Below are positions 1-64,000 of a DNA stretch of 64,000 nucleotides, in pieces; within the stretch, counting starts at the first letter, position 1; each line of letters starts with the position of its first letter. The DNA comes from an uncultured archaeon. GTDB taxonomy: Archaea; Asgardarchaeota; Thorarchaeia; Thorarchaeales; Thorarchaeaceae. A program made the position numbers and the translations under genes. The notes beneath the pieces are model-generated. The model had not been told where the DNA came from. It did no database searches and saw nothing but the letters and a program-made list of their open reading frames with translations. The stretch is from positions 81,974 through 145,973 of the forward strand of contig CAYWJO010000004.1 of NCBI GenBank assembly GCA_964458565.1, read 5' to 3'.

Positions 1-3000
1 CTTTCAACTTTACATTGACATAGGCAGTACTCATCTCAATACTTAGAGGAATTTTAATTGTAATTGGAACAAGCTTTTGCTCAATGCTCTCTAACTCGAG
101 TGGTTTGTTATAGACTAGTTGCTTCCCAAGTCTTGAATCAAACACAACCTCAAGTATCCCTTCAATTATTCCCTTACTTGTATTTTCTAATTGAATGATA
201 GAGTTAATAACCTCGTTCGGATTCGCGAATCTGGGTACTCCGAGAATTTGGATATCAACTGGCAAACCCTTGCTCCCTTTATCAATCGAGATATCAACTG
301 TCTTTTCATCAACAATACGACCATCGTAGATTAATACAGCAAGCAATTTTACATAATCGCTTGGTGTTTCAAAATCAGGTATCTGAAGCGGTCCGAAAGA
401 AACGGATAGGTCTCTACTTGATTTCAATCTCTGTTCAGTTAGCATTTTCCTTTGATTATCGGGTCCTATAATGTAAATTCGAATTGACGCCTTCCCACTA
501 TCATTAGCACTTCTTCTTATCCTCAACCATCCTCGAAAGCTCTCACCAATTTGGACAATTCCTGGAGCTCTGAGGGATTCGATCCTCAGTACAACAGGTC
601 GCGTATCTATTCGTATATGTTCAGATTCAACAATCGAGATTGAACTTTCATTATCACTCATCTCAGCTTGGATGACTCCAGATATCAGATCCTGTGTAAA
701 TGGTATGCTCCACTGAAAACCGAATTCTTCATTTATCAGGTTCGTAACATGAATCTGAGTTATGTCGTGGAAATCACCATCATCATTCTTGAACCGTATT
801 CTTAGAATGGTGTCCTCCAGATCCATTCTATCCCTGTTTACTATCGAAATGCGTCCGTGGATTGCTTCTCCCGGTACTTTTCTCTTTGGCATCTCAATAT
901 CCAGTTTTAGTGAAGGTCCGCGATGTGAATAACCTACATAGAACGGCTTTGACGCAATATTCAAAATTTGCTGACCTGTGATATCTTGAAGTACTAGATG
1001 CAGATAACATCGTGCAACTCCCTCCTCATTCTTATGTGGGATAACGAGCTTTGGGTACTGCTCTTGATTAAAGATAATGAGTTCTCCACTCTCCAATGTA
1101 AACTCTTTGGAAACCTGAACGAGTACTTTTTCTTGTTTTGGTGCAACTACTGAAATGATTGTCTTCAATTCGGTATCCGATGGATAATTTGTTTCAATCT
1201 CTCCGGAGAATTGAAGAGTAGAGATGCCATCAGCAAACTGTGTGGTGCTTGCTGTTCTGATTCCTGCCTTAATCCAGTAAGTTCTGATTGTTTCTGAGAG
1301 GTTGATTTGTCGACCTGCAATATCTGCAATTGCTAGTATGTTGTACGCAGTCTCAGGTCCTTCGGTTGGGAACGATACTCTTACTTCTTCAATTTCACCT
1401 ACTTCTAACTCAGTAAGAGTGATTACGTCGTTTTGCACCCGCATTCGATTCGAGTTTTCAACATTGTATCGGATAACAAGATCTGTGATTACTCGATCAG
1501 ATACATTTTGTAAAGTAATTGCGAATGAGGCTTTCTGACCAGCGAATATGAACTCCCCTTCAGGAATTATCTCTATCGCTAAGCCTTTCCACCATGAAAG
1601 CCAAGTTGGGAGATTGGGTCTCCCTCCAAGGGGATCAAATAACCAATTTGTGCAGCATTCTCTAGTAATGCCATAAAGACTTCTAAGCAGCACGACCATG
1701 TTCATATCAGATTCAGCATAAACTTTTAACTGGATATCTGCACCAGTCGTTTTTGGTTCAACAAATTCACTACCAAAAATCGAAGTCAATAGCGGTTGCA
1801 TGAATGGATTCTCTGCAAGACCTAATTCCTCAAATTCATCTCTGATAATTCTAAGCATTGATATGATTCCGTCTGAAAGAAATCTATTCTTCTTATTGGA
1901 AATTGTACCATCATCGTTGATAGTGGAGTTGTAGAAACCTACGAACTCGCTCTCTGATGATGTGCTGGGTTTGAATGGTGCCCACAAACCTGCAGACACC
2001 GCAGATTCTCTATTGGTTGCAAGGCTACCTGCACCAACATCCGGTATCCTCTCCCCATTTTCAATCATCCTTTTCGCTTTCAATGCAAGTGACTGGAGCA
2101 ATAAGGCTAATCCAATCCGTCTCGGAATTGAGAGTTGTGTATCAAAAACTCTGACCTCTATTGTCCCATAATCTGTGAATGGATAGATATCTACCATTCT
2201 AGCAAAACTTCGATTTACATGCTTGGAGAAATATTCTCTATCAGCATTGATCATAAACGGTATGAACTCGAATTCACTCGTTGGGCCCATTTGTGTTGTG
2301 TTCTTTAACAATCTAATAGAACGCTTACATTTTGGTGCTCTAAGGTTGCCTTGCTCATCAATAATAACATTATCAGTCGGGATTTTATTTTCAAACGGTG
2401 AATTTACTGAAAGTGCAATAAGATGCGGAATAAAATTCCGAAACATGTTATACACACCAAGTCGAACTTCAATGTCAACATCGGGTCCAAGGATATGATG
2501 ATGTTCTCCAAATGATAGATTCTTCACGTATTCCTGTGTAGGATTCAAACCTGTTGAAACTAAAATTACACGCTCATCTTTTGGCAACGATTCCTGTGAG
2601 ATTGCCAAAAGGGTTTGAATCCACCATGCTAGTTCTTCAAGTGTTGTGCATGGTGGTGTGGCAATCTCTAATATCCACGTAAGACTTGTGACATTGGGAT
2701 CATGTCCAATGAGTGTATATTCTTTATAATTTCCCTGAGGGTCTTCATAATTTGCTATGATTCTGGACCCACGTTCACCTTCTTCAGTTTGTGCCGTGAA
2801 CTTGCACTTGTTCGCTACTGATTTTATCTTCGTTGAACGGATTCGTTGGTCAAGAAGTCCTTTTGCTCTTGAAATTAATTTATCGAAGATATCAACTACT
2901 TCTTCTCCTCTAATCCAGCTACCATCTTTTCGTATTAGTTGTAGTTCTGCCTCTATACCATGTGCAAAATGTAGAACCGTTTCTGCGTCATTGTCTATAG

Positions 3001-3007
3001 AGGTCAT
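1..3007 (-). CDS. Glutamate--cysteine ligase family 2 (GCS2/YbdK-like) carboxylate-amine ligase fused to several C-terminal beta-sandwich (Ig-like) domains; 3' end outside window
   Basis: Hand translation from ATG at 3007 gives MTSIDNDAETVLHFAHGIEAELQLI...LEIATPPC...SFGEHHHI...PHLIALSVNSPF...YGTIEVRVFDTQ, which are GCS2 motifs. The frame is still open at base 2, which explains its absence from the ORF track. Confidence 0.8.
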   Translation of the reverse strand, partial: MTSIDNDAETVLHFAHGIEAELQLIRKDGSWIRGEEVVDIFDKLISRAKGLLDQRIRSTKIKSVANKCKFTAQTEEGERGSRIIANYEDPQGNYKEYTLIGHDPNVTSLTWILEIATPPCTTLEELAWWIQTLLAISQESLPKDERVILVSTGLNPTQEYVKNLSFGEHHHILGPDVDIEVRLGVYNMFRNFIPHLIALSVNSPFENKIPTDNVIIDEQGNLRAPKCKRSIRLLKNTTQMGPTSEFEFIPFMINADREYFSKHVNRSFARMVDIYPFTDYGTIEVRVFDTQLSIPRRIGLALLLQSLALKAKRMIENGERIPDVGAGSLATNRESAVSAGLWAPFKPSTSSESEFVGFYNSTINDDGTISNKKNRFLSDGIISMLRIIRDEFEELGLAENPFMQPLLTSIFGSEFVEPKTTGADIQLKVYAESDMNMVVLLRSLYGITRECCTNWLFDPLGGRPNLPTWLSWWKGLAIEIIPEGEFIFAGQKASFAITLQNVSDRVITDLVIRYNVENSNRMRVQNDVITLTELEVGEIEEVRVSFPTEGPETAYNILAIADIAGRQINLSETIRTYWIKAGIRTASTTQFADGISTLQFSGEIETNYPSDTELKTIISVVAPKQEKVLVQVSKEFTLESGELIIFNQEQYPKLVIPHKNEEGVARCYLHLVLQDITGQQILNIASKPFYVGYSHRGPSLKLDIEMPKRKVPGEAIHGRISIVNRDRMDLEDTILRIRFKNDDGDFHDITQIHVTNLINEEFGFQWSIPFTQDLISGVIQAEMSDNESSISIVESEHIRIDTRPVVLRIESLRAPGIVQIGESFRGWLRIRRSANDSGKASIRIYIIGPDNQRKMLTEQRLKSSRDLSVSFGPLQIPDFETPSDYVKLLAVLIYDGRIVDEKTVDISIDKGSKGLPVDIQILGVPRFANPNEVINSIIQLENTSKGIIEGILEVVFDSRLGKQLVYNKPLELESIEQKLVPITIKIPLSIEMSTAYVNVKLK

Positions 3008-3102
3008 GATCTCACATCTGATGAAGGCATTCTGCGTTCAATTACTTTCGGGTGTTCCTCAAAACAAATTGGACCGGATTAGTTATTATCTTTGCTTGGG
3101 TC

Positions 3103-3543
3103 TCAGGATTCAGATACTAATTCAAATATCTCCTTGACCTTTTCACTGAGTTCCTTCATTCTGTACCAGACTGATTCTCGACCCTTGCGTTCAGCTAATA
3201 GGTCAATTAGTATATTATAATCGAAATCTATAATGTCCTTCAAAAGAATCAATGCTCGCTCATCCTCGAAATATGAGTCATCAACTCTTCCATCACGAAT
3301 TCTCTTTGCTAGTGGTTCCAGAGATCTTTTAGCTGAGTCAAGTTTAACCAATGCAGATCGATACTTATCTTTCTCATCAGACATAGCATATCCTCCGACT
3401 AATGGTGTCATACCTGCTCCTACTGACCCCATCCCAATCGAATCAAGTGCATCCATTGCATCATTGAAATGTTCATACGCATCTGACAGACACGTTTTGA
3501 TTGCCTTGACAACTCTTGGCCTATCGCTATAATCTGACAACAT
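3103..3543 (-). CDS. Hypothetical alpha-helical protein
   Basis: 146-aa ORF preceded by GAGGTGA SD, co-oriented with neighbours. Confidence 0.7.
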   Translation of the reverse strand: MLSDYSDRPRVVKAIKTCLSDAYEHFNDAMDALDSIGMGSVGAGMTPLVGGYAMSDEKDKYRSALVKLDSAKRSLEPLAKRIRDGRVDDSYFEDERALILLKDIIDFDYNILIDLLAERKGRESVWYRMKELSEKVKEIFELVSES

Positions 3544-3569
3544 ATCACCTCATTGTGAGAAAGAATATT

Positions 3570-3604
3570 AAGAAACAGAAAGTGTCGGGTGTAGACCCCG
3601 ACAC
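3570..3604 (-). terminator. Hairpin plus U-rich tract after oppF
   Basis: GTGTCGGG(3582-89)/CCCGACAC(3597-3604) inverted repeat followed on the minus strand by TTTCTGTTTCTT. Confidence 0.6.
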
Positions 3605-3623
3605 AAATCGTTCGGTTATTGTT

Positions 3624-4679
3624 TTATAGGGGTCCATCGCCCAGTTCGCCTGCAAAGTGACAGGCCACCACATGATCATTATCCATATCCCTATCCTCTG
3701 GAATCTCTCTAACACAGATTTCCTGTGCGTATGGGCATCTCGGGTGAAATCTGCAACCTGGTGGAACATTAATTGGACTTGGTGGTTCGCCCTTTAGTGA
3801 TTCAACTCGTTTCTTCACCGTTGGATCACCAGATGGTACTGCAGATATCAATGCTCGAGTATAGGGGTGCAATGGATTGAATGCAACCTCATGCGCGGGT
3901 CCAATCTCCATAATCTTACCAAGATACATGATTCCGATTCTATCGGCGATGTATGTAGCGATAGCAAGGTCGTGAGTAATGAACAGATAAGTGAGTCCTA
4001 GCTCTTCACGTAGCTGAAGCAACAAGTTAAGAATCTCTGCACGAATTGATACATCGAGCATTGAAACTGGCTCATCGGCAACCATGAATTCCGGATGCAA
4101 TATGAGTGCTCTGGCTACTGATATACGCTGGCGTTGACCACCTGAGAGTTCATGTGGATAACGATCGATGTAATCCCCTGCAGGTGTAATTGCTACACTC
4201 TCAAGTGCCTCAAGAACACGTTTTCTTCTCTGACTTGGTGTTAATGGAAGTTTATGAACCGTCAGCGGTTCTGCAACAATACTGAAAATACTCTGTTTCG
4301 GATTGAGGGATTCGTATGGATCCTGAAAGGTAATCTGCATTTTCTTACGTAATTCTTTCATCTCTTGTCTGTCCAAAGTAGATAGGTCCTGTCCCGCGTA
4401 CACAACCTGACCATCAGTTGGTAATTCAAGATATAGAACACATCGACCTGTTGTAGTCTTCCCGCATCCAGATTCGCCTGCAAGTACTAACACTTCACCT
4501 TTCTTGATATCGAAGCTCACTCCATCAACTGCTCTCACGAAAAGTTCTTGTTTGTAGAGTAGCGATGATAGGAAGCCAGTGTTTACAGGAAACCACTTTC
4601 TCATATTGCGGACCTGAATAAGTGCATCACCTTCAGTAACTGTTGATTGTGCGATTACACCTCTATCGTCAATTGTCAT
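3624..4679 (-). CDS. oppF: Oligopeptide/dipeptide ABC transporter ATP-binding subunit (OppF/DppF)
   Basis: GESGCGKT, LSGGQRQR, ADEP and C-terminal GCRFHPRC...VACH. Confidence 0.93.
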   Translation of the reverse strand: MTIDDRGVIAQSTVTEGDALIQVRNMRKWFPVNTGFLSSLLYKQELFVRAVDGVSFDIKKGEVLVLAGESGCGKTTTGRCVLYLELPTDGQVVYAGQDLSTLDRQEMKELRKKMQITFQDPYESLNPKQSIFSIVAEPLTVHKLPLTPSQRRKRVLEALESVAITPAGDYIDRYPHELSGGQRQRISVARALILHPEFMVADEPVSMLDVSIRAEILNLLLQLREELGLTYLFITHDLAIATYIADRIGIMYLGKIMEIGPAHEVAFNPLHPYTRALISAVPSGDPTVKKRVESLKGEPPSPINVPPGCRFHPRCPYAQEICVREIPEDRDMDNDHVVACHFAGELGDGPL

Positions 4680-4691
4680 TTCTTCGCCTCC

Positions 4692-5681
4692 TTACTCCAA
4701 ATCCACTGTTAGCTCGCCTCTGAGTTTCTCGGCGAAGTGACATGCTACCCATCTGTCTGGCTCAATCTCGTCGAATGATGGTTCTTCTCTGGAACAGATA
4801 TCTTGAGCGTATGGACATCTCGGATGGAATCTGCACCCTGTAGGTGGCTCAATCAAGTCAGGTGGTGAACCGGGGATTGAGGTAAGTTTTTTCTTTTCAG
4901 CTTTCACCATGCTTGGGATTGCTCCTACAAGTCCTGCTGCATACGGGTGAATTGGTTCTTTGAATACAGATACTACATCCGCAAGCTCTGCAATACGACC
5001 CGCATACATGATTGCCGTCTTATCGCATGTTTCTGCAATAACACTCAAGTCGTGAGTAATCAAAATCAGCGACAGACCCAAGTCTTTCTGAAGTTTTTGC
5101 ATTAGCTTCAGTATTTGGGCCTGAATTGTAACATCCAGGGCAGTTGTTGGCTCGTCTGCAATAACCAAGTCTGGATTACAGGCAAGAGCCATGGCAATCA
5201 TTGCACGTTGGCGCATTCCACCAGAGAACTCATGGGGGTAGTTATGAATACGACCTGGATCAAGACCAACCATTTCGAAGAGTTTAGCGCATCTATCCAG
5301 TGCTTCTTCCTCTGTCACGTTTTCGTGCATAAGAATAGCTTCTGCAATTTGCTCGCCGATTTCAAAGACCGGATTGAGCGCATTCATCGCACCTTGAAAG
5401 ACAATTGCAACATTCTTCCATCGAATATCACGCATCTCTTTCGCACTCTTCCTAATCAAGTCGTCACCCTTGAAGTAGACGTTTCCACCTACTATATTTG
5501 CTGCGGGGGGCAAAAGTTGCATTATTGAGTATGCAAGACTACTCTTTCCACAACCACTTTCTCCGGCTAGACCGACTGATTCTCCTGATTCAAGTTGGAG
5601 GGACACATTATCCACGGCTTTGACCAAGCCTTTCATTGTCTGGTAATACATGCGCAGATTTCTAATATCAAGCAATGGCAT
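4692..5681 (-). CDS. oppD: Oligopeptide/dipeptide ABC transporter ATP-binding subunit (OppD/DppD)
   Basis: [28 protein letters not shown]. Start placed at MPLLDIRNL (5681) rather than 5837. Confidence 0.93.
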
Positions 5682-5900
5682 GTTTCTTTTCTCCGCGGGA
5701 GCTATAAGATGGATTTGGTTTCTTAACAACCATTCCAAGCGAGGCTTGCCCCTTGGTTGGCTTAAATATGTTGCTTTCAGCTCAATGAACAAAATGGGTT
5801 TTTCATTAATTGTATATCCGGCAATTGGGAACTGCAAGTGTTGCCATGCCTAGTGCGAAACTAGTAAAAGGCACTACCCTCATATCTGCTATGTGTAACT

Positions 5901-6215
5901 ATGACAGTTCGTGCCTTTCCTCGTACTCGGGATTCTCCTCAAAAGAAGATACTTTTGATTCCGGTTATCTTGATTTTTGGCGGCTTGATTATGATGTATA
6001 TTCCATATCTAGGATTCATTGGAGCCATTGTATCTCTGACAGGAGCTCTTAGTGTGTTTCTTGTTGGAATGGTCTATGCAGATTTATGGGCTGCACATAG
6101 AAGAACTCGTTCGATAATAAAAGCACGTGAGGAACGTGGAATCAAAGAGGACGATGATGCTGACGACGATTATGATCCATTTGTTGATGAAATTGGGACC
6201 GTAGAAGATGATTGA
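5901..6215 (+). CDS. Small membrane protein, 2 TM with acidic tail
   Basis: Two hydrophobic segments followed by an Asp/Glu-rich C-terminus. Confidence 0.65.
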   Translation: MTVRAFPRTRDSPQKKILLIPVILIFGGLIMMYIPYLGFIGAIVSLTGALSVFLVGMVYADLWAAHRRTRSIIKAREERGIKEDDDADDDYDPFVDEIGTVEDD

Positions 6216-6347
6216 CAAAATATGTACAATCAACTTCCCTGAGAGGTAGCTTTTAATATTCAAAAAACCCGGACGGTATTGAATGTGTCAACAAGAGCGG
6301 CAAAGAGAAACTTTGAGTTTTGCCGTTTTCTCATCGGAGGATATTAA

Positions 6348-7988
6348 ATGTCTGAAGAAACCAAACAGGCTGGATGGAAAGACCGCAACTTGTACGTTAG
6401 CATCACTGGATTCTGGGGTGAATACAAGAAACACAGAATCGGACTAATTGGTCTATTCGTACTTATAATGTACTTTGGAATCGCAATCTTTGCTCCTGTA
6501 ATATCACAAGGAGTAGATCCCTCACCAACCAATAAGGTTGCACCACCATTCCTCGCACCTAGCTGGATGGCTGTGTTTGATCCAACCGGTGTCGTGACAG
6601 GGGAATTATCCCCCGATCCATATCTTAATGTGAATCCTAATGCAACATCAGACCCCGTTCTTTCAAAAATCAACATTGTAAGGAAAAATGGTACTAATAC
6701 GGATCCATTCGATTATGCGTATGGGGATGGCTATGTCAATCTGACCTGGACGCACACTGCTGGAACTGAATATTGGTGGAAACCTGAGCTTGATAATCTG
6801 CCGTTGGGTCAGATTCTTCCCAGAACTGAGCCGCAGGTCAATGATTTCATTATGTTTGAGCAAGAGCTCCCGTGGTTATACCAGACCATGCCTTCTGATG
6901 TAAATATGACTTTTGAATTGGGTGTGAAGCTGAATGGAGATTTCACGAGAACATATGGAGGACTAATGTTCAAGATTTATATATATCTCATTGATTCTGC
7001 AGGTAATTGGTGGCAAGTTTATGAATCAGTTCCACCTTATGAATCACTTGTTGTAAATCGCCGAATTGACCTGAGTGGTTTTGACGTTGTTGAGGGCTGG
7101 GAAGGTATAACCGGAAGTAACGAAACAGGTTCCGATTTTGTCAAAGACCCTGAACCTTGGGTTAAAGTTGGAGTTGTACTCTCACCAACCCGTAACTTTC
7201 GTGAGAGACTAAGTCCTAGTAATCCAGATGATTTTCCATACCTTGTTTATAATGGAAGTGTAGAAGTCCATGTCACTACTCTGAGTACCATTGCCTATGG
7301 TCCTTATTATGGAATTTTAGGCACAACAGATAAGGGTGGAGACGCGTGGTCTCAACTTATCTATGGGACTCGTATCTCATTGATTATCGGAATCTTGGCA
7401 ACTGGGTTGTCCACCGCCGTGGGAGTCATTGTAGGGCTCGTAGCGGGATATTTCGGTGGAAAAATAGACGAAGCGCTCATGAGGGTCGTTGACTTCCTGC
7501 TTGTCATACCTGGGCTGCCGCTTATGATGGTTCTCGCGGCTTTTCTGGGGCCGACAATAGGAAACATCATCCTCGTCATCTCGATTCTGGGATGGACGGG
7601 GACATCTCGGTTGATACGGTCACAGGTGATGGCCGAGAAGAACAAAGCATACGTTGAGAGTGCGAAGGCCATTGGAGCCTCCGATACATACATCATCTTC
7701 AGACACATTCTCCCGAATGTGACTCCAATCCTGTTCGCAAACATTACCCTGGGTGTCGTCGGAGCCATCCTCTCAGAATCTGGTCTTGCGTTCCTTGGTC
7801 TCACTGACCCAAGTGAGCCAAGCTGGGGCAGAATGCTTGCTGATGCCCAGACCGCTGGTGGATTCAGCAACGGTGCATGGTGGGTCGTAGTCTTTCCAGG
7901 ACTGATGATCACAGCATTATCTCTATCATTCACCTTTATTGGTCATACACTTGACCAAGTACTTAATCCAAGGCTCAGAGAACGTTAA
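6348..7988 (+). CDS. oppC: Peptide ABC transporter permease OppC/DppC with large extracytoplasmic insertion
   Basis: ILGTTDKGGD...GTRISL, EAA loop YVESAKAIGAS, PSWG, LNPRLR; GGAGG SD. Confidence 0.92.
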   Translation: MSEETKQAGWKDRNLYVSITGFWGEYKKHRIGLIGLFVLIMYFGIAIFAPVISQGVDPSPTNKVAPPFLAPSWMAVFDPTGVVTGELSPDPYLNVNPNATSDPVLSKINIVRKNGTNTDPFDYAYGDGYVNLTWTHTAGTEYWWKPELDNLPLGQILPRTEPQVNDFIMFEQELPWLYQTMPSDVNMTFELGVKLNGDFTRTYGGLMFKIYIYLIDSAGNWWQVYESVPPYESLVVNRRIDLSGFDVVEGWEGITGSNETGSDFVKDPEPWVKVGVVLSPTRNFRERLSPSNPDDFPYLVYNGSVEVHVTTLSTIAYGPYYGILGTTDKGGDAWSQLIYGTRISLIIGILATGLSTAVGVIVGLVAGYFGGKIDEALMRVVDFLLVIPGLPLMMVLAAFLGPTIGNIILVISILGWTGTSRLIRSQVMAEKNKAYVESAKAIGASDTYIIFRHILPNVTPILFANITLGVVGAILSESGLAFLGLTDPSEPSWGRMLADAQTAGGFSNGAWWVVVFPGLMITALSLSFTFIGHTLDQVLNPRLRER

Positions 7989-8004
7989 ACTCTCTCTGAA
8001 TGTA

Positions 8005-8044
8005 AGTCTGGGTCCCTCGAGACCCCGACTTCTCTTCTTTTTTT
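8005..8044 (+). terminator. Hairpin plus T tract after oppC
   Basis: AGTC.GGGTC/GACCC.GACT stem followed by TCTCTTCTTTTTTT. Confidence 0.6.
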
Positions 8045-8321
8045 AAGAATCATTTAATCGAATCCCAGATTTCTGGGTTAGTCTATCACTCGAGATCTAT
8101 ATGAATCATCAGTGTTCCCTCGAATTCAGAGAGCCTACAATCAGTGACATCGTTTCCACGAGAATCTTGGATATCAACGGGTGTAATTGTATATAGCTGC
8201 CACTTTCGTACATAGTAGTACCATGAACACTATGTTTATTAATTGCAAAACAACTTACTACCTTGGCTCGCAGTACTTAGTGTCCCTAGGTATTGTATGA
8301 TAATAACAAGGAGCGTTAAAA

Positions 8322-9402
8322 ATGGGTCTACGAGAGTACGTTATCAGACGTGGTATCTACATGTTCTTACTTGTAGTTGCTGTAGTCTGTTTCAACTTTT
8401 TCCTATTCAGACTTCCGACGCTTGTACTTGGTATCAGCCCTGTTGACCTTATGATCAGTGAGGAACTTCGGCGAAACCTCACCCAAGATGCATTGCAGCA
8501 GATCTATGTCCAATTCGGTCTTGTTCCAGACCCAGACATTTTCGACTGGATCTACATGTTCTGGAGATATCTTGTCAACATGTTCACAGGTAACTTTGGA
8601 CGCTCATTTGTATCCAAGACCCCAGTAATGGCTGAGATTGCATCAAGATTACCCAACACACTCTTGTTGATGGGTACATCTTCAATTGTTTCAATCATTA
8701 TCGGTATCTGGACTGGTGTCAAAGTTGCTGCTGATCCCGGTTCACGTAAAGACGTTGGTGCAGTTACTGTCGCGTTGTTCATCTATGCACTCCCAATCTT
8801 TTGGTTCGGAATGCTATTACTGATGGTTTTCGCATTCTATATGCGAACGGCGACGGGTGGCTTATTCTACTTCCCGCTTGGTGGAACAATCGATTATGCC
8901 CTTTGGGGAATCGCAAAGGAGAGCCCCTATGGGGCTTTGATGTTGGCCGGTAATATATTGCACCACCTGTTCCTTCCAATGATTACCCTTGGTGTCGGTG
9001 GCTATGGTGGTTACTTCTTGTACATGAGGAACAATCTAAATCCGGATTACATTGCGAATTCGGAAGAGAATAGACGTCATGACAGAAGACTACATACTGA
9101 CCGCACGAGCAAAGGGATTGGACGAGAACCAGGTACTGTACAAGCACGGTCTGAAAAATGCGCTACTACCAATGGTAACAATAATAGCCATGAATTTTGG
9201 CTTCCTAATCAATGGAGCGACGCTTACAGAAACGGTGTTCAACTGGTACGGGATGGGTCGGTATATATTCACCAGCCTGTTCCAGTTAGACTATCCTGTG
9301 GTCCAAGCGATATTTATGGTAATCGCGATAACAGCGATACTTGCGAATTTCGTGGCAGACCTTCTGTATGGAGTCCTTGACCCGCGAATCAAGTACGGGT
9401 AG
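8322..9402 (+). CDS. oppB: Peptide ABC transporter permease OppB/DppB, interrupted by a 31-nt insert (join 8322-9039 + 9071-9402, 349 aa)
   Basis: The N-terminal part is in ORF 8322-9380 and the EAA loop and C-terminus (DVMTEDYILTARAKGL...DPRIKYG) are in ORF 9052-9402. Removing 31 nt gives ...MRNNLIDVMTEDY... Confidence 0.88.
9040..9070 (+). other. Candidate bulge-helix-bulge (tRNA-type) intron in oppB mRNA
   Basis: Internal 8-bp hairpin, 3-nt AAA bulge, short central helix and long exon-exon stem. The BHB cut geometry coincides with the frame-restoring deletion. Confidence 0.7.
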
Positions 9403-9417
9403 GGCCGCATCAGAAAT

Positions 9418-9458
9418 GCGGATGGGACTGAAATCCATCCGCTGTTTGTTCTTTTTTT
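9418..9458 (+). terminator. Hairpin plus T tract after oppB
   Basis: GCGGATGG/CCATCCGC stem followed by TGTTTGTTCTTTTTTT. Confidence 0.65.
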
Positions 9459-9775
9459 CATTCCTTTTTACCTTTCAATACAATTCTTATAATTATTAAC
9501 CACATCCGTCAGTATCGTGTTCACATTCTTTCACCAATTGTTCGTGATAGGAGGAGAGCGGATGAAATAAAGGTCCACCTACCTCTCGATAATTATTGAT
9601 TGTTTGCTTGAACCCACACTGTTACATTCATTCGCATGTTAGGATATTGACGGTGCAAATTCATTCCTAAGTCAAAATCTTGATAAGTGGAATGCCATTC
9701 GCACCGACCACGACTTCGGGATTTGGTAAACTCACGCTATTTTTCCGAGCTCGTATTTTCGACGAGGAACGAAAG

Positions 9776-11359
9776 ATGTCTGATGAATCCCCACAAATTG
9801 ACTGGCGCGACTCAAACTGGTACACATCAATCGCTGATTTTGTAAGTAAATTTAGACGTCATAGGATGGGACTCATTGGGATAACAATCCTAATTTTTTA
9901 CATCGTAATCGCGATTGCTGCTCCATTTATCGTTCCTTACGATCCTTCTCCCGCAAATAAGATTGCACCTCCCTTTCTTGCACCTGCTTGGATGCAAGTC
10001 TTTGATCCTCTGGGGGTTGTTACATCAGAACAAATCGACAATCAATATCTCGAATCATCACCCAACGTTACTATAGTTGGTGCCCATCAAGATAGATTCT
10101 CTTCAGTTCATTATCCAAGTTCACAAAATAAGAGCCATTTCAATATGACTTGGACGCATGTTGCCGGACAAGAATTGGATTTCCACGAAACACTGGATAA
10201 TACAGTTCATCCTGATTGTATGGATTTCATCTATATGACTCATACATTCGAGTGGGGATTTCAAAGCATGCCCAGTGATGTAAACATGACCTTCGATTAT
10301 GGTGTAACTCGTACTGGTACCTTTGCTACTCAAGAATATAGTGGACTTATGTTTAAGGTTTTCATCTATCTGATAGATTCTTCAGGTAACTGGTGGAAAG
10401 TCTACGAGTCTTTCCCACCATATTATGAATTGATCCAAAATAGACGTATTGATTTAAGCTACTTCGATGTAGTCGAAGGTTGGGAGGGTATGACTTCACA
10501 CCTAAATCAGACCGAAGATCCAACAAAACAATTGACAGTTGCTGTCGTTTTATCACCTACGGATAATTTCAGAAAATCTAGAAGTCCTAGCAATCCGATT
10601 GACTATCCGATCCTCAATTATACTGGGTCAGTTACTGTGCAGATAAAACGTTTGAGTATGATTGCATATGGAGATTACTTTGGTATTCTTGGTACCACTG
10701 ATAAAGGTGCAGATGCATATAGCCAGTTAATATGGGGAACTCGAATATCATTAACAATTGGAATTCTAGCAACAGGCATCTCAACAGCAGTTGGTGTGGT
10801 TGTTGGAATGACCGCAGGATATTTCGGTGGAAAACTAGACGAGATATTAATGAGGGTTGTTGACTTCCTCCTCGTGATACCAGGACTGCCGCTTATGATG
10901 GTCCTTGCGGCCTTCCTAGGGCCGACTATAGAAAATATAATTGTGGTCATATCTATACTTGGTTGGACGGGGACGTCTCGTCTGATCCGGTCACAGGTGA
11001 TGGCTGAAAAGAACAAGGCATACGTCGAGAGTGCGAAGGCAATTGGAGCCTCCGATACTTACATTATATATCGTCACATTCTCCCTAATGTAACACCAAT
11101 CTTGTTCGCTGACATAACATTGGGTGTCGTTGGTGCCATCCTTTCGGAATCTGGTCTTGCGTTCCTTGGTCTTACTGACCCAAGCGAACCAAGCTGGGGT
11201 AGAATGCTTGCTGACGCACAGGCCGCTGGTGGATTCAGCAATGGTGCATGGTGGGTTGTAGTCTTCCCGGGACTGATGATTACTATATTGTCACTCGCTT
11301 TCACCTTTGTTGGTCATACGCTTGATCAAGTACTTAATCCGCGTTTGCGTGAGAGATAG
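9776..11359 (+). CDS. oppC: Second OppC/DppC permease paralog with large extracytoplasmic insertion
   Basis: Same motifs as 6348-7988. Start placed at MSDESPQ (9776) by alignment to the paralog and a GAGGA SD. Confidence 0.92.
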   Translation: MSDESPQIDWRDSNWYTSIADFVSKFRRHRMGLIGITILIFYIVIAIAAPFIVPYDPSPANKIAPPFLAPAWMQVFDPLGVVTSEQIDNQYLESSPNVTIVGAHQDRFSSVHYPSSQNKSHFNMTWTHVAGQELDFHETLDNTVHPDCMDFIYMTHTFEWGFQSMPSDVNMTFDYGVTRTGTFATQEYSGLMFKVFIYLIDSSGNWWKVYESFPPYYELIQNRRIDLSYFDVVEGWEGMTSHLNQTEDPTKQLTVAVVLSPTDNFRKSRSPSNPIDYPILNYTGSVTVQIKRLSMIAYGDYFGILGTTDKGADAYSQLIWGTRISLTIGILATGISTAVGVVVGMTAGYFGGKLDEILMRVVDFLLVIPGLPLMMVLAAFLGPTIENIIVVISILGWTGTSRLIRSQVMAEKNKAYVESAKAIGASDTYIIYRHILPNVTPILFADITLGVVGAILSESGLAFLGLTDPSEPSWGRMLADAQAAGGFSNGAWWVVVFPGLMITILSLAFTFVGHTLDQVLNPRLRER

Positions 11360-11531
11360 AGTGTATCCAATAATCCTCAGTCTAAAAAGAAAAGATGGCC
11401 GATACAGATTTCGATATAATGGCCATTTTCCGACATACCTATGTGTATTAATGCCCAGCATAAGGCTTTTATTGACATTTGTGGAACGTCAGCATCAATC
11501 CGATTCCGACTCGGAAGGAGATAGAGAGAAT

Positions 11532-13466
11532 ATGCTTAAAGACCGTCGACGAGTTCTTGCATTAACACTCGTTGCCGCTTTTGCGTTTATGGCAATTTCA
11601 CCTATATTTGCCACAGCACAATTTACAGTTCCAGGTGGACTTAAAAATGGTCCATATGTGGACAAAATTGTGTATAACGTAATTGAAGGTGACGACCAGC
11701 AGGTCCTCGCTCTACAGAATGACGAGATCGATCTTATCGGTGATATGGTCGATCCAACTCACCTAGCCACTTTACAGGCAGCTGAGAATATTGAGGTAGC
11801 AAACGTACTCCGAAACGGGTACGGTTATGTTACCATTAACACAGCAAAGAACCCATTCAACTACACAGACTTCAGACGAGCAATTGCCTTTGCTCTTGAC
11901 AAGCAGGCAATCTCAGACGATGCTTGGGATGGTTTATCAGAACCTCAAGACTCAATGGTAGCTAAAGTCAACCCGTTCACAAGTGAAGGCCTTCTACCTT
12001 ACACTTACTATGAGGCACAGGTTGCTCTTGGAAATCAGATGCTGGATGACCTCGGAATGGAAATTGATCCCCTCACAACCTTCAGACTCACACCAAATGG
12101 TGATGCATTTGACGTGCTAGTTGAGTGCGCACAGTCATCCAACATTGCTATTGAAGTTGGTGAGAAGGTTGCTGAAGCACTTCGTGCTCTACACGTTGAT
12201 GCAGTATCAGAACCAACTGACTTCTATGAGTATCTGAACAGGCTCTACTTCCACGGTGACTATGACATCGTATTCCTTGGTTCAAGCTTCACCACCTTTG
12301 ATGTTGACTGGATTGCCTATGAGTACTGGTCAGAGTTTGCTGATGAGCCATACTACAACTTCCCCAACTGGCAGAACGCAACCTACGACAGCTGGAGAGA
12401 CCAACTCCTCCATGCGACTCAGTTTGAAGATGTCTACGAGGCAGCCTTCAAGATGCAGGAGATATGGGTCCATGCATGTCCAATGATCATCTGTTATGAG
12501 AACACTCTCTTGTCAGCCTATAGGACCGATAAGTTCGAGGGTCTCATTAACAGTGTGATTGATGGTGTACCTGGATGGTGGACAAACTACAAAGTTCACC
12601 TCAAGCCAGGTCAGTCTGGTGCTCCTTGGAGTGGTACATTCCGCTGGAGTAATCCACTCGACCTTGACACCTTCAACTTCATGACGGGCAGCTCTGCGTA
12701 CACCAATAATGTCCTCATGAATCTCTACGACAGTCTCATGACCATTGATTACAATGGTAACGACATATTGTGGTTGGCGGAGAATTATTTCGCTGAAACC
12801 CACGCTGATAATCCATCAGTGCCAGATGGCTATACCAGATTTACATTCGATATGATTCAGAATGCAACCTGGACTGATGGTACTCCACTGACTGCTGAGG
12901 ATGTTGCATACTCGCTCAACTATTTCCGTGATTCGCCAGCTAACCCATACGGTCCTGACCTTTTGGAGATGACTGCAGCGTATGCTCCAACAACATACAG
13001 GGTTGTAATAGAATTCAGTACTGAGTCATATTGGCATCTACATACTGTTGCATACAAGACCATTATTCCGAAGCACTTCTTCTTGACTATTGGTCTTGAT
13101 GGATGGAACACTTGGGATCCACAGCCTCCAACAGAGGGTATGGTCACATCAGGTCCATTCAATGTGTCTGACTACGTTGCTGGTGAGTTCTGTGAAGTGA
13201 CTTGGAATCCAGACTACTTCTATGGTATGGATCGTGATGAGATTTGGCAAACAACAACACCTGGTCCAACCACATCCACATCCACAACCACGACTCCAAT
13301 TACAACGACTGAGCCTGGAACAACCACTGAAACAACCACAACCACTGAAGAACCAACCACTCCTGTAGCACCTGTACAAGACTTCACCATGGCAATTGTT
13401 GCCGGTGCAGTTGGTGCGGCAGTTGTGATTCTCGTTGGTGGATATGTACTGCTTAGGCAGAAGTAG
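11532..13466 (+). CDS. oppA: Peptide ABC transporter substrate-binding protein (family 5) with signal peptide, Thr/Pro-rich linker and C-terminal TM anchor
   Basis: MLKDRRRVLAL signal, FRRAIAFALDK, ATWTDGTPLTAEDVAYS, TSGPF, poly-Thr linker, TM ending LLRQK. Confidence 0.9.
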   Translation: MLKDRRRVLALTLVAAFAFMAISPIFATAQFTVPGGLKNGPYVDKIVYNVIEGDDQQVLALQNDEIDLIGDMVDPTHLATLQAAENIEVANVLRNGYGYVTINTAKNPFNYTDFRRAIAFALDKQAISDDAWDGLSEPQDSMVAKVNPFTSEGLLPYTYYEAQVALGNQMLDDLGMEIDPLTTFRLTPNGDAFDVLVECAQSSNIAIEVGEKVAEALRALHVDAVSEPTDFYEYLNRLYFHGDYDIVFLGSSFTTFDVDWIAYEYWSEFADEPYYNFPNWQNATYDSWRDQLLHATQFEDVYEAAFKMQEIWVHACPMIICYENTLLSAYRTDKFEGLINSVIDGVPGWWTNYKVHLKPGQSGAPWSGTFRWSNPLDLDTFNFMTGSSAYTNNVLMNLYDSLMTIDYNGNDILWLAENYFAETHADNPSVPDGYTRFTFDMIQNATWTDGTPLTAEDVAYSLNYFRDSPANPYGPDLLEMTAAYAPTTYRVVIEFSTESYWHLHTVAYKTIIPKHFFLTIGLDGWNTWDPQPPTEGMVTSGPFNVSDYVAGEFCEVTWNPDYFYGMDRDEIWQTTTPGPTTSTSTTTTPITTTEPGTTTETTTTTEEPTTPVAPVQDFTMAIVAGAVGAAVVILVGGYVLLRQK

Positions 13467-13471
13467 TTTCA

Positions 13472-13509
13472 ATTTGGGGACTAAGTCCCCAAATCCCTTT
13501 CTTTTTTTT
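13472..13509 (+). terminator. Hairpin plus T tract after oppA
   Basis: Perfect ATTTGGGGAC/GTCCCCAAAT stem followed by CCCTTTCTTTTTTTT. Confidence 0.7.
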
Positions 13510-13597
13510 CAAACTCATTTCAAGACTAGTTAGTACCGTATTCATTGATTGCGTGTACCTCATTGTCTTTTAATAGATTTACAGGAAAAAGGAAGAA

Positions 13598-14476
13598 GTG
13601 AATTCAATGAAGTTCGACAGAGACCGTATAACACTCATCATTATCTCACTACTACCTGTTTTCATTGGTTCCTTATTATCTGCTAGCGTTATTTCATCAA
13701 CGGCCATTGGAGAGATTATCTCTGACTCGCGCGCTTTCACTCCAAGTGAGTTGATTATCCAAGCTGTTGTTTCAACGCTGATGGGCGTCTTTGTTGTTCT
13801 TTCGTTGTTCTATTTGATGTCCCGAAAAGGACGTGGCGTCCAGAAAATAGCTGTTGCATTCATTGTTTCTCCAATACTTTACTTGGTTTCATTGTTCCTG
13901 GGACAGTCCATACTAATTTTAATTTTCACAGGCTCAAATGATGCGTTTCAAGGAATATTGCTTGTAGTATCATTAGGAATTTCTATGTTATCCATCGTAT
14001 TGATAATGATCGATGCTATTCCTCCAATGATTCGAAATTTATTCGTTGCTTTCTATGGTAGCACATTTGGAACATTTCTCGGTTTAACAACCGTTACAGC
14101 AAGCATGTCGATTTTGATTCTCTCGTTAATAGTAGAGGATTTCTTCCTGACCAAATATAATCCAATTGCTGATGAGGAGTATATGGACTCAAAGATAGGA
14201 AGTGATCCATTTGATTACACTCGCATTCAATCTGAAAGTGTCGCAGTGGGTGTTGGTGATTTTGTAGCTTTCTCACTTATAGCTGCTCATTCTATAGCAT
14301 ATTTCCCAATTTTTGTTGCAGCCTCGTCAATGCTAATGTTGTGTGTTGGTATTATAATCAATATAGCAATTCTTGCTAAAGTGGGTGAGATATTACCTGC
14401 TATTCCATTACCTGCTATACTTGCTGTCGTACCTTGGTTTCTTCATATTGCCTCTTACATTGCCTTAGGAGGGTGA
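13598..14476 (+). CDS. Presenilin/signal-peptide-peptidase-like GxGD intramembrane aspartyl protease (A22)
   Basis: About 9 TM; first Asp in IVEDFF, then VGVGDF and a LPAIP (PAL-like) motif, in canonical order. Confidence 0.75.
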   Translation: MNSMKFDRDRITLIIISLLPVFIGSLLSASVISSTAIGEIISDSRAFTPSELIIQAVVSTLMGVFVVLSLFYLMSRKGRGVQKIAVAFIVSPILYLVSLFLGQSILILIFTGSNDAFQGILLVVSLGISMLSIVLIMIDAIPPMIRNLFVAFYGSTFGTFLGLTTVTASMSILILSLIVEDFFLTKYNPIADEEYMDSKIGSDPFDYTRIQSESVAVGVGDFVAFSLIAAHSIAYFPIFVAASSMLMLCVGIIINIAILAKVGEILPAIPLPAILAVVPWFLHIASYIALGG

Positions 14477-14537
14477 GTTAGCTGAATGCATTGAGCGGAA
14501 AGAAGATATTCATCAATGTCAGTACAAAATGTCGTGA

Positions 14538-15095
14538 ATGACAATGATATCGGATGACAGACCTCAGAACATGATTATTGGATTGGCAATCATTATTGGC
14601 GTGATTAGTGCTTTTTCACTTGCTAGTACAACTACATATTATACAGGTACTATCTACATGGTCCGATATATGGATATTAATTTAGAAGAGATTAGTATCA
14701 GTGGTTTGGATATCAATAACAAAAGCACAGACATACTTATGCGTCTTGTTTTTAATTTCCAAATCCCCGACACAAGCACAGGAAGTGTTCGTCTCACATA
14801 TATTGCTGCTCAAGTGATTGTAATTATAGATGACGTTGCAGATGAATTGAGCTATACTGTTTTTAGAAGAGATATATCACGACAGGATGGTCAGTTGACA
14901 CCTAACTTCAATAGAAACTTTACAATTTATGGACCAATTACAGATTCTACTGACAGAAATACATTGTATAACGCATCTGTTGCAGATAGCTGGAATTTCT
15001 CAATCGAACTCAGATATTTCTATCAATCATTTGGTTCAACAGCAGATGATGTGAACATAAGATTGTATTTAATTGATCAAGTACGCCTCACTTAA
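14538..15095 (+). CDS. Membrane-anchored extracellular beta-rich hypothetical protein (LEA14/WHy-like pattern)
   Basis: Single N-terminal TM, beta-strand-rich body, N-x-S/T sequons. Confidence 0.6.
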   Translation: MTMISDDRPQNMIIGLAIIIGVISAFSLASTTTYYTGTIYMVRYMDINLEEISISGLDINNKSTDILMRLVFNFQIPDTSTGSVRLTYIAAQVIVIIDDVADELSYTVFRRDISRQDGQLTPNFNRNFTIYGPITDSTDRNTLYNASVADSWNFSIELRYFYQSFGSTADDVNIRLYLIDQVRLT

Positions 15096-16135
15096 TTATC
15101 ACCAGAAAGCATCCCTTTCAGTCGAGCGATAACCTCTATAGAAGCCGGGTTGACATCCTTTTGTCTAGCTAATTTAACTGAGAGAACATCTAGGAAGTGT
15201 ATTTGAGCTAGAGTTTCATCTATCAGGGAATCAGTCTTGAATTTCAATTGATGAACAGGTATATCGTAAGACTTGTAGATTTCAATCGTTGCTTCAAGCC
15301 GCCTATGCAGCTGGACTGATTCAAAGCAGCTTCGAAGAAATATCGGTATGATTGCAAATTCCTTAAAACCCACTATAGATTCAATTTCATTGTGATTTAC
15401 TTCGGGTATCTCAGATGAGAAAGCGACACTCTTACTATTCTCATTGATTTGACATTTAGCTCTATATGCAACTGGAGCGAGATTGTTTGCACCTATGAAA
15501 AGGAGTATTGAATTTGTTAATTCATTTATTATCTGAAAATTCCATTGTTTCCTGAGCGCTTGAATTTTCTTTGACGCTAACTGAAACTCTGTTCTTTCGA
15601 ACCCAAGAATTATTTCCAACTCATTCATGAGTACGGAGAACAGAATAGGGAATGCTGCTCTTGGCTGAAATCCAGGTGGAATGACTTGATATGGAACTCC
15701 TAGATTTTTCAAGATATCTCCAATCTTACCTCCAGAAGTAATTGCAGTAACTCTGCAGTTCTTCATTATCGCTTGTTCAAGGCTAGAAATAGTTTCTGCA
15801 GTATTCCCTGAATAACTGATTGCGATGACAATCCACTTCGTATCGATGTAATGTGGTATGTCATAGTTCCTGATTACTTCAATTGGAATGTTGGATTTTG
15901 ATAATAAAAGTCCCTTACAGATAGATCCTGCAATCGAACTTCCTCCCATTCCGATGACACAGATCCCAGCAATCTCTTCCCTTGATATATTTTCTAGATA
16001 TTTTACTATTCCTAAATCTAGGTGCACCAAGGACAAGAGTTCTGGAAATCCATCAGCCATACTTTCCATATCATCTAGGTCAATGCTTTGGATATCTTTC
16101 AAGATTCTCAACAAATCTTGTATCTCGTTTTTCAT
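15092..16135 (-). CDS. Bifunctional phosphoglucose/phosphomannose isomerase (SIS domain)
   Basis: GMGGS, SYSGNTAET, TSGG, QPRAA, QINENSK, PEVNHNEI. Confidence 0.88.
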   Translation of the reverse strand: MKNEIQDLLRILKDIQSIDLDDMESMADGFPELLSLVHLDLGIVKYLENISREEIAGICVIGMGGSSIAGSICKGLLLSKSNIPIEVIRNYDIPHYIDTKWIVIAISYSGNTAETISSLEQAIMKNCRVTAITSGGKIGDILKNLGVPYQVIPPGFQPRAAFPILFSVLMNELEIILGFERTEFQLASKKIQALRKQWNFQIINELTNSILLFIGANNLAPVAYRAKCQINENSKSVAFSSEIPEVNHNEIESIVGFKEFAIIPIFLRSCFESVQLHRRLEATIEIYKSYDIPVHQLKFKTDSLIDETLAQIHFLDVLSVKLARQKDVNPASIEVIARLKGMLSGDN

Positions 16136-16223
16136 TTAATAGTGATTCGTTATTTCTCTGAAAGAATAACACTAATGAGAGGCTTTTTGAACAAGTTGTA
16201 TAGTTTGAATTCGAGGTGGACAA

Positions 16224-16715
16224 ATGGGTATTATGAAAACCGCAGCAATTAAGGGTCTAATTCCTGCTGGAAACAAAGTCGCGGAGCTTCGACACAACAT
16301 ATACAACATTATGGTGAAGACTCCCCTGGTTTTAGAAGAACAGTTAGGGCAAGACGGTCTAACCGCACTTGCTGAGGTTTTTCGCAGATTAGGACGTGAG
16401 GATGCAAAAGGGATGAAGGACCGACTTGGGTTTGGTGAAACTTTGAAAGATTCTGTTGATGCATGGAAGGTCATTGGCCATGTCTTAGGATCAAAAATGA
16501 GTGATACTTGGATATCAGAAACCCGTGTGGAATTTCATCACCAATATTGCCCTCAGCATGAAGCTTTCCAGAAAGAGGGAAAATTCTATTGTGAAACTAT
16601 ATGTTTACCCTACATGGAATCAATCGCATCTGGTATAGCACCATCAGTAAAGATGGATGTTGTTAGAGCATCTGATGAGAACCAACCTTGCATCAAAGGT
16701 TTGACTACTGATTGA
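16224..16715 (+). CDS. V4R/ATC-hydrolase-like small domain protein with conserved cysteines
   Basis: YCPQH...YCETIC...PC pattern; GAGGTG SD. Confidence 0.55.
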   Translation: MGIMKTAAIKGLIPAGNKVAELRHNIYNIMVKTPLVLEEQLGQDGLTALAEVFRRLGREDAKGMKDRLGFGETLKDSVDAWKVIGHVLGSKMSDTWISETRVEFHHQYCPQHEAFQKEGKFYCETICLPYMESIASGIAPSVKMDVVRASDENQPCIKGLTTD

Positions 16716-16780
16716 ACTAGTTGAATGATGTTACAGCTTCGTTATCTTCAGAGTCATCATAATGTAAATCCCCTAGGATT

Positions 16781-17497
16781 ATGCTTAAGTGTGGGAGGGT
16801 TCGGAATCAATTGGGAATTCTCTTGCTAAAAGCTGTAGTTTTTGATCTCGATGGTACAATTACAAAATTGATTCTACCATTAGAAGATATGAGACAGGAC
16901 ACCAAGACCTTTTTCATTACAAAGGGACTTCCTCCCCATCTAATTGACCCTGCTGATGGTATATCCAGCACAAAACACAAAGCTCTGAAATTCTTTAAAG
17001 AGAACGGAATTACTTCTGATGAATGGAATTCGTGGTGTGAAGAACTGGATTTTGTTTTGGACTCCCATGAAACAGATGTCGCTCATCGTGCAGAACTGAT
17101 TGATGGATCATTGGATGCTGTCAAGAGAATACGTAGTCTTAGATTAAAAACCGCAATTTTGACAAATAGTGGGCGATTAGCAGTTGATGTTATTCTGAAC
17201 CGAATTCCACTTGAGAGTTATTTTGATTTGATTCAAACACGATCTGAATCTAGTAGACCCAAGCCATTTCCAGATGGTATTCTTGAAGTCGTTGAAAAAT
17301 TGGGTGTCAGGATTGATGAAGCTTTATACATTGGTGATGCGAACATTGATGCCGTGGCTTCTTGTTCAGCAGGTATTCAATATTGGGGGGTTACTACTGG
17401 AGAAACTCAGGAAGATATCTTGTTGAGCTCTGGAGCTATGAAGGTCTTCAAATCTCTTGATGAAGTGTATTATGAGATTGAAAGGTCTATCAAATAA
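16781..17497 (+). CDS. HAD-superfamily hydrolase (phosphoglycolate phosphatase-like); true start probably TTG at 16823
   Basis: FDLDGT, LTNS, KPFP, YIGD...D motifs. Confidence 0.85.
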   Translation: MLKCGRVRNQLGILLLKAVVFDLDGTITKLILPLEDMRQDTKTFFITKGLPPHLIDPADGISSTKHKALKFFKENGITSDEWNSWCEELDFVLDSHETDVAHRAELIDGSLDAVKRIRSLRLKTAILTNSGRLAVDVILNRIPLESYFDLIQTRSESSRPKPFPDGILEVVEKLGVRIDEALYIGDANIDAVASCSAGIQYWGVTTGETQEDILLSSGAMKVFKSLDEVYYEIERSIK

Positions 17498-17726
17498 CTT
17501 GGCCAATTGTTAAGTTAACAATCGGTCAAAGATGTCCTTAATTTTTTAATTTCCTCGTACCCCTCTTTTGAGTTTAATTTATTCAAAATAGTCGTATTCT
17601 ATCAAGTAACAGCGCATTTTGGCTGATTACCCGAATCAAAATAGTGTTATATGTATATTCTCTCGATTTATCTTGCAAACAGTCCACTACCTTGTTCTGT
17701 ACCTATCAGATGAGGGTATAAAAAAG

Positions 17727-18107
17727 ATGAATATTGATGAAGGAGCATATCTAGTGCTAAAAGGCGCAACTGGAGCATTTAGTTGCAATGTGCCTATTCT
17801 TCCTCGGGAATGGTCTGATACAAATCGTCCATATGTAGCGCTTCTATTACTTGTGCAAGATGTCGTCCAGCGTCTAATGCTCTCATATCCCCATCCTGAC
17901 GGGTTTCTGGAAATATCTGAGATCGAAGACTTACCGGAAGAATCAATCATCGAAGTTCGTATAGACTCCCGTGAGTATAGCTATTATCGAAAAGAAAATA
18001 GTACCTGGAGGAAGGTTGGCGCAGCTCAAGATCCATTTCTTGTCGAGGTTTTCTCCCAGAGCGGAAGTCCTCTTGTAATGAACATGGTTATGGGAACAAC
18101 TATGTAA
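17727..18107 (+). CDS. Hypothetical protein
   Basis: ATG at 17727 after GAGGGT; protein-like composition, no family recognised. Confidence 0.55.
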   Translation: MNIDEGAYLVLKGATGAFSCNVPILPREWSDTNRPYVALLLLVQDVVQRLMLSYPHPDGFLEISEIEDLPEESIIEVRIDSREYSYYRKENSTWRKVGAAQDPFLVEVFSQSGSPLVMNMVMGTTM

Positions 18108-18119
18108 TTAGTGTAAGAT

Positions 18120-18263
18120 TCAATACCATTCAAACTCTTCTCCGCAACTGTTGCATCGATGATTGAGAACTATCACTTCGTCTGGTGGTGGGCCATGATT
18201 AATTTTCTCTACATCTGAACTGTCGCAAAAGGGGCATCTTGGAATGTTATTATCATCTGATAT
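18120..18263 (-). CDS. Small zinc-ribbon protein (47 aa; possible ATA start), absent from ORF track
   Basis: Hand translation: xSDDNNIPRCPFCDSSDVEKINHGPPPDEVIVLNHRCNSCGEEFEWY*, with CPxC...CxxC. Confidence 0.55.
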   Translation of the reverse strand: MSDDNNIPRCPFCDSSDVEKINHGPPPDEVIVLNHRCNSCGEEFEWY

Positions 18264-18310
18264 AGTACAGAATATTGTGAGGTTTTAATTTAAATTGTTT
18301 CAATGAATAA

Positions 18311-19039
18311 TTATGTTAAATTCACTTGGACAGCTCTGCACCAGAATGCTTGCGAAACCAGGTCCTTAGCTTCATCCAATGTTATATCTTGCTCAGTAAC
18401 TATATCATGTATAGACATGCCCGTTCTTAATGATTGGATGAACTTGGTCATTCTGAATACCGTACTCGGTAGTTCATTCCTCGGAATATATTTACTCCAC
18501 TCTTGGTCTACTTCGATGATGGTTTGTTCTGTCAGTTCAGATAGAACCAATGTCCTTCGGACATAGTGGTCAAATTCTTTGAAAGCAGAACCTTGCAGAT
18601 CATCTGCATATCGTAGTACATAGAAATTCTGTTCAAACTCATTAACAATCCGCTGAAGTTTTTCAGTTACATCCGGTGTTGCCTTTGATACTGCAAGAAC
18701 TCCAATAGACCACTCACCTTTCTCAATCAGCAATATAACATCATCACCAAATTCCGTTTTCCATGTTTTCGCTGATGTCCCAGTCACTTCCTGCATGAAA
18801 CTACTCATGGCTGATACAAATCCAGATATGATCTGAGGGTCTGGCATTCCATTAACAAATTCATGCCAGTATGGTGCGAGTCCACTCTGACTATTGAGAA
18901 CGATGAGTACCTTAGCGTTTGTGAATTCAGGATAGTCAAAACTAGAATCAGGTGAAAACAACCATCTTCGTAGTACACTTGTACTATGAGATAGCTTGCG
19001 ATATATATTTAGCAAAAATCTCCTGATTACATACGCCAT
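18311..19039 (-). CDS. Longin-like domain protein with C-terminal winged-helix-like segment
   Basis: VLIVLNSQSGL...DPQIISGFVSAMSSFMQEV...LQRIVNEFEQNF, a pattern typical of Asgard longin-like domains; paralog of 58089-59417. Confidence 0.65.
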   Translation of the reverse strand: MAYVIRRFLLNIYRKLSHSTSVLRRWLFSPDSSFDYPEFTNAKVLIVLNSQSGLAPYWHEFVNGMPDPQIISGFVSAMSSFMQEVTGTSAKTWKTEFGDDVILLIEKGEWSIGVLAVSKATPDVTEKLQRIVNEFEQNFYVLRYADDLQGSAFKEFDHYVRRTLVLSELTEQTIIEVDQEWSKYIPRNELPSTVFRMTKFIQSLRTGMSIHDIVTEQDITLDEAKDLVSQAFWCRAVQVNLT

Positions 19040-19263
19040 ATTTCCTGCATCCGACCCAAATATCTCTAATTCGAGGAAAATTTTCCTCTACTACTTTGCA
19101 TGAATGTTTTCCGAAATCATTTGAAATCAAATCGATGTCGTTCGCACTCAGTCTGCGAAACTCCTAGGTGTATCCTTCCACAGACGATATATTATCACTG
19201 CTTTGATTTAAGGGTTGTTGGTTAGCAAATAGTGATTTTCTGTGTGCTAGAAAATAAGATGAA

Positions 19264-19389
19264 GGTGCGAGGAGCGTCAGAATAAGTTAGGTTCGCTTTG
19301 GGGTTTGAGGAGGAGAGGATGTGTGCACTATGTGCGATTAGGATTCTTTCGGATTTTGGAGGGAGGGAGTTTGACGCTACCTCGACACT
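19264..19389. ncRNA. Candidate stem-closed small RNA (probably minus strand, C-rich loop)
   Basis: CGAGG-AGCGTCA pairs with TGACGCT-a-CCTCG. On the minus strand a TTTATAA box lies upstream and a T-rich tract downstream. Confidence 0.45.
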
Positions 19390-19541
19390 CGTTCAATTGA
19401 TATGGTTTTTGGGATTCCTTATAAAAATTGTGATATTCTCAATATCTTTATGATTTATTTGCGATAATCGCAATATTAAGGCGTCCTACATTTCCTTAAA
19501 TCGAAATTATTTCATAATATTCTCAGCTACTAAACACAGCA

Positions 19542-19614
19542 GGCTTGGGGGTCTACCCATTCTCTCTCTCCTTCGATTCGCGTAAGAGACCCCCGCGCCA
19601 CTTTTCTATTTTCT
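19542..19614 (+). ncRNA. Candidate small hairpin RNA with pyrimidine-rich (anti-SD-like) loop
   Basis: GGGGGTCT/AGACCCCC stem enclosing CCCATTCTCTCTCTCCTTCG, followed by TTTTCTATTTT. Confidence 0.45.
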
Positions 19615-19674
19615 GTCCAGCAAGCTTTAAAGGCAAAGCAGATTTCGCAACTATCAATTCAAGGAGCGAGTACA

Positions 19675-20109
19675 GTGTCGGTAGCAAAGAAAGCTGTTGA
19701 TAGCACAATTCGCAAAGTGCTTGTTTATACTGCAGAGATAATTATGGCAATAATTCTACTGGTGTTGGTATGTCTACCACTCGCGTTTGCTATACCCCTT
19801 TGGTTTCAATGGGTTCTTTTCGGAACTCAGTCTGCTGATCTATGGTTAAATCCACTAACCCTGTTCGGAGCAGGTGGTGCAGTCTGGGTTACTGCATTTC
19901 TAGGTCTCATCGGAATCATCCTTGCTTACCCATACATGATGAAGATGATTTCCGACGAAAAATCTGAAGATGTTCAGTCTGAAGAAGAAGAAGAAGAAGA
20001 AGCAATTCTAGAAGACGCGCTTCTAGAGGAGATCGATGAAGAGGATAGTATGACTTCACTCGAAGATGATACTGACATGGATGAAGAAGATGCAGAATCA
20101 GAGGATTAA
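19675..20109 (+). CDS. Membrane protein with very acidic C-terminal tail
   Basis: Two TM segments followed by poly-Glu/Asp; AAGGAG SD. Confidence 0.7.
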   Translation: MSVAKKAVDSTIRKVLVYTAEIIMAIILLVLVCLPLAFAIPLWFQWVLFGTQSADLWLNPLTLFGAGGAVWVTAFLGLIGIILAYPYMMKMISDEKSEDVQSEEEEEEEAILEDALLEEIDEEDSMTSLEDDTDMDEEDAESED

Positions 20110-20930
20110 ATTCCGATTTTCTTGCTCAACTTCTCAACAAGTACTTCGAATGCTTTCGCAACTTCAGAATCACTTTCTTCAATTACAAAAGGTGTACCTT
20201 TATCACTGAAAGTAATGACTCTCGGATCCAGAGGAAGTGCTCCCAGATTATCTACACCATACTCCTTTGTGGCTTTCTCAACCGATCCTGAACCAAAGAT
20301 ACTGTAAGAAGAACCACATTCAGGACATACAAAACTTGCCATATTTTCAATGAATCCCAGAACAGGAACCCCCATTTTCTGTACTAGTTGAACAGCACGA
20401 CGCGCATCTAACACTGCTACTTCTTGTGGTGTTGTTACTATACAAACTCCATCGATATCTGGGATGAGTTGCAATATACTGAGAATTTCATCTCCTGTTC
20501 CTGGTGGGAGATCCACAATTAAAACATCCACATCTCCCCAATTCACCTCTGCTAAGAATTGGTTGATCACTCTGGCAACCAAAGGCCCTCTCCACGCAAC
20601 TGCATCGTCTTCATTTCGTAGGAGAAAACCCATGCTCATCACCTTTGTGTTTAGTGGTCCTTTAATGGGGTTAATTCTGTTATTTTCTACCATGGGGTGT
20701 TGCCCATCAAGTCCAAGTAGTTTTGGAACATTGGGTCCGTAAATGTCAACATCCAATATGCCTGCTTGTAATCCTTTCTTCGCAAATGACATAGCTAAAT
20801 TCGTTGCTACCGTTGTTTTTCCTACGCCACCTTTGCCAGATAAAACAACAATCTTGTGTTTGATTGCTTTCATATTCTCTCTAACTTCAGGAGGAACCAA
20901 ATCTTTCATTTTCTCTTCATCAGTAGTCAT
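20106..20930 (-). CDS. Mrp/NBP35 (ApbC) Fe-S cluster carrier ATPase
   Basis: SGKGGVGKT, DVDIYGP, WRGP, DLPPGTGD, ENM..CPEC. Confidence 0.92.
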   Translation of the reverse strand: MTTDEEKMKDLVPPEVRENMKAIKHKIVVLSGKGGVGKTTVATNLAMSFAKKGLQAGILDVDIYGPNVPKLLGLDGQHPMVENNRINPIKGPLNTKVMSMGFLLRNEDDAVAWRGPLVARVINQFLAEVNWGDVDVLIVDLPPGTGDEILSILQLIPDIDGVCIVTTPQEVAVLDARRAVQLVQKMGVPVLGFIENMASFVCPECGSSYSIFGSGSVEKATKEYGVDNLGALPLDPRVITFSDKGTPFVIEESDSEVAKAFEVLVEKLSKKIGI

Positions 20931-20996
20931 ACCAAGAACACCAAGTCTGCTGCTTGGTCACTCAGATATAAACAGTTAGAATGCGGCGTATGAACA

Positions 20997-21806
20997 TTAT
21001 TCCCGAAAGCGTTTAATTAAGTCTAAGGCGAGCTCTTTTGTACCGGCTGCGATAAAACTCATTCTTTGCGTCATATTCATTGGTAAGTTGAACCTCTCAC
21101 CAAACTGATTGATGACATATCCTCCGGCTTCGAGCACCATGTGTGTGCCGCAAACATGAACTAAAGGAAGGATATCCCGTAAATCTACCATCGCATCTAA
21201 TGCACCAGATGCAGTCCAGCATAAATCTAGAAGATTACTGCCAGTTCTTCGAGCATCATAGACGCCTCGCAATAAGCTTAGTGACCTCTCCCCAAATTTT
21301 CCATTGAGGTCTCTTTTGGTGTCATATGAGATAATAGCCGTAGAAGGATCTGTTAAACCAGAAGGTTTTATTCTTTTACCATTTCGAGTAGCACCTTTTC
21401 CTGAGATTGCTATGTATGTTTCTTTTGTGAAAAATGAGTCAATGATACTTACTTCTACATCATCCGTCGTTACTTTTTCATTGTAGGGAATTGCAGAAAT
21501 CCCTACGGATACCATTTGGATTCCACGTTCCAGATTGGTTGACCCATCAATTGGATCTATCACCGCGATATACTCTGGTGTCTTCTCGGGATTAATTACT
21601 CCTTGTTCTTCGGTAAAAAAGGCAAACGAGATGTCTGAGCTATTTAGCTCCGTTATGATGTTATCCTCAGCTTGCTTGTCTAAGAGTAGTGTGTTATCGC
21701 CATAGGGATTAACTTCACCTGTTCGTTCTGTAGCTCTTTCCAAATTACTCAAAACGGTCTCTTTAGCGATTTCAGCAGCTTTCTTGAGAATATTCACAAT
21801 TGTCAT
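20997..21806 (-). CDS. Inositol monophosphatase/fructose-1,6-bisphosphatase family protein
   Basis: TEE, IDPIDGSTN, RRTGS, GALDA. Confidence 0.88.
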   Translation of the reverse strand: MTIVNILKKAAEIAKETVLSNLERATERTGEVNPYGDNTLLLDKQAEDNIITELNSSDISFAFFTEEQGVINPEKTPEYIAVIDPIDGSTNLERGIQMVSVGISAIPYNEKVTTDDVEVSIIDSFFTKETYIAISGKGATRNGKRIKPSGLTDPSTAIISYDTKRDLNGKFGERSLSLLRGVYDARRTGSNLLDLCWTASGALDAMVDLRDILPLVHVCGTHMVLEAGGYVINQFGERFNLPMNMTQRMSFIAAGTKELALDLIKRFRE

Positions 21807-21923
21807 AACACATCATCACGTCATGCCAGTATAATCGTCTTTAAGACTATCCCCGGGTGTTGCACAATTCTTTAAATGCTTCAGGTGAGCAAAAGATATT
21901 GAAATACAAAACGGTGTAAAGTA

Positions 21924-22580
21924 ATGGGTTTCTTGAGCGGTAAAAAAAAGGTTGATACCGAACGTGGTATGCTTGAGATGAAAGGGACAATGAATGCCCT
22001 TACACTCAGGATTCGTAGATTAGAATCAAGAATGGTTGAGGAACAGAAATCTGCGAAAGATGCAATGGCAAAGGGAGACCGTGCAATTGCTAGGCAACAC
22101 TTGAGCATTGTAGTGGACCTCGAGAATCGAAGAACTAGGTATCAACAGCAATATCTTACATTAGAAACTGCACTCATGAATATTGAAGAAGCTAAAGACC
22201 AAGCTGAAGTTCTAAGAGCTTTTGGTATTGCAAATGAGGCTCTCACCGAAGCTCGCTCACTTTTAAGTCCACAAGAGATTCAGATTCAACTTGATAGACT
22301 GTCGGAATCATTCGAACATATCTCAATTGCAGGTGATTTGTTATCTGAAGACCTCTCGGGTTCCACAACAACGCTTGAAGCAGAAGACAAGATTGAACGA
22401 CAGATGGATGCACTTGAAGCTGAAATTCTATTAGAGAAAGAGGGGGTTCTTCCACCGTTACAGACGGAGGGAGAGGTTTCCAAGGAAAGAAAAGCTTCTG
22501 CTGATGAAAAACGCGTCGACAAAATGCTTACCGATTTAGAAGAGGAAGCAAAAACAGAACGTGAGAAAGAATCTGAGTGA
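21924..22580 (+). CDS. ESCRT-III (Snf7 domain, Vps20/32/60-like) protein
   Basis: Basic N-terminal helical hairpin (AKDAMAKGDRAIARQHL...LETALMNIEEA...VLRAF..ANEAL), acidic C-terminal half and MIM-like last helix. Confidence 0.8.
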   Translation: MGFLSGKKKVDTERGMLEMKGTMNALTLRIRRLESRMVEEQKSAKDAMAKGDRAIARQHLSIVVDLENRRTRYQQQYLTLETALMNIEEAKDQAEVLRAFGIANEALTEARSLLSPQEIQIQLDRLSESFEHISIAGDLLSEDLSGSTTTLEAEDKIERQMDALEAEILLEKEGVLPPLQTEGEVSKERKASADEKRVDKMLTDLEEEAKTEREKESE

Positions 22581-22610
22581 TACGCATCCATTATTTCAGG
22601 AGACCCTCAT

Positions 22611-23270
22611 ATGAGAATAAAACTTGTAGTTTTTGATGTCGATGGTACATTGACCAAACATAGCAGTATTTGGTGGAGATTACACGAATTATTTGGAACA
22701 GAGGATGAAGGTCGTCTGTACTATAAACAATATTTCGCTGGTGAAATCGATTATGATACATGGGCTGAGCTAGATGCAATGCTTTGGAAAGGAAAGCAAT
22801 TGAAAGATGTTTTAGATGCTGTTGAAAACACTCAATTAGTTCCTGGTGCAAAAGAGACGGTTGATGTATTAAAAGAAAATGGAGTGCAAGTGGCAATTCT
22901 CTCTGGGGGCCTTGATGTTCTAGCCAATTCAATTGCTCAAAGAATCGGAATCGAATTCGTATTGACCAACAAGCTTCTGCATCAAAATGGTATCTTAACT
23001 GGAGAAGTTGTGTCACTTGTTGGGTGGGGTGAGAAGATGAAGGAGATACACCAGATATGTGAGCATTTTGGAGTGAGTCTGGATGAAACTGCTTTTGTAG
23101 GTGATGGACGTAATGACATTAGTGTACTCTCCGTAGTAGGCTTGTCAATAGCATTTAATCCGGAGGATAAGGAAGTAGAGGATGTGGCTCAGGTCACTAT
23201 TCGTAACGATGACCTGACCCTAATTTTACCTCATGTTATTGGTGGAAATATGAACAGCACGAAGACATAA
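22611..23270 (+). CDS. HAD family IB phosphatase (phosphoserine phosphatase-like)
   Basis: FDVDGTL, LSGG, VGDGRND, IAFNP. Confidence 0.85.
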   Translation: MRIKLVVFDVDGTLTKHSSIWWRLHELFGTEDEGRLYYKQYFAGEIDYDTWAELDAMLWKGKQLKDVLDAVENTQLVPGAKETVDVLKENGVQVAILSGGLDVLANSIAQRIGIEFVLTNKLLHQNGILTGEVVSLVGWGEKMKEIHQICEHFGVSLDETAFVGDGRNDISVLSVVGLSIAFNPEDKEVEDVAQVTIRNDDLTLILPHVIGGNMNSTKT

Positions 23271-24463
23271 GCTTGAAGCAGAATTATCATGGCGCCTTCA
23301 AAGAAATCAAGTCTATGGTCATCAGTGATTGCCCGTTTCAAGAACCAGAGACTTCCAGCAATAACTACAATTTGGAATAGAACATACTGATCGAGTGGGA
23401 TTGGAACGAAGATCCCAATTCCACCAGCAACCAACAGAACAATCTGCAGAATACCGCCTATGAGATTTCCCACCGCGAGTCCGACCTTACCCTTTGCTGC
23501 AGCAATGAGTGCGATACCATGTTCAGGAAGCGCACCTGCTGCTCCTAGAATTAATGCAGCTATTCTTACCGGGTTTGCTACATCCTCTATAACAGTGCTA
23601 TAGTTATGAAGAAACAGTTCCACCGAGCTGGTCAGCATCTCCCCTGCAAAGAAAATGCCAACGAATCCAATAAGAGTTAGTATAATAGCACCTCTCTTTT
23701 TATGGTGGGGTACTGTAGTTTCCTTGGTTTCTGCAACATCTCCAGTCACTAATACTGCTGCATACACCAAATACGAAATAAACAACACAAGTGATGCTAA
23801 TCGTGGAAACGTGAGTCCACTCAACCCGTTAAGGTCCGTTGTACCTCCACTGGCAATATTTTCCAATGCGCGTTCAATGAATTCTAGATGGTAGACTACT
23901 CCAAGAGCAAACATACTAACAAGTGCAACTATCGTCCATCGAATTAGTACGGAATCCTTCTTGATTGCTTCTTCTGGAACTTCCATATCATCAGCTTTTC
24001 CTTTGGTTGCTATCATGATGGTAATTCCTAGGAGAAGCATATTGAACCCTGCTGCAACAAGAACTGACAGGACTGCGATGTCCAAGAGTTCCTGACTTCC
24101 TTGGGTGTATCCATTGAAAGCGGATATTCCACTAACTACAGCTTCTGGCATATTACTTGCTAGACTAGTTAACATACCTGCTACATATGCTGTAAGACCA
24201 AGGTGTCCCGCAGTACTCTCGATACCCTCTACAGCCCATTCAGATGGTCTGAATGCCAACCAGGTTCCACATATTATCCCAAGAATGATGAGGATTTCAA
24301 GATACTGATGTGTTGTTGGATAAAGGAAAAAACGCAAATAAAAATAGACTAGAATCAGTGCCAACACAAAGAATGTTTCCTTCCGTCCAATTCTGAGTGA
24401 CTCTTTGACACCATGGTATTCATGTATTCCATCAATAGATTGAGTTCCGTCTGACTGATTCAC
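23231..24463 (-). CDS. Ca2+/cation antiporter (CaCA family)
   Basis: Two alpha-repeats, LASNMPEA and GALPEH...GNLIG; about 11 TM. Confidence 0.8.
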   Translation of the reverse strand: MNQSDGTQSIDGIHEYHGVKESLRIGRKETFFVLALILVYFYLRFFLYPTTHQYLEILIILGIICGTWLAFRPSEWAVEGIESTAGHLGLTAYVAGMLTSLASNMPEAVVSGISAFNGYTQGSQELLDIAVLSVLVAAGFNMLLLGITIMIATKGKADDMEVPEEAIKKDSVLIRWTIVALVSMFALGVVYHLEFIERALENIASGGTTDLNGLSGLTFPRLASLVLFISYLVYAAVLVTGDVAETKETTVPHHKKRGAIILTLIGFVGIFFAGEMLTSSVELFLHNYSTVIEDVANPVRIAALILGAAGALPEHGIALIAAAKGKVGLAVGNLIGGILQIVLLVAGGIGIFVPIPLDQYVLFQIVVIAGSLWFLKRAITDDHRLDFFEGAMIILLQAYVFVLFIFPPIT

Positions 24464-24544
24464 TTTGTATCCTCACATGGACTCTTTTGCGTTTCGTGGT
24501 ATATTATAGACCATGTCCATTTAATAAAATGACGACTTTTAACG

Positions 24545-25717
24545 CTACTGACTTTCTTTCGGTCCATCGTAGCTGTACCTTGAACCTGAGCCAGTATTAA
24601 GAAGAATGACGTCATCGTTGTAGTCAATTTCGCCTGTTTCAACAAGATTTCTTATACCTGCCATTCCTACAGCAGACTCTGGACAGAAGTCCATCCCTTC
24701 CATTCTAGCCACCATTCTTCTAATTGAATCAATTTCTTGTTCCGCAACTGCTACTGCAGTTCCCCCCGAATCTCTAATTGCTTGTAGAATCAGCTTATCT
24801 GCAAATGGACTAGGCACTCTTAGTCCATATGCTTCCGTAGATCCATCTGGCCAAGGTTCAATACTTGGGAGATCAAGTTCTATAGCTTTGACAATTGGTG
24901 CACAACCTTCACTCTGAGCAGCATACATTCTTGGGCGTTCACTTCCGATAAGTCCCAAGGTTTCAAGTTCATCGAATGCTTTCCAGATCCCAATTATCCC
25001 TGTTCCCCCGCCAGTTGGACATATGATGGCGTCAGGGACTGACCATCCCAATTGTTCAGCAATTTCAAATCCCAATGTCTTTTTTCCTTCTACTCGATAG
25101 GGTTCTTTTGTTGTAGATAACGGGATCCAATCACCAGGTGTTTCACTCATGGCCGCTCCACAATCCGAGATAGTTCCATCTACTCGAGTGATTTTCGCAC
25201 CAAATAATTCACTTTCGTAGAAGAATGGATATGGAGTATCAAGAGGCATCCAGATATGAGCTTCCGCACCTGCTGCAGCGCAATATGCACTAAGTGATAC
25301 AGCAGCATTTCCAGCCGAAGGAAGTGCGAAAGATTTGTAGCCAAGCTCAAGATGTTTGGACACTGCTACCCCCAGTCCTCTGTCTTTGAAACTTCCTGTT
25401 GGATTCATTGATTCATCTTTTATTCTAAGCATTCTCAACCCAAGATGCTTCCCCATTCTTTGGGAAATCAATAGAGGTGTCCATCCCTCTCCAAGACTTA
25501 TAATGAAAGATGGCGATTTAACCGGTAAAAGCTGAGAATATCTCCACATTGAATTGGAATTTGAGGGGAACTCTTGTCTAGCTAAATCTTCTCTTACACC
25601 AATCATATCATATCGGGCAAGCAGAGGAGATCCACAAACACAATATGTCTTCTTTTCATGTACTGAGTGTTTACGTAAACAAAGTGGACATTCAAGAAAC
25701 TCGATATGTGAAATCAA
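24545..25717 (-). CDS. thrC: Threonine synthase (PLP fold II)
   Basis: LGEGWTPL, NPTGSFKDRG, SAGNA, EGKKT, PTGGG, NTGSG. Confidence 0.85.
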   Translation of the reverse strand: MISHIEFLECPLCLRKHSVHEKKTYCVCGSPLLARYDMIGVREDLARQEFPSNSNSMWRYSQLLPVKSPSFIISLGEGWTPLLISQRMGKHLGLRMLRIKDESMNPTGSFKDRGLGVAVSKHLELGYKSFALPSAGNAAVSLSAYCAAAGAEAHIWMPLDTPYPFFYESELFGAKITRVDGTISDCGAAMSETPGDWIPLSTTKEPYRVEGKKTLGFEIAEQLGWSVPDAIICPTGGGTGIIGIWKAFDELETLGLIGSERPRMYAAQSEGCAPIVKAIELDLPSIEPWPDGSTEAYGLRVPSPFADKLILQAIRDSGGTAVAVAEQEIDSIRRMVARMEGMDFCPESAVGMAGIRNLVETGEIDYNDDVILLNTGSGSRYSYDGPKESQ

Positions 25718-25792
25718 ACCATCTGACCCATGAATACTTATACAATCATCCTTATTTGTGTATGACTTTTCAGTAAATCAGTTGGTGTTACC

Positions 25793-27031
25793 TTGAGTAA
25801 TTTGAGACGACCAAATCTTCCCTTCACAGCACTGGTTGGTCTCGATACATTGAAGCTTTCTCTTATCCTAAATGGTATCAATCCTAAAATTGGTGGAGTT
25901 CTTATCTCCGGTCCCAAGGGTACAGGAAAAACTACAGCTGTCCGTGCTCTCGCGGATTTATTACCTGAAGTTGAAGAGGTAAAGGATTGCAGGTTCGGTT
26001 GCAATCCAAAAGGAGACAGCATGCTTTGCGAGGAATGCCAATCGACGATTGATGCAGGTAAATCTCTAAAAATCCGTACTCGTAAGATGCGTGTTGTGAA
26101 TCTTCCCTTATCAACAACTGAGGACCGACTGATTGGTGCCCTTGATATCGAACGCGTTCTAAAAGATGGAATACAAGCGTTGAAACCAGGCATTCTTGCT
26201 GAAGCTCACCAGAATGTTCTGTATGTAGATGAAGTGAATCTTCTTCCAGACCATCTTGTTGATGATTTGCTTGATGCTGCAGCTACCAAAGTGAATCTTA
26301 TAGAACGTGAGGGGATTTCAATTATGCATCCCTCTGATTTTGTTTTAATTGGTACGATGAATCCGGAAGAGGGTGAATTGCGGCCCCAACTTCTTGATAG
26401 ATTTTCATTGCACGTATCTATTGGTAGGAATCTTAACGTTGATGAAAGAATGGAGTTAGTTCGAAGGAACCTTGAATTCGAGGACGATCCTGAAGGGTTT
26501 CGAGAGAAGTGGATGAAAAAACAAGAAGAACTCCTTGATATGATTTTGAAGGCGAAAGAACTTCTCCCAAACGTGATACTATCAGATAGTAAGCTTCGAG
26601 CGATTGCTATGGCTTGTGATGCGTTAGAAGTCGATGGCGTTCGCCCTGATATCATCATCAGTAAAACTGCTATTACTCATGCTGCTTATAGAGGTAGAAC
26701 TGAGGTTACTCTTGATGATATGAAGCTTGGCGCACATCTAACACTTAGCCACAGAACCAGACGTGGTGGACTTCTGGAACCTCCTTCACCGAATGATATC
26801 AGTGATGCTATCACTAAGGCTGACGCAATCACAAAAAAAGACGATCGTCGAAAATCACCTACTGACTCACCATCTGAATCTGAGGATGATTCCGGACCAA
26901 GAATGAGTGGTGGACGTTTTGGCAGACAGTCACAAGTGCTTGAAACCGAAATGGCTGACGGTAAAAAAAAACTCCGAAGAACATTCGGAATCCTCAAGGG
27001 AATCCCATTAAGGGTACGATTTGTGCCATAA
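25793..27031 (+). CDS. Magnesium/cobalt chelatase ChlI-like AAA+ ATPase (zero-frame product)
   Basis: PFTALVG, GPKGTGKT, EDRLIGALD, LYVDEVNLL, MNPEEGELRPQLLDRF. Confidence 0.92.
   Translation: MSNLRRPNLPFTALVGLDTLKLSLILNGINPKIGGVLISGPKGTGKTTAVRALADLLPEVEEVKDCRFGCNPKGDSMLCEECQSTIDAGKSLKIRTRKMRVVNLPLSTTEDRLIGALDIERVLKDGIQALKPGILAEAHQNVLYVDEVNLLPDHLVDDLLDAAATKVNLIEREGISIMHPSDFVLIGTMNPEEGELRPQLLDRFSLHVSIGRNLNVDERMELVRRNLEFEDDPEGFREKWMKKQEELLDMILKAKELLPNVILSDSKLRAIAMACDALEVDGVRPDIIISKTAITHAAYRGRTEVTLDDMKLGAHLTLSHRTRRGGLLEPPSPNDISDAITKADAITKKDDRRKSPTDSPSESEDDSGPRMSGGRFGRQSQVLETEMADGKKKLRRTFGILKGIPLRVRFVP
26960..26990 (+). promoter_or_regulatory. Candidate programmed -1 frameshift/slippage site: A9 run plus downstream hairpin
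   Basis: GGT AAA AAA AAA CTC. The -1 frame has TAA at 26962-64 and is then open into the vWA ORF. TCCGAA/TTCGGA hairpin at 26973-26989. Confidence 0.7.
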
Positions 27032-28464
27032 TGATGATTATCCTATTTTCCTATCTTGCTTGGATTTACTGGAGTCCTATCAATACTCTATTGGGTCAGC
27101 CTGTTCCATCATTCCCTTCCCTCGTAGCTCTTCTCCTAAATACCTTGGTCTACATTCCTATCATGTATTTCACTATACGTAGATGGCTTCGTACAATGAC
27201 GCGACGAACAGGTGGACCTGCAGCTGGTATCGATGTTGTCGAGCGAGGGCGGGCTCTCCCTGAAGCTGGAGATCAATGGGGTACTGCTTCTCGACACTAC
27301 GAAACAGAAGAGCCTTCAAAGATTATAGGATCAAAATCAGATATTCGTGAACCCAGAGGTATCGATGCTGCATTCTTTGTAAGACTTCCTGATCTTGATG
27401 AAGGTGAAGAAATCTTCGATAGGGACGAGCTACTCAAAAGAGCAATGATACGATCAACTGTTTCCTCGGGTGGATGGATCAACAAACGTGTAAGTTCTAG
27501 ATCAATGGGCACATTGAAGACATCTGATTCCTCCAAACAAGGCAGACCAGTTAGGTCTCGTGCTCCCATAGGAGAGATATCAAGTATCGACCTACCTGCA
27601 ACGATACGGGCCGCTTTAGGGCGTCAAGGATATTATAATCCAACGGAAGGTTTGAGAATCCAAACTCGTGACATTCAAGAACCAGTTTACTCAGGACGGT
27701 CCCCTCTCACAGTGATATTGGTCATCGATGTTAGTATGTCTATGAAAGGCGCAATAAAATCTGTTAAGGAAGTGCTTCGACGGATAGAATCTGAAACAAG
27801 AGGGTCTCGAGACAGAATTGGTATCATTGCCTTCAAGGATAGTGGAGCTATTGAAGTTCAAGCGCCGACATCGAACTGGAACAAGGTTTACCGGGCTCTA
27901 GCCCGATTGAAAATATCTGGTCTCTCGCCATTAGCTGAATCATTGATGAAAGCAATCGAGACTATTCAACGCGAAAGAATGCGAAGTAACGAGGTTGAGC
28001 CTCTTGTCATCTTAATTTCCGATTTCGCAGCAAACATACCATTAGCTCAATCTGCTGGTCCTGGTCAGGCACAATATACTCCCATAAGAGATCTTGTAAA
28101 AGCTGCAAGATTAATCCGGAAGTTCAAAATGCGAATAGCTACAGTTAATGTAAACAAAGAACAGGTCCGATGGGTGAAATTCCTCAAACGACCTTATCAC
28201 GAGGCATTGGAACTCGCTGTTACTCTTCGAATGCGTAAGGAAGGTTTTCATGATGTAACGGAAACAATTCTTGCCATTCCCGAATTCCGTAAATCATTTG
28301 GTGCATTCTTGATTTCGCGAATTGGTGGAGGTCGTTGTTATCTCCACAAAGAGATTATGGATATGCAATCTGTACTCGGAACTCTACTAGCTGCCAATGT
28401 AACTCGATCAAAATTGAAAGCAGAAGAGATGAAGAGAGCTGAGGAATACATAGCTATTTCATAA
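27031..28464 (+). CDS. ChlD-like vWA-domain segment with two N-terminal TM helices (probably the -1 frame continuation of the ChlI-like ORF)
   Basis: IDLPATIRAA linker, MIDAS VIDVSMSM, RDRIGIIAF, GLSPLAESL. Confidence 0.85.
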   Translation: MMIILFSYLAWIYWSPINTLLGQPVPSFPSLVALLLNTLVYIPIMYFTIRRWLRTMTRRTGGPAAGIDVVERGRALPEAGDQWGTASRHYETEEPSKIIGSKSDIREPRGIDAAFFVRLPDLDEGEEIFDRDELLKRAMIRSTVSSGGWINKRVSSRSMGTLKTSDSSKQGRPVRSRAPIGEISSIDLPATIRAALGRQGYYNPTEGLRIQTRDIQEPVYSGRSPLTVILVIDVSMSMKGAIKSVKEVLRRIESETRGSRDRIGIIAFKDSGAIEVQAPTSNWNKVYRALARLKISGLSPLAESLMKAIETIQRERMRSNEVEPLVILISDFAANIPLAQSAGPGQAQYTPIRDLVKAARLIRKFKMRIATVNVNKEQVRWVKFLKRPYHEALELAVTLRMRKEGFHDVTETILAIPEFRKSFGAFLISRIGGGRCYLHKEIMDMQSVLGTLLAANVTRSKLKAEEMKRAEEYIAIS

Positions 28465-28511
28465 AATAATAATAGAATCCATTTATTTTGATGCATGTTC
28501 CTGTATAGATA

Positions 28512-28608
28512 TGCACTAGTCCGAGAGTCTGATGACATAGTGAGTGAGGAGTGCCTCGAATGAGGCTCAATGATATCACTTTTCATACATCAGCCACAGG
28601 CTAGTGCA
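28512..28608 (+). ncRNA. Candidate structured RNA (long multi-helix stem-loop) upstream of AIR-synthase-like gene
   Basis: Nested pairs TGCACTAGTC/GGCTAGTGCA, CTGATG/CATCAG, AGTGA/TCACT and GCCTC/GAGGC. Confidence 0.5.
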
Positions 28609-28624
28609 CCTACCTATTCGGTGA

Positions 28625-29641
28625 TTGATGATGTTGCCTGGAAAAATACCCCCCGAGGTTCTAAAACGTATCATATTTTCAAACCTTGGAACGAAGGACG
28701 ATGATATTCTTCTTGGTCCGGGGATTGGTCAAGATGCTTCTGTGATACGTGTTGGTGACAGTGTCATCATCGCATCAACTGATCCGATAACCGGGTCGAT
28801 TGAAGATATAGGATGGCTCGCTGTCCATGTCAATGCTAATGATATTGCTACGTTTGGAGTAGAACCTAGGTGGTTTCTTACTTCTATTATGTTACCAGCT
28901 GGAACTCTAGAATCCGAACTAGAGCGAATTATGAATCAGATTCACGAAGCTGCTGAACCTCTTGGAATCTCGGTAGCTGGTGGGCATACAGAAATCACAG
29001 AGAAACTCCAGAATCCGATTATTGCAGGATTCATGATTGGGGTCTGCAAAGAAGGTGAATATGTCACTTCATCAGGGGCTAAGGAAGGTGATTCTATTAT
29101 CATGACAAAGACAGCCGCTATCGAAGGCACGGCGATTCTTGCAGCGGAAGGATATGATTACCTTCAGAAACGCATAAACGAAAGTACCATTAAAAGTGCT
29201 AGGAGTTTACGAAACCAGATTAGTGTAGTACCCGAGGGTATTGCAGCAATGAAGACGGGGTACATTACAGCTATGCATGATCCGACAGAGGGTGGATTAT
29301 CTGGCGGACTACACGAAATTGCGGATGCAAGTGGTGTTGGTTTTAGGGTGGATTTCGAGAAGATACCGATTGATAATGCGTCACGTGAGATATGCAATAT
29401 TCTTGATGTTAATTTTATGGAACTAATCAGTTCAGGTTGTATGTTGCTGACATGCAATTCTGAAAATGTTAATAGCGTTTTAGAGGCTATACAAGCAGTT
29501 GGTATTGAAGCAACCGTGATTGGCAGGATTATTTCTGATTCGAATCATCGTGTTGTTATCGATTCAATGGATGAGCGAGCATTGGATCGACCTATTACTG
29601 ATGCTCTATGGGATGCATTGAAGAAGATTAAATCTCCATAA
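28625..29641 (+). CDS. AIR synthase-related (HypE/PurM superfamily) protein
   Basis: GKIP, GPGIGQDA, STDPIT, NANDIA, GGHTE, MHDPTEGG. Confidence 0.85.
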   Translation: MMMLPGKIPPEVLKRIIFSNLGTKDDDILLGPGIGQDASVIRVGDSVIIASTDPITGSIEDIGWLAVHVNANDIATFGVEPRWFLTSIMLPAGTLESELERIMNQIHEAAEPLGISVAGGHTEITEKLQNPIIAGFMIGVCKEGEYVTSSGAKEGDSIIMTKTAAIEGTAILAAEGYDYLQKRINESTIKSARSLRNQISVVPEGIAAMKTGYITAMHDPTEGGLSGGLHEIADASGVGFRVDFEKIPIDNASREICNILDVNFMELISSGCMLLTCNSENVNSVLEAIQAVGIEATVIGRIISDSNHRVVIDSMDERALDRPITDALWDALKKIKSP

Positions 29642-30410
29642 ATCGTTTCAATTCCTCTAAGTCATCGTCTCTTACTGATTCAATAATCATGGGTGAAAGA
29701 GATATGTTTCCATTAACCAGTACTTCAAAAGCGTCACTACCATGCGTCGGTTCACTCTCTTCCCCCCTTATCCAATAGTATTCGTTTCCATTGGGATCAA
29801 CTCTATTCTCTATATCATTTTTCATCCTGATTCGTGTTGGACGCGTTATTACAATAAATGAATCTTTTTTTAGAACCTTGGGAAAATTCAGGTTTAAGGC
29901 ATCTATGCCAGTGGGAATCCCTTTGGCTATTATGGTGTTGATGATCTGAATCACATGTTCGCATATCTTTGAATAATCGCGATTGTTCTCAATACCTGAA
30001 AACCACTCTTTGGATCCCACCACTTCAGATACTGCAAGAGCTGGATATCCAAGAAACGCCGCTTCCAAAGCTGCACCAAGAGTACCACTTGTCATAATAC
30101 TTTGATAGCCCAGATTTGCTCCAGGATTTATCCCTGATACGAAAATATCGATATCATCGATCATTGCATCCGCTATTAGCGCTGAATCTGCTGGGGTTCC
30201 GCTATGATTATAGAATTCTTCAATATTGGCATGTTGTATTTTGGTTATTCGAAGTGGATTGTTAAGGGAAAGCGATTTGCTTGTAGCGCTACGTTGTCCA
30301 TCCGGAACAACTATAGCTAGTTCGTATTCTTTTGACAATGCTTCTACAAGCTTCATGAACCCTGTAATCTTTGGCCCATCATCATTCACTAGACATATCT
30401 TGGTCATCAT
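29628..30410 (-). CDS. surE: 5'/3'-nucleotidase SurE
   Basis: VNDDG, SGTPAD, VSGINPGAN, SGTLGAALEA. Confidence 0.92.
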   Translation of the reverse strand: MMTKICLVNDDGPKITGFMKLVEALSKEYELAIVVPDGQRSATSKSLSLNNPLRITKIQHANIEEFYNHSGTPADSALIADAMIDDIDIFVSGINPGANLGYQSIMTSGTLGAALEAAFLGYPALAVSEVVGSKEWFSGIENNRDYSKICEHVIQIINTIIAKGIPTGIDALNLNFPKVLKKDSFIVITRPTRIRMKNDIENRVDPNGNEYYWIRGEESEPTHGSDAFEVLVNGNISLSPMIIESVRDDDLEELKRFMEI

Positions 30411-30430
30411 TTTTCACTCACTGGATGTTT

Positions 30431-31531
30431 TCATTTGTATTCTTTCTCAAGAATATCTACAATGTATTTAGACGCTTTTCCGCTTCCATATGGACTTGCA
30501 GTAGGTGCTTTCCAATCGCTTGATTCTGCCCTTTGAATCGACAGTGGAAATATCTTGGGATTTACTCCAACAACAATTGCATGACCAGATTCCACTGCTT
30601 CTGGTCTTTCTGTTGACGTTCTTAGCACGAAAGCCCTTTTGTTGATTGAAGGTGCTGTAACTTCTTCTTGAATGCCTCCTGAATCAGTGATCACAAAGTC
30701 ACACTTCTTTAGAAGATACAGGAAATCAAGATATCCTGGAGGATCAATAATATGCACTTGCTTGCTGGTTTGAATTCTATCCATGAGCTCATATTCTTTT
30801 AGTCTTGACAATGTTCGTGGATGAGCCGCAAATACTATGTCCCGGTTTAATGAAATAAGTCCGTCTACAATTCCCTTCAAAATCCGTCTATCATCAACAT
30901 TCTCAGCTCTATGTAGAGTAAGTAAGACGAATTCGTTTAGATTAAGTTCCTTGATTGGATTCTCTCGAGTTGTTGCTTTTGGAATTATCTCTTGGAGCAT
31001 ATCAATTACTGTATTTCCTGTTACATGAATGTCTCCCCAAACTGATTCTCTCCGAAGGATTTCTGCTGCATGTTCAGTTGGGGCAAAGAGGTATTTTGAT
31101 ACATGATCTGTAAGTCGACGATTATGTTCTTCTGGCATCCTGATGTCATAACTCCTTAGACCAGCTTCTATATGTCCCACAGGAATCTGCAACTTAACAG
31201 ATGCAAGCGCTGCAGATAATACTGCATTAGTATCTCCCTGGACAAGAGAAACGTCTGGTTTGGTATCCATAAGAGACTCTTCTATTCCGACAAGTGCTCT
31301 TGCAGTCTGTTCACCTTGTGTTGCTGAGCCTATCTGGAGATTTTTATCTGGAGATCTGAGACCAAGATCACTGAAGAACGCTTCACTCATGAACTGTGAA
31401 TAGTGCTGCCCAGTATGAAGCAGGAATACTGTGTGATTCCGCCTCTCTAGTTCATGAACCACAGGTGTCATCTTGATTATTTCAGGTCTTGTACCTATTG
31501 TTATGAAGACATACAACTCTAAGAAACCCAT
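30431..31531 (-). CDS. wecB: UDP-N-acetylglucosamine 2-epimerase (non-hydrolysing)
   Basis: GTRPEIIK, HTGQH, QGDT, HIEAGLRS, TDSGGIQEE. Confidence 0.93.
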   Translation of the reverse strand: MGFLELYVFITIGTRPEIIKMTPVVHELERRNHTVFLLHTGQHYSQFMSEAFFSDLGLRSPDKNLQIGSATQGEQTARALVGIEESLMDTKPDVSLVQGDTNAVLSAALASVKLQIPVGHIEAGLRSYDIRMPEEHNRRLTDHVSKYLFAPTEHAAEILRRESVWGDIHVTGNTVIDMLQEIIPKATTRENPIKELNLNEFVLLTLHRAENVDDRRILKGIVDGLISLNRDIVFAAHPRTLSRLKEYELMDRIQTSKQVHIIDPPGYLDFLYLLKKCDFVITDSGGIQEEVTAPSINKRAFVLRTSTERPEAVESGHAIVVGVNPKIFPLSIQRAESSDWKAPTASPYGSGKASKYIVDILEKEYK

Positions 31532-31645
31532 TGATTAATTACATGTGAAACACATAAAGGTGATTACTTGTACTTTGAACTCATAAGACCTAAAAGAGTC
31601 TAAGATAGTTCTAGTTAGACTCAAATATCGCGTTGAGGGATTTGA

Positions 31646-32434
31646 TTGAGATACGGAATTGGAGTATTCATTGGTGCTTTGATAACTGGCATTGCTTATC
31701 TTGGTAGCTCTGTTATCCAATGGATTGGTTATGGTATAACAGATGAATCTACATTGGCTTTGCTCTGGTCAATCTTTGTCATTTGGAGTGTCATTTCATT
31801 CCTCATGGTTACAATTCCTCCTCTAGTCTTCTACTTCACACGACGTGAACAATTCAGAAGGTTCTTCTTTCTCGAGATGGGTGGCGTGTTCCTTTTTACA
31901 CCCCTTTGGCTTGTACTGTCTCTTGAAATAACCGGGACGAAAAGCTGGGTCTATCTATTTACAGAGGGTTTAGGCGGAATTCCTTTCTCGGGTCAACATG
32001 GTTCAATCGAGGCGATGAATATATCCCCAATATTGGCCATTCCCATCTTACTCGGTTTCTTGATATTGGGAGCAGTCATGCTGCAACCTTCATTCATATC
32101 TAAATATGAAACCCCCACAATGAGAACAAAGACATTCAAGGTTACCGCAGAACCTGAACCTGTGACATCCGAAGATATGATGGAGACAGAAATGCCTGAA
32201 ATATCTCGACCAGTCCCAGATGAATCTAGTGTTGAAGAACTACGTCAACAACTTCTAGCAATTGAGGTAGTTGGCTCTATCATCGAGCGTTTAATATCAG
32301 CAGGCTATGCAACAGTTACTGATTTAGTAGCAGCAAAACCCGAACATATTTCTCAGGCGGCAAGTATAAGCATTAAGGATGCTGAATTATTATTACTTGC
32401 TCTTCAGAAATCCGTCTGGTTCGGTGACATTTGA
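31646..32434 (+). CDS. Membrane protein (4 TM) with C-terminal helix-hairpin-helix-like domain
   Basis: Hydrophobic N-terminal half; LISAGYATVTDLVAA resembles the RadA/NusA HhH domain. Confidence 0.65.
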   Translation: MRYGIGVFIGALITGIAYLGSSVIQWIGYGITDESTLALLWSIFVIWSVISFLMVTIPPLVFYFTRREQFRRFFFLEMGGVFLFTPLWLVLSLEITGTKSWVYLFTEGLGGIPFSGQHGSIEAMNISPILAIPILLGFLILGAVMLQPSFISKYETPTMRTKTFKVTAEPEPVTSEDMMETEMPEISRPVPDESSVEELRQQLLAIEVVGSIIERLISAGYATVTDLVAAKPEHISQAASISIKDAELLLLALQKSVWFGDI

Positions 32435-32436
32435 GA

Positions 32437-33189
32437 TCAATAATGAATAGGATTGGTCTTAATCATAGCATCTAATGCTACATGGATAAGGTCATCTAGC
32501 TTAGGTTTTCCTATAATCTTCGCCTCTTCCTCTATAGGTTCACCGACAATAACACAGATGGCTCCAACTCTAACTCTGCGGAGTTGACCAATTACGAAGA
32601 GTGCTGCTGCTTCCATCTCTGTTGCAAGAACTCCAGCCGCTCTCATTCCGTCCCATTTTCTTTTCATTCTTTCAGGATCTGCCACCATTTCGGGATACTC
32701 GCTATAAAAGGAATCTTTGCTATGTCCAATTCCTACAAAATGCTTGGCTCCTAAATCATCAGCTGCCATCTTCAAATTTTGAACAAGCAACGTATCTGCT
32801 ATCGCAGGATATTCGATTGGTACATACTGTCTAGATGTTCCATCATCGCGGACTGATCCTGTAAATATTACTAGGTCTCCTGCTCGAAGTGACGAATCGA
32901 TTGCACCCGCTGTTCCGACTCTCACAAATATTTTGCAACCAACTTTTACGAGTTCCTCCAATGCAATTGCTGCTGAAGGGCAACCTATGCCTGTTGAACA
33001 AACAGCAACAGGTACTCCCTTGTATTTTCCCTTGAAACTCCAATATTCTCGCTTATGGGCAATTTCTTCTGGTTCCTCAAAAAAGGTTTCAGCAATTTTC
33101 TTTGATCTTTGAGGATCACCTGGAAGAAGAACTAGCGGGGGAATTTCACCAGGTGCGATGTCAATGTGGTATTCCTTCTCGTTTGCCAT
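32437..33189 (-). CDS. udp: Uridine phosphorylase (PNP/UDP family)
   Basis: LPGDPQR, STGIGCPS, RVGTAG, TEMEAA. Confidence 0.85.
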   Translation of the reverse strand: MANEKEYHIDIAPGEIPPLVLLPGDPQRSKKIAETFFEEPEEIAHKREYWSFKGKYKGVPVAVCSTGIGCPSAAIALEELVKVGCKIFVRVGTAGAIDSSLRAGDLVIFTGSVRDDGTSRQYVPIEYPAIADTLLVQNLKMAADDLGAKHFVGIGHSKDSFYSEYPEMVADPERMKRKWDGMRAAGVLATEMEAAALFVIGQLRRVRVGAICVIVGEPIEEEAKIIGKPKLDDLIHVALDAMIKTNPIHY

Positions 33190-33291
33190 CGTTCAATCAA
33201 CGGATGGCCTTTGACCACCTTGTTTAAACTATTTGGTGTGTGTCCGACAGCCTTAAAAGATTCCCACAAGGCGCGTCTGCAAGTGTTGGCA

Positions 33292-33513
33292 ATGAGCGAA
33301 GAACTTACCGAACTTGAACAATTGATACTACCTGTCATCATTGAAGACAGCCATAGAGCAAGTGCAATTTCACGTATCCTGATCAAAAAAGGCGTTGCAT
33401 GTGATAATAATGCGGTCGTTCAAGCCTTGAATTCTCTAGAATCAAAGAGTCTAGTTGAACGCTATACAACAAAGGCTTGGATTGCCACAACTAAGGCACA
33501 GGATTATGTTTGA
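33292..33513 (+). CDS. Small winged-helix protein
   Basis: MSEELTELEQLIL...ALNSLESKSLVER...WIAT; start at ATG 33292 avoids overlap with udp. Confidence 0.65.
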   Translation: MSEELTELEQLILPVIIEDSHRASAISRILIKKGVACDNNAVVQALNSLESKSLVERYTTKAWIATTKAQDYV

Positions 33514-33517
33514 AATC

Positions 33518-35176
33518 TTATCGAATGACTCTACCACACGCGCCACAGAACTGAGCCTCAGGACCCACGTCCGAGCCACAATCTGGACATTTACCCATAT
33601 ACTCATTCCAACGCAATATTAGCTTCTCATCTAATCCTTCAGTCAGTAACTGCCTTGCTTGAAGATTTCGTAATCCTGGTTTCAACAGATCCTCAGGGGT
33701 ATCTAGAAGCATGGAACTAGAAACATTGAGAGTGTGTAAATTGTCCTTAAACGACCGACTCTGTTCAATATACCTCTCAATTGTGTCTTTCAACCATTTG
33801 TCTAGTTCACTTGATAAAACTTGATGCTTGATTGGAATAGTTACTCTCTCAGAGGGACTCACTCCAGGTGTGAATAATGAGATTGTTTCGTCATGATAAG
33901 ATACAATTAGGAATTCGACGTCTAAATGAGTTAGGGGCGCTATTTCCTTAATGCCTGAATTATTGAATGCATAGTCACTTATCCGGTTCAGTTCGATTTT
34001 TGCAGATTCAATTCTTTCTTCCAGCGCACGTTCAAATTTACTCACTGCTAATTTTGCATTTTCCTGAAGATCTGCCATTTCATTTTCTTTCTGACTCCTT
34101 TCCAAATCAAACTCAACGAGTCGCAATTTTCTCTCTCTGATTTGTGCATCAATATCGGAAGATATTGCAGATATCTCCTCTTCCATTGACTTCTTCATCG
34201 ATTCTATTTTTCCACTAATCTCGTCGGTCTTATTTCGAATTTCTTTGATGACATCTTGATATTCAGGAGTTTTTGTTTCTAATTTCTGAACTAATTCATC
34301 AAACAAACTGAACGCATCTTCAACACATTCCCCCGTCTGGCCGATTGTTATTCTGGCATCCCTCGTAAGTATAGCAAGATTTTCAAAATGGTCTTCTAGA
34401 CTTGAGAGTATTCGGGTGAAATCCGCTGTTATAGCACGTAATCCTATCTTGAATTTTTGGTCCAAATCATAGATCGAATCTTGCTTTTTCTCTTGTAACT
34501 CACTTATCTCTAGTTCTGTAATTTCTTCATGAGTTCGTACTCTACGAGACCATCGATCTCTCTCAGAAGTAAATACGTTCTCAATAGCAGTAACCTTTTC
34601 ACGAAGATGCTCTCGTGAAAACTTCCGCAGTTCCTCAAGTTCTGCTAATCTGGTCTTTGATTCATCAAGAAGTTTTTGAAAACGACTACTGATATCCAAT
34701 GCTTTTTGGGAATCAATAGTTTCGTCAAGTCTGTTCAGTTGTTCTGTGGGTTCCAATAATACATAATGATTTGACTGATTTATAAGATTAGATGAATAAA
34801 TCAAAGATTGTACGGTGTGAATCGATTGCTCAATATTACCAAGAAGCTCCAAAGCCTTACTTACTGAATCTGGAATCGTTCCAGGTTCAGAAGTTGCACT
34901 ACTAATTATTCTCTTGATGGCTCCAAGTGCTCTATTCTCAGTAACTTCTATCGAAATGGAATCAAGCGCTATGGCTGAGAGTAAAATTGATTCGGTCTCT
35001 GCAACCTGTACAATCCAGAATGGTAAGGCGATAAATGCCAATCCAGTTATTTTTTTGTTCTCTCTCATTGATTCTGCAAGTCCGAATCCAAGAGCTAATG
35101 ACGTTTCGGGATTTTCCGATTGGTAATCCTCCCCTTTCTTTTGATATAGAAACTTTAATGCTAATTGCCTAACCAT
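33518..35176 (-). CDS. Long coiled-coil protein with C-terminal double-CxxC zinc ribbon
   Basis: Heptad-rich centre; ends CPDCG...FCGACG. Confidence 0.75.
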   Translation of the reverse strand: MVRQLALKFLYQKKGEDYQSENPETSLALGFGLAESMRENKKITGLAFIALPFWIVQVAETESILLSAIALDSISIEVTENRALGAIKRIISSATSEPGTIPDSVSKALELLGNIEQSIHTVQSLIYSSNLINQSNHYVLLEPTEQLNRLDETIDSQKALDISSRFQKLLDESKTRLAELEELRKFSREHLREKVTAIENVFTSERDRWSRRVRTHEEITELEISELQEKKQDSIYDLDQKFKIGLRAITADFTRILSSLEDHFENLAILTRDARITIGQTGECVEDAFSLFDELVQKLETKTPEYQDVIKEIRNKTDEISGKIESMKKSMEEEISAISSDIDAQIRERKLRLVEFDLERSQKENEMADLQENAKLAVSKFERALEERIESAKIELNRISDYAFNNSGIKEIAPLTHLDVEFLIVSYHDETISLFTPGVSPSERVTIPIKHQVLSSELDKWLKDTIERYIEQSRSFKDNLHTLNVSSSMLLDTPEDLLKPGLRNLQARQLLTEGLDEKLILRWNEYMGKCPDCGSDVGPEAQFCGACGRVIR

Positions 35177-35243
35177 TTTACTAACCTCATATTGAGAAGA
35201 TGATACTTCTAATTATCTTTTGTCAAGATTGAATTTATCCTTG

Positions 35244-36230
35244 TTAAAGAATTTTCACAAGAGTGTTGACAATATTGTAGCATAATTCTGGGTGGTTAAC
35301 ACAGAATGTTTCTGTATATACAGTATTGGTTGTAACAATTCTACCTTTGCTCTTTTCCACCAGTCTTTTGAGAAGATCCTCTCCTCTTTCCACTAGTGGA
35401 ATAACATGTGCAACTGCCATTGCTATCTCTCTGGCTCCTAACCCGTTCAATCGGTCTGAAGCTTCAAGAAGAGTACTACCGCTTTTTGTGAGGTCATCAA
35501 CGATTATTACACATTGATTACTGACATCAAGGTCTCCTTTAAGATGCACATGATATGAATCATCTCGTGATTTGCCAAATCCCTTAACTGCGAATCTCTC
35601 TTGACCCCCTTCATCTGGCGTGACCACAGTATATTCATCGAATTTGCAGGAAATAGCACTAAATTCGATCAAGTCGGGAATTACATCTATCTCCTCATAT
35701 ATTTCCTTCTCGCGTAAGCTTTGAACCCATGGTAAACTTGGAGACGCATGAGGATTAATCACCCAAACTTTGTTGGATGCCTCAGCAATCATCTCTGTTG
35801 CCCACCTAGCAGAAACTGCTTCTCCAGTGAGAAATGCTTTATCTTGAAGAGCAAATGGTTGAAACGTAAGAACAACTTCAACTCTAGCGGCTGGCGCTAT
35901 TGGTACGGATTTGTACTCTTTATGTCCTATCGGAACTACTTTTACCGGTCTTTTTAGAATGCTTAGAAGAAGAAGAAGTTCAATCACTCGATCCGATGTA
36001 CTATAGAACTCTGTTTCAGATGGACACGAGCCCGTACAACTTTGTATAACGATTACTCTTCTATCAGACAGTTCCTCAATCTTCTGGATTCTAGCATAAA
36101 TATCAGCATTTGGAAAGAATCTTCTAAGATCATAATTCAATCCTGAAGAGTATACCCGATAACCTAGTTCCTCATATCTAGTTCGAAGATGTTCTGCACC
36201 ACTTGCAAGAACCACGTCATAATCCTTCAT
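35244..36230 (-). CDS. Divergent ribose-phosphate pyrophosphokinase-like phosphoribosyltransferase
   Basis: RFFPNAD, QDK, PDEGG and the PRPP loop IIVDDLTKSGSTL. Confidence 0.7.
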   Translation of the reverse strand: MKDYDVVLASGAEHLRTRYEELGYRVYSSGLNYDLRRFFPNADIYARIQKIEELSDRRVIVIQSCTGSCPSETEFYSTSDRVIELLLLLSILKRPVKVVPIGHKEYKSVPIAPAARVEVVLTFQPFALQDKAFLTGEAVSARWATEMIAEASNKVWVINPHASPSLPWVQSLREKEIYEEIDVIPDLIEFSAISCKFDEYTVVTPDEGGQERFAVKGFGKSRDDSYHVHLKGDLDVSNQCVIIVDDLTKSGSTLLEASDRLNGLGAREIAMAVAHVIPLVERGEDLLKRLVEKSKGRIVTTNTVYTETFCVNHPELCYNIVNTLVKIL

Positions 36231-36280
36231 GACTGTTCGTGACTTCTCGCATACGCAGCTCCTTTTGAGACTTGCGCCTT

Positions 36281-36826
36281 CTAAATCATCTCCGGTTCTT
36301 GCTGTCCAACGTAACGACTGGCTTTTCGTTTATCGTATCCAACCTTTGAGGGGCTACTTAATGGAACAAACATAATCTGGACTATACGCATCCCTGGATA
36401 CAGAAGAACTGGTGCAAGATTCTCACAATAAATCTCAAGGGTGAGACGGCCTGGTTTTTCAGAGCCCGTTCCTGGATTAACTAAGCCCGCAGCATGCACG
36501 ATGATACCCAATCTTGCCACACTTGAACGCCCCTCCAAAAGTGCTGCATACTTGGAACTGATTGCTATAGATTCCCTCGTTTGTCCCAATATGAACTGAC
36601 CGGGCAATATCATGAAAGGTTCTCCTTTTGTATCAAGAAGGCGTGTACCCGAGGATACATCCATCTGAGATTTGATATCCACAGGTGGTCCGGGATCATA
36701 CACTCGAAAAACACAATCAAGAGTGAGGTCAATACTACATGGACCCAATGAGGTTTCATCATAAGGGTCAATCAAAATTTCTTTATTTTCTATGGCTTTC
36801 TCGATATCAACATCAGAGAGCATCAT
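36281..36826 (-). CDS. dcd: dCTP deaminase
   Basis: SIDLTL, EGRSSVARLG, AGLVNPG, LTLEI, YVGQ. Confidence 0.88.
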   Translation of the reverse strand: MMLSDVDIEKAIENKEILIDPYDETSLGPCSIDLTLDCVFRVYDPGPPVDIKSQMDVSSGTRLLDTKGEPFMILPGQFILGQTRESIAISSKYAALLEGRSSVARLGIIVHAAGLVNPGTGSEKPGRLTLEIYCENLAPVLLYPGMRIVQIMFVPLSSPSKVGYDKRKASRYVGQQEPEMI

Positions 36827-36912
36827 TGTATAGTCCTCCTAGGTTTACTTTATTACGTCATACTACAACATAAAATGGTTGTCGCATATATCTTTCATGC
36901 CACCACGAGGTA

Positions 36913-37629
36913 GTGAAATCCTTGAGCCTGACAGCTCGTGATATAATTCATAAACTTGCAGAATCTACATCACACTCTTATAGCGAAATAGCTGCTAGAG
37001 TAAATCAGTTAATGGTTGAGGGAATTAGTCTATCTGATGCAATCAAATCTATTGCTAATTCTGAAAACCTTGATACACAAGATTATCTAATATCTTCTGA
37101 GAGCATAGTTGAGGAAGCACGTACTATTCTGATGGAGGACTACACCCAAACTCTTATGATTTCAGCAGTAATGGCTCAAATGGTCGAATCGGAAGGAAAC
37201 GAACGACTACCTGTTCCCGCCTTCTTTGCTTTCATGGAAATTCTCTCTATGGTCGACGACGCTCCAAAAGACCAAAAATCAGAAACCTCTGATGAGATTG
37301 ATAAATACACAACCAGAATGATTGAATTGATGACTACTCTTGTTTCCGTTATCTGTAGTTGGTCAACTACTGGAATCACAGGAATAGCCAAAAATTGTCC
37401 GAAAGAATTACGTGAAATTGCTCAGCAAATCCATTGGAAAACAAAAATGTTTCAGAGTGGTATATGGAGTTGCATTTCTTGTGGGAGTATGGTTGATATC
37501 AAAGAAACGAAGGCACTCCTATGCAAAGATTGCGATTTCGCTTTATCTGATGAACTATCGCGACTTCATCCATCTTCTAGCGAACGCGAAAGGATTGGTT
37601 ACGGACAAACTAAAGATGTCGATGAATAG
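36913..37629 (+). CDS. Hypothetical helical protein with C-terminal Cys4 zinc finger
   Basis: CISCG...LCKDC. Confidence 0.7.
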   Translation: MKSLSLTARDIIHKLAESTSHSYSEIAARVNQLMVEGISLSDAIKSIANSENLDTQDYLISSESIVEEARTILMEDYTQTLMISAVMAQMVESEGNERLPVPAFFAFMEILSMVDDAPKDQKSETSDEIDKYTTRMIELMTTLVSVICSWSTTGITGIAKNCPKELREIAQQIHWKTKMFQSGIWSCISCGSMVDIKETKALLCKDCDFALSDELSRLHPSSSERERIGYGQTKDVDE

Positions 37630-37632
37630 ATA

Positions 37633-38268
37633 TTAAATTTCGAGGTCTAATCCTGAATTCAGCATCTCTCTTAAGGAAATAACATCTTCCTGCGTAACTG
37701 TAACATCATCGATTTGGAATATTGCAGTTCCACCATCTACACTCTCTAAAAAGAGGATAACTGCATCGAGTCCTGCTGCATTTCCAATACTAAGAAGTGG
37801 TCCCGTAAGTCCATCATAGAAATCAGATCTACCCATTGGAATTCCCATTCGATTCAGGAGCCTCTCCCCTTTCTTTGATAATATCTGTCCACAAGTTGGT
37901 GCATCGTGGCTCATTGCTGCAATGATGAACCGAGATGGAACATTCCCCCGCAAATAAAAAAGCATGTCTGTTACCCATTCAAATTCTCGAATAATCACAT
38001 CACCAAAAACAATCATTAGGTCATCATTTATCATTCCTTGGACTGGTACTACCGGAGGTTTGAGTTGTACCGGATATTTATTCCATGACGAGAATGAAGG
38101 TGAATTAAAAATCAAAACTGATTCAAAATGTCTTTGTTCATAGAGATGACGACACAAAGATTGGCCAAGAGGATTTAAACCTAAAATCACCGTGCAATTT
38201 TCATCAATCTTTCTTTTCTGGTATACCTCTAATATTGGAGATATCCACTCCTGCTTGAATTCAACCAT
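37633..38268 (-). CDS. PAC2-like (proteasome assembly chaperone-type fold) protein, divergent
   Basis: VILG..LGQ, MIVFGD, GLTGPLL...GLDAVIL, ending LDLEI, resembling the PAC2 family. Confidence 0.5.
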   Translation of the reverse strand: MVEFKQEWISPILEVYQKRKIDENCTVILGLNPLGQSLCRHLYEQRHFESVLIFNSPSFSSWNKYPVQLKPPVVPVQGMINDDLMIVFGDVIIREFEWVTDMLFYLRGNVPSRFIIAAMSHDAPTCGQILSKKGERLLNRMGIPMGRSDFYDGLTGPLLSIGNAAGLDAVILFLESVDGGTAIFQIDDVTVTQEDVISLREMLNSGLDLEI

Positions 38269-38506
38269 TATCCTCGCCTCATGAGTGTTGACTATACCAA
38301 TGTATTATGATATCTGCAGGTTACGGTTTTAATTTAATAGGTTCTATAGAAGTAAAGAATGACCGATATACTGAACACTATGTGTGTCAAATTTATCCTG
38401 ATTCCGTAATAATTTCATGACATGATCAATTAATCCCCATCCGATTAATTTATGTAGAAGCCATGGTGGGAGCGGCTTGCTTAAACATCATGGTGAGTGA
38501 GGTTCA

Positions 38507-39853
38507 TTGGATAGTTATATCGAAAGTGTCTTAGAAAAGGTCAAGGCGAAAGACCCTCAGCAGAAGGTCTTTCATCAGGCCGTTGAAGAAGTGCTGGAAA
38601 CTTTAGAGCCTGCCATTCAGAAATTTCCCAAGTACAAAGAACATGCTATTCTTGAAAGGATTACAGAGCCTGAGAGAATCATCCAATTCAGAGTGCCATG
38701 GGTAGATGATGAAGGAAAGGTCCACGTGAATAGAGGATTCAGAGTTCAATTCAACTCAGCCATTGGTCCTTACAAAGGTGGTCTCAGATTCCATCCTACA
38801 GTTACTCAAGGTATGCTGAAATTCTTAGGGTTTGAGCAGATTTTCAAGAACAGCCTTACAGGTCTACCCATGGGTGGTGGTAAGGGTGGTTCTGATTTTG
38901 ATCCTAAAGGTAAGTCTGATAGTGAGGTTAGAAACTTCTGTCACAGTTTCATGCTTGAATTATATCGGCATGTTGGTCAGTTCATTGATGTCCCAGCAGG
39001 TGATATCGGAGTTGGTGGTCGTGAAATTGGTTACCTCTATGGTATGTATAGAAAGGTGACTAATAATCATGGAACCTGTGTACTTACAGGTAAAGGTCCA
39101 ACATATGGTGGATCACTGATTCGTCCGGAGGCAACAGGCTATGGCTGTGTATATTTCACTTCAGAGATGTTAAAAACTCGAGGTGAAGAGTTTAAAGGAA
39201 AGACTGTTGTTGTTTCTGGTTCCGGAAATGTTGCACAATATGCAGTTGAGAAATGCATTGATTTAGGTGCAAAGGTTATCGCCCTCAGTGATTCGAGCGG
39301 CTGGATTCATGACCCTGATGGTATTGATAGAGATAAGCTAGCTTGGATTATGGATTTGAAAAACGTTCGTAGAGGTCGTATCAAGGAATATGGCGAACAC
39401 TTTGGTGTAGACTATACCGCTGGTGGAAGTCCTTGGGGTCTAAAGTGTGATGTTGCACTTCCCGCCGCTACTCAGAACGAGGTAGATGAAAAGGAAGCAC
39501 AGGCATTAGTCGACAACGGAGTCATAGCTGTTGGTGAAGGCGCAAACATGCCTTGTGTACCGAAAGCAGTTGAGATATTCCAAGAGGCTGGAGTCCTATA
39601 TGGTCCTGGTAAAGCCGCCAATGCAGGCGGGGTTTCAGTATCAGGTCTCGAGATGGCTCAAAACAGTCAACGCTTCTTCTGGAGCAGTGAAGAGGTAGAT
39701 AGGAAACTTCACGAGATTATGGTTAACATTCATAGTACAGCCTACAAGACAGCTGAGATGTTTGGTCAAAAAGGAAATTACCTTCTTGGTGCAAATATCG
39801 CTGGCTTTCTTAAAGTCGCTGACGCCATGATTGACCAGGGCTTTTTGGTGTAA
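38507..39853 (+). CDS. gdhA: NAD(P)-specific glutamate dehydrogenase
   Basis: GPYKGGLRFHP, MGGGKGGSDFDPKG, RPEATGYG, GSGNVA, GANIAGF. Confidence 0.96.
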   Translation: MDSYIESVLEKVKAKDPQQKVFHQAVEEVLETLEPAIQKFPKYKEHAILERITEPERIIQFRVPWVDDEGKVHVNRGFRVQFNSAIGPYKGGLRFHPTVTQGMLKFLGFEQIFKNSLTGLPMGGGKGGSDFDPKGKSDSEVRNFCHSFMLELYRHVGQFIDVPAGDIGVGGREIGYLYGMYRKVTNNHGTCVLTGKGPTYGGSLIRPEATGYGCVYFTSEMLKTRGEEFKGKTVVVSGSGNVAQYAVEKCIDLGAKVIALSDSSGWIHDPDGIDRDKLAWIMDLKNVRRGRIKEYGEHFGVDYTAGGSPWGLKCDVALPAATQNEVDEKEAQALVDNGVIAVGEGANMPCVPKAVEIFQEAGVLYGPGKAANAGGVSVSGLEMAQNSQRFFWSSEEVDRKLHEIMVNIHSTAYKTAEMFGQKGNYLLGANIAGFLKVADAMIDQGFLV

Positions 39854-39861
39854 AATTAGTT

Positions 39862-39900
39862 TGCAGTCCCTCTGGGGCTGCACTTTTATTTCTTATTTTT
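39862..39900 (+). terminator. Hairpin plus T tract after gdhA
   Basis: TGCAGTCCC/GGGGCTGCA stem followed by CTTTTATTTCTTATTTT. Confidence 0.65.
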
Positions 39901-40501
39901 TAATAATATCTAATAATTCTGCTAGACGTCTCTTGATATCTGTTTCAAGTGTTCGAAGATCCGCGAGTTGACTGATTTGTTCCAAATGCTGCTTACGATA
40001 TACCTCGTCAGAAATTTCAGTTCTTCTTCTTTGCCATTCTATTTCATCCATTTGAGCATTGATTTCTCTACGTCTCTCCATCACCAATTCAAATCCAGCT
40101 TTAAGGGACATCCATTCAACCATTGCATTACTTTTTTCTTGTTCAAGTCGCTCTTTTCTAAGTTGTTCCGATTCTATCTCCTGGAGTCTTCTATTTGCTC
40201 TTCGAATTTCTCGTTGAATTTCATATAGTCTAGCTTCAACCTCTCTCTTAAGCTGAACCATTTCTGTTGATTCCAGCCACCTGTCGCGATAGAGTTTGAT
40301 ATGATCCTGTTCTGAGATTGATCCTTGTTCAAGTTTGAGGTCAAGACTAGTTAATTCCACCTGTACGATTTGCAGTTTCTCTTTGATTTCTGAATAGGAT
40401 TGTCTCAGAGCAACCCATTCAACACTATATTGTGAAAGAACCTCTTTGGGTTCCAAATAGTAAGGATCTTTTCTATCTGGGGCATCATTTCCATGACTCA
40501 T
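39893..40501 (-). CDS. Coiled-coil protein with two helical-hairpin repeats (CdvA C-terminal-like)
   Basis: Repeated motif LEQGSISEQDHIKL / RRTEISDEVYRKQ. Confidence 0.65.
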   Translation of the reverse strand: MSHGNDAPDRKDPYYLEPKEVLSQYSVEWVALRQSYSEIKEKLQIVQVELTSLDLKLEQGSISEQDHIKLYRDRWLESTEMVQLKREVEARLYEIQREIRRANRRLQEIESEQLRKERLEQEKSNAMVEWMSLKAGFELVMERRREINAQMDEIEWQRRRTEISDEVYRKQHLEQISQLADLRTLETDIKRRLAELLDIIKK

Positions 40502-40593
40502 GGTATTGTTGAGGGATATGGAGACTTATAGAGTTTTTACTCATTATTAATCCTTAAGAGGAGGCTATGTTCTGCTAAAAGTTGTGAGTATAA

Positions 40594-41667
40594 ATGCAGA
40601 TTCAGGATGAACTTCTTCCCCCTGAAAATCGAAAGCAGAAACCCGCTGATGTTCTAAGTGTTGCTTTTGGTACTGTCTTTACTGATCATATGCTATCAGT
40701 TCAATATGACCAAGGTATGTGGAGGAATGCCCGAATTCATCCATATAGACCATTGAATTTAGATCCCGCATCACTATGTCTCCATTATGGACAAGGAATA
40801 TTCGAAGGTATGAAGGCATATCGTCGTGCTGAACGTATTCTTCTTTTCCGTCCAATTGAAAATTTCAAACGTTTCAATACATCTGCGATACGTATGGTTA
40901 TGCCAACAATAGATGAGAATTTCGCTTTGGAGTCTCTAATGCGGTTACTGAAGATAGAACGAGATTGGGTGCCTACTTTGAAGGGAAGTTCACTTTACAT
41001 TCGACCTACAATGATTGCAACAGAACCGAAGCTTGGAGTAAAACCTTCCGATGAATATCTTTACTTTGTAATCCTGAGTCCAGTTGGTCCGTATTTCAAA
41101 GAAGGTTTCAATCCTGTCAAAATCATGGTTTCGGAAAATCATGTTCGGGCAGCTGAAGGTGGCGTTGGAGCAGCAAAAACAATCGGTAACTATGCAGCTA
41201 GTTTGAAAGCAGGCACTTTGGCGACAAAAATTGGATACTCGCAGGTTCTTTGGCTTGATGCTCATGATCAGAAATATCTTGAAGAAGTAGGAACAATGAA
41301 TATCTTTGTGAGGTTCGATGATGAATTAGCAACTCCTCCTTTGTCTGGCACAATCCTGCCTGGAATCACACGTGATTCAGTCATTCAGTTAACGCGAAAT
41401 TGGGGTTACAACGTAAATGAGCGTAGGATTTCAATCAATGAGGTTATCGAAGGGCTTAGATCCGGAAAAGTTGAGGAGGTATTTGGTTGTGGCACAGCTG
41501 CTATTATTGCTCCAGTCGGTCATCTCTACTATCAGAATACCGAACATCTTGTTTCTGGTGGTAAAATTGGAGAATTAACTCAGAATCTATACGATGAAAT
41601 AACAGGAATACAATCAGGCGAAAAGGAAGACCCCTTTGAGTGGGTCGTTGAGGTCTCCCAAGATTAG
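40594..41667 (+). CDS. ilvE: Branched-chain amino acid aminotransferase
   Basis: FTDHM, LHYGQGIFEGMKAY, LYIRP, KTIGNYA, EEVGTMN, ILPGITR. Confidence 0.95.
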   Translation: MQIQDELLPPENRKQKPADVLSVAFGTVFTDHMLSVQYDQGMWRNARIHPYRPLNLDPASLCLHYGQGIFEGMKAYRRAERILLFRPIENFKRFNTSAIRMVMPTIDENFALESLMRLLKIERDWVPTLKGSSLYIRPTMIATEPKLGVKPSDEYLYFVILSPVGPYFKEGFNPVKIMVSENHVRAAEGGVGAAKTIGNYAASLKAGTLATKIGYSQVLWLDAHDQKYLEEVGTMNIFVRFDDELATPPLSGTILPGITRDSVIQLTRNWGYNVNERRISINEVIEGLRSGKVEEVFGCGTAAIIAPVGHLYYQNTEHLVSGGKIGELTQNLYDEITGIQSGEKEDPFEWVVEVSQD

Positions 41668-41668
41668 C

Positions 41669-42037
41669 TTATTCAATATCAAAAGCTTTGCGTTCAGCAT
41701 CAGATATTGCTGGTGATTCGTTGTCTAGAGATTCCCACTCTGGTGGAGGTTCAACATGAGGCTTATCGATGTCTAGGTCTTCGAATTTTGAAACTTCAGT
41801 TTCAGAATCTTCTTCCTCATCTTCAGTATCCTCATCTCTTTCTTCAGAATCCTCTTCCTCCTCATCCTCTTCATAAGCCTCGACTTTTATCGCACCAGAT
41901 TCAATTTTATCAATGAGAAGGTTGAACAATCTCTCGACTACTGCACTACTTCCTTTAGCCTCAAACTCGAGATCGCCTAATTCAAATTCTATCTCAACAT
42001 AATCTTCTTTTTTATATCCCGATTCATCATCAGTCAT
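41669..42037 (-). CDS. Small acidic hypothetical protein
   Basis: Short folded N-terminus followed by a Glu/Asp-rich tail. Confidence 0.65.
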   Translation of the reverse strand: MTDDESGYKKEDYVEIEFELGDLEFEAKGSSAVVERLFNLLIDKIESGAIKVEAYEEDEEEEDSEERDEDTEDEEEDSETEVSKFEDLDIDKPHVEPPPEWESLDNESPAISDAERKAFDIE

Positions 42038-42155
42038 TGTATTTACCTATATGCCTCTTAATCGCAATCCTATTAAATTCTCCATGTGTGGACATTGATT
42101 CCTAAATCCTTTTAGCATAGATGTGTATAGTGAAGAAATTGCGGACGTGCTTCTC

Positions 42156-42647
42156 ATGACCTCACAACTCACAGTTGATTACACCAAGTGTACAGGTTGT
42201 CGGATTTGTGAATTAGCTTGCTCAGCTAAACATGAAGGAAGTTTCAGACCTAGTTATGCAAGACTTAAGATAATCAAGTACGACGATTTAGGATTAGATA
42301 TACCAAACGTTTGTGGGCCATGTGAGGAGGCACCTTGCGTCGATGTATGTCCGGTCTATGCGATGCGTCGTGATCCAATAACAAAGATGACTTTTCTAGA
42401 CCATGATAAGTGCATCTTGTGTAAGACCTGTGTTGGCGCTTGTGTAAATGGAGTCATCTTATTAGATACTGAGAAAATGCGGATTATCAAATGCGACCAC
42501 TGTGGAGGAGACCCCGAATGTGCAAAGGTCTGCCCTACAGGTGCAATAAAGTATGGTCCCACCGCACAATCTACGATTGTAGAACGCCACCAGAAGGCAA
42601 TGACCTATCTTGCGGAAATGAAGAGAGCTGCTGATACACATGAATGA
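42156..42647 (+). CDS. 4x[4Fe-4S] ferredoxin-like subunit (DmsB/HycB type), AOR partner
   Basis: Four Cys clusters: CTGCRICELAC, CGPC..APCVDVCP, CILCKTCVGAC, KCDHC..PECAKVCP. Confidence 0.9.
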   Translation: MTSQLTVDYTKCTGCRICELACSAKHEGSFRPSYARLKIIKYDDLGLDIPNVCGPCEEAPCVDVCPVYAMRRDPITKMTFLDHDKCILCKTCVGACVNGVILLDTEKMRIIKCDHCGGDPECAKVCPTGAIKYGPTAQSTIVERHQKAMTYLAEMKRAADTHE

Positions 42648-42662
42648 GCTGGGTGTGGTATA

Positions 42663-44555
42663 ATGAGATTTGGTGGTTATAGAGGTCGAATCCTGAGAGC
42701 AGACTTGAGCGCTGGCACGTTCAAAGCTGAATCCATCCCTGAGGACTGGATTCGAAATTATATCGGTGGTGATGGTTTTGCTGCTAGGTTACTCTATGAG
42801 GAAGTACCAGGAGGTACTGATTCGTTGAGTCCAGAAAACAAACTCATTGTGGCAACAGGTCCAATTACCGGTACATTGTGGCCGATGAGTGGACGTACAG
42901 TTTTTGTATCCAAAGCCGCTCAAACTGGTATTTGGGGTGAGAGCCACGTTGGTGGATTTGCTGGAGCTGAGTTGAAATACGCAGGATATGATATGCTCGT
43001 CCTAGAGGGAAAATCTGAGAGGCCTGTATATGTCTTGATTCAGGATTCACATCTTCAATTGGTCGACTCATCAGACTTTTCAGGCATGCACACTAATGAT
43101 GTCACATCTGCAATCAAAAAGCGTCACAATGATCCTGACATTCAAGTGGCTGCTATTGGACCGGCTGGTGAGAATCAGGTAAAGTATGCCTCAGTTATAA
43201 TCAACAACGCTCGTGCCGCAGGTCGTACCGGGATGGGTGCTGTATTGGGCTCAAAAAATGTCAAAGCTATTGCAATACGTGGAACCGGTGCAATAGATGT
43301 GCATGATCATGAGCGATTTGTTGAACTAGCTAAGGAGGCACACATGAGAATTCGAAGACATCCTCAAGCGCAAGAGATGGGAAAATGGGGTACATGGATT
43401 CTTACAGCAACAAAGCAAGAGATTGGAGAGTTACCTACATTCAATCATAGAACCGGTGTATTTGATGAATGGGAGAAGCTTAGCGGTGACTACATTCGCC
43501 CCCGTTATACTATATCTGACCGTGCTTGTTTCGGTTGTAGTTTGGGATGCAAAAAGGTAAATTATATTCCACATGGCCCTTACAGCGGCACCTTGGAAGA
43601 AGGTCCAGAATATGAAGGTCTGATGTCTTTTGGGAGTCTCCTTGGAATTGGGGATTACCCCACATGTCTGAAAGCTAATCAATTGTGTAATAGATATGGA
43701 ATGGATATCATCTCAGTTGGCGCGACAATTGCATTCGCGTTCGAGCTCTACGAAGAAGGCATCATCAACGAGAAAGATACTGATGGTCTGAAACTAGAAT
43801 GGGGAAACAAAGCGGTAGCGATAAAGCTCGTAGAGATGATTGGGAAACGTGAGGGCTTCGGTGATATTCTCGCAGAAGGAAGTAAAATCGCCGCTGAAAA
43901 AATCGGTGGCAGAGCTGCAGAATTCGCGATGCATGTAAAAGGCCTTGAAGTATCAGGACAAGATGGACGCACTCACAGGAGTATAGGACTCTCCCATGCT
44001 ACTGGTGCACGAGGTGCTGATCATCTGCGTAGCCTTGTAATTGTCGATCAAATGGGATATCGGGAAATAGCTGCAGAACGGTGGGGTGAGGATAAAATTC
44101 CAGAAATACTCGACCCATACACAGAAACATACAAGGCTGCAGCAGTCGTTGAAACCGAAAATGCGTACTGTATTCGAGATACACTCATTGTCTGTTGGTA
44201 CTCGGTATCATGGCCTCCTATTTTTTGGATGGACGATTTTGCAAAGATGCTACCTCTTGTGACAGGCATTGAGGAATTTGGTTCCCTTGAGTTACTTACT
44301 GAGATTGCTGAGCGTCAGGTGAATCTAAAGCGTTTATTCAATGCAAGAGAGGGCATAACTCGAGCGAATGACAATTTGCCAAAAAGATTTACGGATGAAC
44401 CTATGCCTGAAGGTCCTGGAAAAGGACAAGTTGTTAATCTCAATCCAATGCTTGATGATTATTACACTCGACGAGGATGGAATCTAGAAACAGGTCTTCC
44501 AACAAATGATACAATTAAACGTTTATCACTTGAGTGGACTCGTAACTACAATTAG
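42663..44555 (+). CDS. Tungsten-dependent aldehyde:ferredoxin oxidoreductase family protein
   Basis: AAGRTGMGAVLGSKNVKA, CFGCSLGC, GPEYE, HVKGLE, RGADH. Confidence 0.93.
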   Translation: MRFGGYRGRILRADLSAGTFKAESIPEDWIRNYIGGDGFAARLLYEEVPGGTDSLSPENKLIVATGPITGTLWPMSGRTVFVSKAAQTGIWGESHVGGFAGAELKYAGYDMLVLEGKSERPVYVLIQDSHLQLVDSSDFSGMHTNDVTSAIKKRHNDPDIQVAAIGPAGENQVKYASVIINNARAAGRTGMGAVLGSKNVKAIAIRGTGAIDVHDHERFVELAKEAHMRIRRHPQAQEMGKWGTWILTATKQEIGELPTFNHRTGVFDEWEKLSGDYIRPRYTISDRACFGCSLGCKKVNYIPHGPYSGTLEEGPEYEGLMSFGSLLGIGDYPTCLKANQLCNRYGMDIISVGATIAFAFELYEEGIINEKDTDGLKLEWGNKAVAIKLVEMIGKREGFGDILAEGSKIAAEKIGGRAAEFAMHVKGLEVSGQDGRTHRSIGLSHATGARGADHLRSLVIVDQMGYREIAAERWGEDKIPEILDPYTETYKAAAVVETENAYCIRDTLIVCWYSVSWPPIFWMDDFAKMLPLVTGIEEFGSLELLTEIAERQVNLKRLFNAREGITRANDNLPKRFTDEPMPEGPGKGQVVNLNPMLDDYYTRRGWNLETGLPTNDTIKRLSLEWTRNYN

Positions 44556-44654
44556 ATTTCTCTTTTATTCTAATAATATTGAACTAGCATATACCGACTC
44601 AGATATGAGTTCTGCTGCAATGCAAATGATTCTTTAATGCATCCTCCACTCTGA

Positions 44655-45623
44655 TTACATTCTTACGTAATCGACGTTGTGGGTTGCTCCACATGCTTCA
44701 CACTTGTATTGGTCCGGTCCAACCCAATCAATTGTTTCGTAACTCATAGGTGCATTGCAGTTTGTACATCTATTCTTAATCTGAGGTTTGACTAGTACAA
44801 CTCCTGCGGTTGTTCCTGATGATGCAGTAGCTTGCATCTCTTGCCTTGTTTCTGTTGCTTCAAACATTGTTTTTGGTGTTACCGAGTCCGCAATAGTGTA
44901 TTGTGAAAGTGGGTGAATTGCATCAATTCGCGAGTATGGCATAACAAGCCACTCAAGATAGTCACAATTAATTTCATCCCAGCATCTTTGTTGCCAAACA
45001 GCAAGAAGATGGTCTTGACGAGGTACAGTACCCTTTATTTCGAATTCTCCTGTGGTTGCCTTGAGCTTTAGTCTATTTCCCCTCGATTCGAAGGTTTCAA
45101 CCATGTGCATTGGGAACATGTACACCTTGCGTTTCTTCGCATCAAATTGATATAGTCGATAATTAGTAAGTATGAAACTATCTGGCCAATATGTGAATAC
45201 CACTTCATCCTTGAGCCAAGCAAATGTTGTGTAGAAATGTCTTGAAAAGGGTCTATGGAATCCGACCCATGACCATCTGTTATAGGGCTGATTTTCATGT
45301 ATAAATGGGATTCCTGACATTTCACAGAGTCGTCTTTGATCTCCTGCAGTGATTCCAGAATATTCTTTGAGGCCCAAGGCGGCTCTCACCTGTTCCCTTG
45401 GAACTAGTTTCCCAACTACATTGACAATCCCATTTACAACGCGGAACATAGCTGAGTTTGGAGTCAATTTGTATTCCTTGATTATATGCAATGGCAGACT
45501 CACATTGGATCTTGTCCCCTCATCCCACTGAATGAGTCTGAAATTTGTTAACACATAACTTCTAGTATGTGAGAGGCCTCTCTCACCAGGAGCCATAATA
45601 ACTGAATTCAACTCTATGAACAC
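44655..45623 (-). CDS. Protein with two PH-like (GRAM/GLUE/bPH) repeats and C-terminal zinc ribbon
   Basis: Repeats YVLTNFRLIQWD and FILTNYRLYQFD; ends CTNCNAP...YKCEACG. Confidence 0.65.
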   Translation of the reverse strand: MFIELNSVIMAPGERGLSHTRSYVLTNFRLIQWDEGTRSNVSLPLHIIKEYKLTPNSAMFRVVNGIVNVVGKLVPREQVRAALGLKEYSGITAGDQRRLCEMSGIPFIHENQPYNRWSWVGFHRPFSRHFYTTFAWLKDEVVFTYWPDSFILTNYRLYQFDAKKRKVYMFPMHMVETFESRGNRLKLKATTGEFEIKGTVPRQDHLLAVWQQRCWDEINCDYLEWLVMPYSRIDAIHPLSQYTIADSVTPKTMFEATETRQEMQATASSGTTAGVVLVKPQIKNRCTNCNAPMSYETIDWVGPDQYKCEACGATHNVDYVRM

Positions 45624-45702
45624 CTATTATCCGTTTTATTCCTATGACTGTACGAAGGTACTCTGATAAAGCTTCGGCGTATCATTCATACGATATACTA
45701 CT

Positions 45703-45912
45703 TCATCTCGGTACTGAAAGATAGAGGATATCATCGAAACCAACGATCCCAAAACCTGATGGGTTCTCAAGTTTCACATGTTCTTCGAAGATTTCTGCGA
45801 CCCTCACATTTGGAATTTTGGCAAGAGTGTCTCTTTGTTGGTATTTAAGATAAACCGTAAATACTGATTGATTTAATTTCAAATCGCTGAAGATATTCCT
45901 CCAATCCGGCAT
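45703..45912 (-). CDS. Small beta-rich (Sm/SH3-like) hypothetical protein
   Basis: 69-aa ORF with GGAGG SD. Confidence 0.6.
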   Translation of the reverse strand: MPDWRNIFSDLKLNQSVFTVYLKYQQRDTLAKIPNVRVAEIFEEHVKLENPSGFGIVGFDDILYLSVPR

Positions 45913-45987
45913 CGATTTGTACCTCCGATTGTATCAGAGCATAATTCAGTTGCATTTAACACTTACCCAAAATGCAATGTGGTTTGC

Positions 45988-46461
45988 TTATTCACTGTCC
46001 AAGAGAATTTTCAAATTATGTGGACTTATTTCCAGAGATCTAAAGAATTTTTTCAACCGAATTTGACAAGTTTGCTTTCCGATATAACGAAAAATGTGAG
46101 TCGCGCATTGCTCCTTACAATCAGAGGCTCCGAATCCTCGAGGGCCATCAACGAAATCCTCTGCACTGCTTAGAGTTTTAGCAATTCTACATTCCTTTCT
46201 CTCATTTGTTTCTGACCATATAACATCAAGAACCCTCGAGTTAGTATTAAGAATATAGTCGACATGCCAGTGAATATTCTTCTTTTTCGAGATATGTCTT
46301 AAGATCCGTTTTTTTAAACTCGTGGATGTTACTCCCATAGCAGAACCAACATATGTCCAAAGTCCCTTTCTGAATTCGAATTCCCCTAAAGCGCCAATTC
46401 TAATTTTAACAGTCTTGGGAATCTCAATAATAAGTACGTACACTCCCTTCATCCTAATCAC
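45988..46461 (-). CDS. GIY-YIG/Uri superfamily (DUF123) endonuclease
   Basis: KGVYVL, YVGSA, RILRH, HWHVDY, FGASDC..C.TH. Confidence 0.85.
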   Translation of the reverse strand: MIRMKGVYVLIIEIPKTVKIRIGALGEFEFRKGLWTYVGSAMGVTSTSLKKRILRHISKKKNIHWHVDYILNTNSRVLDVIWSETNERKECRIAKTLSSAEDFVDGPRGFGASDCKEQCATHIFRYIGKQTCQIRLKKFFRSLEISPHNLKILLDSE

Positions 46462-46705
46462 CCAAGGACGTAATCCTCATTTTTTTCAATGGATATATTA
46501 AATTCTCAATGTAATTCAGAGCACTACCTAGTCCTATGCATTGACTCTTCTCAGCCCCATCTCCCAAAATAATGTGAACAGTTTCTGGATTTTCGTAAAC
46601 ATTTTTGGCAATTGGGTGGTTTCCTCTGGTAAGTTTCAGTTCTTCTCTGATCACTCTAACAAGATTCGTATATTCAATTAGTTCCATTTGGACTAATCCC
46701 TCCAT
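46454..46705 (-). CDS. Small hypothetical protein (possible KH-like fragment)
   Basis: 83-aa ORF overlapping the next start; HIILGDGAEKSQCIGLG. Confidence 0.5.
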   Translation of the reverse strand: MEGLVQMELIEYTNLVRVIREELKLTRGNHPIAKNVYENPETVHIILGDGAEKSQCIGLGSALNYIENLIYPLKKMRITSLGD

Positions 46706-46746
46706 CTCCCTGATAAGATCTCTCTAGTGACGATACTATCATAAGC

Positions 46747-47718
46747 ATGAGTGTTGAATCAAATTCTATAATGGTGGTTCAAGAGCTTATTCCCGGTCTC
46801 TATTATTTGAGAGGACGATTTGCCCCTGAATTTGGTTTCATATCAACCTACATTATAGTTGATGATGATCAGGCTTTGTTGGTTGATCCTGGCACAGCTG
46901 GTGACCCTGGTGATTTGATTATCAAGGCACTGAAGGAATTGGGATTGAAACCCAAGAGCGACCTAAAAGGAATTATCTGTACTCATGGACATCCTGATCA
47001 TATTGGCGGGGTAGGTAGACTTCAACAATCAACAGATGCTTCTGTTATGATTCACAAGAATGATGCAGAACTTCTGGAAACACCGGATTTATTCCTCAAA
47101 AAACGACTGCGAATGGATTTCGCTAAGAGATTTGCAATGAAGTTCGATAAAAGTCCATTAAGGGTAAATTTCAGACCTGTAACTCCTGATAGAATATTAG
47201 TAGATGGAGATACTATTAAAGTAGGACGTCGAATTCTATCTGTGATTTACACAGGCGGTCATTCAGAAGGACATATTGTGCTCTATGAAAAATCTAACAA
47301 TTTGTTGTTCTCTGGAGATGAAATCAATAATTTTCCTAATGACCCTCGAAAATTCTATGTCGATCTTTCAGGAAGTCTTACGAACAAGATAGCGGCAACT
47401 GAGCAACTTCGAAACATGAAGATTGACTATCTCCTTCCTGCGCACGATGTGTTTCATATAGGTGCTGATGCGAATCTACAGATTAAGGAGGTACAAGATG
47501 GTGTGGTTCACTTTCAGGATACAGTATTAGCGCTTCTCAAAGTTCGAGGTGAAGCAGATGTGGATCAAATTGTTCTTGACATCGATAGGTCTAGGAGTGT
47601 ACCATACCCTGTTCTAATGGATTCACTACTTCCTACAACTGTTGAAGTTGCTTTGAAGTCATTGCGTCTTGCTGGTCTTGTTGCAACTGATGATGAAAAT
47701 ATTTGGTTCCTTCCTTAA
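46747..47718 (+). CDS. Metallo-beta-lactamase-fold hydrolase with C-terminal wHTH
   Basis: THGHPDHIGG, GHSEGH, FSGD, PAH. Confidence 0.88.
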   Translation: MSVESNSIMVVQELIPGLYYLRGRFAPEFGFISTYIIVDDDQALLVDPGTAGDPGDLIIKALKELGLKPKSDLKGIICTHGHPDHIGGVGRLQQSTDASVMIHKNDAELLETPDLFLKKRLRMDFAKRFAMKFDKSPLRVNFRPVTPDRILVDGDTIKVGRRILSVIYTGGHSEGHIVLYEKSNNLLFSGDEINNFPNDPRKFYVDLSGSLTNKIAATEQLRNMKIDYLLPAHDVFHIGADANLQIKEVQDGVVHFQDTVLALLKVRGEADVDQIVLDIDRSRSVPYPVLMDSLLPTTVEVALKSLRLAGLVATDDENIWFLP

Positions 47719-47801
47719 GATAGCCAAGCGAGCTATATTCAAAAGAGAGTGTACTATTCTGCTATCAGATATCGCAAGTTAACAATAGGCTTGTAGATGG
47801 T

Positions 47802-50381
47802 GTGACAAAATTGAGTGATAAATCCAAGATTCTAACTCCCAGTACTGCAGAAGCTATTCGGATGGCTTCTGCTTCAATTCTAGGTACAACAACACGTCAG
47901 GGCTATCCTCTAGGTAGTGCGATAGGTTCAGGTAGTATGATGGAACAGAATTCAGAATCAGTTGCGATGAATGTTACACCACTGATTTTCGCTATAAGCG
48001 AAGCCCTTCGAGATTCAGAGGGACTTGAGCTTCTTAGTATTGAATGGGATTTGGATCATGTACCTGGACCCGAAGTGCTTCCTGAACAATTAGTTGTTTC
48101 AGGTGGAAGTATTGGCGGTGTTAATTCACATGTTTCTGTGTTGAGTTGGGAACGAGGTGTTGTTGATCCATTCAAGATAGATTCACACATCAAGAGCCTC
48201 GCAAAGAAAATTGCAGACGTTGAATTAGCAGTTACTAACAATCAGTTAGACTATGATACCGATGGTTTTCGAGTTCTGAAACGATTCAGTGACAGGTTGA
48301 ATAGTGTTATCTTTGTAGATATGATAGATCGCCGATTTCAAGGTTCATGGGACTCATTTCAGTTAAAACATGACCAAGTTGATGAAGAATTCAGAGTTCG
48401 GTTGAATACGCAGAAAGATTTTACGACTTTACCTCCTGGCCCAAAAATACAGAAAATTTCAGATATCTCCTTCACTGAAGTTCAATCTGAAGAATCAAAT
48501 AAGATACTACATTTCAACCATAGAATTTTGACTCCTGGTGGTTTAGATATAATCGCAAGAAAAATACCCGAAGCTGGGAGAGCTATTCTAAATGAGCTAA
48601 ATGCTTTTGCCTATGGTATCGAAGAAGTAGACATTGCACGTATCACTATTGAATTTCTAGAGGAATTTCTTGGTACGAATTGTATTTCTGTAAATGACTT
48701 ACCTTCGGTTTCAACTAAATCTGAAGAATTTTCGGACATCCTAAGTCAAGCTGTGAGCGCCTGTGAAACGGTATTGGAGGGACACATCACATCTGGAAAA
48801 ACCCTTGATCTTGAAGAACATCATAAACATATACTGGGTGGTCTTGACCAATTAGACTTGGACGGATTTGTAAAGCGATTGGTTTCATCACTTGTGTCTC
48901 AATCGATTAAGGCTTTAGAACGTGAATTTCCAACTGATATACAAATTCGCGCATGGCAATTGAAAAGTACACTCCGATATTATGTTGCATATTCGCAGCG
49001 TGTGTCTCAGTACTTTGTGAAAGAATTCAATCAATATCTGATAATTGCTGCAGCAAGGAAATCATTCATCGCGGCATTAAATGAATTCAAGTCTGGTGTC
49101 CAGGATGAGGGCTGGGACCCGACGGACGTGATGTTGTTCGATAAGTTCTATGACGAGTTGTTCTTACAGCTAAATGCTATCTTCGATAAAACTGCATATA
49201 AGGGGTTAAAACAAAAAACAACAGATGAACTTAATCGAATAATCGCTTCTGAAATGGTTGGCATCTTCAAATTGATAGATATGTGGGATATTGTCAATTT
49301 TGGTGATGTGGCAAAGATCGCTCGGGATGAGATTTCTAAAAGGTATGAATCTGATGAAGGCATCGATACAATTGGCCAATCACTTCTTCATATCCTTGAC
49401 TCCCTAGAACGGTTAGTCTTTGAGATTGTACCTGATTTATCCGATTTCCTTCTATCAAAGAAGCTAATCAGTAGAATTTTGGAATCTCAAGACATATCAA
49501 CAACAACAAGGCAATTTATCGGCCAATCGGAAAAGCCGGACGATTGGAAGAGAGAAGGATTAAGCTGGTGCGATGAATTCATTGATCAAATCGATTCGGG
49601 ATTACCTCTTTCAAAACAACTAATGAACTATCTATCATTTATCCATGAAAAAATTGGGAAAGGTCTTACCGCGAGATTAGTTGTCGATCGAGTTGTTGAA
49701 GTAGCGGATTATCTTGAGAACGAGTACAATTTACAGGTTTCAAAATGTGTAGATCTCTGTAATCAAATAGATGAAGAAAACAATACGATACGGATCCATA
49801 ATCAGAAACGAAATGATTTGCTCATTCAAACCGAGGATCACTATAATAACGATATGAAAGCGTATGAAGCCGCGCTTGCGGAGTATGAACAAAAGAAACT
49901 TCATGCAAGCACTTCAGAAATTCCAATTGAGCTTCCTCCAATACCAACAAAACCGTTACCTCTTGCTGAGCTAAAGGAAAAAGTGATGGCCGAATATCCA
50001 TCTAAGGAAGAGAAAGATAAACCACCAAAACCAGAGCCTTCCCTGGATCATCTACGATATTCCGAATTGCGTGAACTGCTCACTGAGAAATTAGCAAGAA
50101 TGGATGAAAACCAAGAATCTATGGAAAACACATTTTCAGAACAGTTGAAACGGTTGCAAACTGGCGAATACTCAGTTGAAGGGTCTCTTCAGGTTGACAT
50201 TGGTGCCGAGTTTCAAGAATATCTCTTGAATAGCGTTATGAGACTTCTTGGACGGCTTTATCCAAAGGTTACAAGGGTATACATGAGAAATCCTGCTATT
50301 GAGAATCTCTTGTACCTTGTCACTTACGAACACTCTGATGATGAAATCATCGTTCGAGTAGGAGATAATTTTCTGAGGTGA
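47802..50381 (+). CDS. Large helical hypothetical protein (859 aa)
   Basis: Long ORF with a helical core, coiled coil and Pro/Lys-rich linker. Confidence 0.75.
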   Translation: MTKLSDKSKILTPSTAEAIRMASASILGTTTRQGYPLGSAIGSGSMMEQNSESVAMNVTPLIFAISEALRDSEGLELLSIEWDLDHVPGPEVLPEQLVVSGGSIGGVNSHVSVLSWERGVVDPFKIDSHIKSLAKKIADVELAVTNNQLDYDTDGFRVLKRFSDRLNSVIFVDMIDRRFQGSWDSFQLKHDQVDEEFRVRLNTQKDFTTLPPGPKIQKISDISFTEVQSEESNKILHFNHRILTPGGLDIIARKIPEAGRAILNELNAFAYGIEEVDIARITIEFLEEFLGTNCISVNDLPSVSTKSEEFSDILSQAVSACETVLEGHITSGKTLDLEEHHKHILGGLDQLDLDGFVKRLVSSLVSQSIKALEREFPTDIQIRAWQLKSTLRYYVAYSQRVSQYFVKEFNQYLIIAAARKSFIAALNEFKSGVQDEGWDPTDVMLFDKFYDELFLQLNAIFDKTAYKGLKQKTTDELNRIIASEMVGIFKLIDMWDIVNFGDVAKIARDEISKRYESDEGIDTIGQSLLHILDSLERLVFEIVPDLSDFLLSKKLISRILESQDISTTTRQFIGQSEKPDDWKREGLSWCDEFIDQIDSGLPLSKQLMNYLSFIHEKIGKGLTARLVVDRVVEVADYLENEYNLQVSKCVDLCNQIDEENNTIRIHNQKRNDLLIQTEDHYNNDMKAYEAALAEYEQKKLHASTSEIPIELPPIPTKPLPLAELKEKVMAEYPSKEEKDKPPKPEPSLDHLRYSELRELLTEKLARMDENQESMENTFSEQLKRLQTGEYSVEGSLQVDIGAEFQEYLLNSVMRLLGRLYPKVTRVYMRNPAIENLLYLVTYEHSDDEIIVRVGDNFLR

Positions 50382-50385
50382 TAAA

Positions 50386-52842
50386 ATGTCAAGTTCGTGG
50401 ATAATCAAGACTAGACAGATGAGTGAAGCTGGAAAAGCAATCCTACTTAGAGAGGCACTTGCGAATCATATGCGAAGTACCAGAGATCGGCCGATGTTTT
50501 CCACCATACTCTCTGATCCTCGACCTCCCGAAGACATTCTATCTTTCTTTGCAAGCTATTATCTCTATAATTACAGTGGTATTCGATTATTGACATTCGA
50601 TGATAATCAAGATATCTCAATTGAAGCGCGTGATGACTTGGCAAAAGAGGAACGTCGACAACTAGAGCTTGAGATTCGTCAGCTTTTAGGAGTTAAATTC
50701 ATGCAAGAACTCGATGTTTCTCGATCTGCCAGTGAGTTCATCATTCAATTTTGCGACGAGCTAGGTTCTGGAGATCCATATGATGAAGTTGTATTGAATA
50801 GAACAAGGGAGCTAATCATTGAATACCTTGGAAAAATACCAAGTGATTATAGTCCCGCTCTTGATGTTGATTTCGTAAACACAATAACTGGCTGGTCTGA
50901 TACATGGCGAGTTGAGCTATACAACAAGGCATCAGGTCTGAAAGAGACCGCAATGTCATTGCGTGACGAACTTCTGAAGGAACATGAACATGATGTTGTT
51001 GAAACATCCATCCTGAAACGAGGTCTTAAACATCTATTCGGTCGTCTTCAATATTCTGATGGTAGATTGCTGAGTTCCGATATAACCGAGGAATCTTGGT
51101 TTGAGATTGCAAACGCAACTGCACGTCATCTTCTTCTGAATCCAAATGAAGTTAATTCGATAAGGCGTGCCCATCAAATCAGAGTGAATGTTATTGACCT
51201 TTTGGAATCTGATCTTGAAACACCGACAACAATTGAGGATTTTGAAAAGCGAGTAGGACAGCTAGTGATAGCCGAACTTGTTCATGCTCTGAATGATGAT
51301 GTATCTGATGCCTATCTTGTATTATCCTATCTTTTTGCGATTGACCAACACGAAATCAAGAGTAATCTTTCCAGAAATGGGATACAATCTTCTAATGATC
51401 TCTTGATTGGGTTAGCTTCACTCATTGAAGATCCAATTCAATCATCTGATGCAGGATCCGAAATCCCTACAATGTCGCAAGACGAACTCGATCACATAGA
51501 ACGTTCTCTCAAAGTGATTGACAAGTTGGAGCATACACTTGAAAAGCCGATTAAGGGGCTTTTACGGTCTAAAGGTCTCAGAACTTCAGAATTAGATAAA
51601 ATCGATATCACCTTACTAACAAAAGACACATCGACATTACTAGGTATTGAAATTACAGTTCTCGAGGAATTAAAGAAACAAGCAAGAGTTCCAGATCCTC
51701 CAGAGGTCAAATGTCTTCTTGAAATACGTGAGAAAATGAAAAGTGGGGAGTACGGGTCTTTTCAGGGATCGAGTGGTATAGATATGAGTAGAAAGCGCCA
51801 ACAGGAGGGTAGCATTGCTGCTCTAAGATATGACTTTGCTTGGCATTTCATGATCGGTCTATTCAACAGTTTAACAAGAGTTGTAGAAATATATCTTCGT
51901 TCAAAACAGGACCTACTCAGAATAAAGGCGCTGCTCAAAAGTATCTACGAGGGCACAGAATCCGAACTGCAGCATTTAAGAGAAGAGATATTGATCGATG
52001 TCACTTCAATGAGAATCTATGAACTGAAATGTGTCTTTCCGGAACTGGATGCCAGCACTATCTGCACTTGGATGCATGCTCGATTTAGCAGTCTTGATAT
52101 GAATGCAGCAAGAGATGATTTGGAATCAAGTCCGAGCCCTGTATTCGAAGGCATCACTGATGTATCGTTGAAACTTGATGGTCTTGAATTTGACAATTAT
52201 GCAATTGCTTATGATTTGATGCAACGTTTCCTTCTCCAAGAACGAAAGAAAAAGATTGCTAAGGAAGAATTCATGTTAGAATCTCAACGCGAAGAACAAA
52301 AATTAGCTGCGCGACGTAAGGATCAAATTGATGTTCTATCCTGGATTGATACAAAAGCGCACACAGTGTTTAGAGCAATTGGACGGGTGAGTTCCAAGGG
52401 TATTGAATGGTCGAAGAATGATGACATCAAATGTTCGAATCTTCTGGCATTCTATATTAAGATGAAACGTGGTCAACAGATTTGCAGTGTTTGCGGTGAT
52501 TCAGTTGAAGCTGGGAAATGCGAGCGTCATGGAAAGGGTCACACAATTGATGCAGATGACATGGATAATCTTGCCGCGTTCCTAATGAGAGCGATTACTT
52601 CCATCAAGATTGGGCTGATTGGAAAGACAGCTGAACCAATGACTTGGGATGAATCTCGTACTATTGTCCAAAGAGAAATAAATTCATTGAAACGCAAGGG
52701 TAAGATAACATCGAAAACTAATCTAAAAGAACTATTACCTGGCGAAATCAATCAAATTATTGGTCCTGTAATAGCTGCAGTAGTAGGGAAATATTTCAAC
52801 GATTCGCTAGAGTATGCATCTAGACGCGTTGGGTTCGCATAG
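50386..52842 (+). CDS. Large helical hypothetical protein (818 aa) with CxxC...CxxH zinc site
   Basis: Starts 4 bp after the previous stop with a GAGGTGA SD; CSVCG...CERHG. Confidence 0.75.
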   Translation: MSSSWIIKTRQMSEAGKAILLREALANHMRSTRDRPMFSTILSDPRPPEDILSFFASYYLYNYSGIRLLTFDDNQDISIEARDDLAKEERRQLELEIRQLLGVKFMQELDVSRSASEFIIQFCDELGSGDPYDEVVLNRTRELIIEYLGKIPSDYSPALDVDFVNTITGWSDTWRVELYNKASGLKETAMSLRDELLKEHEHDVVETSILKRGLKHLFGRLQYSDGRLLSSDITEESWFEIANATARHLLLNPNEVNSIRRAHQIRVNVIDLLESDLETPTTIEDFEKRVGQLVIAELVHALNDDVSDAYLVLSYLFAIDQHEIKSNLSRNGIQSSNDLLIGLASLIEDPIQSSDAGSEIPTMSQDELDHIERSLKVIDKLEHTLEKPIKGLLRSKGLRTSELDKIDITLLTKDTSTLLGIEITVLEELKKQARVPDPPEVKCLLEIREKMKSGEYGSFQGSSGIDMSRKRQQEGSIAALRYDFAWHFMIGLFNSLTRVVEIYLRSKQDLLRIKALLKSIYEGTESELQHLREEILIDVTSMRIYELKCVFPELDASTICTWMHARFSSLDMNAARDDLESSPSPVFEGITDVSLKLDGLEFDNYAIAYDLMQRFLLQERKKKIAKEEFMLESQREEQKLAARRKDQIDVLSWIDTKAHTVFRAIGRVSSKGIEWSKNDDIKCSNLLAFYIKMKRGQQICSVCGDSVEAGKCERHGKGHTIDADDMDNLAAFLMRAITSIKIGLIGKTAEPMTWDESRTIVQREINSLKRKGKITSKTNLKELLPGEINQIIGPVIAAVVGKYFNDSLEYASRRVGFA

Positions 52843-53170
52843 TGCTATCAGTTGTGGCTGATACCCATTCTGATATCCATTCTAGATACTCCTTCTTACC
52901 CCATTGTACAGGAAGGACTATCAACTCTGGAAGATCATATGGATGGTTTTCTTTGATTTTGTCCCAGATAACACCCTCTCTTCCCGCCATCGTCTTAATC
53001 AGAAGTATACTCTCTTTTTCGGTTTCAATTTGACCTTTCCAGTGATATATACTTACTACATTAGAAATAACGTTTACACACGCACATACTTTTGATTCAA
53101 CCAATGCTTTTGCTATATTTTCTGCATCCTTCTGAGGTGCAGTTGTTATTGCCACTACATAGTTCGTCAT
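52820..53170 (-). CDS. cutA: Divalent-cation tolerance protein CutA
   Basis: ACVN, SIYHWKG, E..LLIKT, HPYDLPE. Confidence 0.9.
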   Translation of the reverse strand: MTNYVVAITTAPQKDAENIAKALVESKVCACVNVISNVVSIYHWKGQIETEKESILLIKTMAGREGVIWDKIKENHPYDLPELIVLPVQWGKKEYLEWISEWVSATTDSTMRTQRV

Positions 53171-53239
53171 ACCTTTTAGCAATGAAGCTGAGACTTAAAT
53201 AGAATGAGCATGCGCCGCAACACTCGTTGGTGTTTTTCC

Positions 53240-54637
53240 ATGACTAAAAGGTATGTGCCTTCAGGTGTAATGCCTGCTCTAGTAACTCCCTTTACCAAGG
53301 ATGGAGATATCATTGAGAACAGTTTCAAAGATGTCATCGACTATACTATTGAAAAAGGAGCAACAGGAATTGTTCCGGCTGGAACCACTGGCGAATTCAT
53401 ATACATGAGAACGGAAGAACGAAAAAAGCTTCTGCGACTTGCAGTAGAATTCGCTGACGGTCGTGTACCAGTTGTAGCAGGGACTGGGCAAAATAGTACA
53501 AGAGCTACGGTTGCTCTAACCAAATATGCTGCTGACATTGGATGTGATGCGGCTCTTGTCATAACGCCATTCTACCTTCGTCCATCTGACAAGGGATATT
53601 ATGAGCACTATGAATCAGTCGCAACCAAGGGTGATTTGCCTGTCATTCTTTATAATATACCTCAGTGCACACTAGGCGTTCTAGAATCAAATGTCGTACT
53701 AGATTTAGCCGAATTGGATAATATCGTCGGGATAAAGGACAGTAGCGGGAATATTCCTTATACAATGGAATTGATTCAAAAACTCAGTGGAAAAATACCA
53801 GTTCTGATTGGTCATGACGAATGCGTCCTATCCGCTATCTCAGCTGGGGCAAGTGCCGCTATTCTTGCATCAGCAAATCTGATACCTCACATCTGGATGG
53901 AAATCATTGAGAATGTCAAGTCTGGTAACATAAAGAGAGCCGCAGAACTTCAACATTCAGTACAGACATTGTCTAGAATTATCACAAGAAACGGAGGCGC
54001 TCCTCCCGTAAAAGCGGGATTCAGAATGATGGGTATAGATGCAGGAAAAGCTCGATTACCTCTTGATACAGGAGGAACACTGACTGTAGAAATGAAAGAG
54101 GAAGTTCGATTAGAGCTTGAGAACCTCAAACTGATCGAATCACTTGTTCATCCAAAACCAACCTCTGCTTCCGAATTACCTGATCTTCTTACCAAAGTTA
54201 TAGGCAAAATAGATCCCTCATCTATAAAAATTGGAACGGGCTCAAATAGTGCAGTTTCATTAGTGACCGCTGCAGGTCCCAAAGATGGTGTTATCGGTGA
54301 AGCGTTTGTTCGATTACTGACTACTCCAAAGGTTGGTCATGAAGCATTGACGGTTATCCTAGAACCTAACCTACCTGTAAAACCTAGCAGCCTAATGTTG
54401 CCAGTACAACAAATCCGTTCGATGCGTCAAGCTTCTCTATTTTATGGGCCAATTCAATCTGGTGCCGCTCGCGCAGTAGCAAACTATCTCTTGGAAAAAC
54501 GGATTCCAAATGATGACTTGGCAAAGAATGTGATGATTATGTTAATCGATGTTGATTTGAACAATAGTGAACGAAGACAACTCACTCGAGCGGCAGAAGA
54601 TGCCACAAGGGACGCTTTGACAAACATGTGGGGGTAA
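53240..54637 (+). CDS. DapA/class I aldolase fused to formaldehyde-activating enzyme (Fae)-like domain, paralog 1
   Basis: GTTGE, YNIP, GIKDSSG; C-terminal GPKDG..GEAF...GH....LEPNLPVKP...QASLFYGPIQ. Confidence 0.85.
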   Translation: MTKRYVPSGVMPALVTPFTKDGDIIENSFKDVIDYTIEKGATGIVPAGTTGEFIYMRTEERKKLLRLAVEFADGRVPVVAGTGQNSTRATVALTKYAADIGCDAALVITPFYLRPSDKGYYEHYESVATKGDLPVILYNIPQCTLGVLESNVVLDLAELDNIVGIKDSSGNIPYTMELIQKLSGKIPVLIGHDECVLSAISAGASAAILASANLIPHIWMEIIENVKSGNIKRAAELQHSVQTLSRIITRNGGAPPVKAGFRMMGIDAGKARLPLDTGGTLTVEMKEEVRLELENLKLIESLVHPKPTSASELPDLLTKVIGKIDPSSIKIGTGSNSAVSLVTAAGPKDGVIGEAFVRLLTTPKVGHEALTVILEPNLPVKPSSLMLPVQQIRSMRQASLFYGPIQSGAARAVANYLLEKRIPNDDLAKNVMIMLIDVDLNNSERRQLTRAAEDATRDALTNMWG

Positions 54638-54642
54638 AACAA

Positions 54643-56121
54643 ATGAATGACGCAAAATTCAGATTCAGAGGGGTGTACCCTGCTCTTGTAACACCATTTA
54701 ATGAGGAAGGTGTCAATGAAAAGCAATATCGTAACCTCATTGACTTTGTTATAAAATCAGGAGCAACTGGAATCGTTCCAATAGGAACAACTGGGGAATT
54801 CACAAGCATGAGATTCGATGAGAAAGTCGAAGCAATACGAATCGCATGTGATGCGGCTAAAGGCCGAGTTCCTGTTCTAGCTGGTACTGGTGATGCCAAT
54901 ACTCGTGATACTCTTAAGATTACAAGACGCGCTGCAGAATTTGGGGCTGATGCAGCTCTTATCGTATCACCTTACTTCCTCAAACCTTCAAACAAGGAGA
55001 TCTACGAGCATTATGAGAAAATTGCTAATAATACTGATATCCCGATATTTCTATACAACATTCCCCAAGTCACCGGAGTTCAACTTAACTGGTGGGTCAT
55101 TGACGGCCTTCGTGAGATAGATGGAATTGTAGGAATGAAGGATTCTAGCGGCGACCTTGTCAATCTCACCACAATCCTTGTGAGAAGACCAGATAACTTC
55201 CAAGTCGTGATTGGTCATGATGAGGTAGCTCTTCCTGCACTTGCATCAGGTTGTGATGGTGCCATTCTCGCAAGTGCAAATGTTTTTCCTGATAGATACA
55301 TCAAGATGCAAGAAGCTATAGCCGCAGGGGACAACAAAGCTGCACTCATCATTCAACGAAGTATTCAGAAGACTGTTCGATTGTTTGTCAACAAGGGTGG
55401 AGGGCTTGCAGTCAAAGTTGCTTTGAATATGATGGGTGTTCCAGTTGGTCTTGCCAGACGACCTTTGCTGGCAGGGGATTCGCTCAGGTATGACGACATT
55501 GACGAGCTACGCACATGCCTTGAGGATCTGCAATTGATTCCTAGAGGTCCTGTAACATACAAGATGGGTAATCGTAGTATGGTGGCAGAGCTTTACCCGA
55601 AGGCTGCTGGTCTTGTTCGAGATATCGTGCCTGATTTGACACTACTTCATGGTGAGGCACTAACTGGTGAGGGACAAGAAATTGCACACGTGGACCTAGT
55701 ACTTGGCCTTAGGGACGGACCACTAAAGGTAGCTCTTAAGAATGCGGATAAGATTGTTGAAGGACATCATTCCTCTATAAAAATCAAGGACTTGGAACCC
55801 GTAACCGTCTTTGCACCAACAGTCACTATCACAAAGGAATCACACAAGAAAATGGTCGAGGAGGTAGCAATGCGCGCTGTATCGGATGCTATCAAGCGTA
55901 CGGTCACTGACGGGATTCTACCTGAAGAGTTGATTCCTGATATTGTGATTGTAGTGAATACATTTGTCCATCCCAATGCTGTCAATCCAAGACGTGTGCA
56001 TATCAATAACTTCAGGGCTGTTCGCCATGCGCTCCGACGTGCTATTGAAGGCCGACAGACAATCGAGGAGATAATTGCTCGGAAAGATTCAGCTAGACAT
56101 CCATTTGCCTACAATCCGTAA
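54643..56121 (+). CDS. DapA/class I aldolase fused to Fae-like domain, paralog 2
   Basis: GTTGE, YNIP, GMKDSSG; C-terminal HGEALTGEGQEIAHVDLVLG...TFVHP...NFRAVRHALRRA...HPF. Confidence 0.85.
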   Translation: MNDAKFRFRGVYPALVTPFNEEGVNEKQYRNLIDFVIKSGATGIVPIGTTGEFTSMRFDEKVEAIRIACDAAKGRVPVLAGTGDANTRDTLKITRRAAEFGADAALIVSPYFLKPSNKEIYEHYEKIANNTDIPIFLYNIPQVTGVQLNWWVIDGLREIDGIVGMKDSSGDLVNLTTILVRRPDNFQVVIGHDEVALPALASGCDGAILASANVFPDRYIKMQEAIAAGDNKAALIIQRSIQKTVRLFVNKGGGLAVKVALNMMGVPVGLARRPLLAGDSLRYDDIDELRTCLEDLQLIPRGPVTYKMGNRSMVAELYPKAAGLVRDIVPDLTLLHGEALTGEGQEIAHVDLVLGLRDGPLKVALKNADKIVEGHHSSIKIKDLEPVTVFAPTVTITKESHKKMVEEVAMRAVSDAIKRTVTDGILPEELIPDIVIVVNTFVHPNAVNPRRVHINNFRAVRHALRRAIEGRQTIEEIIARKDSARHPFAYNP

Positions 56122-56466
56122 TTAGCCTTTGGCCATTTGTTAAGCCATTAGATAGCCATAGTGTGCGAAGGTTACTGCAATCCTTCTATCACGCTCAGTT
56201 CAATTGGTAGTGTGCCTTAGATTGCATCCAAACGGCCTCTCCGTCTATTTTAAGTCGGTTCTAGCTATATATACTCGAAAACCATTCTATGCATACAGAT
56301 GTGGTGTGCATTAACACGCTTATGCACATCAGACTTGTGCACTCCTATAAAAAAATGGGAAAGATATTTTTCTTTCCCATTGCTATATAGGTACTCCTTT
56401 CAGGTAAAATGGAGGAGAGGTTTAACTTTTCCTCCAGCCGCGTTACCACTCTCAGTTGATAAAGGA

Positions 56467-56790
56467 TTAATCCTCCAAGACACTAAAAGATCGCCTCTCT
56501 TCTTCTTCATCGGAAAAATTAGGAATCAATCCCCAACCTGTTTTTTCGATTATGTAATGTATGATCATCTGACTCGTTTTCAGAATCCTCTCAGCACTGT
56601 TCTTGATGGTTTCAGTATTGTCTTCACTGAACAACGCTAGATATGAGGGCGTATTGGGCTCAAGACCGAGAAAGTCTAGCACCACATGGGCAACCCCCTC
56701 TGCCTTTAGCTCTCTCAGGTCTTTACTCGAATAGACGACATCAAGCCCCTAGAGACCAAATTCGAATTCAATAGCCTCGATTAGAATTAA
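56467..56790 (-). pseudogene. Fragment resembling the C-terminus of ArdC-like/zincin mobile-element proteins
   Basis: RELKAEGVAHVVLDFLGL....SYLALF...ERILKTS; an in-frame TAG upstream (56749-51) and no N-terminal domain. Confidence 0.4.
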
Positions 56791-56887
56791 TATATAAGAA
56801 ATAGATGAATATATTAGATAATTGAATAAAGCGGAAGTACGGAGTGCACTTGAATTCAGAAGTGATTCTATGATATAGTTAAAAAAA

Positions 56888-57958
56888 ATGAGGTATAAGT
56901 GTTTCACTATGAAGAATGATGTTACCAGCGAGGTCGATAATCTTGCACATCAGATTATTTGTCTGCGTAATATCTCCAGACTGTTCTCTCAATCTGAAGA
57001 TTTTGACCAGACACTCGATATTCTGGTTCACCTCATACCCGAAGGCTGGCAATATCCAAGCGATACATCTGTAAGAATTCTTCTTGATAACTATGAGGTA
57101 CATACAACCAATTTTGTCAAAACTCCTTGGATGCTGTCAGCACCTATAGGTTCCTCTGAAGAACCAATCGGTACGATTGAGATCTATTATCTTGAAGAGA
57201 AGCAACAATCTCACGAAGGTCCATTCCTAGAGATTGAGAGGACTCTGATTGACACGATTGCAGTTGAATTGGGTACATATATTGAGCGTACACAAATGGA
57301 AAGAACGAAAAAGCAACAGCATATGGAACTTGAGCTTTATGCGTCGCTTCTCAGACATGATTTGCGTAATGATCTTGGGATTGTGTTAGCAAATATTGAT
57401 GCAACTCGACTTCTATCAAATGAGAGGTCTGAAATCATTGACGACTTGATACGTTCATCCGAAGCAGTCTGTGAAAGGATGCTGAAACTTCTCACAGTCT
57501 TTGGTATGTCGTCGAACACAGTCGAGCGTCGGATTGTAACGCTTCTCCGTCAAGTGACTCAACAGGCTCAAGAAGCTCATAGTGTGCTCAAAATCAGGAT
57601 AATTGTTGATCCTGATGATGAAGAACTGAAAGTCCCTGCAAGTAAGCTACTTCCATTAGTATTTGATAATCTCCTTAGAAATGCTGTTGCTCATGCAGGT
57701 GATCACCCCATCGTAGAGATAGAAATCACAAGGTGCGAGAATAACGCTCAAATTATTATTTCCGATAATGGCCCAGGTATAACACTTGAGATCAAGGAGC
57801 AATTATTTTCGAAAGGCACATCCACAAAGAAGGGAGGTGGTCTTGGACTGTATCTGTCAAGAAATGTAATTGAAGCAATGGATGGAACTATTGATTTAAT
57901 TGAGTCTAAGAAAGGTGCCGGAGCCACCTTTCGAATTCTCTTGCCTATGGTGTATTGA
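56888..57958 (+). CDS. Sensor histidine kinase (GAF-like + HisKA + HATPase)
   Basis: GWQYP...EGPFL sensor, RHDLRN, NLLRNA, DNGPG, GGGLGL. Confidence 0.9.
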   Translation: MRYKCFTMKNDVTSEVDNLAHQIICLRNISRLFSQSEDFDQTLDILVHLIPEGWQYPSDTSVRILLDNYEVHTTNFVKTPWMLSAPIGSSEEPIGTIEIYYLEEKQQSHEGPFLEIERTLIDTIAVELGTYIERTQMERTKKQQHMELELYASLLRHDLRNDLGIVLANIDATRLLSNERSEIIDDLIRSSEAVCERMLKLLTVFGMSSNTVERRIVTLLRQVTQQAQEAHSVLKIRIIVDPDDEELKVPASKLLPLVFDNLLRNAVAHAGDHPIVEIEITRCENNAQIIISDNGPGITLEIKEQLFSKGTSTKKGGGLGLYLSRNVIEAMDGTIDLIESKKGAGATFRILLPMVY

Positions 57959-58088
57959 TGAATCAACTTAACTAACGAGTGATTGTGGTTATTGTATCGT
58001 TATCTATGATATATATATATGACATTAGAATATATACTATGAATAAAATATGCAACAAGAGAGAATTGCTGTTTATTTCTAGAAGGGA

Positions 58089-59417
58089 TTGACTATAATG
58101 GATTCTGACAGCTCTGCATCGAATCGCGAGAATTCAAAATATCCGGAAAATAAATTGAATTACCCATTTAGAGATCTATCAAATGAGAAAGTGCTCTTTC
58201 TTTTTAATAAGTTGACTGGTGTTGCACCATACACACATGAATTTGTTGCGGGGGGAAATGATCCTCACCTACTAGCAAGTTTCGTTTCTGCAATGTCAAA
58301 TTTCATGGAAGAAGTCCTAGGATCCAAACAACCTCATTGGAGGACTGAATATGGAACAAATGCAACTCTGCTTGTTGAAGAGGGGGAATGGGTAGTTGGG
58401 TGCCTAGCCGTATCAAGAGAAACTAACGAAGCTCGAAGTAAACTCAGAAGGATTGTTAAAGAGTTTGAGGAAAGTTTTGCGGCTCTCAAATATGATGATT
58501 TTTTTGAAGGTGGAATATTCGAGGAATTTGATAAATTTAGTTCACGTACTTTCTTAGGGGACCGTCTTACTGAGAATACGCGGGTTTGGAAAGCAGCAAA
58601 CTGGTCTGAAATGATAGGAATGCACAATTTACCAAGTACTGCGTTTCAAAACAAGAAATTCTTACTTGAACTTCAAGACGGTTTACCAATCAAATCGATA
58701 TCGAATAGGAGCGATGTTTCATATGAAAAATACATGACGTTAATCACTCAATCTGTGTGGAATGGTGCCACTTATTTACAATATATTCCAACCATGAATG
58801 ATATATTATCAATTCCAGTTGGTTCAATTTCTACTATCTTGAATACACAAAATCCCCTCAATCTCTCTATCAACACTATGTTAGTGATCAGTTCTTTAAC
58901 AGGGCTTCATCCAATAAAGAACTACGTTGAGCTGATAGAGTCAAGTCATCTAAATGAAACGTTAATTGAACTCGGAATGCTCACAACTCAAGGTTTTCTT
59001 CAGAAAATTACTCTTGAACAAAGTATACTTCTCATGAATTGGTGTATTTTGAAACGGCTTGCAAAGATGTGTTTAAGATACATTGATGCTCATAAATTCG
59101 AAGACTTAATTCAGAGTATAATGCAGTATTCTATCATAGATCATCCCTGGCTTGGACGTGTGCGAATTTCACCAGAGGGTACCGTTAGTCTTGAACTGAG
59201 TCCACATATGACTCCCTCCGATTTGGATCAGATGTACGAGGACATCGATTTTTTAATTCAATGCATCAACATGGAAATTAAAGGAAATAGATGGCTGGAA
59301 GAATCATTTGTCCAGAAATTGAGAAAGCAATTGATTAGAAATAAATGCAAAATCAAAGATATTCGGGAAGAATGTTCCAGAATATGGATGGAGTACCTCA
59401 AGGGAACTTCTTTCTAA
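58089..59417 (+). CDS. Longin-like domain protein with tandem winged-helix-like C-terminus
   Basis: VLFLFNKLTGVAPY...DPHLLASFVSAMSNFMEEV...LRRIVKEFEESF; paralog of 18311-19039. Confidence 0.65.
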   Translation: MTIMDSDSSASNRENSKYPENKLNYPFRDLSNEKVLFLFNKLTGVAPYTHEFVAGGNDPHLLASFVSAMSNFMEEVLGSKQPHWRTEYGTNATLLVEEGEWVVGCLAVSRETNEARSKLRRIVKEFEESFAALKYDDFFEGGIFEEFDKFSSRTFLGDRLTENTRVWKAANWSEMIGMHNLPSTAFQNKKFLLELQDGLPIKSISNRSDVSYEKYMTLITQSVWNGATYLQYIPTMNDILSIPVGSISTILNTQNPLNLSINTMLVISSLTGLHPIKNYVELIESSHLNETLIELGMLTTQGFLQKITLEQSILLMNWCILKRLAKMCLRYIDAHKFEDLIQSIMQYSIIDHPWLGRVRISPEGTVSLELSPHMTPSDLDQMYEDIDFLIQCINMEIKGNRWLEESFVQKLRKQLIRNKCKIKDIREECSRIWMEYLKGTSF

Positions 59418-59516
59418 GCTTTGAGAGCATCTTTAACTCAATTATATCTCAGATATATTAATATCCATCGCATTAAAGAATGAACTGATTATCTAACCAA
59501 AGGGGATCTTGTTAGA

Positions 59517-60593
59517 GTGGATGACTATCAATTAATAGTATCTCTTATAGATGGAACAAATGATTTGGTATATAGTGTTCTACCCAATCGAAGTTTCGAG
59601 TTTGTGAATAATGCGTGGCTCAAACAGCTTGGTTATACAGAACAAGACCTTACCAATTTGAAGCTAAAAGACACTCTGTTTCCTGGCTCTCTAAGGAAAC
59701 ATGACGAACTTGTTTCAGAAGTGCTAGCAGGTGCATCCAAGTCTGGTGCTGAGTTCACTCTATTAACAAAGAACGGTACACGTCTCGATGTTGAGGGCAA
59801 TATGTTTCCACGAATGGAAGATAAGAACATCGTAGCAGCCACAGGATTCTTTCGAAACGTAACAGAACAAAAACGGGCTCAAAACGAAATTGAGGATGCA
59901 CGCTCAAAAATTGAGTTTATCACTGACCTGATGATTCATGACCTTACGAATATCAATCAGGAGATTCTCTCAATGTTTGAGATTTTTCTTTACGATCCCT
60001 CATTAGAACGTCATCATAAAAGTCTGGTTCAGGAGGGAATAAATGAAGTCGAAAAAGCATCCAAACTGATTGCAAATGTCAGGAAGGTGGCAGGATTTGA
60101 TGAGGTTGCACCTGAACAGATTGACTGGGATGTCTGGAAGGTCTTTAAGCACGCCCAAGAAGAAGTGGCCCTGAAGTTTCCAGAGAAAATTCTGCATTTG
60201 AAGACAAACATCCACGAGAATGAATACTTTCTGAGAGCAGATAGATTTCTCCCAGATGTTTTTTTCAGCCTCCTGCATAACTCTACTAAATTCGACAGGA
60301 GTGATGAGGTTGTTATTGAAATCAATGCCGAACCGATCAAGCATACCCCCTTCTTAAGGATAGAGGTCAAAGATTTTGGGCCAGGAATACCTGATGCAGA
60401 AAAAGCAGATATTTTTATAAAAGCTCAAAGACGGGAGAGTATTTTAGGTACAGGAATCGGTCTATCATTGGTTAAAGCCCTTGTTAAGAATTATGGTGGA
60501 TATATCAATATAGAGGATAGAGTTGAAGGTGATTATACTAAAGGTGTTAATTTCATTCTAATGCTTAGAAGAGCAAAGAGTGTTGATTTATAA
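59517..60593 (+). CDS. PAS-domain sensor histidine kinase
   Basis: PAS (FVNNAW...LGYT), HDLTN, DFGPGI, GTGIGL. Confidence 0.92.
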   Translation: MDDYQLIVSLIDGTNDLVYSVLPNRSFEFVNNAWLKQLGYTEQDLTNLKLKDTLFPGSLRKHDELVSEVLAGASKSGAEFTLLTKNGTRLDVEGNMFPRMEDKNIVAATGFFRNVTEQKRAQNEIEDARSKIEFITDLMIHDLTNINQEILSMFEIFLYDPSLERHHKSLVQEGINEVEKASKLIANVRKVAGFDEVAPEQIDWDVWKVFKHAQEEVALKFPEKILHLKTNIHENEYFLRADRFLPDVFFSLLHNSTKFDRSDEVVIEINAEPIKHTPFLRIEVKDFGPGIPDAEKADIFIKAQRRESILGTGIGLSLVKALVKNYGGYINIEDRVEGDYTKGVNFILMLRRAKSVDL

Positions 60594-60607
60594 TTGGAGG
60601 ATGAACA

Positions 60608-60964
60608 ATGGTTAGAATAATGATTGTTGATGATGATTTATATCTTCATAAAGTACTTGAACGAATCCTGGTTTTAGGTGGTCATGAGATTGTTGGGCAT
60701 GCATATAATGGCGCTGAGGCTATCGAACAATTTGTTGGAATGAATCCTAAACCTGATATTATCCTGATGGACCATAGAATGCCTGTGATGAATGGTACAA
60801 CTGCAACACAAGAACTCATCAACATTGATTCAAGCGTTAAAGTGATATTCATAAGCGCAGATGAGTCTGTTTATGAAGAGGCGATGAATTCTGGATCTCT
60901 CGTATTCTTGACGAAACCAATCCGCGCAAAAACTATTTTCGCCACACTTGAGAAATACGCTTGA
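60608..60964 (+). CDS. Stand-alone response regulator receiver (CheY-like)
   Basis: IVDDD, LMDHRMPVMNG, ISA, KP. Confidence 0.93.
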   Translation: MVRIMIVDDDLYLHKVLERILVLGGHEIVGHAYNGAEAIEQFVGMNPKPDIILMDHRMPVMNGTTATQELINIDSSVKVIFISADESVYEEAMNSGSLVFLTKPIRAKTIFATLEKYA

Positions 60965-61155
60965 GATTGAAATGAAATTCATCTTACGTGTTCATTACAA
61001 ATGCCGGATGATTCTTGATGATTTAATACTGAAGAACTAATCAGTTTAGGATTACTTTCTTTCCGAATGATTAAAGCGCAATAATTGAGATGTGGTTGTT
61101 TTTGATAATCCCACTCGATAAAGATTCAAAGTGGATTTTCTAGAAAAGTACACAG

Positions 61156-61380
61156 TCATGGTCGGTTGAATTCTAGGGTGAATTTTATACCCTTTGAACC
61201 CAGTGAACTGAAGTTATTGTCAACTAGAATCTTACCTTTGTAACGGTGAACAAGATTTCTTACTAGTGGTAGACATATTCCACTACTTGGTACTCTTGTT
61301 TGCGAGTAAAATAGGTGATTTTTTTCAGAACCACTTAAACAGGTCCGTTATCTATTATCTCGATTATGAGTTCAGTGTTA
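61156..61380 (-). pseudogene. Degenerate histidine kinase HATPase fragment
   Basis: ELIIEIIDNGP, a 1-nt frameshift, then LSGSEKNHLF...SGICLPLVRNLVHRYKGKILV...GIKFTLEF*. Confidence 0.65.
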
Positions 61381-61952
61381 ATGAGATTCAGATTATGCCT
61401 GTAGACAACCAGAGCGAGGTGGTTTTGCGGTGATTACGATTTCCACCTTCCTAGCGCACCATCCATCACTTTTGATATACCAATTAATTATATTCATGAT
61501 TTTAGAGCATTGATTAATCTGATGACGATTTGATGATATTTGTCTTCTGATGTGAAATAATATTCCCTTTCTCTAATCCCTTTTCGAGTGTATTCTTTCA
61601 TCGCCGGGTTCCAGAGAATCTTGGATTTGCTAGCTGTGGTCGCACACACTACAGCTAGCATATAAAAAAAATAAAAAAATACACACACATTCTATCTGTA
61701 ATCCACACATAGAAGTCATTACTTCAAATGCCATTACATACATTGATAGCATCACAATGATTTCCTGTCATAATTCAACACTCGGTAAGATTATGAAGCT
61801 ATGAGAAATCCTATGCCATTTTTTCTTCTAGAAAACAGACATCAAGAATATATAATGATACTTTTTAAAGACTATTACACTTTCGTCTGGAACTATAGAG
61901 AAATAACTGAGTGAGTATCATGTTCTATCAATATATACATAGGTAGTTCATA

Positions 61953-63810
61953 TTAGATCTTGGTTGATTGACTTGTGGGCAGTATGAGAACGAAGTTTGC
62001 ACCCTGAGTATAGTCATCTTTGACTCTATCTTCCACCCATACTCGACCCCCAAGAGTGTCAATAATGTTTTGCAGCAGCGTAAGACCGATACCCGAACCA
62101 AGATATCCCCTTCTCCCTAATGATACTCGTTTGAATAAGTTGCGTTTCAAGGTATCAGGAATACCGCGACCCCAATCTGAAACCTGTATCTTAGCTTGCT
62201 CTTTCTTCTTATCGATGTCAACTTTGACTTCCACCTTTACAACCTCATTAGGACTGTAATTCATCGCGTTATGGAATAGTGCGTAGAAGACATCCTGTAG
62301 ATATTCATTAGCCATTATCTGGATTTGTTTGGATTCGAGATTTGTCGTGAGTTTCAAACTTTTTTGTGGAAAGCTTTCTTGAACTGCATCCGCTGAAGAT
62401 AATAGAACTTCGTTGAGGTCCAGAGGTATAATCTCGGGGGGATTATCACTAAAATGCACGAATTTTTTCACATCGGAAATAAGTCGAGCGCTACGATCCA
62501 CCTGCTGGAGAGAATCAATCACGAGTTTTGAAGTATGCTCGCTTAGGGATTCATCATAAAGTAACAAGTCGAGTGTCATATTTATGGCTTGATTGATATT
62601 TGAGAGGTCGTGACCCATGACATCAACAAAGAATTTTGCTCGATCACGTTCTTTCTCAATTTTCATTTCAGATTCTTTTCGTTCTGTAATATCCCAAAAA
62701 ATACCAAGTATTCCAACACACTCGTTGTTCTCATTGAATACAGGAACCTTTACCGTATGACCAAATCGTTCTTCACCATCTTTGATAAAGGATTCATCTA
62801 TCTCAAGAGCTTGTCCTGATTCTATTACCTCTAAATCTCTCTTCCTGTATTGTTCTGCTATGTTCTTTGGATATATATCAAAATCCGTTTTCCCATCTAT
62901 ATTCTCAGGCTTAATACCAATATCCTCTGAAAAGGCAGGATTGCAGGTGATATAGATAGATTCCTGATTCTTGTAGAAGACTTTTTGTGGTATATTATTA
63001 AGTAGATTTCTGTATTTTTTCTCAGATTCTCTAAGTGCTTCCTCGGTCTTTATCTGCTCTGTTATGTCTTCAATCATCTTTATCGCAAATTGAATATTCC
63101 CTTGTGAATCTAATGCAGCTGAAACATTCAAACGGCCATTGATGGTTTGACCGTCCTTTCGGAAATATCTCTTCATCATCTGATAGCCATTTCTTTTTCC
63201 CTCAATCATTTCTTGATAGAGAAGATCATCTTGTACTTGATCCTCCGGTTGGCTAAAATCAGCAACTTTTAGTGAAATTAGTTCGTCTTCGGTATATCCA
63301 AGGATTTTACATAGAGCTGGATTTGCCGCCCAGTTCGAACCAACATCACTTCCATACGATATTCCGATTCCAGCATTCTTGAAAACTAACCTAAAGCGTT
63401 CTTCACTGGTTCGAAGCGCCTCTTCAGCATGCTTTTGTTCGCTTATATCCGTAAAGACACCTAGTCCTCCAATTATCATACCGTCTTCATCAGTGTGTGG
63501 AATTGCAGAAATTCTCATAATTCTTTGTTTACCATCTTTACGAATCATCTCAAGCTCGTATGTAGAAGCCATTCCTGCTTTTCTTGCTACTGTGCCACTT
63601 CGGACTTTTTCTATATCTTCAGGATTGATGATATTTAAGAGATTCACATTCAGGAGTTCCTCCACCTTATATCCAAGCAGCTTGGCAAGTGTGTTATTAA
63701 CAAAAACAAAATTCTCTTCAAGATCTGTAATTCCAATACCTTCAGGGAGTGATGTGATGAGTCTTCTATAACTCTGTTCACTTCTTTGTAGCGCTTCTTC
63801 GGCCTGTTTA
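61953..63810 (-). CDS. Multi-PAS sensor histidine kinase, 5'-incomplete (frame open beyond 63665)
   Basis: Three PAS-PAC units, HDLSN, DWGRGI, GSGIGL. In-frame ERKQAEEALQRSEQSYRRLITSLPEGIGITD lies upstream of the called GTG. Confidence 0.9.
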
Positions 63811-64000
63811 CGTTCCGGCGCATGGAGGACAGCAAAAATGCGCTGCGCTTCGTTGAGTGCATCCCTGGCCTGGTCAAGCTGCTTTTTCGAGAGCGCCAGT
63901 AGCCCTTGCCCCAGGTAAGCAGCGGCCAGGTCACGCTGGGCGCCAATACGACGGGCGATACCAAGCGACTGCCGGTAGCTGCCTTCAGCAGCCTCGCTGC
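63811..64000 (-). other. GC-rich TPR-like coding segment, probable foreign or chimeric sequence
   Basis: Hand count: 125/200 GC in 63801-64000 versus 65/180 in 63601-63780. Encodes EAAEGSYRQSLGIARRIG...LAAAYLGQG...ARDALNEAQRIF. Confidence 0.6.

What the first reader, a model, noticed from the sequence alone, without database searches (positions are those of the whole stretch)
9003..9096. Candidate tRNA-type (bulge-helix-bulge) intron in a protein-coding gene: oppB would need splicing to be translated correctly
Seen: oppB is otherwise intact but shifts frame just before its EAA loop. Deleting 31 nt (9040-9070, ATCCGGATTACATTGCGAATTCGGAAGAGAA) restores MRNNLIDVMTEDYILTARAKG. The insert forms an 8-bp hairpin (9041-48/9057-64, one G-U), a 3-nt bulge AAA (9038-40), a central helix TCT/AGA plus an A.G pair (9034-37/9065-68) and an unpaired AA|T on the 3' side. 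The flanking exons pair over about 20 bp: CATGA/TCATG, TGT/ACA, CTTC/GAAG, GTGGT/ACTAC, TAT/ATA. Established: the archaeal splicing endonuclease EndA cuts after the second nucleotide of each bulge in BHB or relaxed BHL motifs, RtcB ligates, and cbf5 of some Crenarchaeota is the classic mRNA example. Applying that rule gives cuts after 9039 and 9070, which is exactly a frame-restoring deletion. Inference: an EndA/RtcB-spliced mRNA intron gates the only OppB in this cluster, conceptually like the small frameshifting XBP1 intron. The competing pairing TCTA(9035-38)/TAGA(9071-74) could act as a switch. Caveat: the central helix is imperfect and the 3' bulge is open.
Basis: partly seen in the sequence, partly recalled or inferred. 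Interest (0 to 1): 0.93.

Follow-up and report, generated by a model that had tools for sequence, protein, structure and literature searches.

The report
Spliced tRNA-type mini-intron in oppB
A peptide-transporter gene (oppB) of a Thorarchaeota-like Asgard archaeon carries a 31-base insert shaped like a tRNA intron, and environmental RNA data show exactly those 31 bases removed, so this messenger RNA is spliced, which published work documents inside an archaeal coding sequence for only one other gene (cbf5).

Summary
oppB (window 8322-9402) carries a 31-nt insert (9040-9070) that shifts the frame just before the EAA loop. About 85 orthologues lack it, including the closest relatives found (87% nt identity, genomic contigs).

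The decisive result is in the RNA. Contigs from two separate metatranscriptome runs match this strain with 0 and 1 mismatches and skip exactly these 31 nt. A DNA run from another sample keeps them.

The insert has the same layout as tRNA introns and four other mRNA inserts of this genome (EF-1alpha twice, actin, ahcY): 4-nt central helix strand, 3-nt bulge, about 24-nt hairpin, 4 nt, 2 nt. The motif is relaxed (HBh'/bulge-helix-loop), not a canonical BHB, and a strict model trained on the other introns does not find it.

The host encodes an (alpha-beta)2-type EndA and RtcB. Exon 2 is conserved (94% aa identity).

Best reading: an EndA/RtcB-spliced, recently gained mRNA intron (about 0.88). The "XBP1-like gate/switch" idea has no support.

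This scan reported the same kind of intron before on other Asgard DNA and elsewhere in this genome. In the papers I could search, only cbf5 (Crenarchaeota) and a Haloferax 5'-UTR intron are documented.

The parts
8322..9039 (+). oppB exon 1 (codons 1-239 plus the first base of codon 240, Ile)
   Evidence: ORF and translation. Pfam BPD_transp_1 positions 2-74. 68-86% aa identity to Thorarchaeota orthologues.
9040..9070 (+). 31-nt intron (phase 1). Removal of 9038-9068 or 9039-9069 gives the same product.
   Evidence: Absent from all orthologues examined. Present in DNA contigs of the assembly and of run X2. Skipped in RNA contigs of runs X5 and X8.
9071..9402 (+). oppB exon 2 (EAA loop and last transmembrane segments; stop codon 9400-9402)
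   Evidence: Pfam BPD_transp_1 positions 78-183, E = 2e-26. 94% aa identity to orthologues; dN 0.03-0.06 with dS saturated. The spliced product is 349 aa, the length of the orthologues.
9038..9040 (+). 5' splice-site bulge AAA; cut inferred after A9039
   Evidence: Unpaired 3-nt bulge in the MFE fold and in the BHB-register fold. The cut position is consistent with the RNA joint.
9041..9064 (+). Intron hairpin (h'): 8 bp (9041-48/9057-64, one G-U) with an 8-nt loop
   Evidence: Base-pair probability 0.93. Occupies the same place as the hairpin in nine other introns of this genome.
9034..9037 (+). Exonic strand of the central helix (AUCU); pairs with 9065-9068 (AGAG): 3 standard pairs plus A.G
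   Evidence: This register is 1.1 kcal/mol above the slipped MFE register. T9035 is a G000-specific synonymous state (relatives have C) that makes one of the pairs.
9065..9074 (+). Intronic strand of the central helix (9065-68) and the 3' splice site in an open internal loop (AA|U AGA); cut inferred after A9070
   Evidence: No exon helix lies directly next to the 3' site, so the motif is HBh'/BHL-type.
9007..9029 (+). 5'-exon strands of the distal exon-exon helices (GUGGU, CUUCU, GU, CAUGA, G)
   Evidence: MFE fold, pair probabilities 0.87-0.99. 18/18 pairs in G000 against 8-15/18 in orthologues, but the helices were defined on G000, so this comparison is biased.
9075..9093 (+). 3'-exon strands of the distal exon-exon helices
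6348..7988 (+). Context: OppC-type permease upstream of oppB
   Evidence: Pfam OppC_N + BPD_transp_1.
9680..11359 (+). Context: second OppC-type permease downstream of oppB
   Evidence: Pfam OppC_N + BPD_transp_1.
11307..13466 (+). Context: family-5 solute-binding protein (OppA-like); true start uncertain
   Evidence: Pfam SBP_bac_5.
3624..5837 (-). Context: two divergently oriented OppD/OppF-type ATPase genes
   Evidence: Pfam ABC_tran + oligo_HPY in both.

Best explanation
The 31 nt at 9040-9070 are a tRNA-type (splicing-endonuclease) intron inside the coding sequence of oppB. It was gained recently in this Thorarchaeota-like lineage.

Proposed mechanism. In the pre-mRNA the intron forms an 8-bp hairpin. 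A 3-nt AAA bulge and a short central helix (AUCU/AGAG) present the 5' site. The 3' site lies two helical positions further on, in an internal loop held in place by about 18 bp of exon-exon pairing. This is a relaxed HBh'/bulge-helix-loop motif. The host's heterotetramer-type (alpha-beta)2 EndA cuts after A9039 and A9070. RtcB joins the exons and probably circularises the intron. The spliced mRNA encodes a normal 349-aa OppB with an intact EAA loop. Unspliced mRNA would give a protein with a scrambled C-terminal third.

Shown: the insert is in the DNA; it is precisely absent from RNA-derived contigs; it has the intron-like layout; the enzymes are encoded; exon 2 is conserved.

Inferred: EndA is the nuclease and RtcB the ligase; the exact phosphodiester bonds cut within the 2-nt ambiguity; circularisation.
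For: (1) RNA against DNA. RNA run X5 has a 703-nt contig with 0 differences from the window, and RNA run X8 (another sample and study) a 151-nt contig with 1 difference. Both join 9037 to 9069 with 2 nt of ambiguity, a skip of 31 nt. DNA run X2, a sample other than the likely source, has a 1360-nt contig across 8491-9850 that keeps the insert, with no joint. The RNA runs give no cover on the flanking 7800-8296 and 9433-9900, which the DNA run covers, so the RNA contigs are not contaminating DNA.

(2) Collinearity. Pfam positions 74->78 across the insert. Every orthologue is uninterrupted: 23 loci, 0 of 399 other genomes of the phylum with any 1-31-nt insert at this site, about 61 further loci, and the nearest relatives at 87% nt / 96% aa identity on multi-gene genomic contigs.

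(3) Same layout as five tRNA introns and four other mRNA inserts (EF-1alpha x2, actin, ahcY) of the same genome, all 29-34 nt. The chance that a random insert fits is about 1.6e-4 to 3.5e-4.

(4) Machinery. A 186-aa EndA subunit matches crenarchaeal tRNA-splicing endonuclease chains (3p1z_B, E = 1.5e-45); I take these to be catalytic subunits from memory of those entries. There is a second, divergent 212-aa EndA-domain protein and an RtcB. Published work assigns Asgard archaea the (alpha-beta)2 EndA with the loop that confers broad, relaxed-motif specificity (PMC5829648).

(5) Exon 2 shows no decay: 94% aa identity, 1 unique change at 68 otherwise invariant sites, dN 0.03-0.06 with dS saturated.

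(6) The 94-nt region folds unusually well (z = -4.3).
Against: The motif is not a canonical hBHBh'. There is no helix next to the 3' site, and the central helix has 3 standard pairs plus A.G.

The register that predicts the observed cuts is 1.1 kcal/mol above a slipped register, with about 12% against 80% predicted occupancy.

A covariance model built from nine other introns of this genome, with the outer helix required, scores the site below 0 bits and does not list it among the window's hits.

No orthologous intron exists, so covariation cannot be tested.

The RNA and DNA runs come from different samples and are contigs, not raw reads. Splicing efficiency, unspliced precursor and the circular intron were therefore not seen.

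EndA cleavage itself is inferred, not shown.
Confidence: 0.88

Rival explanations
1. DNA polymorphism: part of the population carries an oppB allele without the 31 nt, and the RNA-run contigs derive from that allele rather than from splicing.
For: The RNA runs (2020 samples S5, S8) and the DNA runs laid or assembled (S1, S2) are different samples. Insert-free oppB is the state of every relative.
Against: The X5 contig is identical to this strain over 703 nt, whereas the nearest insert-free relatives differ at 13% of positions. No insert-free DNA contig was seen in X2. The deletion would have to coincide exactly with BHB-rule cut sites. EF-1alpha, actin and ahcY of the same genome carry the same kind of insert.
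Confidence: 0.04
2. Library or assembly artefact: reverse transcriptase jumped across the stable hairpin (AA/AA microhomology), or the RNA assembler collapsed the hairpin, creating a false joint.
For: The skipped segment is a strong hairpin flanked by a 2-nt direct repeat and by exon-exon pairing, a context known to favour template switching (general knowledge). Only contigs, not reads, were available.
Against: Two runs from different samples and studies show the same joint as the only assembled form at this place. Microhomology of 2 nt is very short for such jumps. The same assembler kept the insert in the DNA run. The product is exactly frame-restoring and matches all orthologues.
Confidence: 0.03
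3. Decaying pseudogene: a 31-nt insertion mutation inactivated oppB and there is no functional rescue.
For: The insert is unique to this genome and the gene reads as frameshifted. The genome has other, distant permease paralogues at 27-31% identity.
Against: RNA contigs lack the insert. Exon 2 is intact, ends at the orthologous stop and is 94% identical to orthologues. The insert has the intron layout. It is the only OppB-type gene beside two OppC genes in this cluster.
Confidence: 0.02
4. Recoding at the ribosome (programmed frameshift or translational bypass of the hairpin, as in phage T4 gene 60) rather than RNA splicing.
For: A hairpin directly after the break and a need to change frame by +1.
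Against: There are no matching take-off and landing codons in the required frames: CTA or AAT at 9036-41 against ATA at 9070-72 (read). The 31 nt are missing from the RNA itself.
Confidence: 0.01

Closest known systems
cbf5 pre-mRNA intron of Crenarchaeota (Aeropyrum, Sulfolobales, Desulfurococcales; Watanabe 2002, Yoshinari 2006, Yokobori 2009 = PMC2738675)
   Same: A small intron inside a protein-coding sequence, mostly with an unconventional (relaxed) BHB. Predicted cuts lie between the 2nd and 3rd bulge residues. It is processed by a hetero-oligomeric splicing endonuclease, has a patchy phylogenetic distribution (gain and loss), and also sits between the first and second letter of a codon.
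   Different: A different gene (ABC permease, not an RNA-modification enzyme) and a different phylum (Asgard/Thorarchaeota-like). It is confined to one lineage rather than shared by orders. Evidence here is metatranscriptome contigs, not cDNA cloning or in-vitro cleavage.
Archaeal tRNA introns, including non-canonical HBh'/BHL types cut by (alpha-beta)2 EndA (PMC5829648), and this genome's own tRNA introns
   Same: The same layout and size as tRNA-Thr, Leu, Ala (x2) and Gln introns of this genome: 4-nt helix strand, 3-nt bulge, hairpin, 4 nt, 2 nt; 29-34 nt. The same presumed enzymes.
   Different: The host RNA is an mRNA. The outer exon helix is not adjacent to the 3' site, so a strict tRNA-intron-trained model does not recognise it. 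The hairpin loop lacks the (G)ATTTCC motif seen in several of the others.
BHB intron in the 5' UTR of HVO_1309, Haloferax volcanii (PMC7714728)
   Same: An EndA-type intron in an mRNA, detected through RNA data.
   Different: That intron is in the untranslated leader (46 nt) and does not interrupt a reading frame. Its host has a different, narrower-specificity EndA type (my knowledge of haloarchaeal EndA, not checked here).
HAC1/XBP1 unconventional splicing (IRE1 nuclease, RtcB or Trl1 ligase) in eukaryotes
   Different: No IRE1-type RNase domain was found, though that search had no positive control. The recognition motif is different (twin stem-loops, not bulge-helix). There is no evidence of stress-regulated splicing here.

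Membership tests
Archaeal splicing-endonuclease (BHB-type) intron | The intervening sequence is present in DNA and precisely absent from the mature RNA | tested here: met
   The DNA contig of run X2 keeps 9040-9070. RNA contigs of runs X5 and X8 skip 31 nt at 9037->9069 (+2 ambiguity).
Archaeal splicing-endonuclease (BHB-type) intron | Canonical hBHBh': two 3-nt bulges on opposite strands, separated by a 4-bp helix and closed by helices on both sides | tested here: not met
   The 3' site lies in an open internal loop. The central helix has 3 standard pairs plus A.G. The strict covariance model from nine other introns scores below 0 bits.
Archaeal splicing-endonuclease (BHB-type) intron | Relaxed core (HBh'/BHL): one well-formed 3-nt bulge flanked by the intron helix and a roughly 4-bp helix, with both cuts after the 2nd nucleotide, 4 bp apart | tested here: met
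   The AAA bulge, the 8-bp hairpin and the AUCU/AGAG helix predict 9039|9040 and 9070|9071, which equals the observed 31-nt skip. The layout is identical to nine other introns. A random insert fits in 1.6e-4 of shuffles. Caveat: a slipped register is 1.1 kcal/mol more stable.
Archaeal splicing-endonuclease (BHB-type) intron | The host encodes a splicing endonuclease able to cut relaxed motifs ((alpha-beta)2 or epsilon2 type) and an RtcB ligase | tested here: met
   Two EndA-domain genes. One (186 aa) has Tyr, His and Lys at the catalytic spacing (by my reading) and matches 3p1z_B at E = 1.5e-45. The other (212 aa) lacks the His. RtcB scores 589 bits. The Asgard EndA type is as published in PMC5829648.
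Archaeal splicing-endonuclease (BHB-type) intron | Cleavage by EndA giving 2',3'-cyclic phosphate and 5'-OH ends, and a circular excised intron | not testable with these tools
   Needs an in-vitro assay or circRNA/small-RNA reads.
cbf5-type pre-mRNA intron (orthologous intron) | Located in cbf5 at the catalytic-Asp codon of Crenarchaeota | tested here: not met
   The host gene is an OppB-type ABC permease (Pfam BPD_transp_1) in a Thorarchaeota-like genome. It works like the cbf5 intron but is not the same intron.
Self-splicing group I / group II intron | Ribozyme core of hundreds of nucleotides, recognisable by Rfam models | tested here: not met
   The insert is 31 nt. There is no Rfam match at gathering score anywhere in the window.
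IRE1-dependent (HAC1/XBP1-type) splicing | IRE1 kinase-RNase in the host; twin 7-nt-loop hairpins at both splice sites; stress-regulated | tested here: inconclusive
   No Ribonuc_2-5A domain was found, but the control genomes did not ring either. The structure has one hairpin, not twin splice-site loops. Regulation was not testable.
Translational bypass / programmed frameshift | mRNA retains the gap; matched take-off and landing codons or a slippery site | tested here: not met
   The RNA lacks the 31 nt. There are no matched codons in the required frames (read).

The most novel reading that the evidence does not exclude
EndA/RtcB splicing of messenger RNAs is a routine and, for some genes, obligatory step of gene expression in this Thorarchaeota-like archaeon: EF-1alpha (two introns), actin, AhcY and OppB. 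Introns are still being gained in coding sequences. The oppB intron is younger than the split from relatives that are 87% identical in DNA. If so, the closest archaeal relatives of eukaryotes have an active, protein-enzyme-based process of intron gain into protein genes and a need to splice before translation.
Probability: 0.6. Interest if true: 0.85.

Novelty: new member of a known kind. Interest (0 to 1): 0.74.

Why it matters
Splicing of protein-coding messages by the tRNA-splicing enzymes is documented in the papers I could search for one archaeal coding sequence only (cbf5, Crenarchaeota) and one 5' UTR (Haloferax). A 2026 preprint on Asgard tRNA introns does not treat mRNAs.

Here an ordinary membrane-transporter gene of an Asgard archaeon shows the process with RNA-level evidence at the predicted nucleotides.

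Because the intron is absent from all close relatives, it is a recent gain. That makes the birth of introns in coding sequence something that can be studied by comparison.

It has practical consequences. Gene callers will annotate such genes as frameshifted pseudogenes or fragments; the collection holds the wrong 352-aa product of this gene (P0002). Completeness and metabolic inferences for Asgard genomes can therefore be distorted.

It also raises the question of how splicing is coordinated with coupled transcription and translation in the lineage nearest to eukaryotes.

Tried and rejected
(1) A genome-wide descriptor scan (central helix >=3/4, stem >=8/9, L 24-45) combined with open-frame and codon-usage filters had no useful specificity. 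Observed counts were about equal to expected (12 against 6 at L = 31). The filters missed the verified cases, because exons were too short or codon scores fell just under threshold. No genome-wide intron count is claimed.

(2) The strict covariance model R1 did not recover the oppB site. A trimmed core alignment for a relaxed model was misaligned by MAFFT and abandoned.

(3) Same-site introns for a covariation test: none in 399 other genomes of the phylum and none in metagenome contigs. The six pattern hits there are one unrelated sequence.

(4) Source of the intron. There is no second copy in the genome at 16-mer level. A 15-mer match on contig C18 lies inside an ordinary ORF on the other strand, so it is chance. 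No copy with <=3 mismatches exists in 85 family genomes.

(5) The exact insert-free or insert-containing G000-type junction was not found in metagenome contigs.

(6) The exon-exon complementarity comparison (18/18 in G000 against 8-15/18) is biased, because the helices were defined on G000. Exon-only folding energy puts G000 only among the top three of 24.

(7) No Rfam family matches in the window.

(8) The IRE1-domain search lacked a positive control.

(9) In RNA run X10 only contigs of a 90-95% relative were laid, and none crossed the junction.
Full report
THE OBSERVATION

The window carries an oligopeptide-type ABC transporter cluster. Two OppD/F-like ATPase genes lie on the minus strand (3624-5837). 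On the plus strand follow an OppC-type permease (6348-7988), the OppB-type gene in question (8322-9402), a second OppC-type permease (9680-11359) and a family-5 binding protein.

The oppB frame that starts at 8322 reads family-typical sequence up to ...GGYGGYFLYMRNNL and then unrelated residues. The rest of the protein (IDVMTEDYILTARAKG..., the EAA loop and the last membrane segments) continues in the +1 frame to a stop at 9400-9402. Pfam's BPD_transp_1 profile is matched up to position 74 by the first part and from position 78 by the second. Nothing is missing and there is no room for extra residues. Twenty-three orthologues from the same family read YMRNNLIDVMTEDYILTARAKG without interruption.

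The break is therefore a real 31-nt insertion, 9040-9070. Removal of 9038-9068 or 9039-9069 gives the same product because of an AA repeat. The insert occurs once in the 3.73-Mb assembly.

THE STRUCTURE

The z-score is -4.3 and none of 200 dinucleotide shuffles folds as well.

The fold contains:
- the 8-bp intron hairpin;
- the AAA bulge 9038-40;
- a 3-bp helix involving UCU 9035-37;
- about 18 bp of pairing between the two exons.

Two points differ from a textbook bulge-helix-bulge.

First, no exon helix abuts the 3' splice site, which lies in an internal loop.

Second, the energy model prefers UCU paired with AGA 9067-69 (about 80% occupancy). The register that predicts the observed cuts pairs UCU with 9065-67, plus A9034.G9068. 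It is 1.1 kcal/mol less stable, with about 12% occupancy.

The motif is thus a relaxed HBh'/bulge-helix-loop form. Published work says only (alpha-beta)2- and epsilon2-type endonucleases cut this kind (PMC5829648).

THE DECISIVE EVIDENCE: RNA AGAINST DNA

Fourteen public runs hold parts of the gene, all from salt-marsh or marine sediment metagenomes. Three are metatranscriptomes. I laid three RNA runs and one DNA run from a sample other than the probable source on 7800-9900.

- RNA run X5 has a 703-nt contig with no difference from the window. It covers 8513-9037 and continues at 9069-9246.
- RNA run X8, from another sample and study, has a 151-nt contig with one difference and the same joint.
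- DNA run X2 has a 1360-nt contig across 8491-9850 with no difference and no gap, so the insert is in DNA in a second sample.
- The protein collection also holds the unspliced 352-aa product on two contigs.
- The RNA runs give no cover on the flanking intergenic and neighbouring-gene stretches that the DNA run covers. This argues that the RNA contigs come from transcripts and not from contaminating DNA.

Limits. These are contigs, which hide minor forms. DNA and RNA come from different samples. No start, end or abundance can be read from them.

IS THE GENE STILL UNDER SELECTION?

The spliced product is 349 aa, the length of the orthologues. Exon 2 is 94% identical to the nearest genera, against 85% for exon 1. 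It has one unique change at 68 otherwise invariant sites, within the 0-2 range of the other genomes. dN is 0.03-0.06 while synonymous sites are saturated. There is no sign of decay downstream of the insert.

HOW OLD IS IT, AND WHERE DID IT COME FROM?

No other genome has any 1-31-nt insert at this site:
- 0 of 399 other genomes of the phylum, 85 of them in the same family;
- none of about 61 further Thorarchaeota/Promethearchaeota loci;
- none in the metagenome contig collection, where the six pattern hits are one unrelated sequence.

The nearest relatives found are 96% identical in protein and 87% in DNA. They sit on multi-gene genomic contigs and are uninterrupted. The intron is therefore younger than that split.

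No related copy of the intron sequence was found in this genome or in 85 family genomes. Its source is unknown.

Three of the four exonic positions at which G000 differs from both nearest lineages are synonymous changes that create or improve a pair in the splicing structure:
- T9018 with A9084;
- C9023 with G9081;
- T9035 with A9067.

This fits adaptation of the flanks to splicing. The numbers are small and the structure was defined on G000, so I count it as weak evidence. The broader comparison carries the same bias.

THE CLASS IT BELONGS TO

Notes of this scan pointed to similar inserts elsewhere in this genome and in other Asgard genomes. I checked the ones in this genome myself.

- The EF-1alpha-like gene on contig C45 carries inserts of 31 and 30 nt.
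- An actin gene on C1 carries 30 nt with an in-frame stop.
- ahcY on C1 carries 31 nt.
- In each case the Pfam match or the reading is collinear across the insert.

ARAGORN finds introns in 22 of 32 predicted tRNA genes. Several are clean canonical BHB introns of 29-34 nt.

All ten introns, oppB included, share one layout: four exonic nucleotides of the central helix; a 3-nt bulge cut after its second base; a hairpin starting at intron base 2; four nucleotides of the central helix; and two more bases before the 3' cut.

With the boundaries fixed independently by homology and RNA, a shuffled insert meets this layout in 31 of 200,000 trials. The genome-wide rate is 3.5e-4 per position.

Against this, a covariance model built from the other nine, with the adjacent outer helix required, scores its own training introns at 23-43 bits but the oppB site below zero. 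oppB is the most relaxed member. It also lacks the (G)ATTTCC loop motif shared by several of the others.

THE MACHINERY

The genome encodes two proteins with both tRNA-intron-endonuclease domains.

- One (186 aa) has Tyr, His and Lys at the spacing of the catalytic triad (my reading). It matches crenarchaeal tRNA-splicing endonuclease chains of similar length (3p1z_B, 3ajv_B, 2cv8_A, 2zyz_B) at E = 1e-45 to 1e-34; that these are catalytic subunits is from my memory of the entries.
- The other (212 aa) is divergent and lacks the His, as a structural beta subunit would.
- RtcB is present at 589 bits.

This matches the published assignment of (alpha-beta)2 EndA with the specificity-broadening loop to Asgard archaea (PMC5829648).

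MOST LIKELY MECHANISM

oppB is transcribed with the intron. The hairpin, bulge and short helix, held by the exon-exon pairing, are recognised by (alpha-beta)2 EndA. The enzyme cuts after A9039 and A9070. RtcB ligates the exons. The spliced mRNA is translated into a normal permease. Unspliced mRNA would give a 352-aa product without EAA loop or C-terminal helices.

Shown: insert in DNA; exact removal in RNA; layout; enzymes encoded; conserved exon 2.

Inferred: which enzymes act; the exact bonds within the 2-nt ambiguity; the fate of the intron.

RIVALS

- An insert-free DNA allele of the same strain (0.04).
- A reverse-transcription or assembly artefact (0.03).
- A dead pseudogene (0.02).
- Ribosomal recoding (0.01).

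All are made unlikely by the combination of two concordant RNA runs, identity of the RNA contigs to this strain, retention in DNA, the intron layout and the same kind of insert in EF-1alpha and actin.

The regulatory "gate" reading is not excluded but has no support. I put it near 0.1.

COMPARISON WITH WHAT IS KNOWN

The process works like the cbf5 pre-mRNA intron of Crenarchaeota, which also has mostly unconventional BHB motifs cut by a hetero-oligomeric endonuclease and a patchy distribution (PMC2738675). Schwarz et al. 2020 state that cbf5 was the only additional BHB intron reported in an archaeal mRNA before their 5'-UTR case in Haloferax (PMC7714728).

Four full-text searches found no paper that describes such introns in Asgard protein genes. 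A preprint of October 2026 on Asgard tRNA introns does not treat mRNAs.

I therefore file it as a new member of a known kind, in a new phylum and gene. It has direct RNA support and a demonstrably recent origin. This scan has reported the same phenomenon before on other Asgard DNA and on other contigs of this genome.

Noticed in passing
L004 (G009:C1:124110-127826), minus strand, about 70 nt after the oppB stop: A related Thorarchaeote has, directly downstream of its intact oppB, an orphan second copy of the oppB 3' part (126-aa frame). Its homology begins at the codon boundary (Val/Ile-Asp-Val-Met...) where the G000 intron sits. It is preceded by a terminator-like hairpin and a T-run. The coincidence of the duplication breakpoint with the intron site is unexplained.
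   Followed up: partly
G000 contigs C45:20259-20289 and 20426-20455; C1:109606-109635 (minus); C1:187509-187539: The EF-1alpha-like gene (two inserts of 31 and 30 nt), an actin gene (30 nt with an in-frame stop) and ahcY (31 nt) carry inserts with the same layout as the oppB intron. Pfam matches are collinear across them.
   Followed up: partly
G000, introns listed: Several introns of tRNA genes (Thr, Ala-CGC) and of mRNAs (EF-1alpha x2, actin) share a hairpin-loop motif (G)ATTTCC / CTTTCC. This hints at a common origin or a shared recognition element. The oppB intron lacks it.
   Followed up: no
G000 whole genome: ARAGORN predicts introns in 22 of 32 detected tRNA genes. Only 32 tRNAs are found in a 93%-complete genome, which suggests further tRNA genes hidden by non-canonical introns.
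   Followed up: no
G000 contig C45, about 20.58-20.69 kb: The EF-1alpha-like gene contains a run of N with the same 21 residues (KKGEFEAGIGPGGQTKEHAYL) encoded on both sides. This is a scaffolding duplication artefact, not biology.
   Followed up: no
window 8315-9400 and 9406-9460: In all three RNA runs the contigs cover only oppB (about 8315 to 9400) and not the neighbouring oppC genes or spacers. A hairpin followed by a T-run lies just after the stop. This is a weak hint of a separate oppB transcript, since contigs cannot show true ends.
   Followed up: no
window 6348-7988 and 9680-11359: Two paralogous OppC-type permeases with long N-terminal extracytoplasmic inserts flank a single OppB. 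In the closest relative's contig (L143) a NUDIX gene on the opposite strand sits between oppB and the second oppC, where G000 has only a spacer.
   Followed up: no
window 13598-14476: A 292-aa ORF has a sub-threshold match to the C-terminal part of Pfam Presenilin (E = 7.6e-6, 25.4 bits against a cut-off of 34.3). It may be an archaeal presenilin/signal-peptide-peptidase homologue.
   Followed up: no
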